Shown: one piece after another, positions 1 through 51,967 of the stretch
Layout of the letters: every line of letters starts with the position of its first letter
Position numbering within the stretch: position 1 is the first letter of the stretch
Assembly (NCBI GenBank): GCA_031961605.1
Contig: JAVRLH010000001.1
Coordinates: forward strand, 1 to 51,967
Reading direction: 5' to 3'
Length of the DNA stretch: 51,967 nucleotides
From: Thermoplasmatota archaeon
GTDB taxonomy: Archaea; Thermoplasmatota; Thermoplasmata; Thermoplasmatales; ARK-15
The notes under the pieces: model-generated
The model's database searches: none
What the model was told of the DNA's origin: nothing
What the model saw: the letters and a program-made list of their open reading frames with translations, nothing else
Position numbers and translations under genes: made by a program

Positions 1-367
1 TCCTCTTTTTCTTGTTTATCTCTTCTCTGGCCTTTCCATTTTTCAACAAAATTCTATGGATTCTATTATGTGGAATATGAATACCATATTCAGATTCAAT
101 TATCTTTTCAAGCCTAACAGCTCCTAATTTCTGTTCATTATGAACAGAAAGTATTATTTTCTCAATATTGTCATCAATGTTTAACATTTTTCTACCACTC
201 CTTTTGATTTCTATTGGTTCTCCATAATTTAACCAGTGGATCCATACCCTTTTCACAGTTGATACGCTTATTTTCAGATCCCTTGCAATCTGCTTGTAGC
301 TCTGTCCTTTTCTTTTCGCTCTGATAATGTAGTTTATCTTGCGTTTGTTCAGCTTTGGAGGACCCAT
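1..367 (-). mobile_element. IS481/IS3-like transposase gene, N-terminal part (HTH plus start of integrase-core region), truncated by the window edge
   Basis: My translation from the ATG at 367-365 is open to position 1: MGPPKLNKRKINYIIRAKRKGQSYKQIARDLKISVSTVKRVWIHWLNYGEPIEIKRSGRKML...GAVRLEKIIESEYGIHIPHNRIHRILLKNGKAREEINKKKR. This is the typical HTH / 'tv.riL...gl' layout of rve-type IS transposases. It is absent from the ORF track because it runs off the edge. Confidence 0.7.
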
Positions 368-447
368 ATTTGGGTATGGGCTTTTTATAGTCAAGGATTT
401 CGGGACAGTACACTGAAAGAATTCATTAAAAAACTTTAATTTTTTTA

Positions 448-834
448 ATGATAATCTTAACAACACAGCAGGCGGCAATTGCATCTGCAATCGTAGTTAT
501 ACTTTACGGTATACTCTATGAAAAAAGAGTAACATACACAAGCATTCTTTTCAACATAATGAGCTTCCTGGTCCTTCTTGCAGGTACAAATTTGCCTTTA
601 TCCGTTTTCCTTGTTTTGCTTGGATATACAATAATTGGTTACGTTGTTGCAAAGCTCAAAATCAAAACAATCTTTCCCTTTTTTGGATCAAAATCTTTCG
701 GATCTTTAATGCTTGTAATTGTTCTTGGTTCATCTGGTCTGATATTTGGTATATACAGTGTTGAAAGTGTTATCATTTCATGGATAATCGTATTTGTTTT
801 TGTTTATTCAATATACTATTTCCTTAATCAATAG
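448..834 (+). CDS. small integral membrane protein (about 4 TM helices), function unknown
   Basis: The 128-aa ORF is almost entirely hydrophobic segments. It sits directly upstream of the NfeD/stomatin genes on the same strand. Confidence 0.55.
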   Translation: MIILTTQQAAIASAIVVILYGILYEKRVTYTSILFNIMSFLVLLAGTNLPLSVFLVLLGYTIIGYVVAKLKIKTIFPFFGSKSFGSLMLVIVLGSSGLIFGIYSVESVIISWIIVFVFVYSIYYFLNQ

Positions 835-849
835 ATTTAATAATAGGAA

Positions 850-2136
850 ATGTTATTTAAAAAATTGATGAGGATAAGTGTCTTGTTTATAACAGCTCTA
901 TTCGCAACAATTTTAATTTTAAGCGTGAGCGGTAATTCACAGAATGCACAGCAGGTAATGGTTATAAATTTCAATATGAGTGTGGATCCGGGTGCCGTAT
1001 CCCTTTTTCAGAGGAGCTTTAATTATGCATTATCTAATAATATACATTACGTTATAATAGAAATGAACACGCCAGGTGGATTAATGGATTCCATGTTATC
1101 CATAGTAAGTTTAATCCAGCAGGCTGAAAAAAATATTACAGTAATAACTTATGTTCCTGTGGGTGGTATGGCAGCATCCGCAGGATCCTACATTGCCATG
1201 GCATCCGATTATATCTTCATGGCAAATGGAACATTCATAGGTCCATCAACACCATACATTGAAGGCGTACCATCAAACACCTCGGAAACACAGCATGTTG
1301 TTAATGCTTCCCTTGCTCTGATGGAATCTCTTGCCCAGGAACATAACAGGAATGTTTCAGCAGTTATTCCCATGGTTGAGAACAATGTTGCATATACTGC
1401 ACAGCAGGCATATGGATTGAATGTTATAAACGGTCTTTCAGACTCTCTCTCAAATTTACTTGCAAGGTTAAATCTAACAAATGCAGGCATTATTTATGAG
1501 AACCCATCTTTTTATGATCAATTTGTTAGCTTTATAAGCAATGCAACAGTTGATGGTCTTCTCATCACTCTTGGTATAATTGCAATCCTTCTTGATCTTT
1601 ACCATGCAACAGTTCTATTAACAATAGTTGGTGTAATATCACTTTTACTTGGATTCTGGGGATCGGAATTGATAAGCGGTAATGCTGTTGCAATTATTCT
1701 TTTCATAATAGCTGCTGGTTTAATAATAGCTGAAATAAAGGTTTCACATGGTATATTCCTTATTGTGGGTGTTTTACTTGCCATATTTGCAACATGGCTT
1801 CTTGCGTCCGGTGTAAGTTATTCCCCCGGTCCATTTTCCCTCTCCTCCTATCTTGTTTTCACAGGTGAAGGAATTGTTGCATTTGTAGGTGCATATTACC
1901 TAAACTGGATTAGAAAAGCTTTAAGAACAGCACCAAAGACAGGGCCAGAAACGATAATTGGTAAATCTGGTTTTGTTGTGAGTGATCTCTCACCAGAGGG
2001 TGAGATCAGGGTGAATGGAATAATATGGAGGGCAAGGTCAAAATCTGGCCAAGTTATAAAAGCAGGGAAAAAGGTAAAGGTTGTTGAAAGGGAGGGTCTG
2101 GTTTTGATTGTGGAGGAGGAGAATGATGGAAATTAA
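850..2136 (+). CDS. NfeD-family membrane-bound serine protease (ClpP-class, stomatin-specific protease type) with C-terminal NfeD OB-fold
   Basis: Signal/TM segment, then a ClpP-like domain (IIEMNTPGGLMDS, AASAGSYIAMA), multiple TM helices and a C-terminal GKSGFVVSDLSPEGEIRVNGIIWRARS motif. Classic pairing with stomatin. Confidence 0.85.
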   Translation: MLFKKLMRISVLFITALFATILILSVSGNSQNAQQVMVINFNMSVDPGAVSLFQRSFNYALSNNIHYVIIEMNTPGGLMDSMLSIVSLIQQAEKNITVITYVPVGGMAASAGSYIAMASDYIFMANGTFIGPSTPYIEGVPSNTSETQHVVNASLALMESLAQEHNRNVSAVIPMVENNVAYTAQQAYGLNVINGLSDSLSNLLARLNLTNAGIIYENPSFYDQFVSFISNATVDGLLITLGIIAILLDLYHATVLLTIVGVISLLLGFWGSELISGNAVAIILFIIAAGLIIAEIKVSHGIFLIVGVLLAIFATWLLASGVSYSPGPFSLSSYLVFTGEGIVAFVGAYYLNWIRKALRTAPKTGPETIIGKSGFVVSDLSPEGEIRVNGIIWRARSKSGQVIKAGKKVKVVEREGLVLIVEEENDGN

Positions 2137-2533
2137 TGGAAGAAACATTGTTATATTTTTGCTTAAGATTGTTGACATTCTGATCCTTATTCTCATGTTT
2201 TATGCAATAGCCATGCTTATATACACAAATTATCAGTCCTTTGACATTATTCCATTTTCTATTTATGGTTTACTTGCCGTTGGGTCATTCCTTCTTTTCT
2301 ACTATGTAAGAAAAATATTTACAACAATGGAAACCAAACCACTTGCTGGACCTGAGGCCATGGTCGGTAAAATTGGTACGGTAACAAGCGATTTGAATCC
2401 TGCTGGTGAAATAAAAGTTGAAGGCATAATATGGAAGGCTGTTATGGAGGATAGATCAAGCTGTTTAAAGGGTGAAAAGGTAATTGTAACAGGTTTTGAA
2501 AACCTGCAGTTAAAAGTGAGAAAGATTAATTAA
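2108..2533 (+). CDS. short NfeD-like membrane protein (TM helices plus OB-fold NfeD domain)
   Basis: C-terminal GKIGTVTSDLNPAGEIKVEGIIWKAV parallels the NfeD domain of the upstream gene. The true start is probably the ATG at 2123 or 2126, overlapping the upstream stop. Confidence 0.75.
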   Translation: MWRRRMMEINGRNIVIFLLKIVDILILILMFYAIAMLIYTNYQSFDIIPFSIYGLLAVGSFLLFYYVRKIFTTMETKPLAGPEAMVGKIGTVTSDLNPAGEIKVEGIIWKAVMEDRSSCLKGEKVIVTGFENLQLKVRKIN

Positions 2534-2548
2534 TACGTAAGAAATTAT

Positions 2549-3403
2549 ATGATCGGTGATATTATGGATGTTGCAACAGCAATTGGTTTAGGAATTCTGG
2601 TATTTATAGTTCTAATATTCTTCCTTTCAGGCATAAGGATATACAGGGAATGGGAGAGGGCACCATACCTTGTCCTTGGAAGGTTTAGGGGATTTAAGGG
2701 TCCAGGAATTGTTTACATTGTTCCAATTATAGGTAAGGTTCCATTCATTATTTCAACAAGGCTGCAAACCCAGGCGTTCAAAACTGAACAAACATTAACA
2801 AAGGATAATGTTCCAGTGAACGTTGATGCTGTTATGTATTTCCAGCCTGTTGATCTTCAAAAGGTTGTTCTTAACGTTGAGGATTATATGATTGCAACAA
2901 CACTTGCAGCCCAGACAACATTGAGGGAAGTGATAGGTGGAGTTACACTCGATGAGTTACTTGCTGAAAGGGAAAAGATTGGTGCAAATGCCAGAAACAT
3001 TATTGATAGCAAAACTGAAACATGGGGAATAAAGGTAACAGCAGTGGAAATAAGAGATATACTAATTCCCCAGGCGCTTCAGGAAGCAATGGCAAGACAG
3101 GCAGCGGCAGAGAGAGAAAGAAGGGCAAGAGTGACGCTCGCCCTCGCTGAATACGAGGCAGCAAACAAGATGATTGAAGCTGCCAGTTTGTATGAGAAAA
3201 GTAAGTTTGGTCTTGAGCTCAGATGGATGAATATACTCTATGAACTGGGGCTTCAGGGAAAAGGCACACTAATGCTTATACCTACTAATCTTATGCCCGC
3301 GGGACCAGGAGCTATTAGCCCTTATGGTATAGTTGGATTGAGGGAAGTTGTAGAGGGAATTGGTGGAACTGAAACAAAGAAGGAAGAGAAAAAGGAAGGG
3401 TGA
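2549..3403 (+). CDS. stomatin / prohibitin-family (SPFH, band 7) protein
   Basis: N-terminal TM, then an SPFH core (REWERAPYLVLGRF..GPGIVYIVP...TKDNVPVNVDAVMYFQ...RDILIPQALQEAMARQAAAERERRA). Confidence 0.9.
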   Translation: MIGDIMDVATAIGLGILVFIVLIFFLSGIRIYREWERAPYLVLGRFRGFKGPGIVYIVPIIGKVPFIISTRLQTQAFKTEQTLTKDNVPVNVDAVMYFQPVDLQKVVLNVEDYMIATTLAAQTTLREVIGGVTLDELLAEREKIGANARNIIDSKTETWGIKVTAVEIRDILIPQALQEAMARQAAAERERRARVTLALAEYEAANKMIEAASLYEKSKFGLELRWMNILYELGLQGKGTLMLIPTNLMPAGPGAISPYGIVGLREVVEGIGGTETKKEEKKEG

Positions 3404-3556
3404 TTAACAATAAAAGTCCTAGTTACCTTTCCTGTTGAAGAAAAATATAGAAGGATAGGGGAAGAGATACTTGGAAAAAACATAATATGGTACCCTGAAA
3501 AGGGTACCGCAGAAATTTTCTTAATCCTTAATGAACCTTTTCCTTCCGATGAAAAT

Positions 3557-4330
3557 GTGAAAATGATACAGACTATTTCTGCAGGTGTTGATCATCTAAA
3601 TCTTGAAAGAACAAAAAAGGAAACGATTGTATGTAGCAATGCAGGAGCATATGCTATTTCCGTTGCTGAACATGTATTTTCTTTGATACTCTGTGCCATG
3701 AAGAAGATAATTGAAAGGAATGGTGAAATGAAAGCGGGTATTTTCAATCCTGAAACAACAAAATTATTGTACAAAAAAAATATAGGAATTGTTGGTTATG
3801 GTGGTATTGGAAGAAGGGTTGCAATAATAGCAAAGGCATTCGACATGAATGTTATTGCAATAACAAGGGATAAAGGTGATGAAAATTCTGATGAAACTTA
3901 TGAACTAAAGGATCTTGTTAATGTTGTTGAAAAATCTGATATTGTTTTAATTTCAATTCCCTTAACAAAACACACTGAAAATATTTTCAACTATGAAATA
4001 CTTAAAAGAATCAAGAAGGATGGTATACTTGTTAACGTTGCAAGGGCTGAGATTGTTGTAAAGGAAGATCTATTGAGAATATTGAAGGAAAGAAAGGATA
4101 TAATGTACCTTTCAGATGTTTGGTGGGATGAACCGGATGTGAAGGATACAAACATAGAGAATGCAATTCTCACGCCCCATATTGCTGGTGGAAAATCTGG
4201 AGAGATCATGGAAATTGCATTCAGGGAAGCGTTCCTGAACATAAAAAGATTCATTGATGGAGAGAGACCAAAAAATATTGTAAAAAGGGAGGAATACAAA
4301 AAGATTGAAAGAAAAAATGTTGGAGTATAA
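3557..4330 (+). CDS. D-isomer-specific 2-hydroxyacid dehydrogenase family protein; the conserved N-terminus extends upstream to ~3410 without a canonical start
   Basis: NAD-binding GIVGYGGIGRRVA and C-terminal LTPHIAG motif. The first ATG/GTG/TTG in frame is the GTG at 3557. The frame is open back to the stomatin TGA and encodes IKVLVTFPVEEKY..., a typical N-terminus for this family. Confidence 0.8.
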   Translation: MKMIQTISAGVDHLNLERTKKETIVCSNAGAYAISVAEHVFSLILCAMKKIIERNGEMKAGIFNPETTKLLYKKNIGIVGYGGIGRRVAIIAKAFDMNVIAITRDKGDENSDETYELKDLVNVVEKSDIVLISIPLTKHTENIFNYEILKRIKKDGILVNVARAEIVVKEDLLRILKERKDIMYLSDVWWDEPDVKDTNIENAILTPHIAGGKSGEIMEIAFREAFLNIKRFIDGERPKNIVKREEYKKIERKNVGV

Positions 4331-4331
4331 A

Positions 4332-5603
4332 TTAACCAGAAAGGTACTTTTCAAGCATTTTTATTGCACAAAGTTCTCCGCACATTGTACATACCTTTTC
4401 CTCCTTTGGATACCTGGATTTTCTTATTCTTATGGCATTTTCCTTATCAATTGATAAATTAAGCTGTGTTGTCCAGTCGAGCCTTCCCCTCGCCTCGCTC
4501 ATCAATCTATCCATTTCATAATCATCGCTGAATTTTGTTAAATTAACAGTATGTGCTGCAATTTTCATTGCAATTGCACCCTGATAAACCTCCTCAGGGT
4601 TTGGAAGGGCAAGATGTTCAGCAGGTGTAACATAACATAAGAAATCTGCACCATAAAGTGCAGCAATTGCACCTCCTATTGCTGCATTTATATGATCGTA
4701 GCCAGATGCGATATCCGTAACAAGGGGTCCGAGGACATAAAATGGTGCACCATCAGTTAAAATTTTCTCAATTTTTATATGAGTTTCAATCTGATCTATT
4801 GGAACATGACCAGGTCCTTCAACCATTGTCTGTACATTTTTATTCCTTGCAAATTTAAGTAGCCTTGATATGTTTAATAATTCACTCATCTGGTATTCAT
4901 CACCTGAATCTGGCAAACCACCCGGTCTTAAAGCATCACCCAAACTTAGAACAGCATCGTATTCCTTTGCTATATCCAGTAAATATTCAAAATCCTTAAA
5001 AAGAGGATTCTCTTTTTTGTGGTAAAGCATCCAGGATGCAAGGAATGTACCTCCCCTGCTAACAATACCAACAGTCCTTTTATTAATTTTCATCCTTTCA
5101 ACAAGATCCTTTGTTATTCCAGCATGAACGGTTATGAAATCTATACCTTCCTTCAAATGTTCCTCTATTGTTTTGAAAATTGTATCCTCATCCATTTCAA
5201 CTATCGCTTTATTTTGCATAAGCATTTTAACACCTGTTTCGTAGATAGGCACCGTCCCAACAGGAATTTTTGAAATTTTCATTATTTCATTCCTAACTTT
5301 CTTAAGATTTAAACTTGTGCTGAGATCCATGACCGTATCAGCTATGTTTTCAATCCTCCTGAATTTCTCAATTTCTTCTTCTGGAATATCATGGTCAAGG
5401 CTCGTACCAATGTTAACGTTTATCTTTACTCTTAAACAATTGCCGATTCCAACAGGATCTATTTTATGTAACATGTTTTTAAGGATAACCACTTTGCCTG
5501 AAGCAATATTCCTCATAATTTTTTCTTTATCAACACCCTCTTTTTTTGAGATGTATAAAATTTCATCCGTCGGAATGCCTTTCTTTGCACTTTCCATTTG
5601 CAT
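4332..5603 (-). CDS. thiC: phosphomethylpyrimidine synthase ThiC (radical SAM)
   Basis: 423 aa with ThiC-like sequence throughout and the C-terminal CTMCGELCA Fe-S motif. Confidence 0.92.
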   Translation of the reverse strand: MQMESAKKGIPTDEILYISKKEGVDKEKIMRNIASGKVVILKNMLHKIDPVGIGNCLRVKINVNIGTSLDHDIPEEEIEKFRRIENIADTVMDLSTSLNLKKVRNEIMKISKIPVGTVPIYETGVKMLMQNKAIVEMDEDTIFKTIEEHLKEGIDFITVHAGITKDLVERMKINKRTVGIVSRGGTFLASWMLYHKKENPLFKDFEYLLDIAKEYDAVLSLGDALRPGGLPDSGDEYQMSELLNISRLLKFARNKNVQTMVEGPGHVPIDQIETHIKIEKILTDGAPFYVLGPLVTDIASGYDHINAAIGGAIAALYGADFLCYVTPAEHLALPNPEEVYQGAIAMKIAAHTVNLTKFSDDYEMDRLMSEARGRLDWTTQLNLSIDKENAIRIRKSRYPKEEKVCTMCGELCAIKMLEKYLSG

Positions 5604-5696
5604 ATTTTCTATTATTAATGAATATTATTTAAAGATTATCATTGAAAAATTTAAATTAACAGAAAAATTTTATATGAAAAAATATTACTAATTAAT
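5604..5696. promoter_or_regulatory. divergent thiC / HTH-ThiN promoter region with TATA-like boxes and a pair of inverted AT-rich motifs next to each start codon
   Basis: ATTATTAATGAATATTAT (5611-5628) and AATATTACTAATTAAT (5681-5696) are approximate inverted copies, each lying between a TTTATAT/TTTAAATA box and its start codon. The high AT content makes chance similarity plausible. Confidence 0.3.
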
Positions 5697-6560
5697 ATGT
5701 ATCCACCATGCGTGTCAGTGAACGAATTTTTAATACCTGAAGTAAGGAAAAGGGTATCAAAAAAATTAAAGGCAAGGGGTATGAAGGAGAATGATATAGC
5801 AAAAAAATTGAGGATTTCACAGGGAATGGTAAGCAGATACCTTTCTATGGATAATAATTCATTACTTGATAAATTTGCTGAAAATATAAGCCAGGAATTA
5901 TCTGATAGAATAATTCAAAACTACAGTGAAATAGAGAACACTGAACTTTTCTGCGAACACTGTATGAAAATAAGAAAATCACTTGAATTCTGCAATTTTC
6001 ATAGTATTGAAAACTGTTCATTATGTTCCTATCTTTACAGCCCTGAGAGAAACATTGAAAAGAGCAAGGTTATTAAGGAGCTTAAGGATGCTGTTTCAAT
6101 ACTTTCAAAATACAACGTTGATGAAATAATTCCGCAGGTAAGAACAAACATTGCATACTCTTTGCCAGATCCAAAGGATCTTATGGACATAGCGGCATTC
6201 CCAGGAAGGATATCATCCTTCAGGGGTAAAATCATATATTTTGGGGATCCTGAATTCGGTGCTAGCACACATCTATCAAAAATTCTTTTAAATTCTGGGA
6301 TAAAAGGAAAAAGGTGTGTGATGAACATAAGGTATGATAAAAGATTTGAGGAAAAAATGAAAAATATTGACCTCCAACTTGTAGAATTTGATAGGGAAAA
6401 GTCCAGGGAAATTGAAAATTTTGTAAAAAACATTGATTTTGATTATGATGCAATAATCGATGAAGGATCGTTCGGCATTGAACCAACGATATACATATTT
6501 GGTAAGGATCCAAAGGATGTAATAAATATTGTTACAAAATTGATGGATGTGAAAGAATGA
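5697..6560 (+). CDS. HTH DNA-binding domain fused to a ThiN domain (ThiR-like thiamine regulator, or ThiN-type thiamine-phosphate synthase)
   Basis: N-terminal HTH (NDIAKKLRISQGMVSRYL), a central Cys cluster (CEHC...C.FH...C..C) and a C-terminal ThiN-like domain (VRTNIAYSLPDPKD..AFPGRI). Its stop overlaps the thiM start (ATGA). Confidence 0.7.
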   Translation: MYPPCVSVNEFLIPEVRKRVSKKLKARGMKENDIAKKLRISQGMVSRYLSMDNNSLLDKFAENISQELSDRIIQNYSEIENTELFCEHCMKIRKSLEFCNFHSIENCSLCSYLYSPERNIEKSKVIKELKDAVSILSKYNVDEIIPQVRTNIAYSLPDPKDLMDIAAFPGRISSFRGKIIYFGDPEFGASTHLSKILLNSGIKGKRCVMNIRYDKRFEEKMKNIDLQLVEFDREKSREIENFVKNIDFDYDAIIDEGSFGIEPTIYIFGKDPKDVINIVTKLMDVKE

Positions 6561-7339
6561 ACTATTATGATGATCTTCTTGAAATAAAAAAAAGAAAGCC
6601 ATTGGTTCACCATATAACAAATTATGTTGTTATGAACGACAGTGCAAACATAACACTTGCACTTGGTGCATCGCCAATAATGGCTCATGCGATTGAAGAA
6701 CTTGAGGATCTCATAAAGATTGCATCTGTTCTGTATATTAACATAGGAACACTTGACAGGCAATGGATAGAGTCAATGAAAGAGGCTGGAAAAATAGCAG
6801 AAAAATACAATGTTCCAGTCCTTCTCGATCCAGTTGGTGCTGGAGCCTCAAAACTGAGAACTGAAACAACATTTTCAATGCTCGAAAATTTTCCAGTATC
6901 AATTTTAAAGGGCAATGGAGGTGAAATGTTAGCCCTTTCTGGAAAAGAGGGTGGTGTAAAGGGTGTTGATTCACTTGTAAGCGCGGATATTAATACTGCA
7001 GATATTCTTGCACAAAAATTTGACCTAACGGCTGTTATAACTGGAAAGATTGATGTAATTTCTGATGGTAAAAGAAAAGCACTTGTGGAAAACGGTTCAG
7101 AATTTTTCCAGTACATAACAGGTTCGGGCTGTATGGTTGGATCCGTTATTTCATCATTTCTTGGTACGTTTAAAGATCCATTCAGGGCAAGCATTGATGG
7201 TCTTGTTACGTTCAACATTGCAGGAGAAATTGCAGAGAAAAAATCGAATGGCCCTGGATCGTTTAGGGAAATACTAATGGATGAAATATATAATATGGAT
7301 GAAGAAAAGTATAAACTTGCAAGGGTGCGTTTTCTATGA
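6557..7339 (+). CDS. thiM: hydroxyethylthiazole kinase ThiM
   Basis: PLVHHITNYVVMNDSANITLALGASPIM and ITGSGCMVG motifs. Sits in the thiamine operon. Confidence 0.9.
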   Translation: MNYYDDLLEIKKRKPLVHHITNYVVMNDSANITLALGASPIMAHAIEELEDLIKIASVLYINIGTLDRQWIESMKEAGKIAEKYNVPVLLDPVGAGASKLRTETTFSMLENFPVSILKGNGGEMLALSGKEGGVKGVDSLVSADINTADILAQKFDLTAVITGKIDVISDGKRKALVENGSEFFQYITGSGCMVGSVISSFLGTFKDPFRASIDGLVTFNIAGEIAEKKSNGPGSFREILMDEIYNMDEEKYKLARVRFL

Positions 7340-7950
7340 TTGAAATGCCAAGAGGAATCTATGGTATAACATCAAACGAATTTGGAATGGATCATATTGA
7401 AACTGCAAAGATTCTCCTTGATGCTGGAATTAAAATAATACAGTACAGGGAAAAAAAGGCATCAACAAGAAAAATGTATGAAGAAGCCATGGAAATAAAG
7501 GATCTATGCAAAAAATATGATGCTATTTTCATAGTAAACGATAGGCTTGATATAGCATTTGCTGCTGATGCGGATGGTGTCCATCTTGGACAGGATGATA
7601 TGCCAATACAGATAGCAAAAAAATTCTTCGGAAATAAAATAATTGGAATTTCTGCAAGGAATGTTAGGGAGGCTATTGAAGCACAGGAGAATGGTGCAAC
7701 TTACCTTGGTGTTGGATCAATTTTTCCAACAGGAACCAAGGCGGACAGTGAGGTAATAGGTCTTGAAGAATTTGAAAGGATAGTGAAAATATCAAAAGTA
7801 CCAATATTTGCAATAGGCGGGATTAAGATGGAGCATGTTGATATATTCAAAAAATACAAAATTCATGGAATTGCTGTAATTTCAGGTATTCTTGCATCAA
7901 AGGATCCTTTGAGCACTGCAAAAGAATTTCAGAGAAGGTGGTTTGAATGA
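7336..7950 (+). CDS. thiE: thiamine-phosphate synthase ThiE
   Basis: 204 aa with ThiE-like IVNDRLDIA..ADGVHLGQDD and IGGI motifs. The start overlaps the thiM stop. Confidence 0.9.
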   Translation: MIEMPRGIYGITSNEFGMDHIETAKILLDAGIKIIQYREKKASTRKMYEEAMEIKDLCKKYDAIFIVNDRLDIAFAADADGVHLGQDDMPIQIAKKFFGNKIIGISARNVREAIEAQENGATYLGVGSIFPTGTKADSEVIGLEEFERIVKISKVPIFAIGGIKMEHVDIFKKYKIHGIAVISGILASKDPLSTAKEFQRRWFE

Positions 7951-8735
7951 ATTTTGCAATAACAATAGCAGGATCGGATTCAATAGCAGGTGCTGGAATA
8001 CAGGAGGATCTGAAAACATGCACAATGCTTGGTGTTTACTGTGCAACAGTTATAACATCAGTAACCGCACAGAATTCATACGAGGTAAGGGGCATTCATG
8101 ATATACCACCAGAGATGGTTGAATTGCAGATAGATACAGTCCTTTCAGACATACCAATAAAGTATGGTAAAACAGGCATGCTAAGCAATGCAAATATAAT
8201 TGAAATTGTTTCAAAAAGTATAAAAAAACATTCATTGAGCATGGTTGTTGATCCTGTTATGGTTTCAAAGTCAGGGTCAAGGTTGTTGAGGGAGGATGCA
8301 GTGGAAAGCTTGATAAAAGATCTTATTCCCATTTCATTTTTTGTTACACCGAACATACCTGAGGCTGAAGTTATCACGGGATTGAAAATAAAAAATGATG
8401 ATGACATGTTCATTGCTGCAAAGGAAATAAAAAAGCTTGGTGTTAATTTTGTTGTTGTAAAGGGAGGACACATGGATGGAAAGAATGTTACAGATGTTCT
8501 ATATGATGGAAAGGAATACAAAAAATTTGTTTATCCAAGGATAAGGACAAAAAACACACATGGATCCGGATGCACATTATCATCAGCAATTTCATCGTAT
8601 CTTGCAAAGGGTTATGATCCTATTGTTTCATATTCAAAAGCAAGATCCTTCCTTCAAATGGCGATAGAACACAACCTTGAGGTAGGAAGGGGTCATGGCC
8701 CTCTCAATCCAATGTATAAAATCAAGTTTCAATAA
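7947..8735 (+). CDS. thiD: hydroxymethylpyrimidine / phosphomethylpyrimidine kinase ThiD
   Basis: ITIAGSDSIAGAGIQEDLKT N-terminal signature and HGSGCTLSSAI. Overlaps the thiE stop. Confidence 0.9.
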   Translation: MNFAITIAGSDSIAGAGIQEDLKTCTMLGVYCATVITSVTAQNSYEVRGIHDIPPEMVELQIDTVLSDIPIKYGKTGMLSNANIIEIVSKSIKKHSLSMVVDPVMVSKSGSRLLREDAVESLIKDLIPISFFVTPNIPEAEVITGLKIKNDDDMFIAAKEIKKLGVNFVVVKGGHMDGKNVTDVLYDGKEYKKFVYPRIRTKNTHGSGCTLSSAISSYLAKGYDPIVSYSKARSFLQMAIEHNLEVGRGHGPLNPMYKIKFQ

Positions 8736-8767
8736 ATTTTTATAATTAACGAATATTCAAAAAGACT

Positions 8768-9706
8768 ATGGACATGATAGTTTCTTTTAATGCAAAAAGG
8801 GATATTTTCAATGAATATAATATAGGTAGGGTAATATTTTTAAATGAAGCAACGTATAAGGATATTGAGAATGCGGAAATACTATTCGCATTCAGGTTTG
8901 AGGATGAGCTAAATGATGAAACATTCAGAAAGATGAAGAATCTGAAGATTGTTCAGAGTTTGCTTGCGGGAGTGGATTATCTTCCATTCGAAAAACTGAA
9001 GGGAAAGGTTATTCTGAAAAATTCAGGTGCATTATCTTGGCTTATTGCTGAGCATGTTTTTGCCATGATACTTTCTGCATCAAGAAACATTGTTAAAAGA
9101 ACAATAAACATGAGAAATGGTCTGTTTGAGCAGACAGATTCTGGCGATACAATCAGGGGTAAAACAATTCTCATCATTGGTTATGGATCCATTGGTAAGG
9201 AGGTTGCAAAAATAGCAAAATGCTTTGATATGGAAATTCTGGCCATTGGGAGATCTGAGAAATGTGAACACTGTGAAAAATTCGGTTATCTTGAAAGTTT
9301 GCATGAGTTTTTGCCTCTTGCTGATATAGTTGTTGTTTCAATACCATTGACAAAGGAAACTAAGGATCTCATTGGAAAAAGGGAACTTGAATTGATGAAG
9401 AAAAATGTTATATTTGTGAACATTGCAAGGGGGAAGATAATTGATCAAGAATCATTTTACAACCATCTCTTAAAAAACAGAGAAATGAAAGCATGTCTTG
9501 ATGTATGGTGGAAATATCCAAGGTTGAATGAAAAATTCAAACAGGATTTTCCATTTGAAAATCTTGATAATGTGATCATGACACCACACCAGGCCGGAAT
9601 TTATAAAAATTACTTTGATGATATGGTTAGGTCAGGTGTAAGAAACATACTTAACTATTTAAAAGGAAATATGGAAAATGTTGTGAAGATTGAAGATTAT
9701 CTATAA
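8768..9706 (+). CDS. D-isomer-specific 2-hydroxyacid dehydrogenase family protein (second paralog)
   Basis: IIGYGSIGKEVA Rossmann motif, SLLAGVDYL and MTPHQAG. Confidence 0.85.
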   Translation: MDMIVSFNAKRDIFNEYNIGRVIFLNEATYKDIENAEILFAFRFEDELNDETFRKMKNLKIVQSLLAGVDYLPFEKLKGKVILKNSGALSWLIAEHVFAMILSASRNIVKRTINMRNGLFEQTDSGDTIRGKTILIIGYGSIGKEVAKIAKCFDMEILAIGRSEKCEHCEKFGYLESLHEFLPLADIVVVSIPLTKETKDLIGKRELELMKKNVIFVNIARGKIIDQESFYNHLLKNREMKACLDVWWKYPRLNEKFKQDFPFENLDNVIMTPHQAGIYKNYFDDMVRSGVRNILNYLKGNMENVVKIEDYL

Positions 9707-9937
9707 AAAAACAATTTCCTCATTTTCAACATATGTTCTGTAGAAAGGGCAATCAATATTTTTTCCATCGCACTTGAATGTTTTCATCTTTTTACAGTAT
9801 CCGTCCCTGTAATACGCACATAAACCCTCAGGAACAATGAATTTGCCGTAAATTTTACATTTTTCCCCTATGCATTTGAAACCCCTGTATGGGCCGTGGC
9901 AAATACCATTTTCATCCTCAAATGCACATCTCATCAT
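9701..9937 (-). CDS. small Cys-rich protein (10 Cys in 78 aa), probable metal-binding, function unknown
   Basis: MMRCAFEDENGICHGPYRGFKCIGEKCKIYGKF..CAYYRDGYCKKMKTFKCDGKNIDCPFY. Convergent 6-nt overlap with the dehydrogenase. Lies at the border of the accessory island. Confidence 0.5.
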   Translation of the reverse strand: MMRCAFEDENGICHGPYRGFKCIGEKCKIYGKFIVPEGLCAYYRDGYCKKMKTFKCDGKNIDCPFYRTYVENEEIVFL

Positions 9938-9959
9938 TTTTCAGTAATTGAACTAAAAC

Positions 9960-10449
9960 TTAAATTTTCCCAAACGTCAACTACCCACCCTGACGGATGG
10001 GGTTTGCTGCTGGTCTCCACCACACCCGTAAGCATGGATTCATTGAGCCGCAACGATTGGCTGGTTGACAGCAGCCTGAGATACTCAGATTCAAAGAAGA
10101 AACAAAAATATACTGTTGAAAAAGGATACGGTAGTAGAAAGAATTTCAATTATCTGGTGAGTAATAATGTAAAATCAGTTAATAATATTGCCAGGTAAGA
10201 ATGTGAGAACAAGAGCAATTGGATCACGGCAAGAGCAAAGGTAGTAAGAGAAATCCATAAAATGGGTTTAGAGGAATGGAAAGGATCTGTTGAATACAGT
10301 AAAATATGGAGAGTAGAAATATTCTTTCCTGCATTGAAAAGAGTGTGGGAGAAATGATAAAAGCAAGGAAGTTTATCTATCTTGTTCAAGAGTCATAAAT
10401 GAAGATTTACTATTACCTTATTTTAAGAAAATACACGGTGGTGAACTAA
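9960..10449 (+). pseudogene. degraded IS5-family (DDE_Tnp_1-type) transposase remnant
   Basis: One frame reads ...LLLVSTTPVS...VEKGYGSRKNFNYLV...(TAA at 10196-10198)...WKGSVEYSKIWRVEIFFPALKRVWEK(stops at 10355-10360). A shifted tail reads EMIKARKFIYLVQES. The 'Y..R..vE..F..lKR.fGE.i.ar....Q..E' block is the IS5-type C-terminal signature. At ~150 codons it is far too short and is interrupted. Confidence 0.55.
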
Positions 10450-10527
10450 AAATGATTAACATAACCTTTAGTTTACATGCTAGGAAACACCAAAAAATAT
10501 TTATAGTATTGTCTAATATTTTTACAT

Positions 10528-10935
10528 ATGACAAAATTGAATATAAATGAGTGCCCGTACTGTCATTCAATTATGATGTTATCAAAGGCACCTTTTTTAT
10601 ATCATGGTTCATACATAGGGTTATTTGAGGCTTACATTTGTCATCATTGTATGCGAGTTTATTTTACAGAAAGAGCTTACGAGAAAATTATGAGAGTTCC
10701 AACATCATTGGAAGATTTTACACCGTTTGAGGATCAACAATCTGTAAATCAAATTTCCAAAGCTACTAATTTAATAGTTATATCTAATCCTTCAAAATTA
10801 AAAATCTCAACGATTTCAAATAATAAGTTAGAGGTGGAACAGGAAAAGCCTGAGATCATATTAATGCAATCAAGTAATTTTAGGAATGAAAAAATGTATT
10901 CAAATAAAATAATACCTTTAGAGAGTGCGATTTAA
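10528..10935 (+). CDS. YgiT-type (MqsA-N-terminal-like) zinc-finger protein with a low-complexity C-terminal tail
   Basis: CPYC-x27-CHHC with an FLYHGSYIGLFEAYICHHCMRVYFTERAYEKI pattern like YgiT-type fingers. No recognisable HTH follows. Confidence 0.6.
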   Translation: MTKLNINECPYCHSIMMLSKAPFLYHGSYIGLFEAYICHHCMRVYFTERAYEKIMRVPTSLEDFTPFEDQQSVNQISKATNLIVISNPSKLKISTISNNKLEVEQEKPEIILMQSSNFRNEKMYSNKIIPLESAI

Positions 10936-11435
10936 ATGATATCATATATACCTACTCCCGAAAACACTGAAGATTTAGAGTTCTGAAATTCGATTATAAT
11001 CAATATCAAGTTTCTGTTGATGAAATTCCTGTTAAAATTAAAGGAATTTTAAGGGTTGCTACAGTTCCAGTTAGAATACTTAAGGTTAAGGAAAAAATCA
11101 ACCAAAAACCTCAATTTATTGTGCACTCAATAAACGTAGTTTCTTTTGTCAATAAAGGCCAATAAGGTATACCAAATTCTAACCCTTTAACACCTGATGA
11201 GCTAAATAGTATTGAAAGAAAAGACATAACTGAAAAGCTACACGTGTTAATAGAACCTTATAATTATTACATCACAGTAAATACAGAACCTTATTTTGCT
11301 ATCAGAACGAAGACAACTATAATCAAGGCAGAAGTTCTTATAGGTCGATTTGATGATTATGGGAATCCTATGTTCTTACTTGAACTAAATACTGCAATAA
11401 GTTATGCAATTGAAAAAGACATTCATTATGATTAA
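10936..11435 (+). pseudogene. disrupted ORF of unknown function (one frameshift plus one in-frame TAA)
   Basis: The ATG at 10936 (TAAATG overlap with the upstream gene) gives MISYIPTPENTEDLEF, then TGA at 10984. Another frame is open from 10971 (KFDYNQYQVSVDEIPVKIKG...VNKGQ). A TAA follows at 11163-11165, and the same frame then continues (GIPNSNPLTPDELNS...EKDIHYD) to 11435. Confidence 0.5.
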
Positions 11436-11460
11436 AAAATAATTTAGGGTGGAATCTAAT

Positions 11461-11706
11461 ATGTCTGATCCATGGAAAGATTGTGAATTATTATTTGATG
11501 AAAATGATGGACATTTTTTTGAGCGTATGAAAGATAGGTCTTATTCAGGCCCTGATTTTAGAGAATTTTTGATAAAAGGTACTAAGCACCTCGAATCTAA
11601 GAAAAAAAATTGTGAACAGGATTTTAGTGTAGAATTCTCCGGATGGGTAATAAAATGTAAAGTAAGATGTTGTAACATAGTTATGGGAACTTTGTATCAA
11701 AAGTAA
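11461..11706 (+). CDS. DUF4258-like small protein (putative toxin component)
   Basis: HFFERMKDRSYSGPDFREFLIKG...IVMGTLYQK resembles the 'H..eRm.eR.i....i.evl..G ... vvTvY' pattern of DUF4258. An SD-like GGGTGG lies 8 nt upstream of the ATG at 11461. Confidence 0.5.
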   Translation: MSDPWKDCELLFDENDGHFFERMKDRSYSGPDFREFLIKGTKHLESKKKNCEQDFSVEFSGWVIKCKVRCCNIVMGTLYQK

Positions 11707-11844
11707 AATAAGCCCTAAAGATATATTTTAGAAGTAATTTAAAGGAGTGATGCAAATTTTTTGTAAACAAAAATGTAACATATTCTGTAAGTTTCAAAAA
11801 TTTTTGATATTATTAAATTTTTTAATAAGTATTAGCTTAATTAA

Positions 11845-12735
11845 TTAAACTAATACCTTGATGCTCGTTGAGTCATTCAAATCAGCATGTATCTCGAAAC
11901 CACATTGTTTGCATTTGAATGTTGATCCATTTCTGTTGTTTTTCTCAACATAGTCGCATTTTGAGCATCTCAGTGATGTGTATTTTGGATCTACATAAAT
12001 ATTTTACCTAATTCTTCTGCTTTGTATTCAATGAATTTCTGCAATTGATATGGTGACCAATTGCCAAGCTTTCTGTTAAATTTTCTTCCATTGCCCTTAT
12101 TTCTCATCTTTGATGATTTTAGATCCTCAAGAGAAATTCGTCATAAGGGAGATTTACTATTTTCTTCGCTATAACATGATTTGTATCAAGCACGAACTTT
12201 CTTTTTTGAACACTCACCTTTTTTAATTTTCTATGAGCGGATCGAGTGCCTAAGTGCTGCAATTTTCTTTTTACATGTATATCTGAATCATTGCATATAT
12301 TTCCGCATCAAATATGACCTGCGCATTTGTATATTCGCCCCTCTAGTTGTCTATCAATGTTGAATTTGCCACTGTAAAATTTAATCTACCATTCACTTTA
12401 ACAAATGAAATTTTACGTGAATCTGGATAGAATTTGAATGTTCTTTTATCATACCTTACTGCAAAAGATTTTCTGTGTATTTTCTTATCTAATTTTCTTT
12501 GTTTCAATGCTTCTGCTGCCTCATCTCTTGCAGTCTGTACAAGTGCTGATGGTAATGTTGGTATTTTCTTTCTTATTTTTTTATATGTTCCCTTGTTTAG
12601 TTTATTTTTATAAAAATTTTGTTTTTCATATCCATAATTTAAGACAATTTGGCACGCTTCTTTAAACTGTTTCCCTGTTTCTATAAGTGCTTGATCGTAT
12701 GGTAATTTTACCTTAATTGTTCTGAAAATATCTTA
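11845..12735 (-). pseudogene. tnpB: heavily degraded IS200/IS605-family tnpB (OrfB) relic
   Basis: My translations on the minus strand are RTIKVKLPYDQALIETGKQFKEACQ...LPSALVQTARDEA...RYDKRTF (N-terminus) and HVKRKLQHLGTRSAHRKLKKVSVQKRKFVLDTNHVIAKKIVN. They continue with ISLEDLKSSKMRNKGNGRKFNRKLGNWSPYQLQKFIEYKAEELGKI and VDPKYTSLRCSKCDYVEKNNRNGSTFKCKQCGFEIHADLNDSTSIKVLV*. These blocks lie in different frames, separated by stops. There is no start codon, and the RuvC-I D-containing segment appears to be deleted. Confidence 0.8.
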
Positions 12736-12747
12736 CCAGAATATATT

Positions 12748-12830
12748 TAATATATATTTATTAATATTTCGCTTTCATCCCTCCCTTACGAAAGGGGTCT
12801 TCTCACTCATGGAAGATAAAATTTTAATTA
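12748..12830. repeat. ~80-nt AT-rich repeat with a short GC hairpin (copy A), abutting the 5' side of the tnpB relic; candidate IS200/IS605 end or MITE-like element
   Basis: ...AATATATATTTATTAATATTTCGCTTTCATCCCTCCCTTACGAAAGGGGTCTTCTC... has stem CCCTT (12783-12787) / AAGGG (12792-12796) with loop ACGA. It resembles 47745-47826 at roughly 65-70% by eye. Confidence 0.5.
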
Positions 12831-12852
12831 GTCCTTTTCATATATTTTAATA

Positions 12853-14526
12853 ATGTTTATACTTGATGAATTTAAAGATAGAATTTCGGAAATACTTGAA
12901 AAAAGAATAAAGGAAATTTATTCTTTGGATTACAAAGTACACCTTGTTGAACCACCGGAGAACATGGGAGATGTTTCATTTCAGCTCTTTGAACTTTCAA
13001 AGATATTGAAAAAGGATCCTGTGAGCATTGGAAGATCCATTATTGAAAATCTTAAAATCGAAAACATTGAGAAAATAGAACAGGTTGGTCCATACATAAA
13101 CATGTACTTTAATTTTAAAAATCTATCATACATATATTTCCAAAAGCTAATTTCTGAAGATAAACAAATCTTCCAATTCCCTGAGAAAAATAAGAAGGTA
13201 ATTCTTGAACACACAAGTGCGAACCCAACAGGTCCTCTTCATGTTGGAAGGGGAAGGAATCCAATAATAGGTGATTCATTGAAAAGGATCCTAAAAAAGT
13301 ATGGTTACAATGTTGAAACACATTATTTTGTGAATGATGCCGGGAGACAGAGTTCAACACTTGTGTGGGGAGTAAAAAATTTTGGTAAGCATGAAGATGG
13401 AAAAACAGATCATGTTTATGTGAAATTTTACCAGATGGCAAACGAAATTGTAGAAAAAGATAAGGAAAAAGGAAAAGAGATTGATGAACTCATGAGGAAA
13501 ATAGAATCCGGAGATAAGGAAACGCTTGAATTTTCAAGAACTGTTGTTTGTAAGGTTCTTGATGGTATTCTTGAAACATTGGCAAAAATGGACATAAGGT
13601 TTGACAGTGTTGTGTATGAGACAGAGTTCATAATAAACGGAATGGTACAGGAGGTTATTGAAAAATTAAAAACATATTTAAAAGATGAAAATGGTGCCCT
13701 GTATTTTCCTTTAAATGATGAAAAGATCTACCTTACAAGAAGTGATGGTACTTCACTCTATTTCACAAGGGATATTGCATACCATCTTTACAAAAGAAAG
13801 CTTGGTGATTTAATAATAAATGTTCTTGGTGAAGACCATAAGGCGCATGCGGATTCATTGTTAAAAGTTCTGAAAAAGATTGATGAAAATATAAAAATAG
13901 AAAATGTATTTTATTCGTTTGTTAGTTTGCCGGAGGGAAAAATGAGTACAAGAAGGGGAAGGGTTGTTTATCTCGATGATCTTCTGAACGAATCCATTGA
14001 AAAGGCAAGGATTGAGATAGAAAAAAGGAGGAATGATCTGAATAAAGAAAAAATAGATGAATTATCAAAAAAGATAGGAATAGGTGCAGTAAAGTTCAAC
14101 ATAATAAAAATACAGAGTGAAAAGCCACTTGTTTTCAAATGGGAAGAAGCACTAAACTTTGAGGGTGATTCATTACCTTTCTTACAGTATTCATATGCAA
14201 GGGCATCAAGCATTCTGAAAAAAATGGTATGGAAAAAAGAATTTTACCCTGAAAATATTGACCATCCAAGGGAGATTGCTCTTATAAAACTTCTTTTGAA
14301 ATATACAGAAATTCTAAAAGATTCAGCTGAAAGTTTAAAACCTTACAAAGTTGCAAAGTATGGCGTGGATCTTGCATCCGAGTTCAATTTATTCTATTCT
14401 GAATGTCCCGTTCTAAGATCTGAGGGGAAAACAAGGGAAAACAGGCTTGCATTGGTTCATGCATTTAGAGAAACAATGGGCGATTTGCTTGAAACCCTTG
14501 GAATAGATCATCCAGAGGAAATGTGA
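12853..14526 (+). CDS. argS: arginine--tRNA ligase
   Basis: 557 aa with HTSANPTGPLHVGRGRN (HIGH region) and a C-terminal anticodon-binding DALR-like domain. Confidence 0.93.
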   Translation: MFILDEFKDRISEILEKRIKEIYSLDYKVHLVEPPENMGDVSFQLFELSKILKKDPVSIGRSIIENLKIENIEKIEQVGPYINMYFNFKNLSYIYFQKLISEDKQIFQFPEKNKKVILEHTSANPTGPLHVGRGRNPIIGDSLKRILKKYGYNVETHYFVNDAGRQSSTLVWGVKNFGKHEDGKTDHVYVKFYQMANEIVEKDKEKGKEIDELMRKIESGDKETLEFSRTVVCKVLDGILETLAKMDIRFDSVVYETEFIINGMVQEVIEKLKTYLKDENGALYFPLNDEKIYLTRSDGTSLYFTRDIAYHLYKRKLGDLIINVLGEDHKAHADSLLKVLKKIDENIKIENVFYSFVSLPEGKMSTRRGRVVYLDDLLNESIEKARIEIEKRRNDLNKEKIDELSKKIGIGAVKFNIIKIQSEKPLVFKWEEALNFEGDSLPFLQYSYARASSILKKMVWKKEFYPENIDHPREIALIKLLLKYTEILKDSAESLKPYKVAKYGVDLASEFNLFYSECPVLRSEGKTRENRLALVHAFRETMGDLLETLGIDHPEEM

Positions 14527-15627
14527 TCATATTGCCTTGACTTCAACAACCCTCATCCTACCGTATCCAACGATCACTTTGTAGTAGCCTGAAAAGTTCA
14601 TGTCCAAAGACCTGTCACCCGTATCAACAAGTAAATATTTAAGACCCTGAAGTTTCAATGGTGTTGAAACTATTATAATATCTTCCTTTTTTATTCTTTT
14701 AAGAACTTCCTTAGTTAATTGAAGGTTTCCCCTTCCAATGATAAAACCCTGATTGCCTATGGGTGATAGGACAATTTTTACATTTTCATTGAGAAGTTTA
14801 AGTATTCCACTTTCATTAAGATCCTTTCCTATGATCTTTTTATTTTTTACTGCATCAAAACCAAGCAAGGTGAATTCAATACCCAGCAATTCCTGTATCT
14901 TTTTAACTGTTGTTCCTGGTCCGAGAATATAAACAACATCATCCTCCATGTTATCAATTATGAATTCTGCAATACCCTGCTTGTCTTCTTCATCCTCAGT
15001 TGAATAAATTTCAGCCTTGCTGTTTTGAACGAAATTTTCAACGTAAGGTACAATCAGATAGCCATACAATTTTATATTCAATTCATTCATCCTGTACTTT
15101 TCCTCATCAATGTCCATTACCTCCCTTTCCTGAAATAATACATTTCCTTCAATCAATTTTTTAAGAATTTCACATGCTGAGAATGGTGTTGGTGTAAATA
15201 CAGCTGAATACATTTTCACACCACTTGGTATTCCAAGGACTGGAATTTTTGAATCAACTGCCTCAACAATATCCCTTGCTGTTCCATCACCTCCAACAAA
15301 TATTAAAATATTTACACCATAATTGAGCATTAATTTTGCAGATTCTATTGTATCAAATCTATCTGTCCTCTCCTTTGATTCATAAACAACTTTGAAATTT
15401 TTAATGCCATATTGTTTTAGAACATTTTCACCCATTTTACCTGAAACAGTTAAAATATCAAAATTTTTCAATATTTCCTTTGAATTTTCTATGAATTCCC
15501 CTGCCCTTTCCTGTGAAATTTCTTTTGCTCCAAGATCCAAAGCTTTTTCATAAAGATTATCTGTACCCTTCAATCCAACACTGCCACCCATACCTGCAAC
15601 GGGATTAACTATGAATCCAAGGATCAT
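14527..15627 (-). CDS. ATP-NAD kinase-like protein (COG3199 family)
   Basis: N-terminal FIVNPVAGMGGSVGLKGTD and a FVGGDGTARDI (GGDGT) motif. The start overlaps the deacetylase stop by 4 nt. Confidence 0.7.
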   Translation of the reverse strand: MILGFIVNPVAGMGGSVGLKGTDNLYEKALDLGAKEISQERAGEFIENSKEILKNFDILTVSGKMGENVLKQYGIKNFKVVYESKERTDRFDTIESAKLMLNYGVNILIFVGGDGTARDIVEAVDSKIPVLGIPSGVKMYSAVFTPTPFSACEILKKLIEGNVLFQEREVMDIDEEKYRMNELNIKLYGYLIVPYVENFVQNSKAEIYSTEDEEDKQGIAEFIIDNMEDDVVYILGPGTTVKKIQELLGIEFTLLGFDAVKNKKIIGKDLNESGILKLLNENVKIVLSPIGNQGFIIGRGNLQLTKEVLKRIKKEDIIIVSTPLKLQGLKYLLVDTGDRSLDMNFSGYYKVIVGYGRMRVVEVKAI

Positions 15628-16538
15628 CCCATTTCCTCCTTTATTTTCTTTAATGCAAGATAGTAAGCATTTGAAGCATTCTCTGTATTATAACCTCCAC
15701 CACCAAGCATTACCATTCTACCTTTTGAAAATTTCCTCGCAATTTTATAGGTGAGTGAAACAGCATTAATGTAATCTTCCAATGGATACATTAGGTGTGT
15801 TAGAGGATCATTTTTAAGGCCATCAGCGCCAGCCTGCATTATTACGAATTCTGGACTTGCCTTTTCTGCAAAATTTTCAATTTTTTCGTAGGGTAAATGA
15901 TCGCTGTTGGCTTTCAGAATAACATTCATTTTTGTTCCTTCAGCATTCTTTGTGCCTTTCTCATTCTCAAAACCCGTACCTGGAAAAAGTGTTCTTGGAT
16001 CCTCATGGAAATCAATTATGAAAACATCCGGATCATCGTAGAAAGAATAGAAAACACCATCACCATGGTGTGCATCAATGTCAACGTAAAGGATCGGCTT
16101 TATGTTTTTGCTGAGCAGAAATTTCAAACCAATCGCAGCATCGTTGTAAACACAGAAACCTGATGCATGATCGTTATGTGCATGATGCAAACCTCCATTC
16201 AAGTTCACTGAAAGTGAATTTTTTTCTAAAGAATTTTCTATTGCTGTCAAAGTTGAATAAACAACCCAAAGGGCATGCTCATGGATATTTTTGTATGCGG
16301 GTGTATCACCGTAATCAAGGTAACCTGAACCAACATCTGACATGGTTTTAACAAAACTCACATATTCTTTTGTGTGAAAAAGGTAAAGAATATCATCTCC
16401 AAAATTTTTTGCATTTATAGGATAAGCTATTTTCTCATCCACTATTCTTTTACTTGCTATTTCAGCTTTCTCCGAGGAGAATGGATGATTTTTGAATGAA
16501 TAGAGAAATGTGTTTTTATCATACACTATGCTTATCAT
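15624..16538 (-). CDS. histone deacetylase-family enzyme (AcuC / acetylpolyamine amidohydrolase-like)
   Basis: GGLHHAHNDHASGFCVYND and VDIDAHHGDGV zinc-deacetylase signatures. Confidence 0.88.
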   Translation of the reverse strand: MISIVYDKNTFLYSFKNHPFSSEKAEIASKRIVDEKIAYPINAKNFGDDILYLFHTKEYVSFVKTMSDVGSGYLDYGDTPAYKNIHEHALWVVYSTLTAIENSLEKNSLSVNLNGGLHHAHNDHASGFCVYNDAAIGLKFLLSKNIKPILYVDIDAHHGDGVFYSFYDDPDVFIIDFHEDPRTLFPGTGFENEKGTKNAEGTKMNVILKANSDHLPYEKIENFAEKASPEFVIMQAGADGLKNDPLTHLMYPLEDYINAVSLTYKIARKFSKGRMVMLGGGGYNTENASNAYYLALKKIKEEMG

Positions 16539-17449
16539 TCAATTGATCCCAATTCAATCTCAATTTTAAACCTTTTTCCCCTCCTTATTATTTCTAGATC
16601 AACAATTTTTCCAGGACCTTCACTTTCAAGTATGTATTTGAGATGATCAATTCCATCAAGATTTTTATCATTAACACTGCTTATTATATCTCCCCTTCTC
16701 AAACCTGCATGGTATGCTGGGGAATTTAAGGAAACATCAGTAATCAGAACACCATTTCTTATGGGCAGCGCATAATAGTTTGATATTGAATCATTTATTG
16801 TAATACCATAAATACCCAGATAGGGCTTTATGATCTTTCCATAAGTTTTTAGAGAATCCAGAAGTTTTTTAACGTTGTTTATTGGAATTGCAAAACCTAT
16901 TCCATGTGCAAATGGTATCATGGCTGATGTTATTCCAATAACCTCACCATTCATGTTAACAAGAGGACCACCACTGTTCCCTGGGTTTATTGCAGCATCT
17001 GTCTGTATAAGATCCTCAAATACACCTAATTCAGATTTTATTGATCTCTTTACTGCACTGACAATTCCCATGGTTACGGTTGGTGATCCAAGAATGCCCA
17101 GGGGGTTTCCAACTGCAAGAACAATCTGACCAACCTTAATTTTATCCGAATCTCCAAGAACCATTGGTTGTGTATCAAGATCCTCAACATGTATGAATGC
17201 TATGTCAAGTGTTGGATCCGTATCCAGAACTTGCCCCGTAAAACTCCTTCCATCGTTTGTTGTCACATTAACATAATCTGAATTCAGTGTAACATGGTTG
17301 TTTGTTACAATAAGATCCTTTGCAACAACAAATCCTGAACCTGAGCCCTTCATTTCCTCCATGTTGTAGTATCTGTCCAGAATTATCTTTTCCACATTGA
17401 TGTTAACAACTCCGCCTATTACCTTATCAACAACATCCTGTGTTTCCAT
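16535..17449 (-). CDS. HtrA/DegP-type trypsin-like serine protease with PDZ domain
   Basis: TNNHV, DIAFIHV and INPGNSGGPLVN catalytic-triad contexts, plus a C-terminal PDZ-like domain (AGLRRGDIISSVN). Confidence 0.88.
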   Translation of the reverse strand: METQDVVDKVIGGVVNINVEKIILDRYYNMEEMKGSGSGFVVAKDLIVTNNHVTLNSDYVNVTTNDGRSFTGQVLDTDPTLDIAFIHVEDLDTQPMVLGDSDKIKVGQIVLAVGNPLGILGSPTVTMGIVSAVKRSIKSELGVFEDLIQTDAAINPGNSGGPLVNMNGEVIGITSAMIPFAHGIGFAIPINNVKKLLDSLKTYGKIIKPYLGIYGITINDSISNYYALPIRNGVLITDVSLNSPAYHAGLRRGDIISSVNDKNLDGIDHLKYILESEGPGKIVDLEIIRRGKRFKIEIELGSIE

Positions 17450-17503
17450 AAATTTAGTTCATGAAAATATCTATTAAAACTTTTGTTATTATGTGAACAA
17501 AAC

Positions 17504-18586
17504 ATGAACATTGATGATGAGATAAAAAGAATCGAAGAAGAGATAAGGAAAACTCAATACAACAAGGCTACTGAACATCATATCGGAAGATTAAAGGCAA
17601 AGATTGCAAGGTTAAAGGAGCTGAAAGAAGCATCAAAAAAAGGTTCAGGTAAGGTTCAGGGTATTAAGAAATCGGGTAATGCAATGGTTTCAATTGTTGG
17701 CTATCCAAGCGTTGGAAAAAGTACTTTATTTACAAAATTGACAAAAAAAGAGAGCGAAATTGGTGATTACGATTTCACCACAATAAACATAATACCGGGC
17801 ATGATGGAACATAAAAATGCAAAAATCCAGATACTTGATATGCCAGGTTTGATTGAAGGTGCACAAGAAGGAAAAGGGAAGGGAAAGGAATTACTCAGCG
17901 TTATAAGGATTTCAGATTTGATAATGATTGTTATGGATGTTTATAAACCAGATCCATCACCAATAATAAAGATACTTGAAGATTCAGGAATAAGGTTGAA
18001 CAGAAGAAAGCCAAACATAAGCTTAATAAAAAAAGAAAGGGGAGGTTTGAACGTTCAGTATACTGTTACACAGGATCTTGATGATGAATCAATAAAGGAA
18101 ATTATAAGGGAGTTCAGGATAGTAAACGCTGATGTAATAATTAGGGATAGAATAGATATGAACGATCTTATAGATTTTTTATCAGGAAACAGGTCATATG
18201 TTAGTGCAATATTTGTTTTGAACAAAATTGATGAGGATCCCGAATTTATTAAATCCGGAACATTTCAGTATTTGAATGAAAAGTATGATTTCATTGTAAT
18301 TTCAGCAAAGTTTGATGAAAACATTGAAAAATTGAAAGATAAAATTTATGAAAAACTTGATCTCATAACAATAAAATTAAAACCTTTGGATAAGAATGAG
18401 GAACACATGGTGATAAGGAGGGATTCAACTGTTGAAATGGTCTGCAGGGCAATACATAAAGATTTTGTAAAAAATTTCAAATATGCACTTGTATGGGGGC
18501 CAAGCGCTAAGTATCCGGGGCAGAGGGTTGGTTTGAATCACATTTTAATGGATGGTGACACAATAACAATTTTTTTGAGAAAATGA
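17504..18586 (+). CDS. DRG-family (developmentally regulated) GTP-binding protein with C-terminal TGS domain
   Basis: Motifs GYPSVGKSTL (G1), DMPGLIEGA (G3) and NKID (G4). I prefer the ATG at 17504 over the upstream TTG at 17483. Confidence 0.88.
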   Translation: MNIDDEIKRIEEEIRKTQYNKATEHHIGRLKAKIARLKELKEASKKGSGKVQGIKKSGNAMVSIVGYPSVGKSTLFTKLTKKESEIGDYDFTTINIIPGMMEHKNAKIQILDMPGLIEGAQEGKGKGKELLSVIRISDLIMIVMDVYKPDPSPIIKILEDSGIRLNRRKPNISLIKKERGGLNVQYTVTQDLDDESIKEIIREFRIVNADVIIRDRIDMNDLIDFLSGNRSYVSAIFVLNKIDEDPEFIKSGTFQYLNEKYDFIVISAKFDENIEKLKDKIYEKLDLITIKLKPLDKNEEHMVIRRDSTVEMVCRAIHKDFVKNFKYALVWGPSAKYPGQRVGLNHILMDGDTITIFLRK

Positions 18587-19420
18587 TCACATATAGCCAA
18601 GTTTTCTCAGCTTTTCCATCATTCCTTCCTTGTCCTGGGACCTGCCCGCCCTCTCTTTTGTATGCTCAAGATCCTGCTCCCATGCGGGTCTTGTGTCAAC
18701 AGGTTTTGAGTCAAACTTTCCATCTATTGATCTGTATCCTTTCTTGTAAAGGGGATGTATTGGAAGGTTAAATTTGAAAGTATATTCCCATACATTCCTT
18801 TCTGTGAATGGGAGTATTGGGTGAACCCTTAAATGTGGCGGATCCTCCCTTGGACTTATGAAAACCTCCCAGGATCTTGCGGGATTTTCATCCCATCTTA
18901 TGCCTGTGAAAAGTGCGTCAATCCTGTACTTTCTAATTGCATCATTCATTGCAACGGTCTTGAGCAAATGGTTTCCTATGTCTGAATCAAGCGAATATTC
19001 TAAATATTCTCCCTCAAAACCGATCTTTTCAGCCTCTTTTTTGTTTTCATCGCTCAGATCCTTTATGTATATTTTTCCATCCTTCACCTTTGAAAGTACA
19101 TCATCGTTCCTTGCAAAAATAACTTTGAAATTCCAGTCTTTGCTTACTTTTTCCAGCATTTCCAGTGTTTCATCGTAATGCTGGCCATGATCTATGAAAA
19201 GTGCGGGTGGCATTTCCATATTTCTTTCCTTCACAACCTCCCTAACAAGGTGAAGAACAACCATACTGTCCTTTCCAGCGCTCCATACAACAAATGGTCT
19301 TTTGAACCTATCTAATGCATCATTTATAACGATCTTTGCAATTCCAATCTTTGCGTTCAGTGATAATCCTCCTTCTATTCTTAGTTTTTCATTTTGCATA
19401 GCTTCAAAAATGCGAATCAA
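18587..19420 (-). CDS. PAPS reductase / PP-loop ATPase family protein
   Basis: FVVWSAGKDSMVVLHL PP-loop-like motif and a C-terminal region resembling the PAPS-reductase family. The start may be the ATG at 19399. Confidence 0.7.
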   Translation of the reverse strand: MIRIFEAMQNEKLRIEGGLSLNAKIGIAKIVINDALDRFKRPFVVWSAGKDSMVVLHLVREVVKERNMEMPPALFIDHGQHYDETLEMLEKVSKDWNFKVIFARNDDVLSKVKDGKIYIKDLSDENKKEAEKIGFEGEYLEYSLDSDIGNHLLKTVAMNDAIRKYRIDALFTGIRWDENPARSWEVFISPREDPPHLRVHPILPFTERNVWEYTFKFNLPIHPLYKKGYRSIDGKFDSKPVDTRPAWEQDLEHTKERAGRSQDKEGMMEKLRKLGYM

Positions 19421-19472
19421 TATATAAATATTTCAAAAATTTTTAAATATTTGTAAATTTATAGTATGTTGA

Positions 19473-20186
19473 ATGAGAATTGGTATAATAACAGAAAATT
19501 TCAGAATTTACCATGAGGTTTCGGAAGAACTTACAAAAAGGGGAGTGGATTTTGTTTATATAAAGAATAAAAAAATACCTGAGGATGTCTGTGTTGTTCT
19601 TACAAGTGAAAATATAGATTTTGAACCAAAAATTTTCATTCATGATGTTTTAAGTGCTGTAAGAATGGCCATGAGCTATCTGTATGGTAAAAAAAAGTTC
19701 CAGAGGATTGTGATGGGAATAGATCCGGGTATGAGAACAGGACTTGCTGTTTTCGGTGATGATGTTTTTCTTGAGGGTTATGAGTTTACAGATATTGATG
19801 ATCTTTTGAATACAGTAAGAGAAATTGTAGAACATTACAGTCCTGAAAACGTTATTGTTAAAGTTGGAAACGGTGATGTACCGCACAGAAACAGGATCAT
19901 TAATAATTTGATAAATAGTTTTAAAGTTGAGCTGGTTAATGAAAACAATACCACCCAGCTTAAAAACAGGAACATTGAAGCGGCAAAGAAGATAGCATTT
20001 CTGAGCGGAAATGAAATAAAGAAAAGGATGCGAACAAGGATCAGTGATGGCGAAATAAAGGAAATCCAGAGGAAAAGCAGGCTTGAAAGCAATAACATTG
20101 TAACAATTTCAAGGAAGCTTGCATTAAAGGTTTTGAAAGGTGAAATGGATATTAAAGAGGCAATAGAAATACAAAAAGGAAAATGA
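19473..20186 (+). CDS. hypothetical protein with RNase H-fold (RuvC/YqgF-like) nuclease motif
   Basis: IVMGIDPGMRTGLAVFGDDV resembles the first-strand motif of RuvC/YqgF-type nucleases. The rest is uncharacterised. Confidence 0.4.
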   Translation: MRIGIITENFRIYHEVSEELTKRGVDFVYIKNKKIPEDVCVVLTSENIDFEPKIFIHDVLSAVRMAMSYLYGKKKFQRIVMGIDPGMRTGLAVFGDDVFLEGYEFTDIDDLLNTVREIVEHYSPENVIVKVGNGDVPHRNRIINNLINSFKVELVNENNTTQLKNRNIEAAKKIAFLSGNEIKKRMRTRISDGEIKEIQRKSRLESNNIVTISRKLALKVLKGEMDIKEAIEIQKGK

Positions 20187-20188
20187 TT

Positions 20189-20944
20189 TTATCTTTTCCA
20201 TTTTGGAATTGAAGGTCTCTTTTTGCTCTGGCTGAAGGTGAAATAGAAGAAAATAATGATTATAACAATAAAGGCTATTATGTACCATACCCAGGTGTAA
20301 TCTGGCGGTTTACCATAGTAAAATTCAATTGAATATGTTCTGGATCCGCTTGAAAATTCAAGAACGTTTGAATTTATTGTTGCAGTTAAAGTATGTGATC
20401 CATTGGAAATTATACCAACGTAATTGTACGTTACGTTGATTGTTGAATTTGGTGATATTGATGGAACAGTTACATTTCCAAGCATTGATCTATCAAGGTA
20501 AAATGTTACATTCACATTCTCTATTTTGTATGCTGTTGGATTCTTAACCTTTACAATAAAGGGTATGGGTTTTATAACCTTCACTGGAAGATATGTAATA
20601 TCGATTGCTGGTTTTGATCCGTTAACAATTCCAACAGCCTGAAGGTAAATGTAAACTGTTTGGGGTGTTGAAGGAAACGTTATGTTAACTGTGAATACAT
20701 TGTTTGATGATGAGTTGAAAGTCTCATTTATTGGTATTGCACCTGTAAGGTTCTGTCCTGCAAGTAAAACATGGATCTGATATTCATCAAAGTATCCATT
20801 TACGTAAATCTTATACTGGTATGTTTGCCCTGTACCAACCATTGTGGGGCCGGTTATGGTTGATGAAATGGCTCTTGCGTCTGAAAGAGGCACAATAATC
20901 AATGAAAAAATAATAATGATTGAAATTATGTGTGAAACTTTCAT
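20189..20944 (-). CDS. secreted, C-terminally membrane-anchored beta-rich surface protein, sequon-rich (putative N-glycoprotein)
   Basis: Signal peptide (MKVSHIISIIIIFSLIIVPLSDARA), about ten N-x-S/T sequons, and a C-terminal TM plus basic tail (KKRPSIPKWKR). ATGA overlap with the aglB stop. Confidence 0.7.
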   Translation of the reverse strand: MKVSHIISIIIIFSLIIVPLSDARAISSTITGPTMVGTGQTYQYKIYVNGYFDEYQIHVLLAGQNLTGAIPINETFNSSSNNVFTVNITFPSTPQTVYIYLQAVGIVNGSKPAIDITYLPVKVIKPIPFIVKVKNPTAYKIENVNVTFYLDRSMLGNVTVPSISPNSTINVTYNYVGIISNGSHTLTATINSNVLEFSSGSRTYSIEFYYGKPPDYTWVWYIIAFIVIIIIFFYFTFSQSKKRPSIPKWKR

Positions 20945-23900
20945 TTCTTTTTCCTCCTGGTGAATGCTACAAAGAGCATAAAGCCGGTTATTATTACCAC
21001 AGTTACAATTAATAATTCAGTTAAGAACAATGTCAGATTTGGTATAACATATGTAACGTTTCCATTGCTCACTATGCTCTGAACAGGCTGAACATAAACA
21101 ATGTTTAATGTATAATTCGATGTGTATTCCCTGTTTCCTGAAAATGCTGCCACAATAACTTCAACCTTCAAGGCATGGGTGGAAGAAATTGGTGTAAGTT
21201 TAACAGTAAACGTGTTCTGTGACCAGGAACCAACAGTTATATTGTTATTTTCAATTGAATAGTTCCATCCCAGGGACTTTAATTCAATATTGTTAAGAAT
21301 CGTTAGATTATATTTTTCAAAATCGTTTCCATGGTTTACTATTGTGAAATTGAGAAGAACAGAATTTCCTGAAATTACAATATTTGAAGGCTTTTCTATT
21401 GTTGTATTATGGTAAACGGTCACGTTCAAAGCAATATTTGTGAATGATATCAAGGACTGGTTGTATATGCCCCTGATCTCTATGGTGTTAACACCAATCG
21501 TCATCTTATCTGACACAACAACATTCACTTTTAGAATTTCTGTTTTGTCTGGGTAAATGTTCATGCTCTTCTGGCTAAATGTAACATTCCAAGGTTCTGT
21601 TGATTCAAAAGAAACATTTTCCGGAATGTTTCCTGTGTTCTTTACAGATACAACGAAAGTTAGATTTTCACCAACGTTTCCTGTTAGTGTTGGGGATAAA
21701 TCTGACATTATTATATCATGCAAAGTATTTCTGTTCATCTGGATATTCATTGTTGTTGATCTTGTTAAATTGACTGTATAATTCAAAGAATAATTTATTT
21801 TCATTCCATATTCCTTGTTTGTGGTATGTGCATTTATTGTGTAGTATCCCTGTGGTAGATTAATTGAAGCGAATCCATTTAAAGCTGTGATGTTGTAAAA
21901 TGAACCATTTCCACTCAAAGTAACATTTCCCGTGTATGTTCTGTTTGCATATGTAATGAAAAGGTTAAGGTTGTAACCCTTAACAAGGTTTATGTTGAAT
22001 TGAACATTTTTTCCGATAGAAACATTAACATGGCCAAGATAGCTGGCCGAGTATCCGGGATAGTAAACATAAACTGTGTAATTACCTGGTGGAATGGAGA
22101 TGTTGTAGAATCCTGATGAATCAGAAGTAGCTGTATAATAAGTCCTGTTGTTATAAAGAACAACATTTGCCCAGCTCAAAGAGTTGGAGGAGTAATAAAC
22201 ATGACCGAAAACACTTGAAAGATACTCGTATCCATGAACATAGAGGTTAACTGTTGTGTTTCCAAGAACAAATGTTGAATTTTGGGCCGTATAAATGTAA
22301 GGAACTGTTCCTGAAACAATATTTTCCACCGAGAATCTATAGTATCCTGTTGGTAATAGAAGTTCTGTGAATGTTTGTACTGGCTTAATCAGAACCATAT
22401 TGCCATACTCAATTTTCATATTCAGGGGCTTGGAATAATTTTTAATGTTTATGGAAACATAATTGCCATACGTGTAAGATAGTGTGATAAATGAATTCTT
22501 TGTTATATTTTGTGATCCAATGTAAACAAGGTTACCGCCAAATACGTACAATGTATATATACCAGGTTCTATTGAAATGTTGTTTCCTGAGTTTACAAGG
22601 TTACCCTGTGTGTTGAACCAGTATATGTTGTTTAGATTCGTTAAAACACTTACCCTTGCAAATATTTTTATGTCCAAATTTTCATTGAGAGAATAGGTAC
22701 TAGTATTAACATATATTTCCGATGGTGTTGCATAACTTTCAGTGTTTTCTGTTATTACATAAACTGAATAGTTCCCAGGAGGTAAATTAACACTGTATGA
22801 ATTTCCAGAAACATTTGAATAATAGGTTCTATTGCTGGATTTGAATACAATTTTAATATTTCCAGTGTACTGTGAAGGATAAACAACATTACCATAAACA
22901 TTAACATTTGTTGGTATCATATTTATTGTGTAATTTAGATTTGAAACAATGTTTTTCATATTATAACCATACGCAAATGCAGAAAATGAAAAATTGTTAC
23001 CCAAAACATAGAAATGGAAACTCCCATCAGACTGGATGTTCTGAACGTAGTATGGTTCATTGTTGTATTTTAAGAAAACAACAGCGTGTGTTATAACGAC
23101 CGAATTTGTCATTGCCTGCCCAGAAACACTCCTTGCAATCTGCAGGGTAATGTTGTAAATAACGTTACTGAAAATTGAAATTTTCATGTAATAAGCGTAA
23201 GGTACAGAAGTTGAAGAGTTAAAGCCAACAACACCGAGGTTGTAAATCCCCTGAGGTACATACACTGAAAAGTAACCTGAGTTGTTCGTATAAGCTCTAA
23301 CAAAATTGTTGTTCTGGAAAAGCACAACACCTGCATCCGGTATTGGATACTTTCCATATTTCACATAGCCTGAAAATTCCACCGCATTTGTTAAATTGAA
23401 GACAAGTGATGAATTTTTCATTGGTACATAGTATCCAATGTAAACGTAATGATCATTGTTGTAGAAATAATCGATGTAAATTGAATAGTACATATCAGGT
23501 AGTGTTAATGAGAATTGACCTGATAAATTTGTCACAACAACCTGAGAATTTTCATGTGTGAATTCATCTGTGAACCTTACTATTGCACCTGAAGCAGGTT
23601 TATTGTTTAAGAGAACAGTACCATTCAATGTGTAAGCTGTTAGTATATTGAAATTTAAAGTGCTTGATGAATTGAAGGATGAAAATGATGCAACCTGGTA
23701 GGATGAATAATATCCCAATTTTTCAACATTTACCCTGTATGATCCAGGTAAAATGTAAAGTGTATATGATCCATACTGATCCGTTTTTGTTTCATATTTC
23801 TGCATTCCATATGCCCATACAGTAACATTTTTTGCAGCTCTACCATTCTGATATGATACAGTTCCTGTTATTTTATCCGGATAAATAACAACATCATGCG

Positions 23901-26900
23901 TGATGTTTTGGTTTTGATTAACTGTCACATTTCCAACATTATAGTAAGATCCATTTATTTCAACACTTATGTTATATGTATGCGGTATGATGTTATTAAT
24001 TCTGTAATAACCCGATTTTGAAACTTTTGCCGAATAGTTCAAAGAATATGTTGTATTTGTTAAATGTAAAGTTGATCCTGATGGTATATAATCACCAGGC
24101 ATGTATGTGTTGTTTTTCATAATATTGTAATAAACCATACCATCAATATTGGATGAATTAACAATAAAGTTCTTTGTTAAAATATAACTTGGATTACCGT
24201 TTGGTTGTATTCCTGTGGAGATCCTCAATGCCTGATTTTCTGAAACAAAAATTTTTGTTTCGTTGAGAATTGTGCTTTCATGGAGGTAGAGTTTGTTCAT
24301 GTTTCCATTTGTTGAAACAATTAAGGTATCATTGCCTGCAACTGCATAAACAGTGTAATAGCCCGAAGAATTTGTGTATGTGTATGTGTGCGGTATACCG
24401 TACTGGTCATAAAGTGTTACAAGAACATTCGAAAGTGGATCACCGTTTGGCAAAGTAACTCTTCCCTGTATTATTGCACCAGGGTAGAATTTTACAAGTA
24501 CAACATTTGCTGGTAAAAGTTCGTTACCGGGTGGGAATAAAAGAACAGTTCCATTATTTGTTTGCTGAAGATAATAAGCCTCCTGCAATGATACAGCCTT
24601 CCATGCGTTTGTGTGGTTTTGATAATCTTTGTAGGGATTCCAAAATGATGTGCTGTAAACAACCTCAAAGTGTGTTAAATTCCATGCTGGCATGATTGGA
24701 TAATATCTCGTTTGGTTTGAAAGACCAGGTATGTAAGGACCTATGCCAACGTTTAAACCAGAATAACCAACATAAATCCTGTAAAGCATGGTGTTAAAGA
24801 ATGCTGGATTGTATGATATAACATAGTTAACAATCTGGGCAGTGGGTGGAACTGCATTCAGAGGATATGTATTTCCAGAAATATTTTCAGCAAGTATATT
24901 ATAATACTCCGTTGGTATAAACTGGCCGTTTATTATCTGTGTTGGTCTGTCAGAGAGAAATGCTGGTGCATAGAATATTCCAGTCTGTGTTCCAGATATA
25001 GGGAAAAGCCTGTAATCAACACCGAAGTATTCAATGCTGTAACCAGTTACCCTTTCAAGATTAACGTAAAGGTCAACAAGAACATTTTCAGGATACTGTG
25101 AAAGATCTCCCTTAACCAGAGCATACTTTGCATTGATCGTTGTTAAATTGTTTGTGTAATTCCCATATTTCTGTGGATTTGATAAAACAAGATTTATATA
25201 ATATGATGGATTCTTTGAAATATTGAAATAATAGTTCAAAATATTCTGCTCCTCCTGAGCGCCAAGATATTGAATTAATATTTTTTCCACCTGATTTGCC
25301 ATGGATGAATTGTAAAGTGCAGCATCAAGGATCCTTGCAATCAAAAGTGATATTGCATTGCTTTCATTCTGTGTTGTTAAAAACTGTCCAGCGATCTGAT
25401 ATCCATTCTGGAAGTTATCTGCAACTGTTGGATGCTGTCCTTCTTCTATCTCCTGGAATCCATAGTCCCACCAAGACAGGAATGCAGGCCGGTACTGACT
25501 TGTTTGGTTTGAATCCTGCGTGCTCAACCAGATCATTGCGTTCTGCCATGGATCGTTCTGCTTTGTTGTAATCTCGATACCATAGGCACCAAGATACCAG
25601 AGCCCTGAATAGTTCTGGGGTTTGAAGTAAGAAGGCATAACGTTGTAGATCTGTTGGTCATAAACAGTCTTGTTGTTGTAGGGTATTGCTGAATCAACAG
25701 CACCCCACATGTTTGGTAAAATAACAAACACTGCTATGAGAATTATAGCAATAACTTTCGTCCATTTTATACTTTTTCTGAAAGCTACCCTTATTGAATA
25801 ATTGAAAGCCCTGAAAGTTTTACCTATTTCCTCAAGGTGAAGCTTTGTTACTATTATATCAAGCATGTATGCTGCTGGTATAATAAAGCCCGGTGATGCG
25901 TTGTATATGAACCTTGCAGCTGCAAATGCCATGTAAACACTAACGAGAGAAAATATGACAAAGAATAGATAATATTCATTCTTGTTTTTTCTTATGTCGT
26001 AAATCATGAAGAAAAGACCTGCAACAAAAAGGAAGAAAACACCAACACTTGCATTCATTATTATTTCACCAAGTGTTGGAGACTGTGCTTCAGCTATTGT
26101 CATGTACATTGGTGTCTTTATGAAATAACCTGCACCTGAAAGTGCGTAGTTTATAATGCTTGGGTAGTAAATTTTTACAAATATGATAGCTATTATGGAA
26201 AGTACAATAACAATTGAATAAGTGAAAGTCCAGGGCCATTTTTGCGCGAACTCAAAGAACAATGTTGCCAAAATTACGAAAATGAGTAAATAGAATGGTG
26301 CACTCATCCATGGACTAACCATGTGTGTTATAAAGAAATATGGAAATCCTATGGGGTATGAAAAAAGACCGAAGAATATGGTAATCCAAAGTATATGGAA
26401 GGATGAAACGTTCCTTATTTTGTTGTAAAATATCTGGATAACAAGGTATATTAGAATAATTGCTTCAATGTAAGCAAAACCCTGCCACATTGCCTGTATT
26501 GTACCAAAACTAACACCTGCAAGCATTGAATATATTACAGTCAATTTGTTCTCCCTGAAGAATTTCAATGTTCCATTCTTCCAGCTTGAAAGGCTTAGAT
26601 AATTATCAACCCAAACTGTTCTATTTACACTCTTCAAAGCCTTAATGAAGAAATAAAATGTCCAAACAGCAAAGAACAAAATTACATCATCATAACCGTT
26701 CCAGGATGCCACACTCCTCATCATGTTTGATGCACTTGTGGCAATAAGTAATGCTGAAATGATACCAACCCTTCTGTTGAATGCCTCCTTACCAATCAGA
26801 TATGTTGGTATTGCAATTAAGGCACCGAATATTGCAGTAATAAGCATCATTGAATATCCAAGTGCATTCATCATACTTCCTGCAAATGGTAAGAAAATGT

Positions 26901-27210
26901 AAGCAAGGCCTATAACTGACCATTCGTAGAATGGTGGTCTTGGATCTATAAATCCAACAGGATAGTTGAGAAGAGGATCATATGTTAACTGGTGACCTGT
27001 GGAAACAATGTAATATATTACCCTTTCATGGTAATAGGAGTCAGCGCCACCGGATATTCCCGCACCACCAAAAATACCAAAACCGCTTTCAACTGCAGGT
27101 CCCCAGGCGTAGTATGCCCTCAGAAAAAATCCAATGAGTACTATGGAAAGCATTACAAGGAACACTGTTAAATCCCTTTTACCTTCAGGGCTGATATCAA
27201 GCCTACCCAT
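20941..27210 (-). CDS. aglB: giant archaeal oligosaccharyltransferase AglB/STT3 fused to a long C-terminal array of beta-sandwich repeats and a terminal TM anchor
   Basis: The N-terminal multi-TM domain carries GGADSYYHER (EL1 acidic motif). WWDYG is encoded at about 25461-25475, followed by DNFQNGYQIAG. From about residue 880 there are repeated carboxypeptidase-regulatory-like units (e.g. GRVTLPNGDPLSNVLVTLYDQYG..TNSSGYYTVY), then CARDB-like units (VGENLTFVVSVKNTGNIPENVSF). The protein ends with a TM plus RRKKK. Confidence 0.88.
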   Translation of the reverse strand: MGRLDISPEGKRDLTVFLVMLSIVLIGFFLRAYYAWGPAVESGFGIFGGAGISGGADSYYHERVIYYIVSTGHQLTYDPLLNYPVGFIDPRPPFYEWSVIGLAYIFLPFAGSMMNALGYSMMLITAIFGALIAIPTYLIGKEAFNRRVGIISALLIATSASNMMRSVASWNGYDDVILFFAVWTFYFFIKALKSVNRTVWVDNYLSLSSWKNGTLKFFRENKLTVIYSMLAGVSFGTIQAMWQGFAYIEAIILIYLVIQIFYNKIRNVSSFHILWITIFFGLFSYPIGFPYFFITHMVSPWMSAPFYLLIFVILATLFFEFAQKWPWTFTYSIVIVLSIIAIIFVKIYYPSIINYALSGAGYFIKTPMYMTIAEAQSPTLGEIIMNASVGVFFLFVAGLFFMIYDIRKNKNEYYLFFVIFSLVSVYMAFAAARFIYNASPGFIIPAAYMLDIIVTKLHLEEIGKTFRAFNYSIRVAFRKSIKWTKVIAIILIAVFVILPNMWGAVDSAIPYNNKTVYDQQIYNVMPSYFKPQNYSGLWYLGAYGIEITTKQNDPWQNAMIWLSTQDSNQTSQYRPAFLSWWDYGFQEIEEGQHPTVADNFQNGYQIAGQFLTTQNESNAISLLIARILDAALYNSSMANQVEKILIQYLGAQEEQNILNYYFNISKNPSYYINLVLSNPQKYGNYTNNLTTINAKYALVKGDLSQYPENVLVDLYVNLERVTGYSIEYFGVDYRLFPISGTQTGIFYAPAFLSDRPTQIINGQFIPTEYYNILAENISGNTYPLNAVPPTAQIVNYVISYNPAFFNTMLYRIYVGYSGLNVGIGPYIPGLSNQTRYYPIMPAWNLTHFEVVYSTSFWNPYKDYQNHTNAWKAVSLQEAYYLQQTNNGTVLLFPPGNELLPANVVLVKFYPGAIIQGRVTLPNGDPLSNVLVTLYDQYGIPHTYTYTNSSGYYTVYAVAGNDTLIVSTNGNMNKLYLHESTILNETKIFVSENQALRISTGIQPNGNPSYILTKNFIVNSSNIDGMVYYNIMKNNTYMPGDYIPSGSTLHLTNTTYSLNYSAKVSKSGYYRINNIIPHTYNISVEINGSYYNVGNVTVNQNQNITHDVVIYPDKITGTVSYQNGRAAKNVTVWAYGMQKYETKTDQYGSYTLYILPGSYRVNVEKLGYYSSYQVASFSSFNSSSTLNFNILTAYTLNGTVLLNNKPASGAIVRFTDEFTHENSQVVVTNLSGQFSLTLPDMYYSIYIDYFYNNDHYVYIGYYVPMKNSSLVFNLTNAVEFSGYVKYGKYPIPDAGVVLFQNNNFVRAYTNNSGYFSVYVPQGIYNLGVVGFNSSTSVPYAYYMKISIFSNVIYNITLQIARSVSGQAMTNSVVITHAVVFLKYNNEPYYVQNIQSDGSFHFYVLGNNFSFSAFAYGYNMKNIVSNLNYTINMIPTNVNVYGNVVYPSQYTGNIKIVFKSSNRTYYSNVSGNSYSVNLPPGNYSVYVITENTESYATPSEIYVNTSTYSLNENLDIKIFARVSVLTNLNNIYWFNTQGNLVNSGNNISIEPGIYTLYVFGGNLVYIGSQNITKNSFITLSYTYGNYVSINIKNYSKPLNMKIEYGNMVLIKPVQTFTELLLPTGYYRFSVENIVSGTVPYIYTAQNSTFVLGNTTVNLYVHGYEYLSSVFGHVYYSSNSLSWANVVLYNNRTYYTATSDSSGFYNISIPPGNYTVYVYYPGYSASYLGHVNVSIGKNVQFNINLVKGYNLNLFITYANRTYTGNVTLSGNGSFYNITALNGFASINLPQGYYTINAHTTNKEYGMKINYSLNYTVNLTRSTTMNIQMNRNTLHDIIMSDLSPTLTGNVGENLTFVVSVKNTGNIPENVSFESTEPWNVTFSQKSMNIYPDKTEILKVNVVVSDKMTIGVNTIEIRGIYNQSLISFTNIALNVTVYHNTTIEKPSNIVISGNSVLLNFTIVNHGNDFEKYNLTILNNIELKSLGWNYSIENNNITVGSWSQNTFTVKLTPISSTHALKVEVIVAAFSGNREYTSNYTLNIVYVQPVQSIVSNGNVTYVIPNLTLFLTELLIVTVVIITGFMLFVAFTRRKKK

Positions 27211-27300
27211 TATTTAATCACCATCCCCATTTTTCAATGGGATTAAAGACCACATGCCATATAATATAAAAAAGTTTTTCAAACAGAAACATAAAAAAAT

Positions 27301-27438
27301 TTAGTCTGATGTAAAAACCTTTTTCACGTTTGGTCTATCCTTGTAAAATATTGTTGAACCGCACTCGCAGGAAAGGTTCTGAGCATCAATCTCTCCTTCA
27401 AGAATCCTACCACACATGGCACACCTAAACCTGGACAT
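27301..27438 (-). CDS. rpoP: DNA-directed RNA polymerase subunit P (Rpo12/RPABC4), 45 aa zinc ribbon
   Basis: My translation is MSRFRCAMCGRILEGEIDAQNLSCECGSTIFYKDRPNVKKVFTSD. It lies immediately downstream of L37Ae, as in the conserved archaeal arrangement. It is below the ORF-track size cut-off. Confidence 0.8.
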   Translation of the reverse strand: MSRFRCAMCGRILEGEIDAQNLSCECGSTIFYKDRPNVKKVFTSD

Positions 27439-27697
27439 TCTCTCCCCTCTCTTTCACAATTTCCCTCTTTACCTCAGGCACATATGCTCCTCCAGCCATG
27501 GTATAACCGCACCTTGAACAGTACCATATGCCTGTTCCAATCCTTCTTAATGTTCTGTGGTTGCAGTTTGGACATGTATATGATTTTGTTCTTTGTTCCA
27601 TGATCTCCTTCCATCTCTTTTTTGTTGAAACACCATACCTTGGTCCGAACCTGCCTGCAATTCCTACCTTCTTTGTTCTCCTGCTCATTCTATTCAC
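27425..27697 (-). CDS. rpl37ae: 50S ribosomal protein L37Ae (eL43)
   Basis: KKVGIAGRFGPRYG and the zinc ribbon CPNC...CSRCG. Confidence 0.92.
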   Translation of the reverse strand: MNRMSRRTKKVGIAGRFGPRYGVSTKKRWKEIMEQRTKSYTCPNCNHRTLRRIGTGIWYCSRCGYTMAGGAYVPEVKREIVKERGENVQV

Positions 27698-28484
27698 CTT
27701 TTAATACATAACTTGTTCTTATATCTTGCGCAAGTTTAATGGATCTACCTATTAAAGATTTTACCTCATCCACCGTGAATGTACCCTCAAGACCCTTCTG
27801 TAATGCATGTATCTTTGAATCTTCACCTGTTGTTATTGTTATCCTTGCAGATGCAATGTTTTCTTCATCAATGTTTGGATCAACAACTACCTTATCACCT
27901 ATTTTCACAAATGTTGTTGCAATGGGATAATGGTTAACAGGTAATTTGAAATCCTCACCATAATTGTAATTCTTCGCAGGAACAAAAGAATTTTTGAGAG
28001 CTATAATGGATCCAAGTGCTGATGCATCAAATAGATTACCATCAAAGTCAAGAACATGTATATCAAGAAAAACTATCCATACAAGTTCACCGGGTTTTAT
28101 AACAAGTTTTTCAAGATCTATGGCCTTGCTTTCCCTTATTCCCCTATCCACAACCCTTGCAAGTTCAATTGCTTCATCGCCAGGTGGTCCAGCTTCAAAG
28201 GTTGGTGAAGCAAGAGGAACAAGTTCGGCGTTTGTACTAAGAACACCCATGTTTGGTGTATCCGGGAATGGTTCTCCGGGTTCTATTTTTATTCCAGCAA
28301 GAACCTGTGTTTTTCCGAGCTTTAACAAACAGGATCCGTTTGCCCTTGGTATAAAATTCTCTATAACTTCAATCTTTCTGTAATCATCTTGTCCCCTTCC
28401 ATCTACCCTTGAACCCAAAGAAAGAAGCCTTTGTATGTAATCTTTCTTTATTTCAGAAACAACACTTTCTGTGAATTTACTCAT
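27690..28484 (-). CDS. rrp42: exosome complex component Rrp42
   Basis: RNase PH-like fold without the catalytic signature ([15 protein letters not shown]...[15 protein letters not shown]). Position after rrp41. Confidence 0.9.
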
Positions 28485-29227
28485 TGTTGATCCTCCTCCT
28501 GAGCCAATCCAACATACTTTTTCTTCAACGCATCTTTCTGAAGTTCATAGATCTTTAGGGCCGAATCTATGGACATATCAAGAGCTTTATTGAATTCATC
28601 CGTTGTCATATCACCATCCATTTGTAATAAAACTATTTCCTTTGTTCTTGGAATAATTGCAACGGGAAGATCCGCCTGTCCATAGTTATCCTCATCCTTG
28701 TTAAGGTCAAGAACAACAGTGTCCTCAATTTTTCCAGAAGCGCATCCTGATATAAGATCCCTCATGGGTATACCTGCATCAGCAAGCGCAACGGATGCTG
28801 CTGTAAGACCTGCAATCCTTGTTCCCGCATCAGCCTGAAGTACCTCAATAAACACGTCTATGCTTGTCCTTGGGAACTGTTCGAGAAAAACGACTGAGCT
28901 TAGAGCATTGGATATAACAAGAGAAAGTTCAATTGACCTCCTATCCGGTCCTGGCTTTTTCCTTTCATCAACAGAGAATGCTGCCATATTGTACCTTGCT
29001 CTTAAAACTGCCTTGCTCGGATCCTGTAGATGCTTTGGATAAACCTCTCTGGGCCCATAAACTGCAGCAATGATCTTGTTGTTCCCCCATTCTATATAGG
29101 CAGAACCATCTGCTCTTTCAAGAACACCTGCCTCAATTTTAATTGGCCTTAATTCGTTGTAAAGCCTTCCGTCGACCCTTCTACCATTTTCATCAATAAG
29201 TTTTACATCACTTTTCATTCCACCCAT
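28481..29227 (-). CDS. rrp41: exosome complex exonuclease Rrp41 (RNase PH family)
   Basis: [45 protein letters not shown]. Confidence 0.92.
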
Positions 29228-29228
29228 A

Positions 29229-29909
29229 TCAATCTACCTTCTTTGAGTTTGAAAGAAATTCTTTTACTCTATCAGTCAAACCAATTGTGTGTGCCTCTTT
29301 CTCAATCATTCTTATTGCACCAACAACCTTCATGATATCATCAATTTTACCATCAATCCAGATTACACCGTTCTGACCAACATATATCTTTGTGTTTGTT
29401 AAATCCTTAAGAACCTTGATCATGGATCCATCCTTCCCTATTATTCTTGGAACCTTTGTTGGTGAAACTATTATAACATGGCCACCTTCAAGTTTCCTCA
29501 GACCCTGATCTTTAAGTGTGAGCCATACCTGTTTCACTTCATTCACACTTGATACCTTTGCAAGTATCGTGTCACCAACGTTCAAATACTTGCCCGTGTC
29601 ACCAAACTCAACCTTCCAGGGTGTATCGTTAACATGTAGAGGGGCAAGGTATGGCGCATTTATGTCAATAACCCAGTTTGATGGGCCTAGATCAACAACT
29701 TTGCCAATTACCTTATCCCCCTTCTGTGGCTGATATCTACCAGATAATGGAATTATGTTCACGTATCCAGATTTTATTGACTTTACACCCAGGTATTCCG
29801 CGTATGCTACTCCATTTTCAACAAATATGCCATTTCCAGGTCTGTTACCCTGCAAATTTAAAGTTTCACCAGGTAAAACAATCTCCCTTATCTTTTCCAT
29901 TTTATTCAC
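29229..29909 (-). CDS. rrp4: exosome RNA-binding subunit Rrp4 (S1 plus KH domains)
   Basis: S1-like ([20 protein letters not shown]) and KH-like ([15 protein letters not shown]) segments, upstream of rrp41. Confidence 0.9.
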
Positions 29910-30604
29910 CCTTTAACAATTTTAGTTTCAACATTACCATGCGTTTTTTTATTCAAAACATCATAGAATTCTGTCTGCATCCCTGCAGGAATTTCAATTA
30001 CCCCAACCCAGGATCCATCGTTCTGCCATTCCTCTTTGACAATTGTGCCCATTTTTGCAAGATCCTGGTAAATCTTTCCATAATTTTCACCCGATACCTT
30101 TATACCAATCTTTATTTTTTCAATCCTTATTGGTATTATAGCCTTTATTTCTTTCAGGACAATAGGTATCTGTTCCTCAACACTCTTCATTGGATCAATA
30201 TGAACCTTTGCCTCCTCCATGGCCTTTTCTATTCTCTGTGGTGGATGGGGCGCATTTGTCTGTGGGTTTATTGCATTCTTTGCAATCTCTGCAACAATCT
30301 GTTTTTTCTTTTCCTCAAGCATCTTTCTTCTTTGGTCAGTTGTTAGCTGTACCTGACCCTTCTGGATTATTTGTTTTGCAACAGTGTTTATGTCATTCGT
30401 TCCGAATATTTCTTTTAATGTTTCATCACCCACCTTATCACCTTTCTTTGCATCCTTGAAAACCTGATCAATGACCATGTAATCAACAATGTTAACATCC
30501 TTTCCTTCTTTTATTAAATCAACAACCTTTGGATCTATAAGTATTTCAAGCCTGTGCCCCTTAAATTCATACCTTGCAATTACAGCATCCTCTATCCTTA
30601 CCAT
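29906..30604 (-). CDS. SBDS (Shwachman-Bodian-Diamond) family ribosome maturation protein
   Basis: N-terminal FYSH-like domain ([18 protein letters not shown]...VFKDAKKGD). Canonical position between psmA and rrp4. Confidence 0.88.
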
Positions 30605-30617
30605 ATGTACCCACTTT

Positions 30618-31328
30618 TCATACTTTTGAAATCAATGGTTGTACCTCTTCCTGGCTCATTATTCTGAATTTTTTACCCTTTGTTATCACACCAATTTCAA
30701 CGTTCAAGGGCTGTGATTGATCTTCACTAACCATCTTAAGTGCCTTAAGTGCCAGAACAATTGAATCCTCCATTGAAAGGTTGTCCTGATATTCCTTTTC
30801 GAAAAATGCCATAATTGTGTCCCTGCCCTTTCCAATGCATGTTGCCTTGTAACCAGTGAACGCACCACTGGGTTCTGTTTCAAAGAGATAAATATCTGAA
30901 TCGTCAATACCTGCTATGAGCAATGATGTTCCAAATGGTCTTACTCCTCCATACTGTGTGTACTGCTGAACATAATCGCTTATTTTTTTAACAAGTGACT
31001 CAACCTTTATCATTTCGTTGTAAGTTACCTTCTCAACCTGGGCTGTTACCCTTGCATAATCAACAAGTATCCTTGCATCCGCCATAAGACCTGAGGATGC
31101 AGCACCTATGTGATCATCCACAATGTATATTTTTTCAATACTTTTAGGTTCAATCAACCTGCTCCTCACCTTTTTATCTATAACAAGTGCAACACCATCC
31201 TTGAATTTTATACCAATAGTTGTTGAACCCATCTTTACAGCTTCCCTTGCATACTCAACCTGGTACAATCTACCTTCAGGTGAAAATACTGTTATTGCAC
31301 GATCATAAGCCATTTGTGCTGGTTGCAT
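30618..31328 (-). CDS. psmA: proteasome subunit alpha
   Basis: [27 protein letters not shown] signature. Overall it is close to the Thermoplasma alpha subunit as I recall it. Confidence 0.95.
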
Positions 31329-31370
31329 ATATTCATCACCTCATATTTCAAATGATAAACATTTTTCTCC

Positions 31371-32408
31371 TTATAAATCTTTCATTCTGAAAACTGATAA
31401 GATCTTTTTGTAAGGCATTTTTGTTTTTATGCCCAATGGATGAAACTGTGTTCTTGATGCTTCATAACCCTCTTCATTTATTATCTTAATGAAATTATCA
31501 ATCTTTGGAATGTTTCTACCTGATCTTTTTGAAATCTCTTCAAGTGAATAAAAAAAGAGATTGTTCTCAAGTTTTGACATTTTTATCAAATTTTCAATAC
31601 TTTCTTTTTTCTCAATATAATCATCAACCTTTAATTTTTTAAGAAAAGAATCATTGTGCAATTTTCCAATCCATAAGGGCCCTATTTTTTTGTTTCCAAG
31701 ATCATATATCTCCTGTATTTTTTCAAGCATTGTGAATGATTTTTTTGAACCCTTTTCAACCCTGAAGAATATTCTGTAATAGTAACCACCAAAGTATGTC
31801 ATTATTGGATCCATGAAGAGCTCATATTCCATACATTTTTCTGCAACATATTTCCAGAGTATTCTTATTCCTATTTCATGCTTCAAAAAATTTCTTTTTG
31901 TTTCAGAATGGTAGAGCATTAATGACTTTTTTCTGTTTGTACCTGCAAGGTTCGGTAGGTCTGTTGCAGTTATGCCTATTATTCCATTGTTCCTTATGGA
32001 TTTCAGGGCTAGATCAATGAATGGAACAGGCGAACCATAGGGATCAATATCAATGTAATCGAACTTTTTTTTAGGAAAACAGATTTCTGCATCATAATCT
32101 GTTATTTCTGCATTGGAATTATTCAATTCCTTATTTCTCAATATGAATTTTCTTGCAAATGGATTCTTTTCATTTATTGTAACGTTTGCATTGCATTCCT
32201 TTTCAATCCTAAAGCCCCTTACTCCTGATCCTGCCAAAAGATCAAGAGCATTGAAATTTTTACTGAAATAATTTTTAAGGATAACAACAGTGAGATCCCT
32301 GGTAATCGTTTGCATTTTACTGTAATATATTCCACACTTTTTTCCAGGACCTTTGCCTGCATGAACTTCCGGTATGTCTAAAAAAACCAATCCCTCCTTT
32401 ACTATCAT
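31371..32408 (-). CDS. trm1: tRNA (guanine26-N2)-dimethyltransferase Trm1
   Basis: LDLLAGSGVRGFRIEKE SAM-binding motif, DIDPYGSP, and Trm1-like length. Confidence 0.85.
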   Translation of the reverse strand: MIVKEGLVFLDIPEVHAGKGPGKKCGIYYSKMQTITRDLTVVILKNYFSKNFNALDLLAGSGVRGFRIEKECNANVTINEKNPFARKFILRNKELNNSNAEITDYDAEICFPKKKFDYIDIDPYGSPVPFIDLALKSIRNNGIIGITATDLPNLAGTNRKKSLMLYHSETKRNFLKHEIGIRILWKYVAEKCMEYELFMDPIMTYFGGYYYRIFFRVEKGSKKSFTMLEKIQEIYDLGNKKIGPLWIGKLHNDSFLKKLKVDDYIEKKESIENLIKMSKLENNLFFYSLEEISKRSGRNIPKIDNFIKIINEEGYEASRTQFHPLGIKTKMPYKKILSVFRMKDL

Positions 32409-32410
32409 GC

Positions 32411-32953
32411 TTAAACCTGTTCACCCTTAATTATACTCACAATTTTGAATGGAATGATGTTTCTGTTCACTGGCGTTACCTCAAGTATCCTAACATCATC
32501 CATTCTTCTTATATCCTGAAGAATTGGATTCCTTGACTTTTTGTTCAGTGTCATAATCATATTCTTTTCCATATCCAGAATTTCCTTTATTTTTTCTGCA
32601 AATTTTTTCGATTCAAGTTCCATTTTCCCAATCTCATCAATAACAATAATATCCTTTTCCTTTGCCCTTTCAAGTGCATTCACACCAAGTTCATCAAGAA
32701 CCTTAACATCAACACCATACCTTCCAACCCTGTACCTTGATTGTATGTGTACCGATGCAAGAACAGCCTTCTCCTTTGTTGCCCAGTCCATTATTGTAAA
32801 ACCAACCCTTGTCCTGTTTTCAACAATTTCTTCGGTTATTATACCGCCAATTGTGTAATCCTTTTCCAAAAGTTCTATTGTTTTAAGAAGTGTTGTTGTT
32901 TTTCCCACTCCAGGTAAACCACTAATACCAACTTTAACGTACATATCAATCAA
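32411..32953 (-). CDS. THEP1-type nucleoside-triphosphatase (COG1618)
   Basis: Walker A GISGLPGVGKTT, Walker B IIVIDEIGKME, 180 aa. Confidence 0.8.
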   Translation of the reverse strand: MIDMYVKVGISGLPGVGKTTTLLKTIELLEKDYTIGGIITEEIVENRTRVGFTIMDWATKEKAVLASVHIQSRYRVGRYGVDVKVLDELGVNALERAKEKDIIVIDEIGKMELESKKFAEKIKEILDMEKNMIMTLNKKSRNPILQDIRRMDDVRILEVTPVNRNIIPFKIVSIIKGEQV

Positions 32954-33320
32954 CCCTTATTTCTTTAACAAACATTAGTGGATATTTCATCTCCTCAATA
33001 AATTTCATTGAGCAGTAAGCATGAACATTGTTGTATTTTATTACCAAATCGACCTCAAGCATATCTCCTGTCAATGTTAAATATTTGTAAACACCCCTGT
33101 TTTTCTTAATCATTTCCCTTTTTATTTTCACCTTACAGTCCTCAACAAAAGGTTGAACCTTTACACTTTCCTCAATTGCTCTTTCGAGAACTTCAACATT
33201 GTTCTTGTTTATCGGTGTGCCAACAAACTGATGGTAAATTGTACCCATCTTAATACCAGCCTCGAAAACTGCCCTTTCTTTATCGTTACAGTTGAAATAT
33301 TTTCTTGCAGGATCTTCCAT
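32946..33320 (-). CDS. mptD: archaeal dihydroneopterin aldolase MptD-family protein
   Basis: ERAVFEAGIKMGTIYHQFVGTPI matches my recollection of the MptD-family core. ~120 aa. Confidence 0.55.
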   Translation of the reverse strand: MEDPARKYFNCNDKERAVFEAGIKMGTIYHQFVGTPINKNNVEVLERAIEESVKVQPFVEDCKVKIKREMIKKNRGVYKYLTLTGDMLEVDLVIKYNNVHAYCSMKFIEEMKYPLMFVKEIRVD

Positions 33321-33354
33321 TGAGCATGGATATGCAATACAATCTTATTATTTT

Positions 33355-34842
33355 TTAGCTTTTCAAGTCCAAATATTCATCACATTTAACATCTATGCCA
33401 AGCGAATCTTTCATTTCCTCAGCCATCTTCATACATTCAACCTTTTTATTTGTTTTGAAATCAATACCTAAGAATTTGAGAATTCCTTTCGCAGCCCTGT
33501 TACCATCAGCAACAGCGCTTATGAAATCCTTTGTTCTGTTAACAGCATCCCCTCCAGCAAATATCTTTGGAATTGATGTTTGGCCAAAGGAATCAACAAT
33601 GATTTCATTATCCTTCATGTTAAACTTTTCTGCAAGTTCCCTGGAAAGGAATGAGACATCGGTTCCCTGGCCCGTTGCCTCTATGATTGTATCACATTCA
33701 AGGAAATATTCAAAATCCTTTATTGGAACAGGTCTTAGCCTTTTTCCAGAGGAATCTGGAACCATTTCATTTTTCCAGTACCTAATACCTTTTATGAAGT
33801 TTTCACTGTCTTTAACATATTCAATTGGTGTTGCCTTCCATATAAACTCTATACCCTCTTCAAGGCTTTCATCCATTTCTTCTTCTGCATTGGAGCTTGG
33901 ATAACCAGGTCTGTCCTCAGACCTTCTCCTGTACATTACATATACCTTTTCAGCACCAAGCCTTTTGGCTGTTCTTGCAGAATCCATGGCTGTGAACCCT
34001 CCTCCTATTATTGTGACAATTTTTCCAATCTTCACTTCCTGTCCAAGGTTTGCCATTCTCAAAAAATCAAGTGCGTGGTAAACATATTTTCCATCCCAGC
34101 CCGGTGTACCTGTGGTGTGCCTTTTCTGATTACCAACACCAAGAAAGATAGCATCATAGTTTTCATATATTTCCCCAAAACTTATATCCTTACCAACATG
34201 TGTGTTGAAATGGAATTCTACACCTGCATTCTTTATGAAACTGTACTCTTTTTCTAAAACCTTCAAAGGTAATCTGTACTTTGGTATACCAACGTTCAGT
34301 TCTCCAAGCGGAACTGGTTGGGAATCAAAAACTGTGCATTTCACACCAAACATGGAAAGAACATATGCAACAGTCAGTCCTGCCGGACCAGCTCCAATTA
34401 TTGCAACTTTCTTTCCTGTATCATCCCTCTTCCTGTGCTGAATGATCTTTGAATAATCAGGGAACTGTTCTGCAACAAATCTTTTAAGATGCCTTATTGC
34501 AACAGGCTCTTTGTAAACACAGTTATCCTCACAGTTGTGCGTGCATATGTTCCCGCAGATCTCTGGAAAAGGAAGATCCCTCATAATGATTCTGAGTGAT
34601 TCCTCAAATTCACCCCTTGCAATCGCCTGCACATATCCAGGTATATCAAGTCTTGCAGGGCATCCCTGAATACAGAGGCCACACCCAAGACACCTTGATG
34701 CCTCCCTCATTGCTTCAGCTTTTGTATAGCCCAAAATAACAGGCATTTTGAAATCCTTTACCCTCTTTTCCACATTCTCATGCTTTATTGGGACCCTTTT
34801 AAAATTCAATCTGTAAATTAATGTTTCAGGCATAGATCTCAA
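33355..34842 (-). CDS. glutamate synthase small-subunit-like (GltD-type) Fe-S / FAD NAD(P)H oxidoreductase
   Basis: Cys clusters CLGCGLCIQGCP and CGNICTHNCEDNC, plus the two dinucleotide motifs IIGAGPAGL and IIGGGFTAMD. Confidence 0.8.
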   Translation of the reverse strand: MRSMPETLIYRLNFKRVPIKHENVEKRVKDFKMPVILGYTKAEAMREASRCLGCGLCIQGCPARLDIPGYVQAIARGEFEESLRIIMRDLPFPEICGNICTHNCEDNCVYKEPVAIRHLKRFVAEQFPDYSKIIQHRKRDDTGKKVAIIGAGPAGLTVAYVLSMFGVKCTVFDSQPVPLGELNVGIPKYRLPLKVLEKEYSFIKNAGVEFHFNTHVGKDISFGEIYENYDAIFLGVGNQKRHTTGTPGWDGKYVYHALDFLRMANLGQEVKIGKIVTIIGGGFTAMDSARTAKRLGAEKVYVMYRRRSEDRPGYPSSNAEEEMDESLEEGIEFIWKATPIEYVKDSENFIKGIRYWKNEMVPDSSGKRLRPVPIKDFEYFLECDTIIEATGQGTDVSFLSRELAEKFNMKDNEIIVDSFGQTSIPKIFAGGDAVNRTKDFISAVADGNRAAKGILKFLGIDFKTNKKVECMKMAEEMKDSLGIDVKCDEYLDLKS

Positions 34843-34894
34843 AAGGTAATAGTAAAATCAAATATTAACTTTTTCCACAAAAATCATTTTATAC

Positions 34895-35314
34895 ATGCTC
34901 CTTATTTTTATCTTAATGTTTGTAAGCATAGATTATTCAGAAGATATGAGATTCATTGCAACAGTGAACAGAGAGCATGGCGTGATTGTTGATGGTGATA
35001 GGATTATTGCACCATCAGCCATGGATTTTCTTCTTGTTGGTCTTGGATCCTGTACTGCGATAGATGTTGTATCAATTCTTAAAAAGATGAGGGAAAATTT
35101 TAGAACATTAAAGGTTGAAGTGAATGGTGAAAGATCTCAGGATTTCCCAAAAGTATATACAAAAGTAACACTGAAATACATTGTATATGGGAAGGTTGAT
35201 GAGGAAAACCTAAAAAAAGCAATTGAACTTTCGCAGAACAAGTACTGTTCCGCAAGTATAATGTTCAAAAGATCTGGGACAGAACTGGAATATTCATATG
35301 AAATAATTGATTAA
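34895..35314 (+). CDS. OsmC/Ohr-family protein
   Basis: LVGLGSCTAIDV and YCSAS motifs. The start is probably the ATG at 34946 (MRFIATVN). Confidence 0.8.
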   Translation: MLLIFILMFVSIDYSEDMRFIATVNREHGVIVDGDRIIAPSAMDFLLVGLGSCTAIDVVSILKKMRENFRTLKVEVNGERSQDFPKVYTKVTLKYIVYGKVDEENLKKAIELSQNKYCSASIMFKRSGTELEYSYEIID

Positions 35315-35541
35315 CCACCGCTCACAGGTGTCATTATAGCTATTTCATCATTTTCTTTAATCTCAGCATCACCATCAACGTACTTGTAGTTTATTGAAAC
35401 TATCATGTCATTGTTGAATTTGTATTTTTCATTTAGAATTGAAATCAATTCTCCGAGCATTTTACCATTGAATTCAACAATTTCCTCCCTTTTGTTTGTT
35501 ATATCCCTGAAAGCACCAAAGTAAAGAACTTTAACTTTCAT
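35311..35541 (-). CDS. MoaD/ThiS-family ubiquitin-like small protein (SAMP-like) ending in Gly-Gly
   Basis: 76 aa with MKVKVLYFGAFRD... and a C-terminal AIMTPVSGG. 11-nt overlap with the AMP phosphorylase stop. Confidence 0.85.
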   Translation of the reverse strand: MKVKVLYFGAFRDITNKREEIVEFNGKMLGELISILNEKYKFNNDMIVSINYKYVDGDAEIKENDEIAIMTPVSGG

Positions 35542-37066
35542 CCCTGATCACCTTTTTTGTCTTTTTTCCAATGCTTTCAAGAACCATGCCTTCAACATCA
35601 AATATCCTCAGTTTCCTTGATAACCTTACAGTGTTTTCAAGTTTGTCCTTCTTTTCAGCATAGAATTTTAGAACAGTTTCATTCCTTTCAACCTTATCAC
35701 CTATTTTTTTGTATACCCAAATACCTGAACCTTTATCATGCGGTGTTCCGAGTGATCTTGCAAGCAATACGATACTTTTATTTGAAATGTATGAAATGTA
35801 ACCATCCATGGATGATGTTAAATCGTACTGGTATTCACCAATAGGAATTTCATCACTTTTCTCAATGCCTTTTGATCCCTGGGCATTTATTATCTCAATG
35901 AACTTTTCCCTTGCTTTACCGCTTGTGAGTATATGCCTTGCAAGATCCTTTCCCTTGTTAAATTCAACAACACCACCCATCTCGATGATCATTGATGCAA
36001 GTTCTATTGCCTTGACAATCATACTGTTTGATGTTGGCGTTCCCTCAAGGGCTTTCATTGCCTCCATTGCCTCAAGTGCAGGTCCCACAGCCCTTCCAAG
36101 AGGTTGACCTCCATAGGTTATTGCACATTCAACATGTATCTTTAATCTATTTCCTATTTCAATGAACCTTCCTGCCAGATCCCTTGCCCTTTCCTCATTC
36201 TCCACCTTTGTCTCAGAGCCCATAGGAATATCAATTAACAAATAATTTACTCCCGTTGCCTTTTTTTTGGCAAGAACAGACGCTATTACCTGTGGGTATG
36301 GATCAATGCCCAGGGGATGCTCAACCCTGATTATTTTATCATCAGCAGGTGCAAGGTTCATTGCACCACCCCAGGTTATAGTTCCACCAACGTCCTCAAC
36401 TATTCTCTTAATTTCATTTGCCTTAAGATCAACCCTGGCAAGTACTTCCATAACATCTGCAGTTCCCGCAGGTGAGCTTATGGCCCTTGATGATGTTTTT
36501 GGTATCTTCAATCCTGATGATGCAACAATGGGAACGGTAAGAAGTGCGTATTTATTCCCTGGAATGCCACCAATGCTGTGAACATCGTAAACATCATGGT
36601 CGAACTTGATTGTTTCACCTGTGTTCACCATTGCATTCACCATGTTTGTTATTTCCTCATTGTCAAGACCGATCGTCTGGATGGAGGAAACATAACATGA
36701 AAGTTCAATATCGCTGAGATTTTCCATAACAATATCATTCACAATTGTATCAATTTCTTCCTTTGTTAGCTTGTTTCCATACATTTTTTTCTTTATGTAT
36801 TCAATCGATTGTGGTTGTGGGGCTGAAAAAACAGAAACTGTTTTTCCATTTTCAACAACCAAATCATTTGATAGCCTTTGATTAATCCATATTTCACCAT
36901 TTCCAACAATATCTGAAAGATATGCATATGCAGTAATGTTTATTGAATCATGGCCAACTGTTATTCTCTGCTCAGTTTCAACACCCATATTTTTTGCATC
37001 ATTTTTGTTGAGTATCGCGATCCTCTTTGTATGTTCAAAGTTTATGATTTTAACTTTGAGATCCAT
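35531..37066 (-). CDS. AMP phosphorylase (archaeal thymidine-phosphorylase-family enzyme with extra N-terminal domain)
   Basis: 511 aa with an N-terminal LKVKIINFEHTKRIAILNKNDAKNMGV domain and a glycosyltransferase-family-3 core (HSIGGIPGNK, TSSRAISSPAGTAD). Confidence 0.85.
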   Translation of the reverse strand: MDLKVKIINFEHTKRIAILNKNDAKNMGVETEQRITVGHDSINITAYAYLSDIVGNGEIWINQRLSNDLVVENGKTVSVFSAPQPQSIEYIKKKMYGNKLTKEEIDTIVNDIVMENLSDIELSCYVSSIQTIGLDNEEITNMVNAMVNTGETIKFDHDVYDVHSIGGIPGNKYALLTVPIVASSGLKIPKTSSRAISSPAGTADVMEVLARVDLKANEIKRIVEDVGGTITWGGAMNLAPADDKIIRVEHPLGIDPYPQVIASVLAKKKATGVNYLLIDIPMGSETKVENEERARDLAGRFIEIGNRLKIHVECAITYGGQPLGRAVGPALEAMEAMKALEGTPTSNSMIVKAIELASMIIEMGGVVEFNKGKDLARHILTSGKAREKFIEIINAQGSKGIEKSDEIPIGEYQYDLTSSMDGYISYISNKSIVLLARSLGTPHDKGSGIWVYKKIGDKVERNETVLKFYAEKKDKLENTVRLSRKLRIFDVEGMVLESIGKKTKKVIRDES

Positions 37067-37081
37067 ATTTGTTAAAGAATG

Positions 37082-37618
37082 TTATTCATTTAAAAATTTT
37101 GCCATCAGAATATCGTCAACATATTCCCCCCTTATTTTGAACTGCCTTTTTCTTACACATTCCTGAAAAAAACCCATTTTTTTGTAAAGATTAATTGCAA
37201 CTGTGTTTGTTGAAAAAACCTCAAGGCAGACTTTTTCAATACCGGTCTCCCTCGCCCAAACTAATGATAAATCGATCAAATTTGTTCCGATTCCCAATCC
37301 CCTGTATCCTTTTCTTATTGCAATGCCCAACTGTGCCACATGCCTATTCTTTTTAAACCTTTCCCTGGTGAGTGTAAGAACACCTATTACTTTACCATTA
37401 TCTCTTGCAACAAGGAAGAGTTCATTCTGTTCATCAAAGATCCTCATGCTCAGAAAATCTTCATCAGCTAAATATTTTTCACCAAGTAAATATATTTCTT
37501 CCTTCATGACATCATCAAAGCAATCTATTATTCCCTGCAAATCTCCTCTTTCTGCCTTTTTAATCTCTATTGTTCTTCCATCTTGAATATTCAACAATCT
37601 TTTCAAGTGCATTAACAA
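37082..37618 (-). CDS. GNAT-family N-acetyltransferase
   Basis: Acetyl-CoA-binding motif QLGIAIRKGYRGLGIG. The start is uncertain (the ATGs at 37618/37612 overlap the upstream gene by up to 59 nt; in-frame TTGs at 37597/37594). Confidence 0.8.
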   Translation of the reverse strand: MLMHLKRLLNIQDGRTIEIKKAERGDLQGIIDCFDDVMKEEIYLLGEKYLADEDFLSMRIFDEQNELFLVARDNGKVIGVLTLTRERFKKNRHVAQLGIAIRKGYRGLGIGTNLIDLSLVWARETGIEKVCLEVFSTNTVAINLYKKMGFFQECVRKRQFKIRGEYVDDILMAKFLNE

Positions 37619-38930
37619 GCCTCCTTGCTGTTGTTATAACAGGAATATTCATTTTCTCAAGATCCTTTGAAACCTTTGATGTGAATTCACCACCGGCCAT
37701 TACTGCAATAACGGGTTTTTTCCATTTTTTTCTGAAAAGTTCGAAAAGATCATTTATGTTCCTGTATATGGGTGCATTTGGTATAACAAAATAAAGAACC
37801 AAAACATCCATATTTTCCGCACCATCCAGAATTTCAAGGGATTTTCTGTACCATTCCGGCGTTGCAGATCCTGTCAAATCAAGAGGATTTGATACTATTG
37901 AATATTCTGGTAGAATTTTTTTAAGATTTTCAATCTGTTCATTATTCAATTTTGAAAGCTTCAGAATTTTAGAATTTCCTATTTCGTCGGCTGTAACAAC
38001 ACATGGCCCCGCTCCATTTGTTATGAGCATTACATTTCCTTCCTTTATTTCTTTTTGTTTTGCTAAAATTTTTATCACATCAACCATTTCTTCAATGTCC
38101 TCAACAACAATAACACCAGACTGTTTCATCGAACCCAAAAATATGGAATAGTTTTCAGCCATTGCACCTGTATGGGATTTTGCAGCGTTTGTCCCTTCCC
38201 TGTTTCTTCCAGCCTTTAGAATAACAATCGGTTTTTTCATTGAAACATTTTTTGATATTTCTGCAAATTTCCTAGCATTTGAAAAACTTTCAAGGTAGAG
38301 AGCAATGATTTTTGTATCATTATCATTCTTTAAATATTCTAGCATATCAATTTCATCAACATCAACTTTGTTCCCGAAACTAACAAACTTGCTTACACCT
38401 ATGCTGTTTTCCTCCATGAGTTCAAGTAATGTTACACCATATGTTCCGGATTGTGTTAGAAATGCAACAGGTCCAGGGCCGGGCCTTTTCATCGCGTCCC
38501 TCGCCTGGAAGAAAGTATCAAAACCGGATGATGATGAAAAAACACCTATACAGTTAGGGCCAATTATTCTCATACTATATTTTTTTGCAATCTCCCTTAT
38601 TTTATTCTCAATTATTTCCCCCTCCTCTGAAAGTTCTTTGAAGCCTCCAGATATGATTATTATGCCCTTCACTCCCTTTTTACCGCATTCCTCAACGGCC
38701 TTTGGAGTATCCCTCGCACCAAGCACTATTATTGATAGATCAATTTTATCTTTTATATCAAGAATGCTTCCATAGCACCTGTATCCCATTATTTCGTTCT
38801 CTTTTCTGTTCACAGGATATATTTTCACCTTTGTGTGTTTGAGAGAATTCATTATTTCATAACCAATTTTTCCCTCCTTCCCTGATGCACCTATAACAGC
38901 AACTGTTTCAGGGTTAAAGAAAAATTCCAT
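37560..38930 (-). CDS. ADP-forming acetyl-CoA synthetase (ACD) alpha-type subunit / CoA-binding succinyl-CoA-ligase-like protein
   Basis: FFNPETVAVIGASGKEGKIG CoA-binding N-terminus, IIGPNCIG, and AAKSHTGAM (phosphohistidine loop). Confidence 0.85.
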   Translation of the reverse strand: MEFFFNPETVAVIGASGKEGKIGYEIMNSLKHTKVKIYPVNRKENEIMGYRCYGSILDIKDKIDLSIIVLGARDTPKAVEECGKKGVKGIIIISGGFKELSEEGEIIENKIREIAKKYSMRIIGPNCIGVFSSSSGFDTFFQARDAMKRPGPGPVAFLTQSGTYGVTLLELMEENSIGVSKFVSFGNKVDVDEIDMLEYLKNDNDTKIIALYLESFSNARKFAEISKNVSMKKPIVILKAGRNREGTNAAKSHTGAMAENYSIFLGSMKQSGVIVVEDIEEMVDVIKILAKQKEIKEGNVMLITNGAGPCVVTADEIGNSKILKLSKLNNEQIENLKKILPEYSIVSNPLDLTGSATPEWYRKSLEILDGAENMDVLVLYFVIPNAPIYRNINDLFELFRKKWKKPVIAVMAGGEFTSKVSKDLEKMNIPVITTARRLVNALEKIVEYSRWKNNRD

Positions 38931-39004
38931 GGTATGGGAAAATGTTTGTAATTTAAAATTTTTATCCTTTAAAAAATTTTAATAATTGAAATAATTGTTA
39001 TGTT

Positions 39005-39955
39005 GTGAAGGAAATTGAATCAAGAATAATTGATGCGCTTGAAGAAAAACCATTGACACAGAGAGAACTTAGAGATTTGATGTGCATATCAAAATCCTAC
39101 CTTTCTGAAAAATTGAAGGAAATGGAAAAGAATGGTTTAATAAAAAAGAAAGAGATATCAAAAAGAACAATACTTGTTTCATTGAATTATGAAAAGATTT
39201 TAAAAATTGGTGTTTTGAAAGCATCGGAATATGCTGCGGTTTTTTTAACAGGTGAAGAATTAAAAAATTACTTTGTAAAGATAAAACTTTATGATAATGG
39301 TATACAGGAATTAAGGGATCTTTTGTTGAACAAAATTGATGTTGCGTTTGCACCTGTTGTAACAGGTTTCATAACACATTTAATTGATAAAAGAATAAAG
39401 TTAATATCGTTCTGCGCTAAAGGAGGTTCAGGTATAGTGCACAGTGGTAAAATAAACAAAATTGGATCAACACTACTTTCAACAATGGATTTAAACACAA
39501 GAATTTACCTGAAATTTGATGTAAAGAACATAAGATACTTTGATTCACCTGAGGAGTTAATGGATGCCTATAGAAAAAAAACTGTGGATGCAATTACCAT
39601 ATGGGAACCATATCTTTCCAGCATTGAAGGTGAAAAAGAGATTGTGGGAAAGGATAATGTTTGCTGTGGTGCTCTTATTTTGGATTTTAACAAAAAAGTT
39701 GAGGATTTTCTTAACACATACATTAAAAATACTGATGCTTTAATGAAAGGTGAAAAAATTAAGGATGCTGTTAAGGCAACTTCTTTATATCTAAAATTTG
39801 ATGAAAAAATTGTAGAAAAAAGTTTGAAAAATTATGAATTTGTCTGGAAGATAGATAAAAATGAAATTAAAAAAAATTTAGAAAACATGAAGATCATTGT
39901 GCCACAGGATCTAATTGACTCCTATACTTTTAATATTAAAAAAGTAAAAGGATAG
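39005..39955 (+). CDS. winged-HTH domain fused to an NMT1/THI5/SsuA-like (type 2 periplasmic-binding-fold) ligand-binding domain; putative regulator
   Basis: N-terminal LTQRELRDLMCISKSYLSEKLKEMEKNGLIKKK (wHTH) with no signal peptide. C-terminal KIGVLKASEYAAVF...NKIDVAFAPVVTGF...DAITIWEPYLS pattern of NMT1/SsuA-type binding proteins. GTG start. Confidence 0.6.
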   Translation: MKEIESRIIDALEEKPLTQRELRDLMCISKSYLSEKLKEMEKNGLIKKKEISKRTILVSLNYEKILKIGVLKASEYAAVFLTGEELKNYFVKIKLYDNGIQELRDLLLNKIDVAFAPVVTGFITHLIDKRIKLISFCAKGGSGIVHSGKINKIGSTLLSTMDLNTRIYLKFDVKNIRYFDSPEELMDAYRKKTVDAITIWEPYLSSIEGEKEIVGKDNVCCGALILDFNKKVEDFLNTYIKNTDALMKGEKIKDAVKATSLYLKFDEKIVEKSLKNYEFVWKIDKNEIKKNLENMKIIVPQDLIDSYTFNIKKVKG

Positions 39956-39985
39956 ATTTTTATATAGCGAACACATGTTCGGAAT

Positions 39986-41230
39986 ATGGAGGATAGAGGA
40001 ATTAAAACTGTTGAAGAAGAAAAAAGGCATGGAAAGCCATTCAACCAATTCACTCTTTGGTTCGGTGCAAACATAACACTCGCAGATTTTGCCGTTGGAT
40101 TTTTGCCATACATACTTAATCTTAATATATTTTACACAATTCTTGCACTTTTAATTGGCACACTTTTAGGTGCAATTGTGCTTGCAACCGTAACGGTTCT
40201 CGGACCAAAAAAGGGAAAAGCACAGATGATGATATCGGAGGAATCTTTTGGTAAATGGAACTGGTTGATGAGTCTTTTTCAGGGTATTAGCACACTTGGG
40301 TGGTTTATCGTAAACCTAATTCTTGGAACACTTGCCCTGCTCATAATATTCCACACAAACTACATGTTTTTAATAATTATCTATGGAATTGTGCAGATTC
40401 TTCTGGCAATATTTGGATACGATTATATTCATAAAATAGAATTAATTTTTTCAATCCTTCTTGGCATAATTTTTTTGTATATAACAATAGCAGGGAATTT
40501 TTTAACTTTGAATTATAACGGAAATGAAAACATATATTACTTTGGTATTGTACTTGCAACATCTTTCGCATACATAGCATCATGGGCACCATACGGGTCG
40601 GATTATTCAAGATACCTCCCCCAAAATACAAGTTCAAGGAAAATATTCATTTATTCATTTTTTGGATCATTTTTATCAACAATCTGGCTTGAGATACTTG
40701 GTTTTCTTGTTGCTATTAAAACAGGGAATACAAATTCCATGTTCGCAGCCTATTCCCTTTCCGGATTCCTTGGAATATTGACTGTAATATCACTATTTAT
40801 GGGTGGTCTTGGAACAAATGCAGTTAACATATATTCACATTCCCTTTCCATAAATTCAATATTCAAAAATTTTGATAGGAAAAAAATACTAATTATTTCA
40901 GGTTTTATTGGAATAATCCTTGCAATCATAGGCTTCCAAAGCTTTTATACCTTCTATGAGGGTTTTCTTTATTTCCTTGATTACTGGATTATGCCCTGGT
41001 TTGGAATAATAGTCGCGGACCAATTCATAGTGAAAAAGGGAATTGGAAAATTGGCAATCTTTTCATTTTTAATTTCATTAGTAATCAGTGTTCCATTTAT
41101 GAACCAGGCACCATTTTATGTTGGTCCAATTTCCAACATGATTGGTGGAGTTGATATCAGTTACTTTGTTTCCTTTGCACTATCATTCTTCCTATATACA
41201 ACAATGTCTAAGTTCTTGAAACAATCTTGA
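39986..41230 (+). CDS. NCS1-family (purine-cytosine / HMP-type) permease
   Basis: 414 aa with ~12 TM helices and the N-terminal HGKPFNQFTLWFGANITLADFAVG typical of CodB/CytX-type transporters. Confidence 0.75.
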   Translation: MEDRGIKTVEEEKRHGKPFNQFTLWFGANITLADFAVGFLPYILNLNIFYTILALLIGTLLGAIVLATVTVLGPKKGKAQMMISEESFGKWNWLMSLFQGISTLGWFIVNLILGTLALLIIFHTNYMFLIIIYGIVQILLAIFGYDYIHKIELIFSILLGIIFLYITIAGNFLTLNYNGNENIYYFGIVLATSFAYIASWAPYGSDYSRYLPQNTSSRKIFIYSFFGSFLSTIWLEILGFLVAIKTGNTNSMFAAYSLSGFLGILTVISLFMGGLGTNAVNIYSHSLSINSIFKNFDRKKILIISGFIGIILAIIGFQSFYTFYEGFLYFLDYWIMPWFGIIVADQFIVKKGIGKLAIFSFLISLVISVPFMNQAPFYVGPISNMIGGVDISYFVSFALSFFLYTTMSKFLKQS

Positions 41231-42398
41231 TTACATCCCCATCCTTCAATTTATAATTTTTTCCAACAACAACCTTAGTTTTTGCATCTATTGCCCTTAT
41301 GAAATTCTCACCAATATCCGTATGAACCTTAAAAGCAAGGTCAAGTGCTGTTGATCCCTCAGGCATGAGGAAAGCGTCTGGTAAAACATTACCTGATTTA
41401 TCCGTCCAGTGCGTTTCGTTCTCAACTGGATATACTGTTATCATTTTCATTACGTTGAAAACAATATCATCCAGCATTCTCTGTACACCGGTTCCATTGT
41501 TTCTTTTCATGAATTCATTAATTTTTTCCAGTGCATTTTTCTGCTGTTTGTTCAGCTTGTTTTCATCAAGAATGTAAAATTCACTATCCCCTGGTCTGTA
41601 TTTAATTAGCCCGGCCTTTGCTGCTTTTATCAAAGCGAGTTCATATTCAGCAGATATTGGATAAACAGGAAATTTTGATTCTTTTTTTATTTTTTCAATC
41701 ACATCATTTGAAACAAGATCTGATTTGTTTGCAGCAATAACCATTGGTTTTGAAATCCTTAATATTTCAAGACCTATTGAAAAGAAATCATCATCGTCCC
41801 ACTGATCTATGGGACCGAATGAAGCGTTTTCCAGAGCCCTTGAAATCTGATCCTCATTTATTCCAAGTCCAGAAAGCTGGTCTGAAATTATATTTTCAAG
41901 CTTTTCGTTTGAAATTCTTCTGTAAACCTTGTTCCAGTTTCTTGATAGAATTTCAGCGATCCAGTAAGCAATTTCCCTTTCAACAAAATCAATATCCTTT
42001 AATGGATCGTATGATCCAATACCCACAGGATTACCATCCTGATCTGTTGAACCAGAAACATCAATAACATGAACAAGGGAATTTGCATTCCTCAGATCGT
42101 CAAGGAATTTGTTGCCCAGACCCTTTCCTTTGTGTGCATCAGGTACAAGACCGGCAACATCTATAACATTAACGGGTATGTACCTTATTCCATCCATGCA
42201 TATTGAATTCCTTGGGTTGCAGTTTTTTCCAATAAATTTATGTGGGCATTCCTTTCTCACATATGCCGTTCCCAGATTCGGGTTTATTGTTGTGAACGGA
42301 TAGTTTGCAATTTCCACAACATGCTGTGTTAAAGCAGAAAAAAGAGTTGATTTACCAACGTTTGGTTTACCAACTATACCAATCAGAAGGCTTACCAC
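41208..42398 (-). CDS. OBG/YchF-type GTP-binding protein with C-terminal TGS domain
   Basis: IGIVGKPNVGKSTLFSALT (G1), DVAGLVPDAHKG (G3), ANKSD (G4) and a C-terminal GDVIKIVSR. Confidence 0.85.
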   Translation of the reverse strand: MVSLLIGIVGKPNVGKSTLFSALTQHVVEIANYPFTTINPNLGTAYVRKECPHKFIGKNCNPRNSICMDGIRYIPVNVIDVAGLVPDAHKGKGLGNKFLDDLRNANSLVHVIDVSGSTDQDGNPVGIGSYDPLKDIDFVEREIAYWIAEILSRNWNKVYRRISNEKLENIISDQLSGLGINEDQISRALENASFGPIDQWDDDDFFSIGLEILRISKPMVIAANKSDLVSNDVIEKIKKESKFPVYPISAEYELALIKAAKAGLIKYRPGDSEFYILDENKLNKQQKNALEKINEFMKRNNGTGVQRMLDDIVFNVMKMITVYPVENETHWTDKSGNVLPDAFLMPEGSTALDLAFKVHTDIGENFIRAIDAKTKVVVGKNYKLKDGDVIKIVSRT

Positions 42399-42826
42399 CT
42401 AACAAGCACCTTTTTTAGTTCCTTGCCATGAGGGCAATCAATGTCTTCAAGAACACTTTCAATTTTGAACTTTGAACCTGTTCTCAAACCAATTGGATTG
42501 CATATATCGTAATATTTGCAGAATATTTCGTTGCATGTATTGTTACTGAAAGTTGAAACACTCCCCTCTATCGCCTTGGATTTTTCAACAGCAATTGGAA
42601 CAGGGAGTTCTTCAAGCTCAACTGTTACAACCTTACCAAGGTCATGGATTTTGCAATCATGCTCCTTCTCCCTTATTTTAACAATTCTATAATATTTTCC
42701 CTGGTCCAGGGAAAAACATATATTCTTTAGAGGACAGTCCTTGCATTCTGAAACACTTCCCATGAATTGAAAAACCATATCCTCTTTTGCAAGTCTTTTA
42801 CCAACAAGACCTATTGTTACCATCAT
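42392..42826 (-). CDS. UPF0179-family Cys-rich archaeal protein
   Basis: TIGLVGKRLAKEDMVFQFMGSVSECKDCPLKNIC...YRIVKIREKEHDC matches my recollection of UPF0179. Confidence 0.6.
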   Translation of the reverse strand: MMVTIGLVGKRLAKEDMVFQFMGSVSECKDCPLKNICFSLDQGKYYRIVKIREKEHDCKIHDLGKVVTVELEELPVPIAVEKSKAIEGSVSTFSNNTCNEIFCKYYDICNPIGLRTGSKFKIESVLEDIDCPHGKELKKVLVRW

Positions 42827-43875
42827 ATCACCTCTGTTGCCCTCAGAGCCTTTTCTGCAGCATCCCTTGATATACCGTTCTCACCAAGGATTGTGAACCT
42901 ATCCCTTATTGAATGCGCCGTGGTTAAGGCTTTAATTGCATCTTCATCAGACAAACCTATTTCCCTTGCCCTTGTTGGTGCACCCATTGTTCTTAAAGCA
43001 TCCCTTACTCTTTTCCAGTCCTGTCCCTGAAGGAAGCTCATTATTATTGTTCCAACACCTGCAATTTCACCGTGCAATGCTTTTCCAGGGGCAATCATTT
43101 CAACAGCATGTGCAAATAAGTGCTCGCTACCACTTGCAGGTCTGGAAGATCCAGCAAGGCTCATGGCCATGCCTGATGATATTATCGCCTTTATAACAAC
43201 CCAGACAGATTCCTCGTCGTTTGGCTTCAAATATGGTGCATAATTTATCATTTCTTCAGCTGTGTATTTTGATATTGCATAGGCTGAGCTTGAGAAATCT
43301 TCACCCTTGAGCTTATACCCGAGCTCCCAGTCTTTAATTGCTGTGTAGTTTGCAATTATATCTGCTGCACCTGCAATAAGGTTTCTGTAAGGTGCCTTAA
43401 CAATTATTTCCGTATCAGCTATTATGGAAATTGGTACGGCAGCTTCAGTTGAAAGTGGAGATCCGGAATCCTTTATTGTTGCCCTTGGACTTGCAACACC
43501 GTCATGTGATGCTGCTGTTGGAACACTTATGAATGGAACGGAAACATCATAGGCCGCCTTTTTTGCAAGATCTATTTTTGTGCCTCCACCAACACCGATG
43601 ATCAGGTCAGCCTTAAAATTTTTTGATGCATCCTCAACAATATTCAGATTTTCAGTTGTTGCATCACCAGTTATAAGAACATTCACTTTACGGCCCTTTT
43701 TAAGTATTTCCTTTACCCTTTCTCCAGCTATGTCCATTGTTTTTGGTCCTGTAACAATTATGATTCTTTTAAAGTTTCCAATTTTTTCCACAACCGATCC
43801 TATCCTATCCAAGACTCCATGACCTGCAAGAATCTTTCTTGGTAAATCCATTTCCTTTACCTTTGTGAATGTCAT
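42823..43875 (-). CDS. egsA: glycerol-1-phosphate dehydrogenase [NAD(P)+] (archaeal lipid backbone synthesis)
   Basis: LPRKILAGHGVLDRIG N-terminus, GVGGGTKIDLAK and a SGSEHLFAH metal site. I prefer the ATG at 43875; the ORF extends to the TTG at 43890. Confidence 0.88.
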   Translation of the reverse strand: MTFTKVKEMDLPRKILAGHGVLDRIGSVVEKIGNFKRIIIVTGPKTMDIAGERVKEILKKGRKVNVLITGDATTENLNIVEDASKNFKADLIIGVGGGTKIDLAKKAAYDVSVPFISVPTAASHDGVASPRATIKDSGSPLSTEAAVPISIIADTEIIVKAPYRNLIAGAADIIANYTAIKDWELGYKLKGEDFSSSAYAISKYTAEEMINYAPYLKPNDEESVWVVIKAIISSGMAMSLAGSSRPASGSEHLFAHAVEMIAPGKALHGEIAGVGTIIMSFLQGQDWKRVRDALRTMGAPTRAREIGLSDEDAIKALTTAHSIRDRFTILGENGISRDAAEKALRATEVI

Positions 43876-43965
43876 TGTTGTTATAAACAAAAAGATTTCA
43901 ACTAATTAACATTTTTGGTGATTGAATTAGTAAGCTTTAAAATATTGAATTTTTTTTAAGCATAT

Positions 43966-45405
43966 ATGGAACTCAGCAGAAACGAAAAGATATTGCTAAA
44001 AAGGCTTATTGAAAAAGGTGGAGAGGATTCACTTTCAAACCTAACAAGGGATCTTTCCCTGACAATTGTTGAAATCATGAATGCTGCTTCATGGCTAAAA
44101 ATGAAGGGAATTTTGAAAATTGATGAAAGGATAAATGTGGAATATTATTTAACAGATGAAGGAAAAAAATATCTTGAGAAGGGTCTACCTGAAAGAATAA
44201 TATTCAACTATATTGTTGAGAGTGGTAAGAAAAGCATCGATGATCTAATAAAAATGTTTGGAAAAAATTTTGTTACTATTGCAATAGCAAATTTGAAGGG
44301 AGAAGGGTTTGAAATTGAGAATGGAAACCTTATTATAAAAGATAAAGAGAAGATTGAAAAGAGAATAAGGGAAAGGGAGGAGAATCTCAAAGATCTAAAA
44401 AACACGCCCAGAGAGATCATTTCATATTTTTTGAAAAGGAATATTGTTGAGAAGAAGGAAAGTGTTGAAAGGTTTTTCAGATTAACTGAAAATTCAAAAA
44501 AAATTGAAAAAAGGGATCTTGAGGTAAAGGATGAAATAACACAGCTGAAACCTGAAGATATCCAAACAGGCTTGTGGAAAAACATGGATCTGAAAAGGTA
44601 TGATGTTCAGATGTTTGCACCATACCCTTCAATGGGTAGAATGCACCCTCTTTCTGAATTCATAAAAAAGGTGAGAAGAATCTTTCTTAACATGGGTTTC
44701 AGGGAAATTTATGGATACTATGTTGTAAGTGCATTCTGGAACATGGATTCTCTTTTCATACCACAGGATCATCCTGCAAGGGATATGCAGGATACATTCT
44801 ATGTTGATAGAAAATTTAAATTGCCTGATTATTACAAAACTGTAAAAAAAATTCATGAGAATGGTAATGGTATTTCAAGGGGATGGAAGTATTCATGGAA
44901 GGAAGATCTTGCCATTTCAGGTTTGTTGAGAACACATACAACTGTGAATTCAATAAAATATCTTTACGATCATAGGGATGATGTAATTAGAGTCTTTACT
45001 GTTGGAAGGGTATTCAGGAGGGAGAATATGGATTCAACACATTTGCCAGAATTCCATCAAATAGAGGGAATAATGGTTGAACCTGGATCAAACTTCTCCA
45101 TGCTACTTGGAACACTTTCATCATTTTACAGGGAACTTGGTTTTGATAAAATAAAATTCAAGCCATCATATTTCCCATACACCGAACCAAGCGTTGAGAT
45201 TCATGTTTTCAAGGATAGATGGATTGAGCTTGGTGGTGCTGGTGTTTTCAGACCTGAGGTAACTGAGCCTCTTGGCATAAAAGAGAAAGTGCTTGCCTGG
45301 GGGTTGGGTCTGGAAAGACTTGCTATGCTTTACTATGGTTATGAAGATATAAGGGACCTTTACATTGCAGATATTGATAAATTAAGATCACTTCCACTTC
45401 TTTGA
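43966..45405 (+). CDS. pheS: phenylalanine--tRNA ligase alpha subunit (archaeal type)
   Basis: 479 aa with class II motifs (HPLSEF...FLNMGF; FRRENMDSTHLPEFHQIEG; GAGVFRPEV...GLGLERLAM). Confidence 0.93.
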   Translation: MELSRNEKILLKRLIEKGGEDSLSNLTRDLSLTIVEIMNAASWLKMKGILKIDERINVEYYLTDEGKKYLEKGLPERIIFNYIVESGKKSIDDLIKMFGKNFVTIAIANLKGEGFEIENGNLIIKDKEKIEKRIREREENLKDLKNTPREIISYFLKRNIVEKKESVERFFRLTENSKKIEKRDLEVKDEITQLKPEDIQTGLWKNMDLKRYDVQMFAPYPSMGRMHPLSEFIKKVRRIFLNMGFREIYGYYVVSAFWNMDSLFIPQDHPARDMQDTFYVDRKFKLPDYYKTVKKIHENGNGISRGWKYSWKEDLAISGLLRTHTTVNSIKYLYDHRDDVIRVFTVGRVFRRENMDSTHLPEFHQIEGIMVEPGSNFSMLLGTLSSFYRELGFDKIKFKPSYFPYTEPSVEIHVFKDRWIELGGAGVFRPEVTEPLGIKEKVLAWGLGLERLAMLYYGYEDIRDLYIADIDKLRSLPLL

Positions 45406-45522
45406 GCAGTTTGTACAAATGCCAAGTGAGGGTATATAATGATCATCGCAGACAGGTCTTCCACACATTTTACAAACATGTTTTGCAGGTTTTCCACAAA
45501 TATAGCATAAACCAACAATCAT
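45388..45522 (-). CDS. unannotated 44-aa zinc-finger microprotein with HIT-finger-like Cys/His spacing
   Basis: My translation is MIVGLCYICGKPAKHVCKMCGRPVCDDHYIPSLGICTNCSKKWK*. Ligand pattern C-x2-C-x7-C-x2-C-x4-C-x2-H-x7-C-x2-C. The start forms an ATGA overlap with the queC stop. The 3' end overlaps pheS convergently by 18 nt. Confidence 0.55.
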   Translation of the reverse strand: MIVGLCYICGKPAKHVCKMCGRPVCDDHYIPSLGICTNCSKKWK

Positions 45523-46229
45523 CTTTCTCCCCTCAGATACTTAAGGTAAAATTCAGGATAATGCTCATACTCAAGCGGATCCTTTTCTCCTGCATCCATA
45601 AAGCCCTTTAATCTCAACAAACAGGAATCACATTTTCCGCATGCCTTTTCTTTCCCTTCATAACAGGACCAGGTTAATTCATATGGTACCTTTAATTCCA
45701 TACCTTTTTTTATTATCTCCCCCTTTTTCATGTTTATCAATGGTGCAACAATTTCAATTGTTTTTCCTTCCACACCCCTCTTTGTAGCAAGCTTTGAAAG
45801 TTTATTGAATTCTTCAATGTACTCAGGCCTGCAATCAGGATAGCCTGAATAATCAAGGGCATTCACACCTATGTAAATTCTATCAGCATCCAATACTTCT
45901 GCATAACCAAGTGCTATGGAAAGGAAGATTGTGTTTCTTGCAGGGACATAGGTAACAGGTATTTCTGATGAAATTTCCTTCATGGATCTGTTCTTTGGGA
46001 CATCCATATTATCCGTTAAGGCACTTCCACCAATTTCTCTAAGGTTAATTTCAACAATTTTTAAATTTAAACCATAATATTCGCATATTTTTTTTGCACT
46101 TTCAATCTCCCTGTTGTGTCTCTGACCGTATCTGAATGTTATTGGATACACATCATAACCATCTTTCAAAGCTATTGCAAGTGTTGTTGTGCTGTCCAAT
46201 CCACCAGAGAGAAGAACAACAGCCTTCAT
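45519..46229 (-). CDS. queC: 7-cyano-7-deazaguanine synthase QueC
   Basis: KAVVLLSGGLDSTT PP-loop and a C-terminal CGKCDSCLLR zinc cluster. The ATG at 46229 forms an ATGA overlap with the queD stop and has GAGG upstream. The ORF extends to 46247. Confidence 0.9.
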   Translation of the reverse strand: MKAVVLLSGGLDSTTTLAIALKDGYDVYPITFRYGQRHNREIESAKKICEYYGLNLKIVEINLREIGGSALTDNMDVPKNRSMKEISSEIPVTYVPARNTIFLSIALGYAEVLDADRIYIGVNALDYSGYPDCRPEYIEEFNKLSKLATKRGVEGKTIEIVAPLINMKKGEIIKKGMELKVPYELTWSCYEGKEKACGKCDSCLLRLKGFMDAGEKDPLEYEHYPEFYLKYLRGER

Positions 46230-46699
46230 AGTTTTTCCTCTGAGCATGCACCCTGTCCGGGTCCTTCATCAAGACATAATGTGACGCTTTTTATATTTTT
46301 TGGAAAACTGTAATTTTTTATTAATTCATTCAAAAAATATTTTGAAAGTTCCTCTGCTGTCGACACCTCAATATCCAAAAGAACAACATCTTCACTTGGT
46401 ATTATGTACTCTTTATCTTCAAAGTGAACAATGTACCTTGCCTCTATTTCCTGAACATCCATGAACTTTGATTTTTTTGGGAGTATAAGATGATGGTCAA
46501 TCTTTTCACACATTTCTCTAAGAATTTTTTTTATTTCAATGAAATCCAAAAGCATATTATGCTCATCCATTTCACCCTCCACCTTCAACCTTATTCCATA
46601 ATCATGGCCATGTAACCTTGAACATTTTCCTTGGAATGGTATAAAGTGCGATGCAGCAAATTTTATGTTTGTTTCCCAACCGTTTATTTCAAGGATCAT
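46226..46699 (-). CDS. queD: 6-carboxy-5,6,7,8-tetrahydropterin synthase QueD (PTPS family)
   Basis: FAASHFIPFQGKCSRLHGHDY zinc/catalytic motif. Confidence 0.88.
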   Translation of the reverse strand: MILEINGWETNIKFAASHFIPFQGKCSRLHGHDYGIRLKVEGEMDEHNMLLDFIEIKKILREMCEKIDHHLILPKKSKFMDVQEIEARYIVHFEDKEYIIPSEDVVLLDIEVSTAEELSKYFLNELIKNYSFPKNIKSVTLCLDEGPGQGACSEEKL

Positions 46700-46821
46700 A
46701 AATTAGAAAATAATGTTTTGAATATTAACACTTTCGTTTCATATTCTTTGGATTAAAATGCAAAAAATGTGAATTTAAAAGAAATCCAAAAGATTATATA
46801 TTTTAATAACATTTTAATTTT

Positions 46822-47544
46822 ATGAGATCCATAGTTCTATGCGGTGGTTATGCAAAAAGGCTTTTACCTATTTCAGAGTTCATTCCAAAACCTTTACTGT
46901 TTGTGAATGGAAAACCCATAATTGATCATATTGTTGATAGGATTGTTGGAATTGGAATAAGGGATATAGCAATATCAACAAACAAAAGGTTTGAAAAACA
47001 TTTTAATTATTATTCTAAAACAAGGAATGATGCAAATTTTAATATTATAATTGAGCCAACATTAAATGAGGATGGTAAATTTGGAGCGGTAAAGGGAATA
47101 AAATATGCACTGGATAGACTTGAGGATGATGATTATTTGGTAATTGCAGGTGATAATTACTTTACTTTCGATCTTAAGAAAATAAAGGAATTTTTCTTGA
47201 AAAATATGGATACGACAATCGGTCTATATGATGTTAAAAATATTGAAGAGGCAAAAAGGTTTGGTGTTGTTTCACTTGATCCCAATGGATATGTTAAAGA
47301 ATTTGAAGAAAAACCTGAGAAACCAAAAAGTACACTGATTAGTACGGCAATATACTTTTTTCCAAAGGATATAAAGATCTGGATTGATGAGTTTATGTAT
47401 AAAACAGGTAGGGTGGATCAACCCGGAAGATTGATTAAATGGCTGGTTGAAAACAGACGTGTTTACGGTGTTAAACTTGAGGGAGAATGGTACGATATAG
47501 GAACAATTGACACATACAGAGAAATATTTTATCACAGTATATGA
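46822..47544 (+). CDS. sugar-phosphate nucleotidyltransferase (glucose-1-phosphate thymidylyl/uridylyltransferase-like)
   Basis: IVLCGGYAKRLLPISEFIPKPLLFVNGKPII N-terminal signature. Confidence 0.85.
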   Translation: MRSIVLCGGYAKRLLPISEFIPKPLLFVNGKPIIDHIVDRIVGIGIRDIAISTNKRFEKHFNYYSKTRNDANFNIIIEPTLNEDGKFGAVKGIKYALDRLEDDDYLVIAGDNYFTFDLKKIKEFFLKNMDTTIGLYDVKNIEEAKRFGVVSLDPNGYVKEFEEKPEKPKSTLISTAIYFFPKDIKIWIDEFMYKTGRVDQPGRLIKWLVENRRVYGVKLEGEWYDIGTIDTYREIFYHSI

Positions 47545-47744
47545 TTTTATGTGAACTACCACCCTGACTGATGGATCTTCATGATCCAAGCTTTTTCCCA
47601 AAAACCAAAGTGCAGGTCTTTTTATTTATGATAAAGTTTCTATGTTCAACATTTTTAAGGAAGGTTAAGATGTATGTTCTACAAGCTTGAAAAGTTCCAT
47701 GCATACATCTGCCAGCACTCTCAATTTGCAGATATGATATTCAT

Positions 47745-47826
47745 ATAAAAAATATATATAATTATCTGCTTTCATTCCTTACCTTTCGAAAGAGGATTTC
47801 CCGCCCAAAAAGTTAAAATTTAGTGT
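47745..47826. repeat. second copy (B) of the ~80-nt hairpin repeat, solo, inside the long region upstream of the RNR gene
   Basis: AAATATATATAATTATCTGCTTTCATTCCTTACCTTTCGAAAGAGGATTTCCCGCCC... contains the perfect 10-nt palindrome CTTTCGAAAG (47783-47792). It shares GCTTTCAT, the CCTT-NCGA-AAGG hairpin and TTC..C with copy A. Confidence 0.5.
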
Positions 47827-47951
47827 TTTATCCAACAAGGTAAAAAATTGTGATCAGATCTGATAAAACATATCGATCAAATTATGTATAAAAAACTTTT
47901 TTCTATAACAAGGAGATAGTGTAGTTTACCCACAAAAAAGGGGTTGATACC

Positions 47952-50246
47952 ATGGATAAAATAATGAAAAGAGACGGTACAATAGTTGATTTCAATTCGA
48001 AAAAAATTACTCTTGCAATATACAAAGCAATGAAAGCATCAGGCATAGAAAATCTGAAAGAGGCAGAGAGGTTAACAAACATTGTAATAAAAAGGCTTGA
48101 GGAATTAAATAAAGAAATACCAAAGGTTGAAGAAATACAGGATATTGTTGAAGAAGTATTGATGCTAGAAGGGTACACATCTGTTGCAAAAGCCTACATA
48201 CTTTACAGGGAAAAGAGAAAAATAATAAGGGAACTTAAAAAGGCATACGGTGTTAAGGATGATCTAAAGCTATCTTTGAATGCAATTAAAGTTCTAGAGT
48301 CCAGGTATCTTTTAAAAAATGAAAAAGGAGAAGTTATAGAAACACCAGGGCAGATGTTTGAAAGGGTGGCAAAATACATAGCTCTTGTTGATATTCTTTA
48401 CGATGGATCCGTTTATGATATAAATGCATCACAGAAAGAATGGGAATTTGAAGATGTTGAAAACCATCCTCTTACAGTTCATGAATATGAAATGCTCAAA
48501 AGAGCATACTTGACCCTGAACAGAGAAGGAAGGATGAAAAGATCTTTCAGGGATGTTATTGATCTTCTGAAAATAAAAGAAAGGGAAATTGAAAAAACAG
48601 CCATGGATTTCTATGGTATAATGAGCAGGCGTGAATTTTTACCCAATTCACCCACAATGATGAATGCAAACACCGAAATAGGGCAGCTTTCAGCATGCTT
48701 TGTTATACCTGTTGAAGACACCATGGATGGTATATTCGATGCTGTAAAGTATGCTGCACTCATACACAAATCAGGTGGTGGAACAGGTTTTTCATTTTCA
48801 AGGCTCAGACCACAGGGTGATATTGTTGGATCAACGAAGGGTGTTGCATCAGGTCCAATTTCATTCATGAGGATATTTGATGTTGCAACAGATGTGATAA
48901 AGCAGGGTGGAAAAAGAAGAGGAGCGAACATGGGAATTCTAAGGGTCGATCACCCTGATATACTTGAATTTATAACTGTGAAGGATTCAGAAAACAAAAT
49001 ACTCACAAACTTCAACATTAGTGTTGCTGTGACAGATGAATTCATGAAGGCACTTGAAAATAACTCAAACTATAAACTTATAAATCCAAGGAATGGTGAG
49101 GTTGTTAAGGAGATTGAGGCATCAAAGGTATGGAATATGATTGTTTCACATGCATGGGAAACTGGTGATCCTGGAGTTATTTTCATAGATGAAATAAACA
49201 GGCAGAATCAAACTCCACATCTTGGAGAGATAGAAAGTACGAATCCCTGCGGTGAACAGCCTTTATTACCATACGAATCCTGCAACCTTGGATCAATAAA
49301 TCTTTCTTTGTTTGTTGAAGATGGTAAAATAGACTGGGAAAAGCTAGGTTTTGTTGTTAGAGAATCTGTTCATTTCCTTGACAACGTTATAGATGCTAAC
49401 AAATTTCCATTGAAGCAGATTGAGGAAATGACAAGGAAAAACAGGAAGATAGGCCTTGGAGTAATGGGATTTGCTGAAATGCTCATAAAGCTTGGAGTTC
49501 CATACAACTCTGATGAAGCATTAAAAATAGCAGAAGAGGTTATGAAATTCATACAGGATGAAAGCCATAGGATGAGCATGGAACTTGCAGAGAAACGCGG
49601 TGTTTTTCCAGAATGGAAGGGATCAAAGTGGGAGAAAATGGGTATTAGAATAAGAAATGCAACAACCACTACAATTGCACCAACGGGAACAATATCAATA
49701 ATCGCAGATACAAGTTCAAGCATAGAACCCTTATACGCTTTATCATTCATAAGGAACGTTCTTGATGGTGCACAGTTGCTTGAAGTAAATCCTCTCTTTG
49801 AGGAATATGCAAGGAAATACAACTTTTATTCAGATGAAATAATGAGGGAAATAGCGAAAACAGGATCAATACAGCACATGGATCTTCCAGATTTTGTGAA
49901 GAAAATATTCGTTACAGCACATGACATTGATCCTGAATGGCATGTTAGAATGCAGGCAGCATTCCAGAAATATACTGACAACGCTGTAAGCAAGACAATA
50001 AATATGAGGAATGATGCAACAATAAGGGATGTTGAAAATGCATATATGCTTGCTTATAAACTAAAATGCAAGGGCATAACAATATACAGGGATGGAAGTA
50101 AAAGTGTCCAGGTACTTGTTAAGGGCGCGGAAAAGAAAAAGCAGACAATGGAAATATCACTTGAATTAAAGCCAAAGGTTGAAGAATACATAAAACTTGA
50201 TAGTACATTTGATGCGGCCTGCCCAACAGGAAAGTGCGATCATTGA
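47952..50246 (+). CDS. nrdJ: class II (adenosylcobalamin-dependent) ribonucleoside-triphosphate/diphosphate reductase with N-terminal ATP-cone
   Basis: ATP-cone [21 protein letters not shown], active-site [23 protein letters not shown] and a C-terminal Cys pair (ACPTGKCDH). There is no intein-like insertion. Confidence 0.92.
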
Positions 50247-50283
50247 TTCAACATAAATTTTAAAAATTTTATTATTTAAATAA

Positions 50284-50757
50284 TTAATTTTTTGATGAAT
50301 CCTTATCCGATAAAGTTAGATCTTTTGCAAGAAAAAGTGTATAGTCCCTTTCCTTTTTTAGAGCATTTATTCCAATGGCTATGGATATTATTGATCCCAA
50401 CATGGATAAAAGTATCAAAATATGACCAACAAAACCTGTTGTTGTTAAAAAAATAAAGATTGAAAGAATCAAACCAGCAAATGATCCAGATAAAGTATAA
50501 AGAAAATAAATCAATGTGGATATTCCACTATCTATTCTCATTCTGAGTATTAACATTTCATCTATTTTCATCAATCTTTGAAAATATTCAACAACCTTTT
50601 CCATATTTGATGGATCCCTGGTGTTCAAATTTTTTATATTTTCCAACAAAATTTCCTTCTCCTTTTTAAGATCTTCACCCTTTGGAAGGTTTTCTAGCCT
50701 GTTAATCTTAACGAGTATATCTTCAAGAAAATTTTTCAAATTTTCCATATATTGCAT
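50284..50757 (-). CDS. hypothetical membrane protein (N-terminal helical region plus 2-3 TM)
   Basis: 157-aa ORF with a charged helical N-terminus followed by the hydrophobic stretch STLIYFLYTLSGSFAGLILSIFIFL..GHILILLSMLGSIISIAIGI. Confidence 0.5.
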   Translation of the reverse strand: MQYMENLKNFLEDILVKINRLENLPKGEDLKKEKEILLENIKNLNTRDPSNMEKVVEYFQRLMKIDEMLILRMRIDSGISTLIYFLYTLSGSFAGLILSIFIFLTTTGFVGHILILLSMLGSIISIAIGINALKKERDYTLFLAKDLTLSDKDSSKN

Positions 50758-50790
50758 AAATTTATATTCAAATAAAAAGTTTTGTTAATT

Positions 50791-51552
50791 ATGATGGAAT
50801 ATTTTAAAAATAAAAATAGTGTTGTTACAGCATCAACAATGGGCCTGGGATATGCAACAGCAAAGATGCTTCTTGAAAATGGATCAAATGTGATCATCTG
50901 TTCAAGAAAGAGTGAAAACGTTAAAAATGCCATTGAATCATTAAAAATTTATGGCAATGTTTTCGGGAAGGAATGCGATATGACAAACATTGAATCAGTT
51001 AATGAATTCACAAAATTTGTTAGGGAAAAATTTTCAGTTTTGCATAACCTTGTTATCATACCGGGTGATCCAAAACCAGGAAAATTCAGAGAATTGAAAT
51101 TTGATGATTGGTTATCAGCCACAAATCTTTTGCTTTTATCCCCTGTAAAAATGATATATGATCTTTCAGAGATTTTCAGTGAAGATGCATCCATTGTAAT
51201 ATCAACATCCATAGCGATAAGGGAACCTATTCCTGAACTTGCTCTTTCAAATGTTGTCAGGCTATCACTTGCGGGTTTAGTTAAAACACTATCAAAGGAA
51301 TTAAATGGAATAAGAATTAATGGAATCATTCCTGGTTATTTTGATACACCAAGGTTGAGGAGAATAATTGAGTTAAGGAAAATGGAGCAGGGGGATTCAT
51401 TGAGGGATATGGTTAAAGATATTCCTGCCGGAAGGGTTGGAAAACCAGAAGAGTTTGCAAATGCTGTTCTTTTTCTATTATCACCCCTTTCATCCTACAT
51501 TACGGGTTCAATGTTAACCGTTGATGGTGGATTGGCAAAATCTGTGTTTTAA
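50791..51552 (+). CDS. short-chain dehydrogenase/reductase (SDR) family protein with an atypical active-site motif
   Basis: NSVVTASTMGLGYA dinucleotide motif and the overall SDR layout. I prefer the ATG at 50791 over the TTG at 50782. Confidence 0.8.
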   Translation: MMEYFKNKNSVVTASTMGLGYATAKMLLENGSNVIICSRKSENVKNAIESLKIYGNVFGKECDMTNIESVNEFTKFVREKFSVLHNLVIIPGDPKPGKFRELKFDDWLSATNLLLLSPVKMIYDLSEIFSEDASIVISTSIAIREPIPELALSNVVRLSLAGLVKTLSKELNGIRINGIIPGYFDTPRLRRIIELRKMEQGDSLRDMVKDIPAGRVGKPEEFANAVLFLLSPLSSYITGSMLTVDGGLAKSVF

Positions 51553-51584
51553 TTTTATATATTCTATTGTAATTAAGATCAAAG

Positions 51585-51967
51585 ATGCTTGAGAAATATT
51601 TCAGAAATTTAGGACATTTCGTCAATAAGAACAGCAAAAAACTGATTATTTTATGGATAATATTGGCAATTATTTTTCTACCATTTTCACCAATGATATT
51701 CCAGGAAACATCCTACAACATTGCTGGGAGCTTTGTAACGCAGAACAGTATGTCCGAGAAAGCTTCAAACCTTATGGATAAAGAATTCTCGGGCAGCGTT
51801 AATACAACAAATTCGACCCTTGATATTATTCTGATTGAAAATGCAAGTATGAACGATACAGCTGTGGTAAGAAATATTATTGATCTTCAGAATGCAATTT
51901 TAAACAATGCCACACTGAAAAGTTACGGAGTTAATGTAACCTCCATATTCACAGTTGAAAACAAAAT
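51585..51967 (+). CDS. MMPL/RND-superfamily membrane transporter, N-terminal fragment (runs off the window)
   Basis: My translation MLEKYFRNLGHFVNKNSKKLIILWIILAIIFLPF... has a TM helix followed by an extracytoplasmic sequon-containing loop, typical of MMPL N-termini. The frame is open to the window end. Confidence 0.55.
   Translation, partial: MLEKYFRNLGHFVNKNSKKLIILWIILAIIFLPFSPMIFQETSYNIAGSFVTQNSMSEKASNLMDKEFSGSVNTTNSTLDIILIENASMNDTAVVRNIIDLQNAILNNATLKSYGVNVTSIFTVENK

Follow-up and report, generated by a model that had tools for sequence, protein, structure and literature searches.

A giant AglB with a conserved fused stalk is the standard form across Thermoplasma-like archaea

Background

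The usual view of archaeal and bacterial oligosaccharyltransferases (OSTs) is that of compact enzymes with a single subunit, roughly 590-1050 residues long. The AglB type would transfer a dolichol-phosphate-linked glycan to the Asn of N-x-S/T at the outer face of the membrane. The locus described here encodes an AglB of 2089 residues, and the question it raises is whether so large a protein is genuine, whether it is peculiar to one genome and what the additional domains might do. It lies in a window of 51,967 nt, by which we mean the whole stretch of DNA that was analyzed. A previous sequence-only reading had placed the host among the Thermoplasmata, which was borne out, and had described the gene as an OST fused to a glycosylatable, repetitive stalk with a second membrane anchor. 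The size range it gave for characterized AglBs, roughly 600-1050 aa, is fair given the 591, 593 and 868 residues of the A. fulgidus AglBs (PMC3703281).

Results

The giant aglB gene occupies positions 20941..27210 on the minus strand and encodes 2089 aa plus a stop, ~236 kDa unglycosylated. The claim of one uninterrupted frame held: ORF analysis of the window returned a single ORF at 20941-27210 (minus strand) with an ATG start and zero internal stops. At ~35% GC, a frame of 2089 codons is not expected to occur by chance. The protein is a 100% match to an NCBI protein and, according to the composition table, has no cysteine. The intergenic region upstream (27211..27300, minus strand), read by eye from the sequence, has a TATA-like TTTATATTATAT at about 27259-27270 and a GGTGAT 7 nt 5' of the ATG, which are putatively the gene's own promoter and ribosome-binding site.

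A fusion of this kind could in principle be produced by an assembly or frameshift error joining an AglB gene to a downstream surface-protein gene, and shorter frames do exist at a few related loci (1589 aa in L004, 1232 aa in L057 and 1592 aa in L069). However, among 80 genomic loci from independent genomes, nearly all have a single open frame of 2050-2200 codons, the frame is intact in finished chromosomes as well (T. volcanium GSS1, O. meridianum M1 and clone ASS_A1), and the homologues are collinear over 95-100% of the query. Given the continuous frame across independent genomes and the collinear homologues, we rejected the artefact, the chance of which we consider negligible. The short frame of L057 is a local error, since its tblastn match spans residues 13-2007, past the frame break. 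In L004 the match stops at residue 1697, near the stop of that frame, and the L069 frame is truncated at its 5' end; we infer that these are likewise local errors. The joining of AglB to a beta-sandwich stalk of ~1150 aa is genuine, as the sequence-only reading had it, with the same continuous frame in nearly all of the 80 loci.

The N-terminal part of the protein is an enzyme of recognizable type, a member of the STT3/AglB/PglB OSTs (GT-C, CAZy GT66). A GT-C transmembrane domain (residues 1-505; 25696..27210, minus strand), delineated from Pfam STT3, TIGR04154, AlphaFold2 and Foldseek, carries the catalytic D57, D174 and T371-I-A-E374, and the multi-TM character claimed for it was confirmed by a Kyte-Doolittle scan, which found ~12 hydrophobic segments within residues 1-504. 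It is followed by an extracellular globular domain (residues 506-905; 24496..25695, minus strand) with WWDYG, D598-N-F-Q601 and conserved sequons at N615, N844 and N865. All of the motifs quoted earlier are present: GGADSYYHER at residues 54-63, WWDYG at residues 580-584 (nt 25459-25473, minus strand) and DNFQNGYQI at residues 598-606. When residues 1-880 were scanned alone, Pfam STT3 (PF02516) scored 44 bits against a gathering score of 24.5; it was not listed on scanning the full-length protein. TIGR04154 (archaeo_STT3, archaeosortase A-associated) aligns to residues 18-684 with an E value of 1e-54, and membership was rejected at 186 bits against the curated cut-off of 450. By this profile the giant AglB is related to the TIGR04154 subfamily and is not a member of it.

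Structure-based comparisons place the enzyme with known AglBs. In phmmer searches, the globular domain matches 3vgp and 3vu0, which are C-terminal domains of A. fulgidus AglB. An AlphaFold2 model covering residues 1-1000 (pLDDT 87, pTM 0.83) has its best Foldseek matches in A. fulgidus AglB (7e9s/3wak/5gmy/3waj; E 3e-24, target TM 0.65), followed by STT3 from human and yeast and by PglB from C. lari. It shows the overall fold of solved OSTs, in which a 13-TM domain is joined to an extracellular globular domain. D57, which aligns with D47 of A. fulgidus AglB, is invariant in 47 of 47 aligned sequences, as are T371, I372 and E374, and the second acidic site, position 174, varies, with D in 33 sequences and H in the other 14. 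WWDYG is likewise invariant in all 47 and is present in 119 of the 120 best homologues. The segment corresponding to the DK motif, D598-N-F-Q601-N-G-Y-Q-I, is a non-canonical variant in which Gln replaces Lys; it aligns with NNFQAG of 3vgp_A and is well kept among the 47 sequences (D in 46, F in 47, Q in 43, G in 47). Residues 1 to ~1000 are a complete AglB, with its catalytic motifs intact except for the Q variant of the DK motif, and we are close to certain that the protein is a genuine, active-looking AglB carrying a conserved fused stalk.

Comparison with A. fulgidus AglB-L (868 aa; 3WAJ/3WAK/5GMY/7E9S) shows what has been retained and what has been added. The two have in common the GT-C transmembrane fold and extracellular globular domain, the catalytic signature (the GG.D Asp of external loop 1, TIxE in external loop 5 and WWDYG) and a conserved NES sequon that follows (D/N)xFQxG. 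They differ in that identity in the common part is ~16%, that the window protein has Gln (Q601) at the equivalent of the DK-motif Lys, and that it extends ~1090 residues beyond the A. fulgidus end, with ~10 beta-sandwiches, two CARDB/DUF11-like modules and a second anchor.

The first beta-sandwich (residues 911-998; 24217..24480, minus strand) is the best-conserved segment of the whole protein and is for this reason probably integral to the enzyme. Its median identity to homologues is 51%; the catalytic parts reach 35-47% and the remaining stalk 19-26%. A 926-aa AglB from Methanomassiliicoccaceae matches query residues 72-996 in tblastn, coverage which suggests that this shorter protein ends at about the first beta-sandwich. 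The linker that follows, at residues 998-1026, is less conserved, with 32% identity.

The stalk proper (residues 1027-1830; 21721..24132, minus strand) consists of ~10 further beta-sandwiches of the CarboxypepD_reg/transthyretin-like type, and is fast-evolving and rich in sequons. Pfam CarboxypepD_reg (PF13620) reaches 143 bits against a cut-off of 32.3, in six stretches, and an iterative HMM built from the homologues tiles 9-10 copies of ~85 aa each over residues 911-1830. A gap that the HMM leaves at 1589-1662 is all-beta in the model, giving ~11 domains in total; the repeats of the sequence-only reading are therefore supported by Pfam, HMM and model, with its count of about ten now put at ~11. 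The AlphaFold2 model of the stalk is all-beta with a pLDDT of 86, and its pTM of 0.51 leaves the inter-domain geometry uncertain. The 50 Foldseek matches listed for the stalk were generic multi-Ig/MG bead-on-a-string proteins only, and the conserved stalk columns are restricted to fold-core G, Y, P and N positions.

Beyond the repeats lie two Ig modules of CARDB/DUF11-like character (residues 1831-2058; 21037..21720, minus strand), each with a V.N.GN signature, whose N-G-N columns are nearly invariant among homologues, and with beta strands in the model. Profile matches to them are below threshold (choice-of-anchor T, 30.8 bits against 70; TIGR01451 DUF11 repeat, 21.2 against 24), and Pfam CARDB (PF07705) gave no match in residues 1870-2089. 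A CARDB/DUF11-like fold is suggested by the V.N.GN signature and the beta-sandwich model. Where two or three CARDB-like modules had been proposed, we thus count two, not three, and neither is matched by the CARDB profile itself.

The chain ends in a C-terminal TM helix (residues about 2059-2084) and an RRKKK tail (20944..21036, minus strand). The second anchor previously claimed here is upheld by a hydrophobic segment at residues 2066-2084 (Kyte-Doolittle hydropathy 2.7), immediately before RRKKK, and by the model, in which the helix at residues 1170-1199 of the C-terminal fragment is the final TM helix. Placing the basic tail inside the cell is consistent with the positive-inside rule. A hydrophobic tail with an R/K end is found in ~115 of the 120 best homologues. 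The helix is poorly conserved (19% identity), which would suit a plain anchor and gives no sign of specific packing, and inspection of the C-terminal sequence found no PGF/PEF-type sorting motif (PGF-CTERM).

Directly downstream is a gene for a 251-aa type-I membrane protein (20189..20944, minus strand) with a signal peptide, two Ig-like domains, a C-terminal TM and 10 sequons. Its second Ig-like domain passes the Pfam CARDB cut-off (34.1 bits against 22.7). The partner's ATG overlaps the aglB stop by 4 nt (ATGA), and the AGGAGG of the aglB RR codons, 9 nt upstream, could serve as its Shine-Dalgarno site. From this gene arrangement, the partner is predicted to be translationally coupled to and co-transcribed with aglB. 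In 64 of the 80 related loci it immediately follows the giant gene. For example, the O. meridianum locus, which we checked directly, has a downstream CARDB partner with the same 4-nt overlap. The partner probably serves as a second subunit or as a site where the stalk docks.

The sequence-only reading had treated this architecture as an outlier, a view that did not survive a survey of the clade. At least 249 homologues combine WWDxG with an anchor at the C-terminus. The stalk length is common to 232 of these, in which WWD and the C-terminal TM helix are separated by a median of 1502 aa (IQR 1484-1541). The best 120 matches are 2024-2204 aa long, bar one of 1589 aa, with identities of 28-83% and nearly all with full coverage. 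The nearest relative, from MAG TVZ.SD19.226, is 83% identical and the next group ~54%. More distant members of the same length class, also with the C-terminal anchor, are T. volcanium GSS1 TVG1271204 (BAB60377.1 / Q979C6; 2076 aa), which was found with a Thermoplasma sp. homologue as the query, O. meridianum WYX99875.1 (2113 aa; 31% identity over 99% of the window protein), and the orthologues from Caldiplasma sukawensis and the Thermoplasmatales archaeon of QRF74944.1 (2108 aa, annotated AglB). Cuniculiplasma copies were found in sp. SKW4 (L035) and sp. SKW3 (P0150), with a C. divulgatum copy unconfirmed by name. Acidiplasma, also of the Thermoplasmatales, has a short-stalk form of 1425 aa, from which it follows that a fixed stalk length is not essential.

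The giant stalked AglB is the standard form across Thermoplasma-like archaea and is not peculiar to this genome; the window protein comes from a separate hot-spring Thermoplasmata lineage and is one more divergent orthologue. To judge from these comparisons, the fusion is ancient as well as real. Homologues already bear the database names AglB, STT3 and dolichyl-phosphooligosaccharide-protein glycotransferase. Whether the form is both common and described in the clade is answered by half: it is common, yet our literature search found no paper describing or discussing the stalked architecture, or assaying any member of the family.

Counting sequons as N-x(not P)-S/T, we found 74 in the protein, 18 in residues 1-880 and 56 in residues 881-2089. 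The estimate of at least ~60 for the extension was slightly too high. The density is real, the 56 being about twice the 28.6 predicted from composition; the median enrichment across the family is 2.1-fold. Density per 100 aa is 4.6 in the extension, 4.0 in the adjoining exported 251-aa protein and 0-0.9 in cytoplasmic proteins; a further exported protein encoded in the window shows enrichment too. High sequon density is a general trait of this organism's exported proteins and does not mark a special substrate module. The proposal that the stalk is the enzyme's own substrate is overstated, because the neighboring exported protein is equally dense; in addition, no more than ~5 sequon positions are kept throughout the family, and the others turn over. 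Nor could we sustain the description of the stalk as S-layer-like: Pfam and NCBIfam results contained no S-layer family, and among the 50 Foldseek matches listed for the stalk there was no S-layer structure, the structural matches being generic Ig/MG strings.

Discussion

What, then, might the stalk do? After the AglB unit, the chain continues outside the cell through ~10 beta-sandwiches and the two CARDB/DUF11-like modules before re-entering the membrane. Selection appears to act on stalk length and not on sequence, because length is tightly conserved while identity is ~19-26%. The stalk is better regarded as structural than catalytic, since its conserved columns are those of the fold core and Foldseek returns only bead-on-a-string proteins. 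We therefore lean toward a structural spacer rather than an enzymatic role. In this proposal the stalk would be a non-catalytic, heavily N-glycosylated spacer anchored at both ends. By a simple estimate from the number of domains (~13, each roughly 4 nm, with the chain folded back), it would rise ~20-25 nm above the membrane. There it would form part of the unordered glycoprotein coat that replaces the S-layer, or determine how thick that coat is, and would keep the enzyme within it.

OSTs are normally low-copy enzymes, and for this reason a role as bulk coat fits poorly. Cryo-ET of C. divulgatum and O. meridianum has revealed an unordered, dense exterior protein layer of ~20 nm, and relatives carrying the giant AglB gene were reported to be without an S-layer (PMC12448462). 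O. meridianum, which bears the coat, encodes the giant stalked AglB. Counting against the coat is the occurrence of the giant AglB in Thermoplasmata lineages beyond those with a characterized envelope. The earlier idea of a glycocalyx component is plausible, and the ~20 nm layer is an observed structure to which it may now be tied. As a whole, an explanation by a Thermoplasmatales-type AglB with a glycosylated structural-spacer stalk in a surface coat is the one we favor, with somewhat better than even confidence, and we advance only tentatively the more specific proposal that the stalk forms part of the ~20 nm exterior layer or acts as its ruler.

Other known systems offer partial parallels. 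NOMO (Nodal modulator) is a type-I protein of the ER with ~12 transthyretin/Ig-like domains and a C-terminal TM, reported to act as a spacer in the ER lumen. It resembles the stalk in its string of CarboxypepD_reg/transthyretin-like domains, its single C-terminal TM and the length-dependent spacer role proposed for it. Pfam NOMO_5th matches the window AglB weakly (18.6 bits, below cut-off) and is listed for many homologues. However, NOMO is anchored at one end and is not fused to a glycosyltransferase, and the likeness is that of a very common fold, from which homology is not implied. In the eukaryotic OST (STT3, ribophorin I/II, OST48; 6S7O/6S7T), the catalytic subunit is homologous by Foldseek, and TM-anchored beta-sandwich subunits on the active-site side are analogous to the stalk and the 251-aa partner; profile and Foldseek searches found no sequence similarity or specific structural similarity between these accessory subunits and the stalk or partner.

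The eukaryotic parallel leads to another possible function, in which stalk and partner form a built-in platform for handling substrate or glycan, like ribophorins/OST48 or lectin/chaperone modules. The task of such a platform would be to bind exported chains before they fold, or the lipid-linked glycan, and to hand them to the active site. The conserved operon partner with its overlapping stop and start codons would fit, as would the conservation of the first beta-sandwich, the end of which the 926-aa Methanomassiliicoccaceae AglB appears to reach, and domains of the CarboxypepD_reg, fn3_3 and PEGA types, going by their Pfam names, frequently occur in association with carbohydrates. Past the first domain, however, conserved surface residues are absent and identity drops to 19-26%; ten or more domains far exceed what a binding platform needs, strict length conservation points to a spacer, and no lectin or chaperone family appeared in the Pfam, NCBIfam or Foldseek results. 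We regard both the platform and its presenting function as unlikely, at about one chance in five.

Less probable still is a polyprotein, cleaved into a normal-sized AglB and a C-terminally anchored surface glycoprotein, with the fusion ensuring co-expression. The boundary would fall near the less conserved linker at residues 998-1026 (32% identity), close to which, by tblastn coverage, the 926-aa AglB also appears to end, but neither a protease site nor a conserved cleavage motif can be seen and the linker is modeled as a continuous chain with pLDDT above 75. Nine STT3-less matches were checked and yielded no clear stand-alone stalk gene; four long ones, which start at a domain or close to one, resemble truncated ORFs. 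The least probable function is that of an adhesin for mineral surfaces, biofilm matrix or cells, incidentally joined to AglB. Matches to adhesin-type strings of bacterial surfaces (the B. anthracis TIE protein in Foldseek, SdrD-like and SpaA-like Pfam matches in homologues) and the fast sequence evolution typical of exposed surface proteins point that way, yet a chain held in the membrane at both ends has no distal tip domain left free, a variable or specialized terminal binding domain is absent, and length and domain order are kept across very different habitats.

Conclusions

A class-level lineage that includes the long-studied Thermoplasma uses an OST more than twice the usual size, which stands out for its conserved-length extracellular stalk, its second membrane anchor and its conserved operon partner. 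The structural-spacer reading makes the giant AglB a concrete candidate for a component or ruler of the coat, and also for coupling coat assembly to glycosylation. [quoted passage not shown] If true, this would be the first multi-subunit, architecture-building oligosaccharyltransferase outside the eukaryotes.

The enzyme part and its stalk

The giant 2089-aa AglB/STT3 oligosaccharyltransferase (OST) is encoded by a single uninterrupted ORF of 2089 codons (20941..27210, reverse strand), the translation of which is identical to an NCBI protein. Since the ~35% G+C content of the window makes stop codons frequent, a 6.3-kb open frame is not expected by chance. Every motif quoted in the sequence-only reading was confirmed: GGADSYYHER (residues 54-63), WWDYG (580-584) and DNFQNGYQI (598-606). 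A Pfam scan of the full-length protein gave no STT3 match. As the many repeats in that query might have affected filtering or reporting, residues 1-880 were rescanned alone, and STT3 passed (44 bits; cut-off 24.5). TIGR04154 matched residues 18-684 (E 1e-54) at 186 bits, far short of the 450 required for its subfamily; the protein is hence a relative, not a member, of the archaeosortase-A-associated AglB subfamily. The only matches in a PDB sequence search were A. fulgidus AglB proteins. Residues 1-1000 were modelled with AlphaFold2 from 46 homologues (pLDDT 87, pTM 0.83); the best Foldseek matches of this model were the four entries of A. fulgidus AglB-L (E 3e-24, target TM 0.65), and STT3 of human and yeast and PglB came next. 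In the 47-sequence alignment, D57 (which aligns with D47 of A. fulgidus AglB), T371-I-A-E374, W580-W-D-Y-G584 and D598-x-F-Q601-x-G are invariant or nearly so; either D or H occupies position 174. Gln replaces Lys in the DK-motif segment, a variant also found in chain 3vgp_A. Judged from these residues, the catalytic requirements all seem intact.

A hydropathy scan detected about 12 hydrophobic segments in residues 1-504 and another at 2066-2084, followed by RRKKK. Because the globular domain lies outside the cell in the solved AglB topology, the remaining chain should be extracellular up to the last helix, and the basic RRKKK tail would be cytoplasmic, in line with the positive-inside rule. 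An archaeosortase-type sorting signal at the C-terminus was rejected in favor of a plain TM anchor, since there is no PGF/PEF-like motif and no residues are conserved ahead of the helix. There is no cysteine among the 2089 residues. We also observed that 73 of the best 120 homologues have 0-1 cysteines, and that the 251-aa partner protein encoded next to the giant gene has none.

Pfam CarboxypepD_reg scored 143 bits over six stretches, and an HMM built iteratively from the homologues tiled 9-10 copies of ~85 residues over residues 911-1830. The interval 1589-1662 was missed by the HMM yet is a beta-sandwich in the structural model, which brings the count to ~11 domains. Two more Ig-like modules with a V.N.GN signature occupy residues 1831-2058; these have DUF11 and choice-of-anchor-T matches, both below the NCBIfam thresholds, and Pfam CARDB gave no match to the C-terminus of the protein, so we refer to them as CARDB/DUF11-like rather than CARDB. 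Modelled with AlphaFold2, residues 890-2089 are all-beta and end in a 30-residue helix; the individual domains are predicted with confidence (pLDDT 86.3), but a pTM of 0.51 makes the overall shape of the stalk uncertain. Foldseek matched this model only to generic strings of Ig/macroglobulin domains (hydin, alpha-2-macroglobulin, complement C5, DSCAM and the B. anthracis TIE protein), with a global TM of ~0.1.

Distribution and conservation

The giant form had been presented as a singular oddity, but it proved to be clade-wide. The best 120 database matches are 2024-2204 aa long, with one 1589-aa exception, and show 28-83% identity at nearly always full coverage. A locus survey that took a single genome for each species yielded 80 loci. 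With one exception, their labels read Thermoplasmata, Thermoplasmatota, Thermoplasmatales or the name of a Thermoplasmatales genus; the other labels belong to a Methanomassiliicoccaceae MAG and to a clone listed as unclassified "uncultured archaeon". Thermoplasma sp., Cuniculiplasma sp., Ferroplasma sp., Acidiplasma aeolicum and E-plasma are represented, as are the finished chromosomes of Oxyplasma meridianum and clone ASS_A1. Nearly all of these loci have a single open frame of 2050-2200 codons ending in a hydrophobic-plus-basic C-terminus. The Thermoplasma volcanium GSS1 orthologue (TVG1271204 / BAB60377 / Q979C6) is 2076 aa long; its UniRef name is dolichyl-phosphooligosaccharide-protein glycotransferase, and another family member is annotated as AglB. 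No entries named Picrophilus, Ferroplasma or T. acidophilum were returned in our last homologue search.

In 232 of the 249 family members, WWDYG and the C-terminal helix are separated by a median of 1502 residues (IQR 1484-1541). Twelve proteins, those of Acidiplasma and relatives among them, make up a short-stalk class of ~1425-1442 aa that retains the same C-terminal anchor, and a few long forms reach 2300-2480 aa. The 926-aa Methanomassiliicoccaceae AglB matches query residues 72-996 in tblastn, suggesting that it ends at about the first beta-sandwich. Members of the length classes include three Acidiplasma aeolicum loci (L047, L052 and L055), the Methanomassiliicoccaceae locus (L063) and proteins P0252-P0256.

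Median identity to homologues is 35% in the TM domain, 44-47% in the globular domain and 51%, the highest in the protein, in the first beta-sandwich (residues 911-998), which is for that reason probably to be counted with the enzyme. It is 19-26% in domains 2-13 and 19% in the final helix. By these comparisons, the stalk beyond the first sandwich qualifies as a fast-evolving module of conserved length. A representative search with residues 1000-2060 returned 430 matches, the collinear ones being giant AglBs. Nine stalk matches were examined, among which the four long ones lacking STT3 start at or near a domain and resemble truncated ORFs; fusion with a free-standing surface protein was considered as the origin of the stalk, and no clear stand-alone ancestor was seen among these nine.

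Gene context and the partner protein

The partner gene (20189-20944, reverse strand) follows aglB with the stop/start overlap ATGA. The end of aglB (20941-20958, reverse strand), AGG AGG AAA AAG AAA TGA, encodes the RRKKK tail and stop, and the two Arg codons form a Shine-Dalgarno-like AGGAGG 9 nt upstream of the partner ATG, so the nucleotides of the basic tail double as a signal for translational coupling. Features of the product are a signal peptide, two Ig-like domains, a TM helix at the C-terminus followed by basic residues, and 10 sequons; the second Ig-like domain scores above the Pfam CARDB cut-off. It is not a duplicate of the C-terminal modules of the giant protein, to which it has no significant BLASTP similarity. 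In 64 of the 80 loci the partner immediately follows the giant gene, and O. meridianum has the same 4-nt overlap, though the flanking genes differ.

A DUF460-like gene (237 aa; 19473-20186, forward strand), convergent with the aglB-partner pair, keeps its position in 66 of the 80 loci, and no functional link to the pair is apparent. The exosome/L37ae operon upstream of aglB is common only to the seven closest relatives, and the window has no agl glycosyltransferase cluster next to aglB. An unlisted 45-aa ORF (27301-27438, reverse strand), MSRFRCAMCGRILEGEIDAQNLSCECGSTIFYKDRPNVKKVFTSD, with a CxxC...CxC zinc ribbon, overlaps the 3' end of the L37ae gene (27425-27697). It has only a weak DUF1922 match in Pfam, and occupies the usual place of RNA polymerase subunit P in archaeal exosome/L37ae operons. 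Elsewhere in the window, ~3 kb at 9700-12850 have the lowest G+C (0.30-0.32) and carry short ORFs only, encoding a 135-aa zinc-ribbon-like protein (weak DUF7479 match) and several products of 45-100 aa. This region, with no significant repeats, may be degraded or mobile; tRNA and Rfam scans gave no matches in it or in the rest of the window.

Predicted glycosylation of the stalk

A computed recount found 74 sequons in the giant protein, 18 in residues 1-880 and 56 in residues 881-2089, where 28.6 were predicted from composition. The earlier estimate of at least ~60 in the extension was therefore slightly too high, but the enrichment it pointed to is real. Sequon density per 100 aa is 4.6 in the stalk, 4.0 in the partner and 0-0.9 in the cytoplasmic proteins of the window, and enrichment extends to a third exported protein. 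A 428-aa membrane protein with an SppA/ClpP-like serine peptidase domain (850-2136, forward strand) shows ~2-fold sequon enrichment, consistent with general glycosylation of the exported proteins of this organism. With a density comparable to that of other exported proteins, the stalk is almost certainly glycosylated, as any exported protein there would be. Across the family, enrichment is ~2.1-fold and counts range from 10 to 79; only N615, N844, N865, N960 and N1052 are positionally conserved, the other positions having a mean occupancy of 10%. The suggestion that the enzyme is fused to its own substrate thus loses ground: the partner is equally sequon-dense, most positions turn over, and nothing marks the stalk as a dedicated acceptor module.

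Possible role of the giant AglB

The locus encodes a complete AglB with a conserved stalk anchored at both ends, together with a conserved, co-translated partner. We infer that the stalk serves as a glycosylated spacer under selection for length. With both ends in the membrane, 13 domains of ~4 nm would form a loop ~20-25 nm high, by arithmetic on the domain count. A cryo-ET study of C. divulgatum and O. meridianum found neither an S-layer nor S-layer genes; the cells have instead an "exterior protein layer" of ~20 nm, dense and without order, to which the anchoring of archaellum stators has been ascribed as a proposal (PMC12448462). Giant AglBs are encoded by O. meridianum and by Cuniculiplasma genomes, and the agreement between the predicted loop height and this layer is suggestive. 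An OST would not be expected to reach the high abundance of a coat component.

The strongest competitor of the spacer, though an unlikely one, is that the stalk and the co-translated partner are accessory subunits of the OST or a substrate-handling platform; neither profile scans nor Foldseek gave any sign of an enzymatic or known lectin module in the stalk. We consider it improbable that the ORF is a polyprotein that is cleaved. Somewhat more doubtful still is an adhesin. An assembly artefact, the error merging two genes that the sequence-only reading had named among its possible refutations, is excluded by the one continuous frame in nearly all 80 loci, finished chromosomes included, and by homologues that align collinearly.

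The spacer reading concerns a form that is common but, as far as we found, not described. Full-text searches, including TVG1271204, TV1235, Q979C6 and BAB60377, found no mention of the size or architecture of Thermoplasmatales AglB (the surveys of Nikolayev et al. 2020 and Jarrell et al. 2014 lay outside their scope), and papers on the clade say only that AglB is present (PMC5155288, PMC3750248, PMC10354927). The giant AglB family is an undescribed variant of a well-known enzyme, long in public databases, to which the window contributes one divergent member. Its discrete length classes offer a natural series for asking whether coat thickness tracks stalk length, and the giant AglB as a whole marks a gap in the biology of the archaeal envelope and of glycosylation that is genuine, spans the clade and can be tested.
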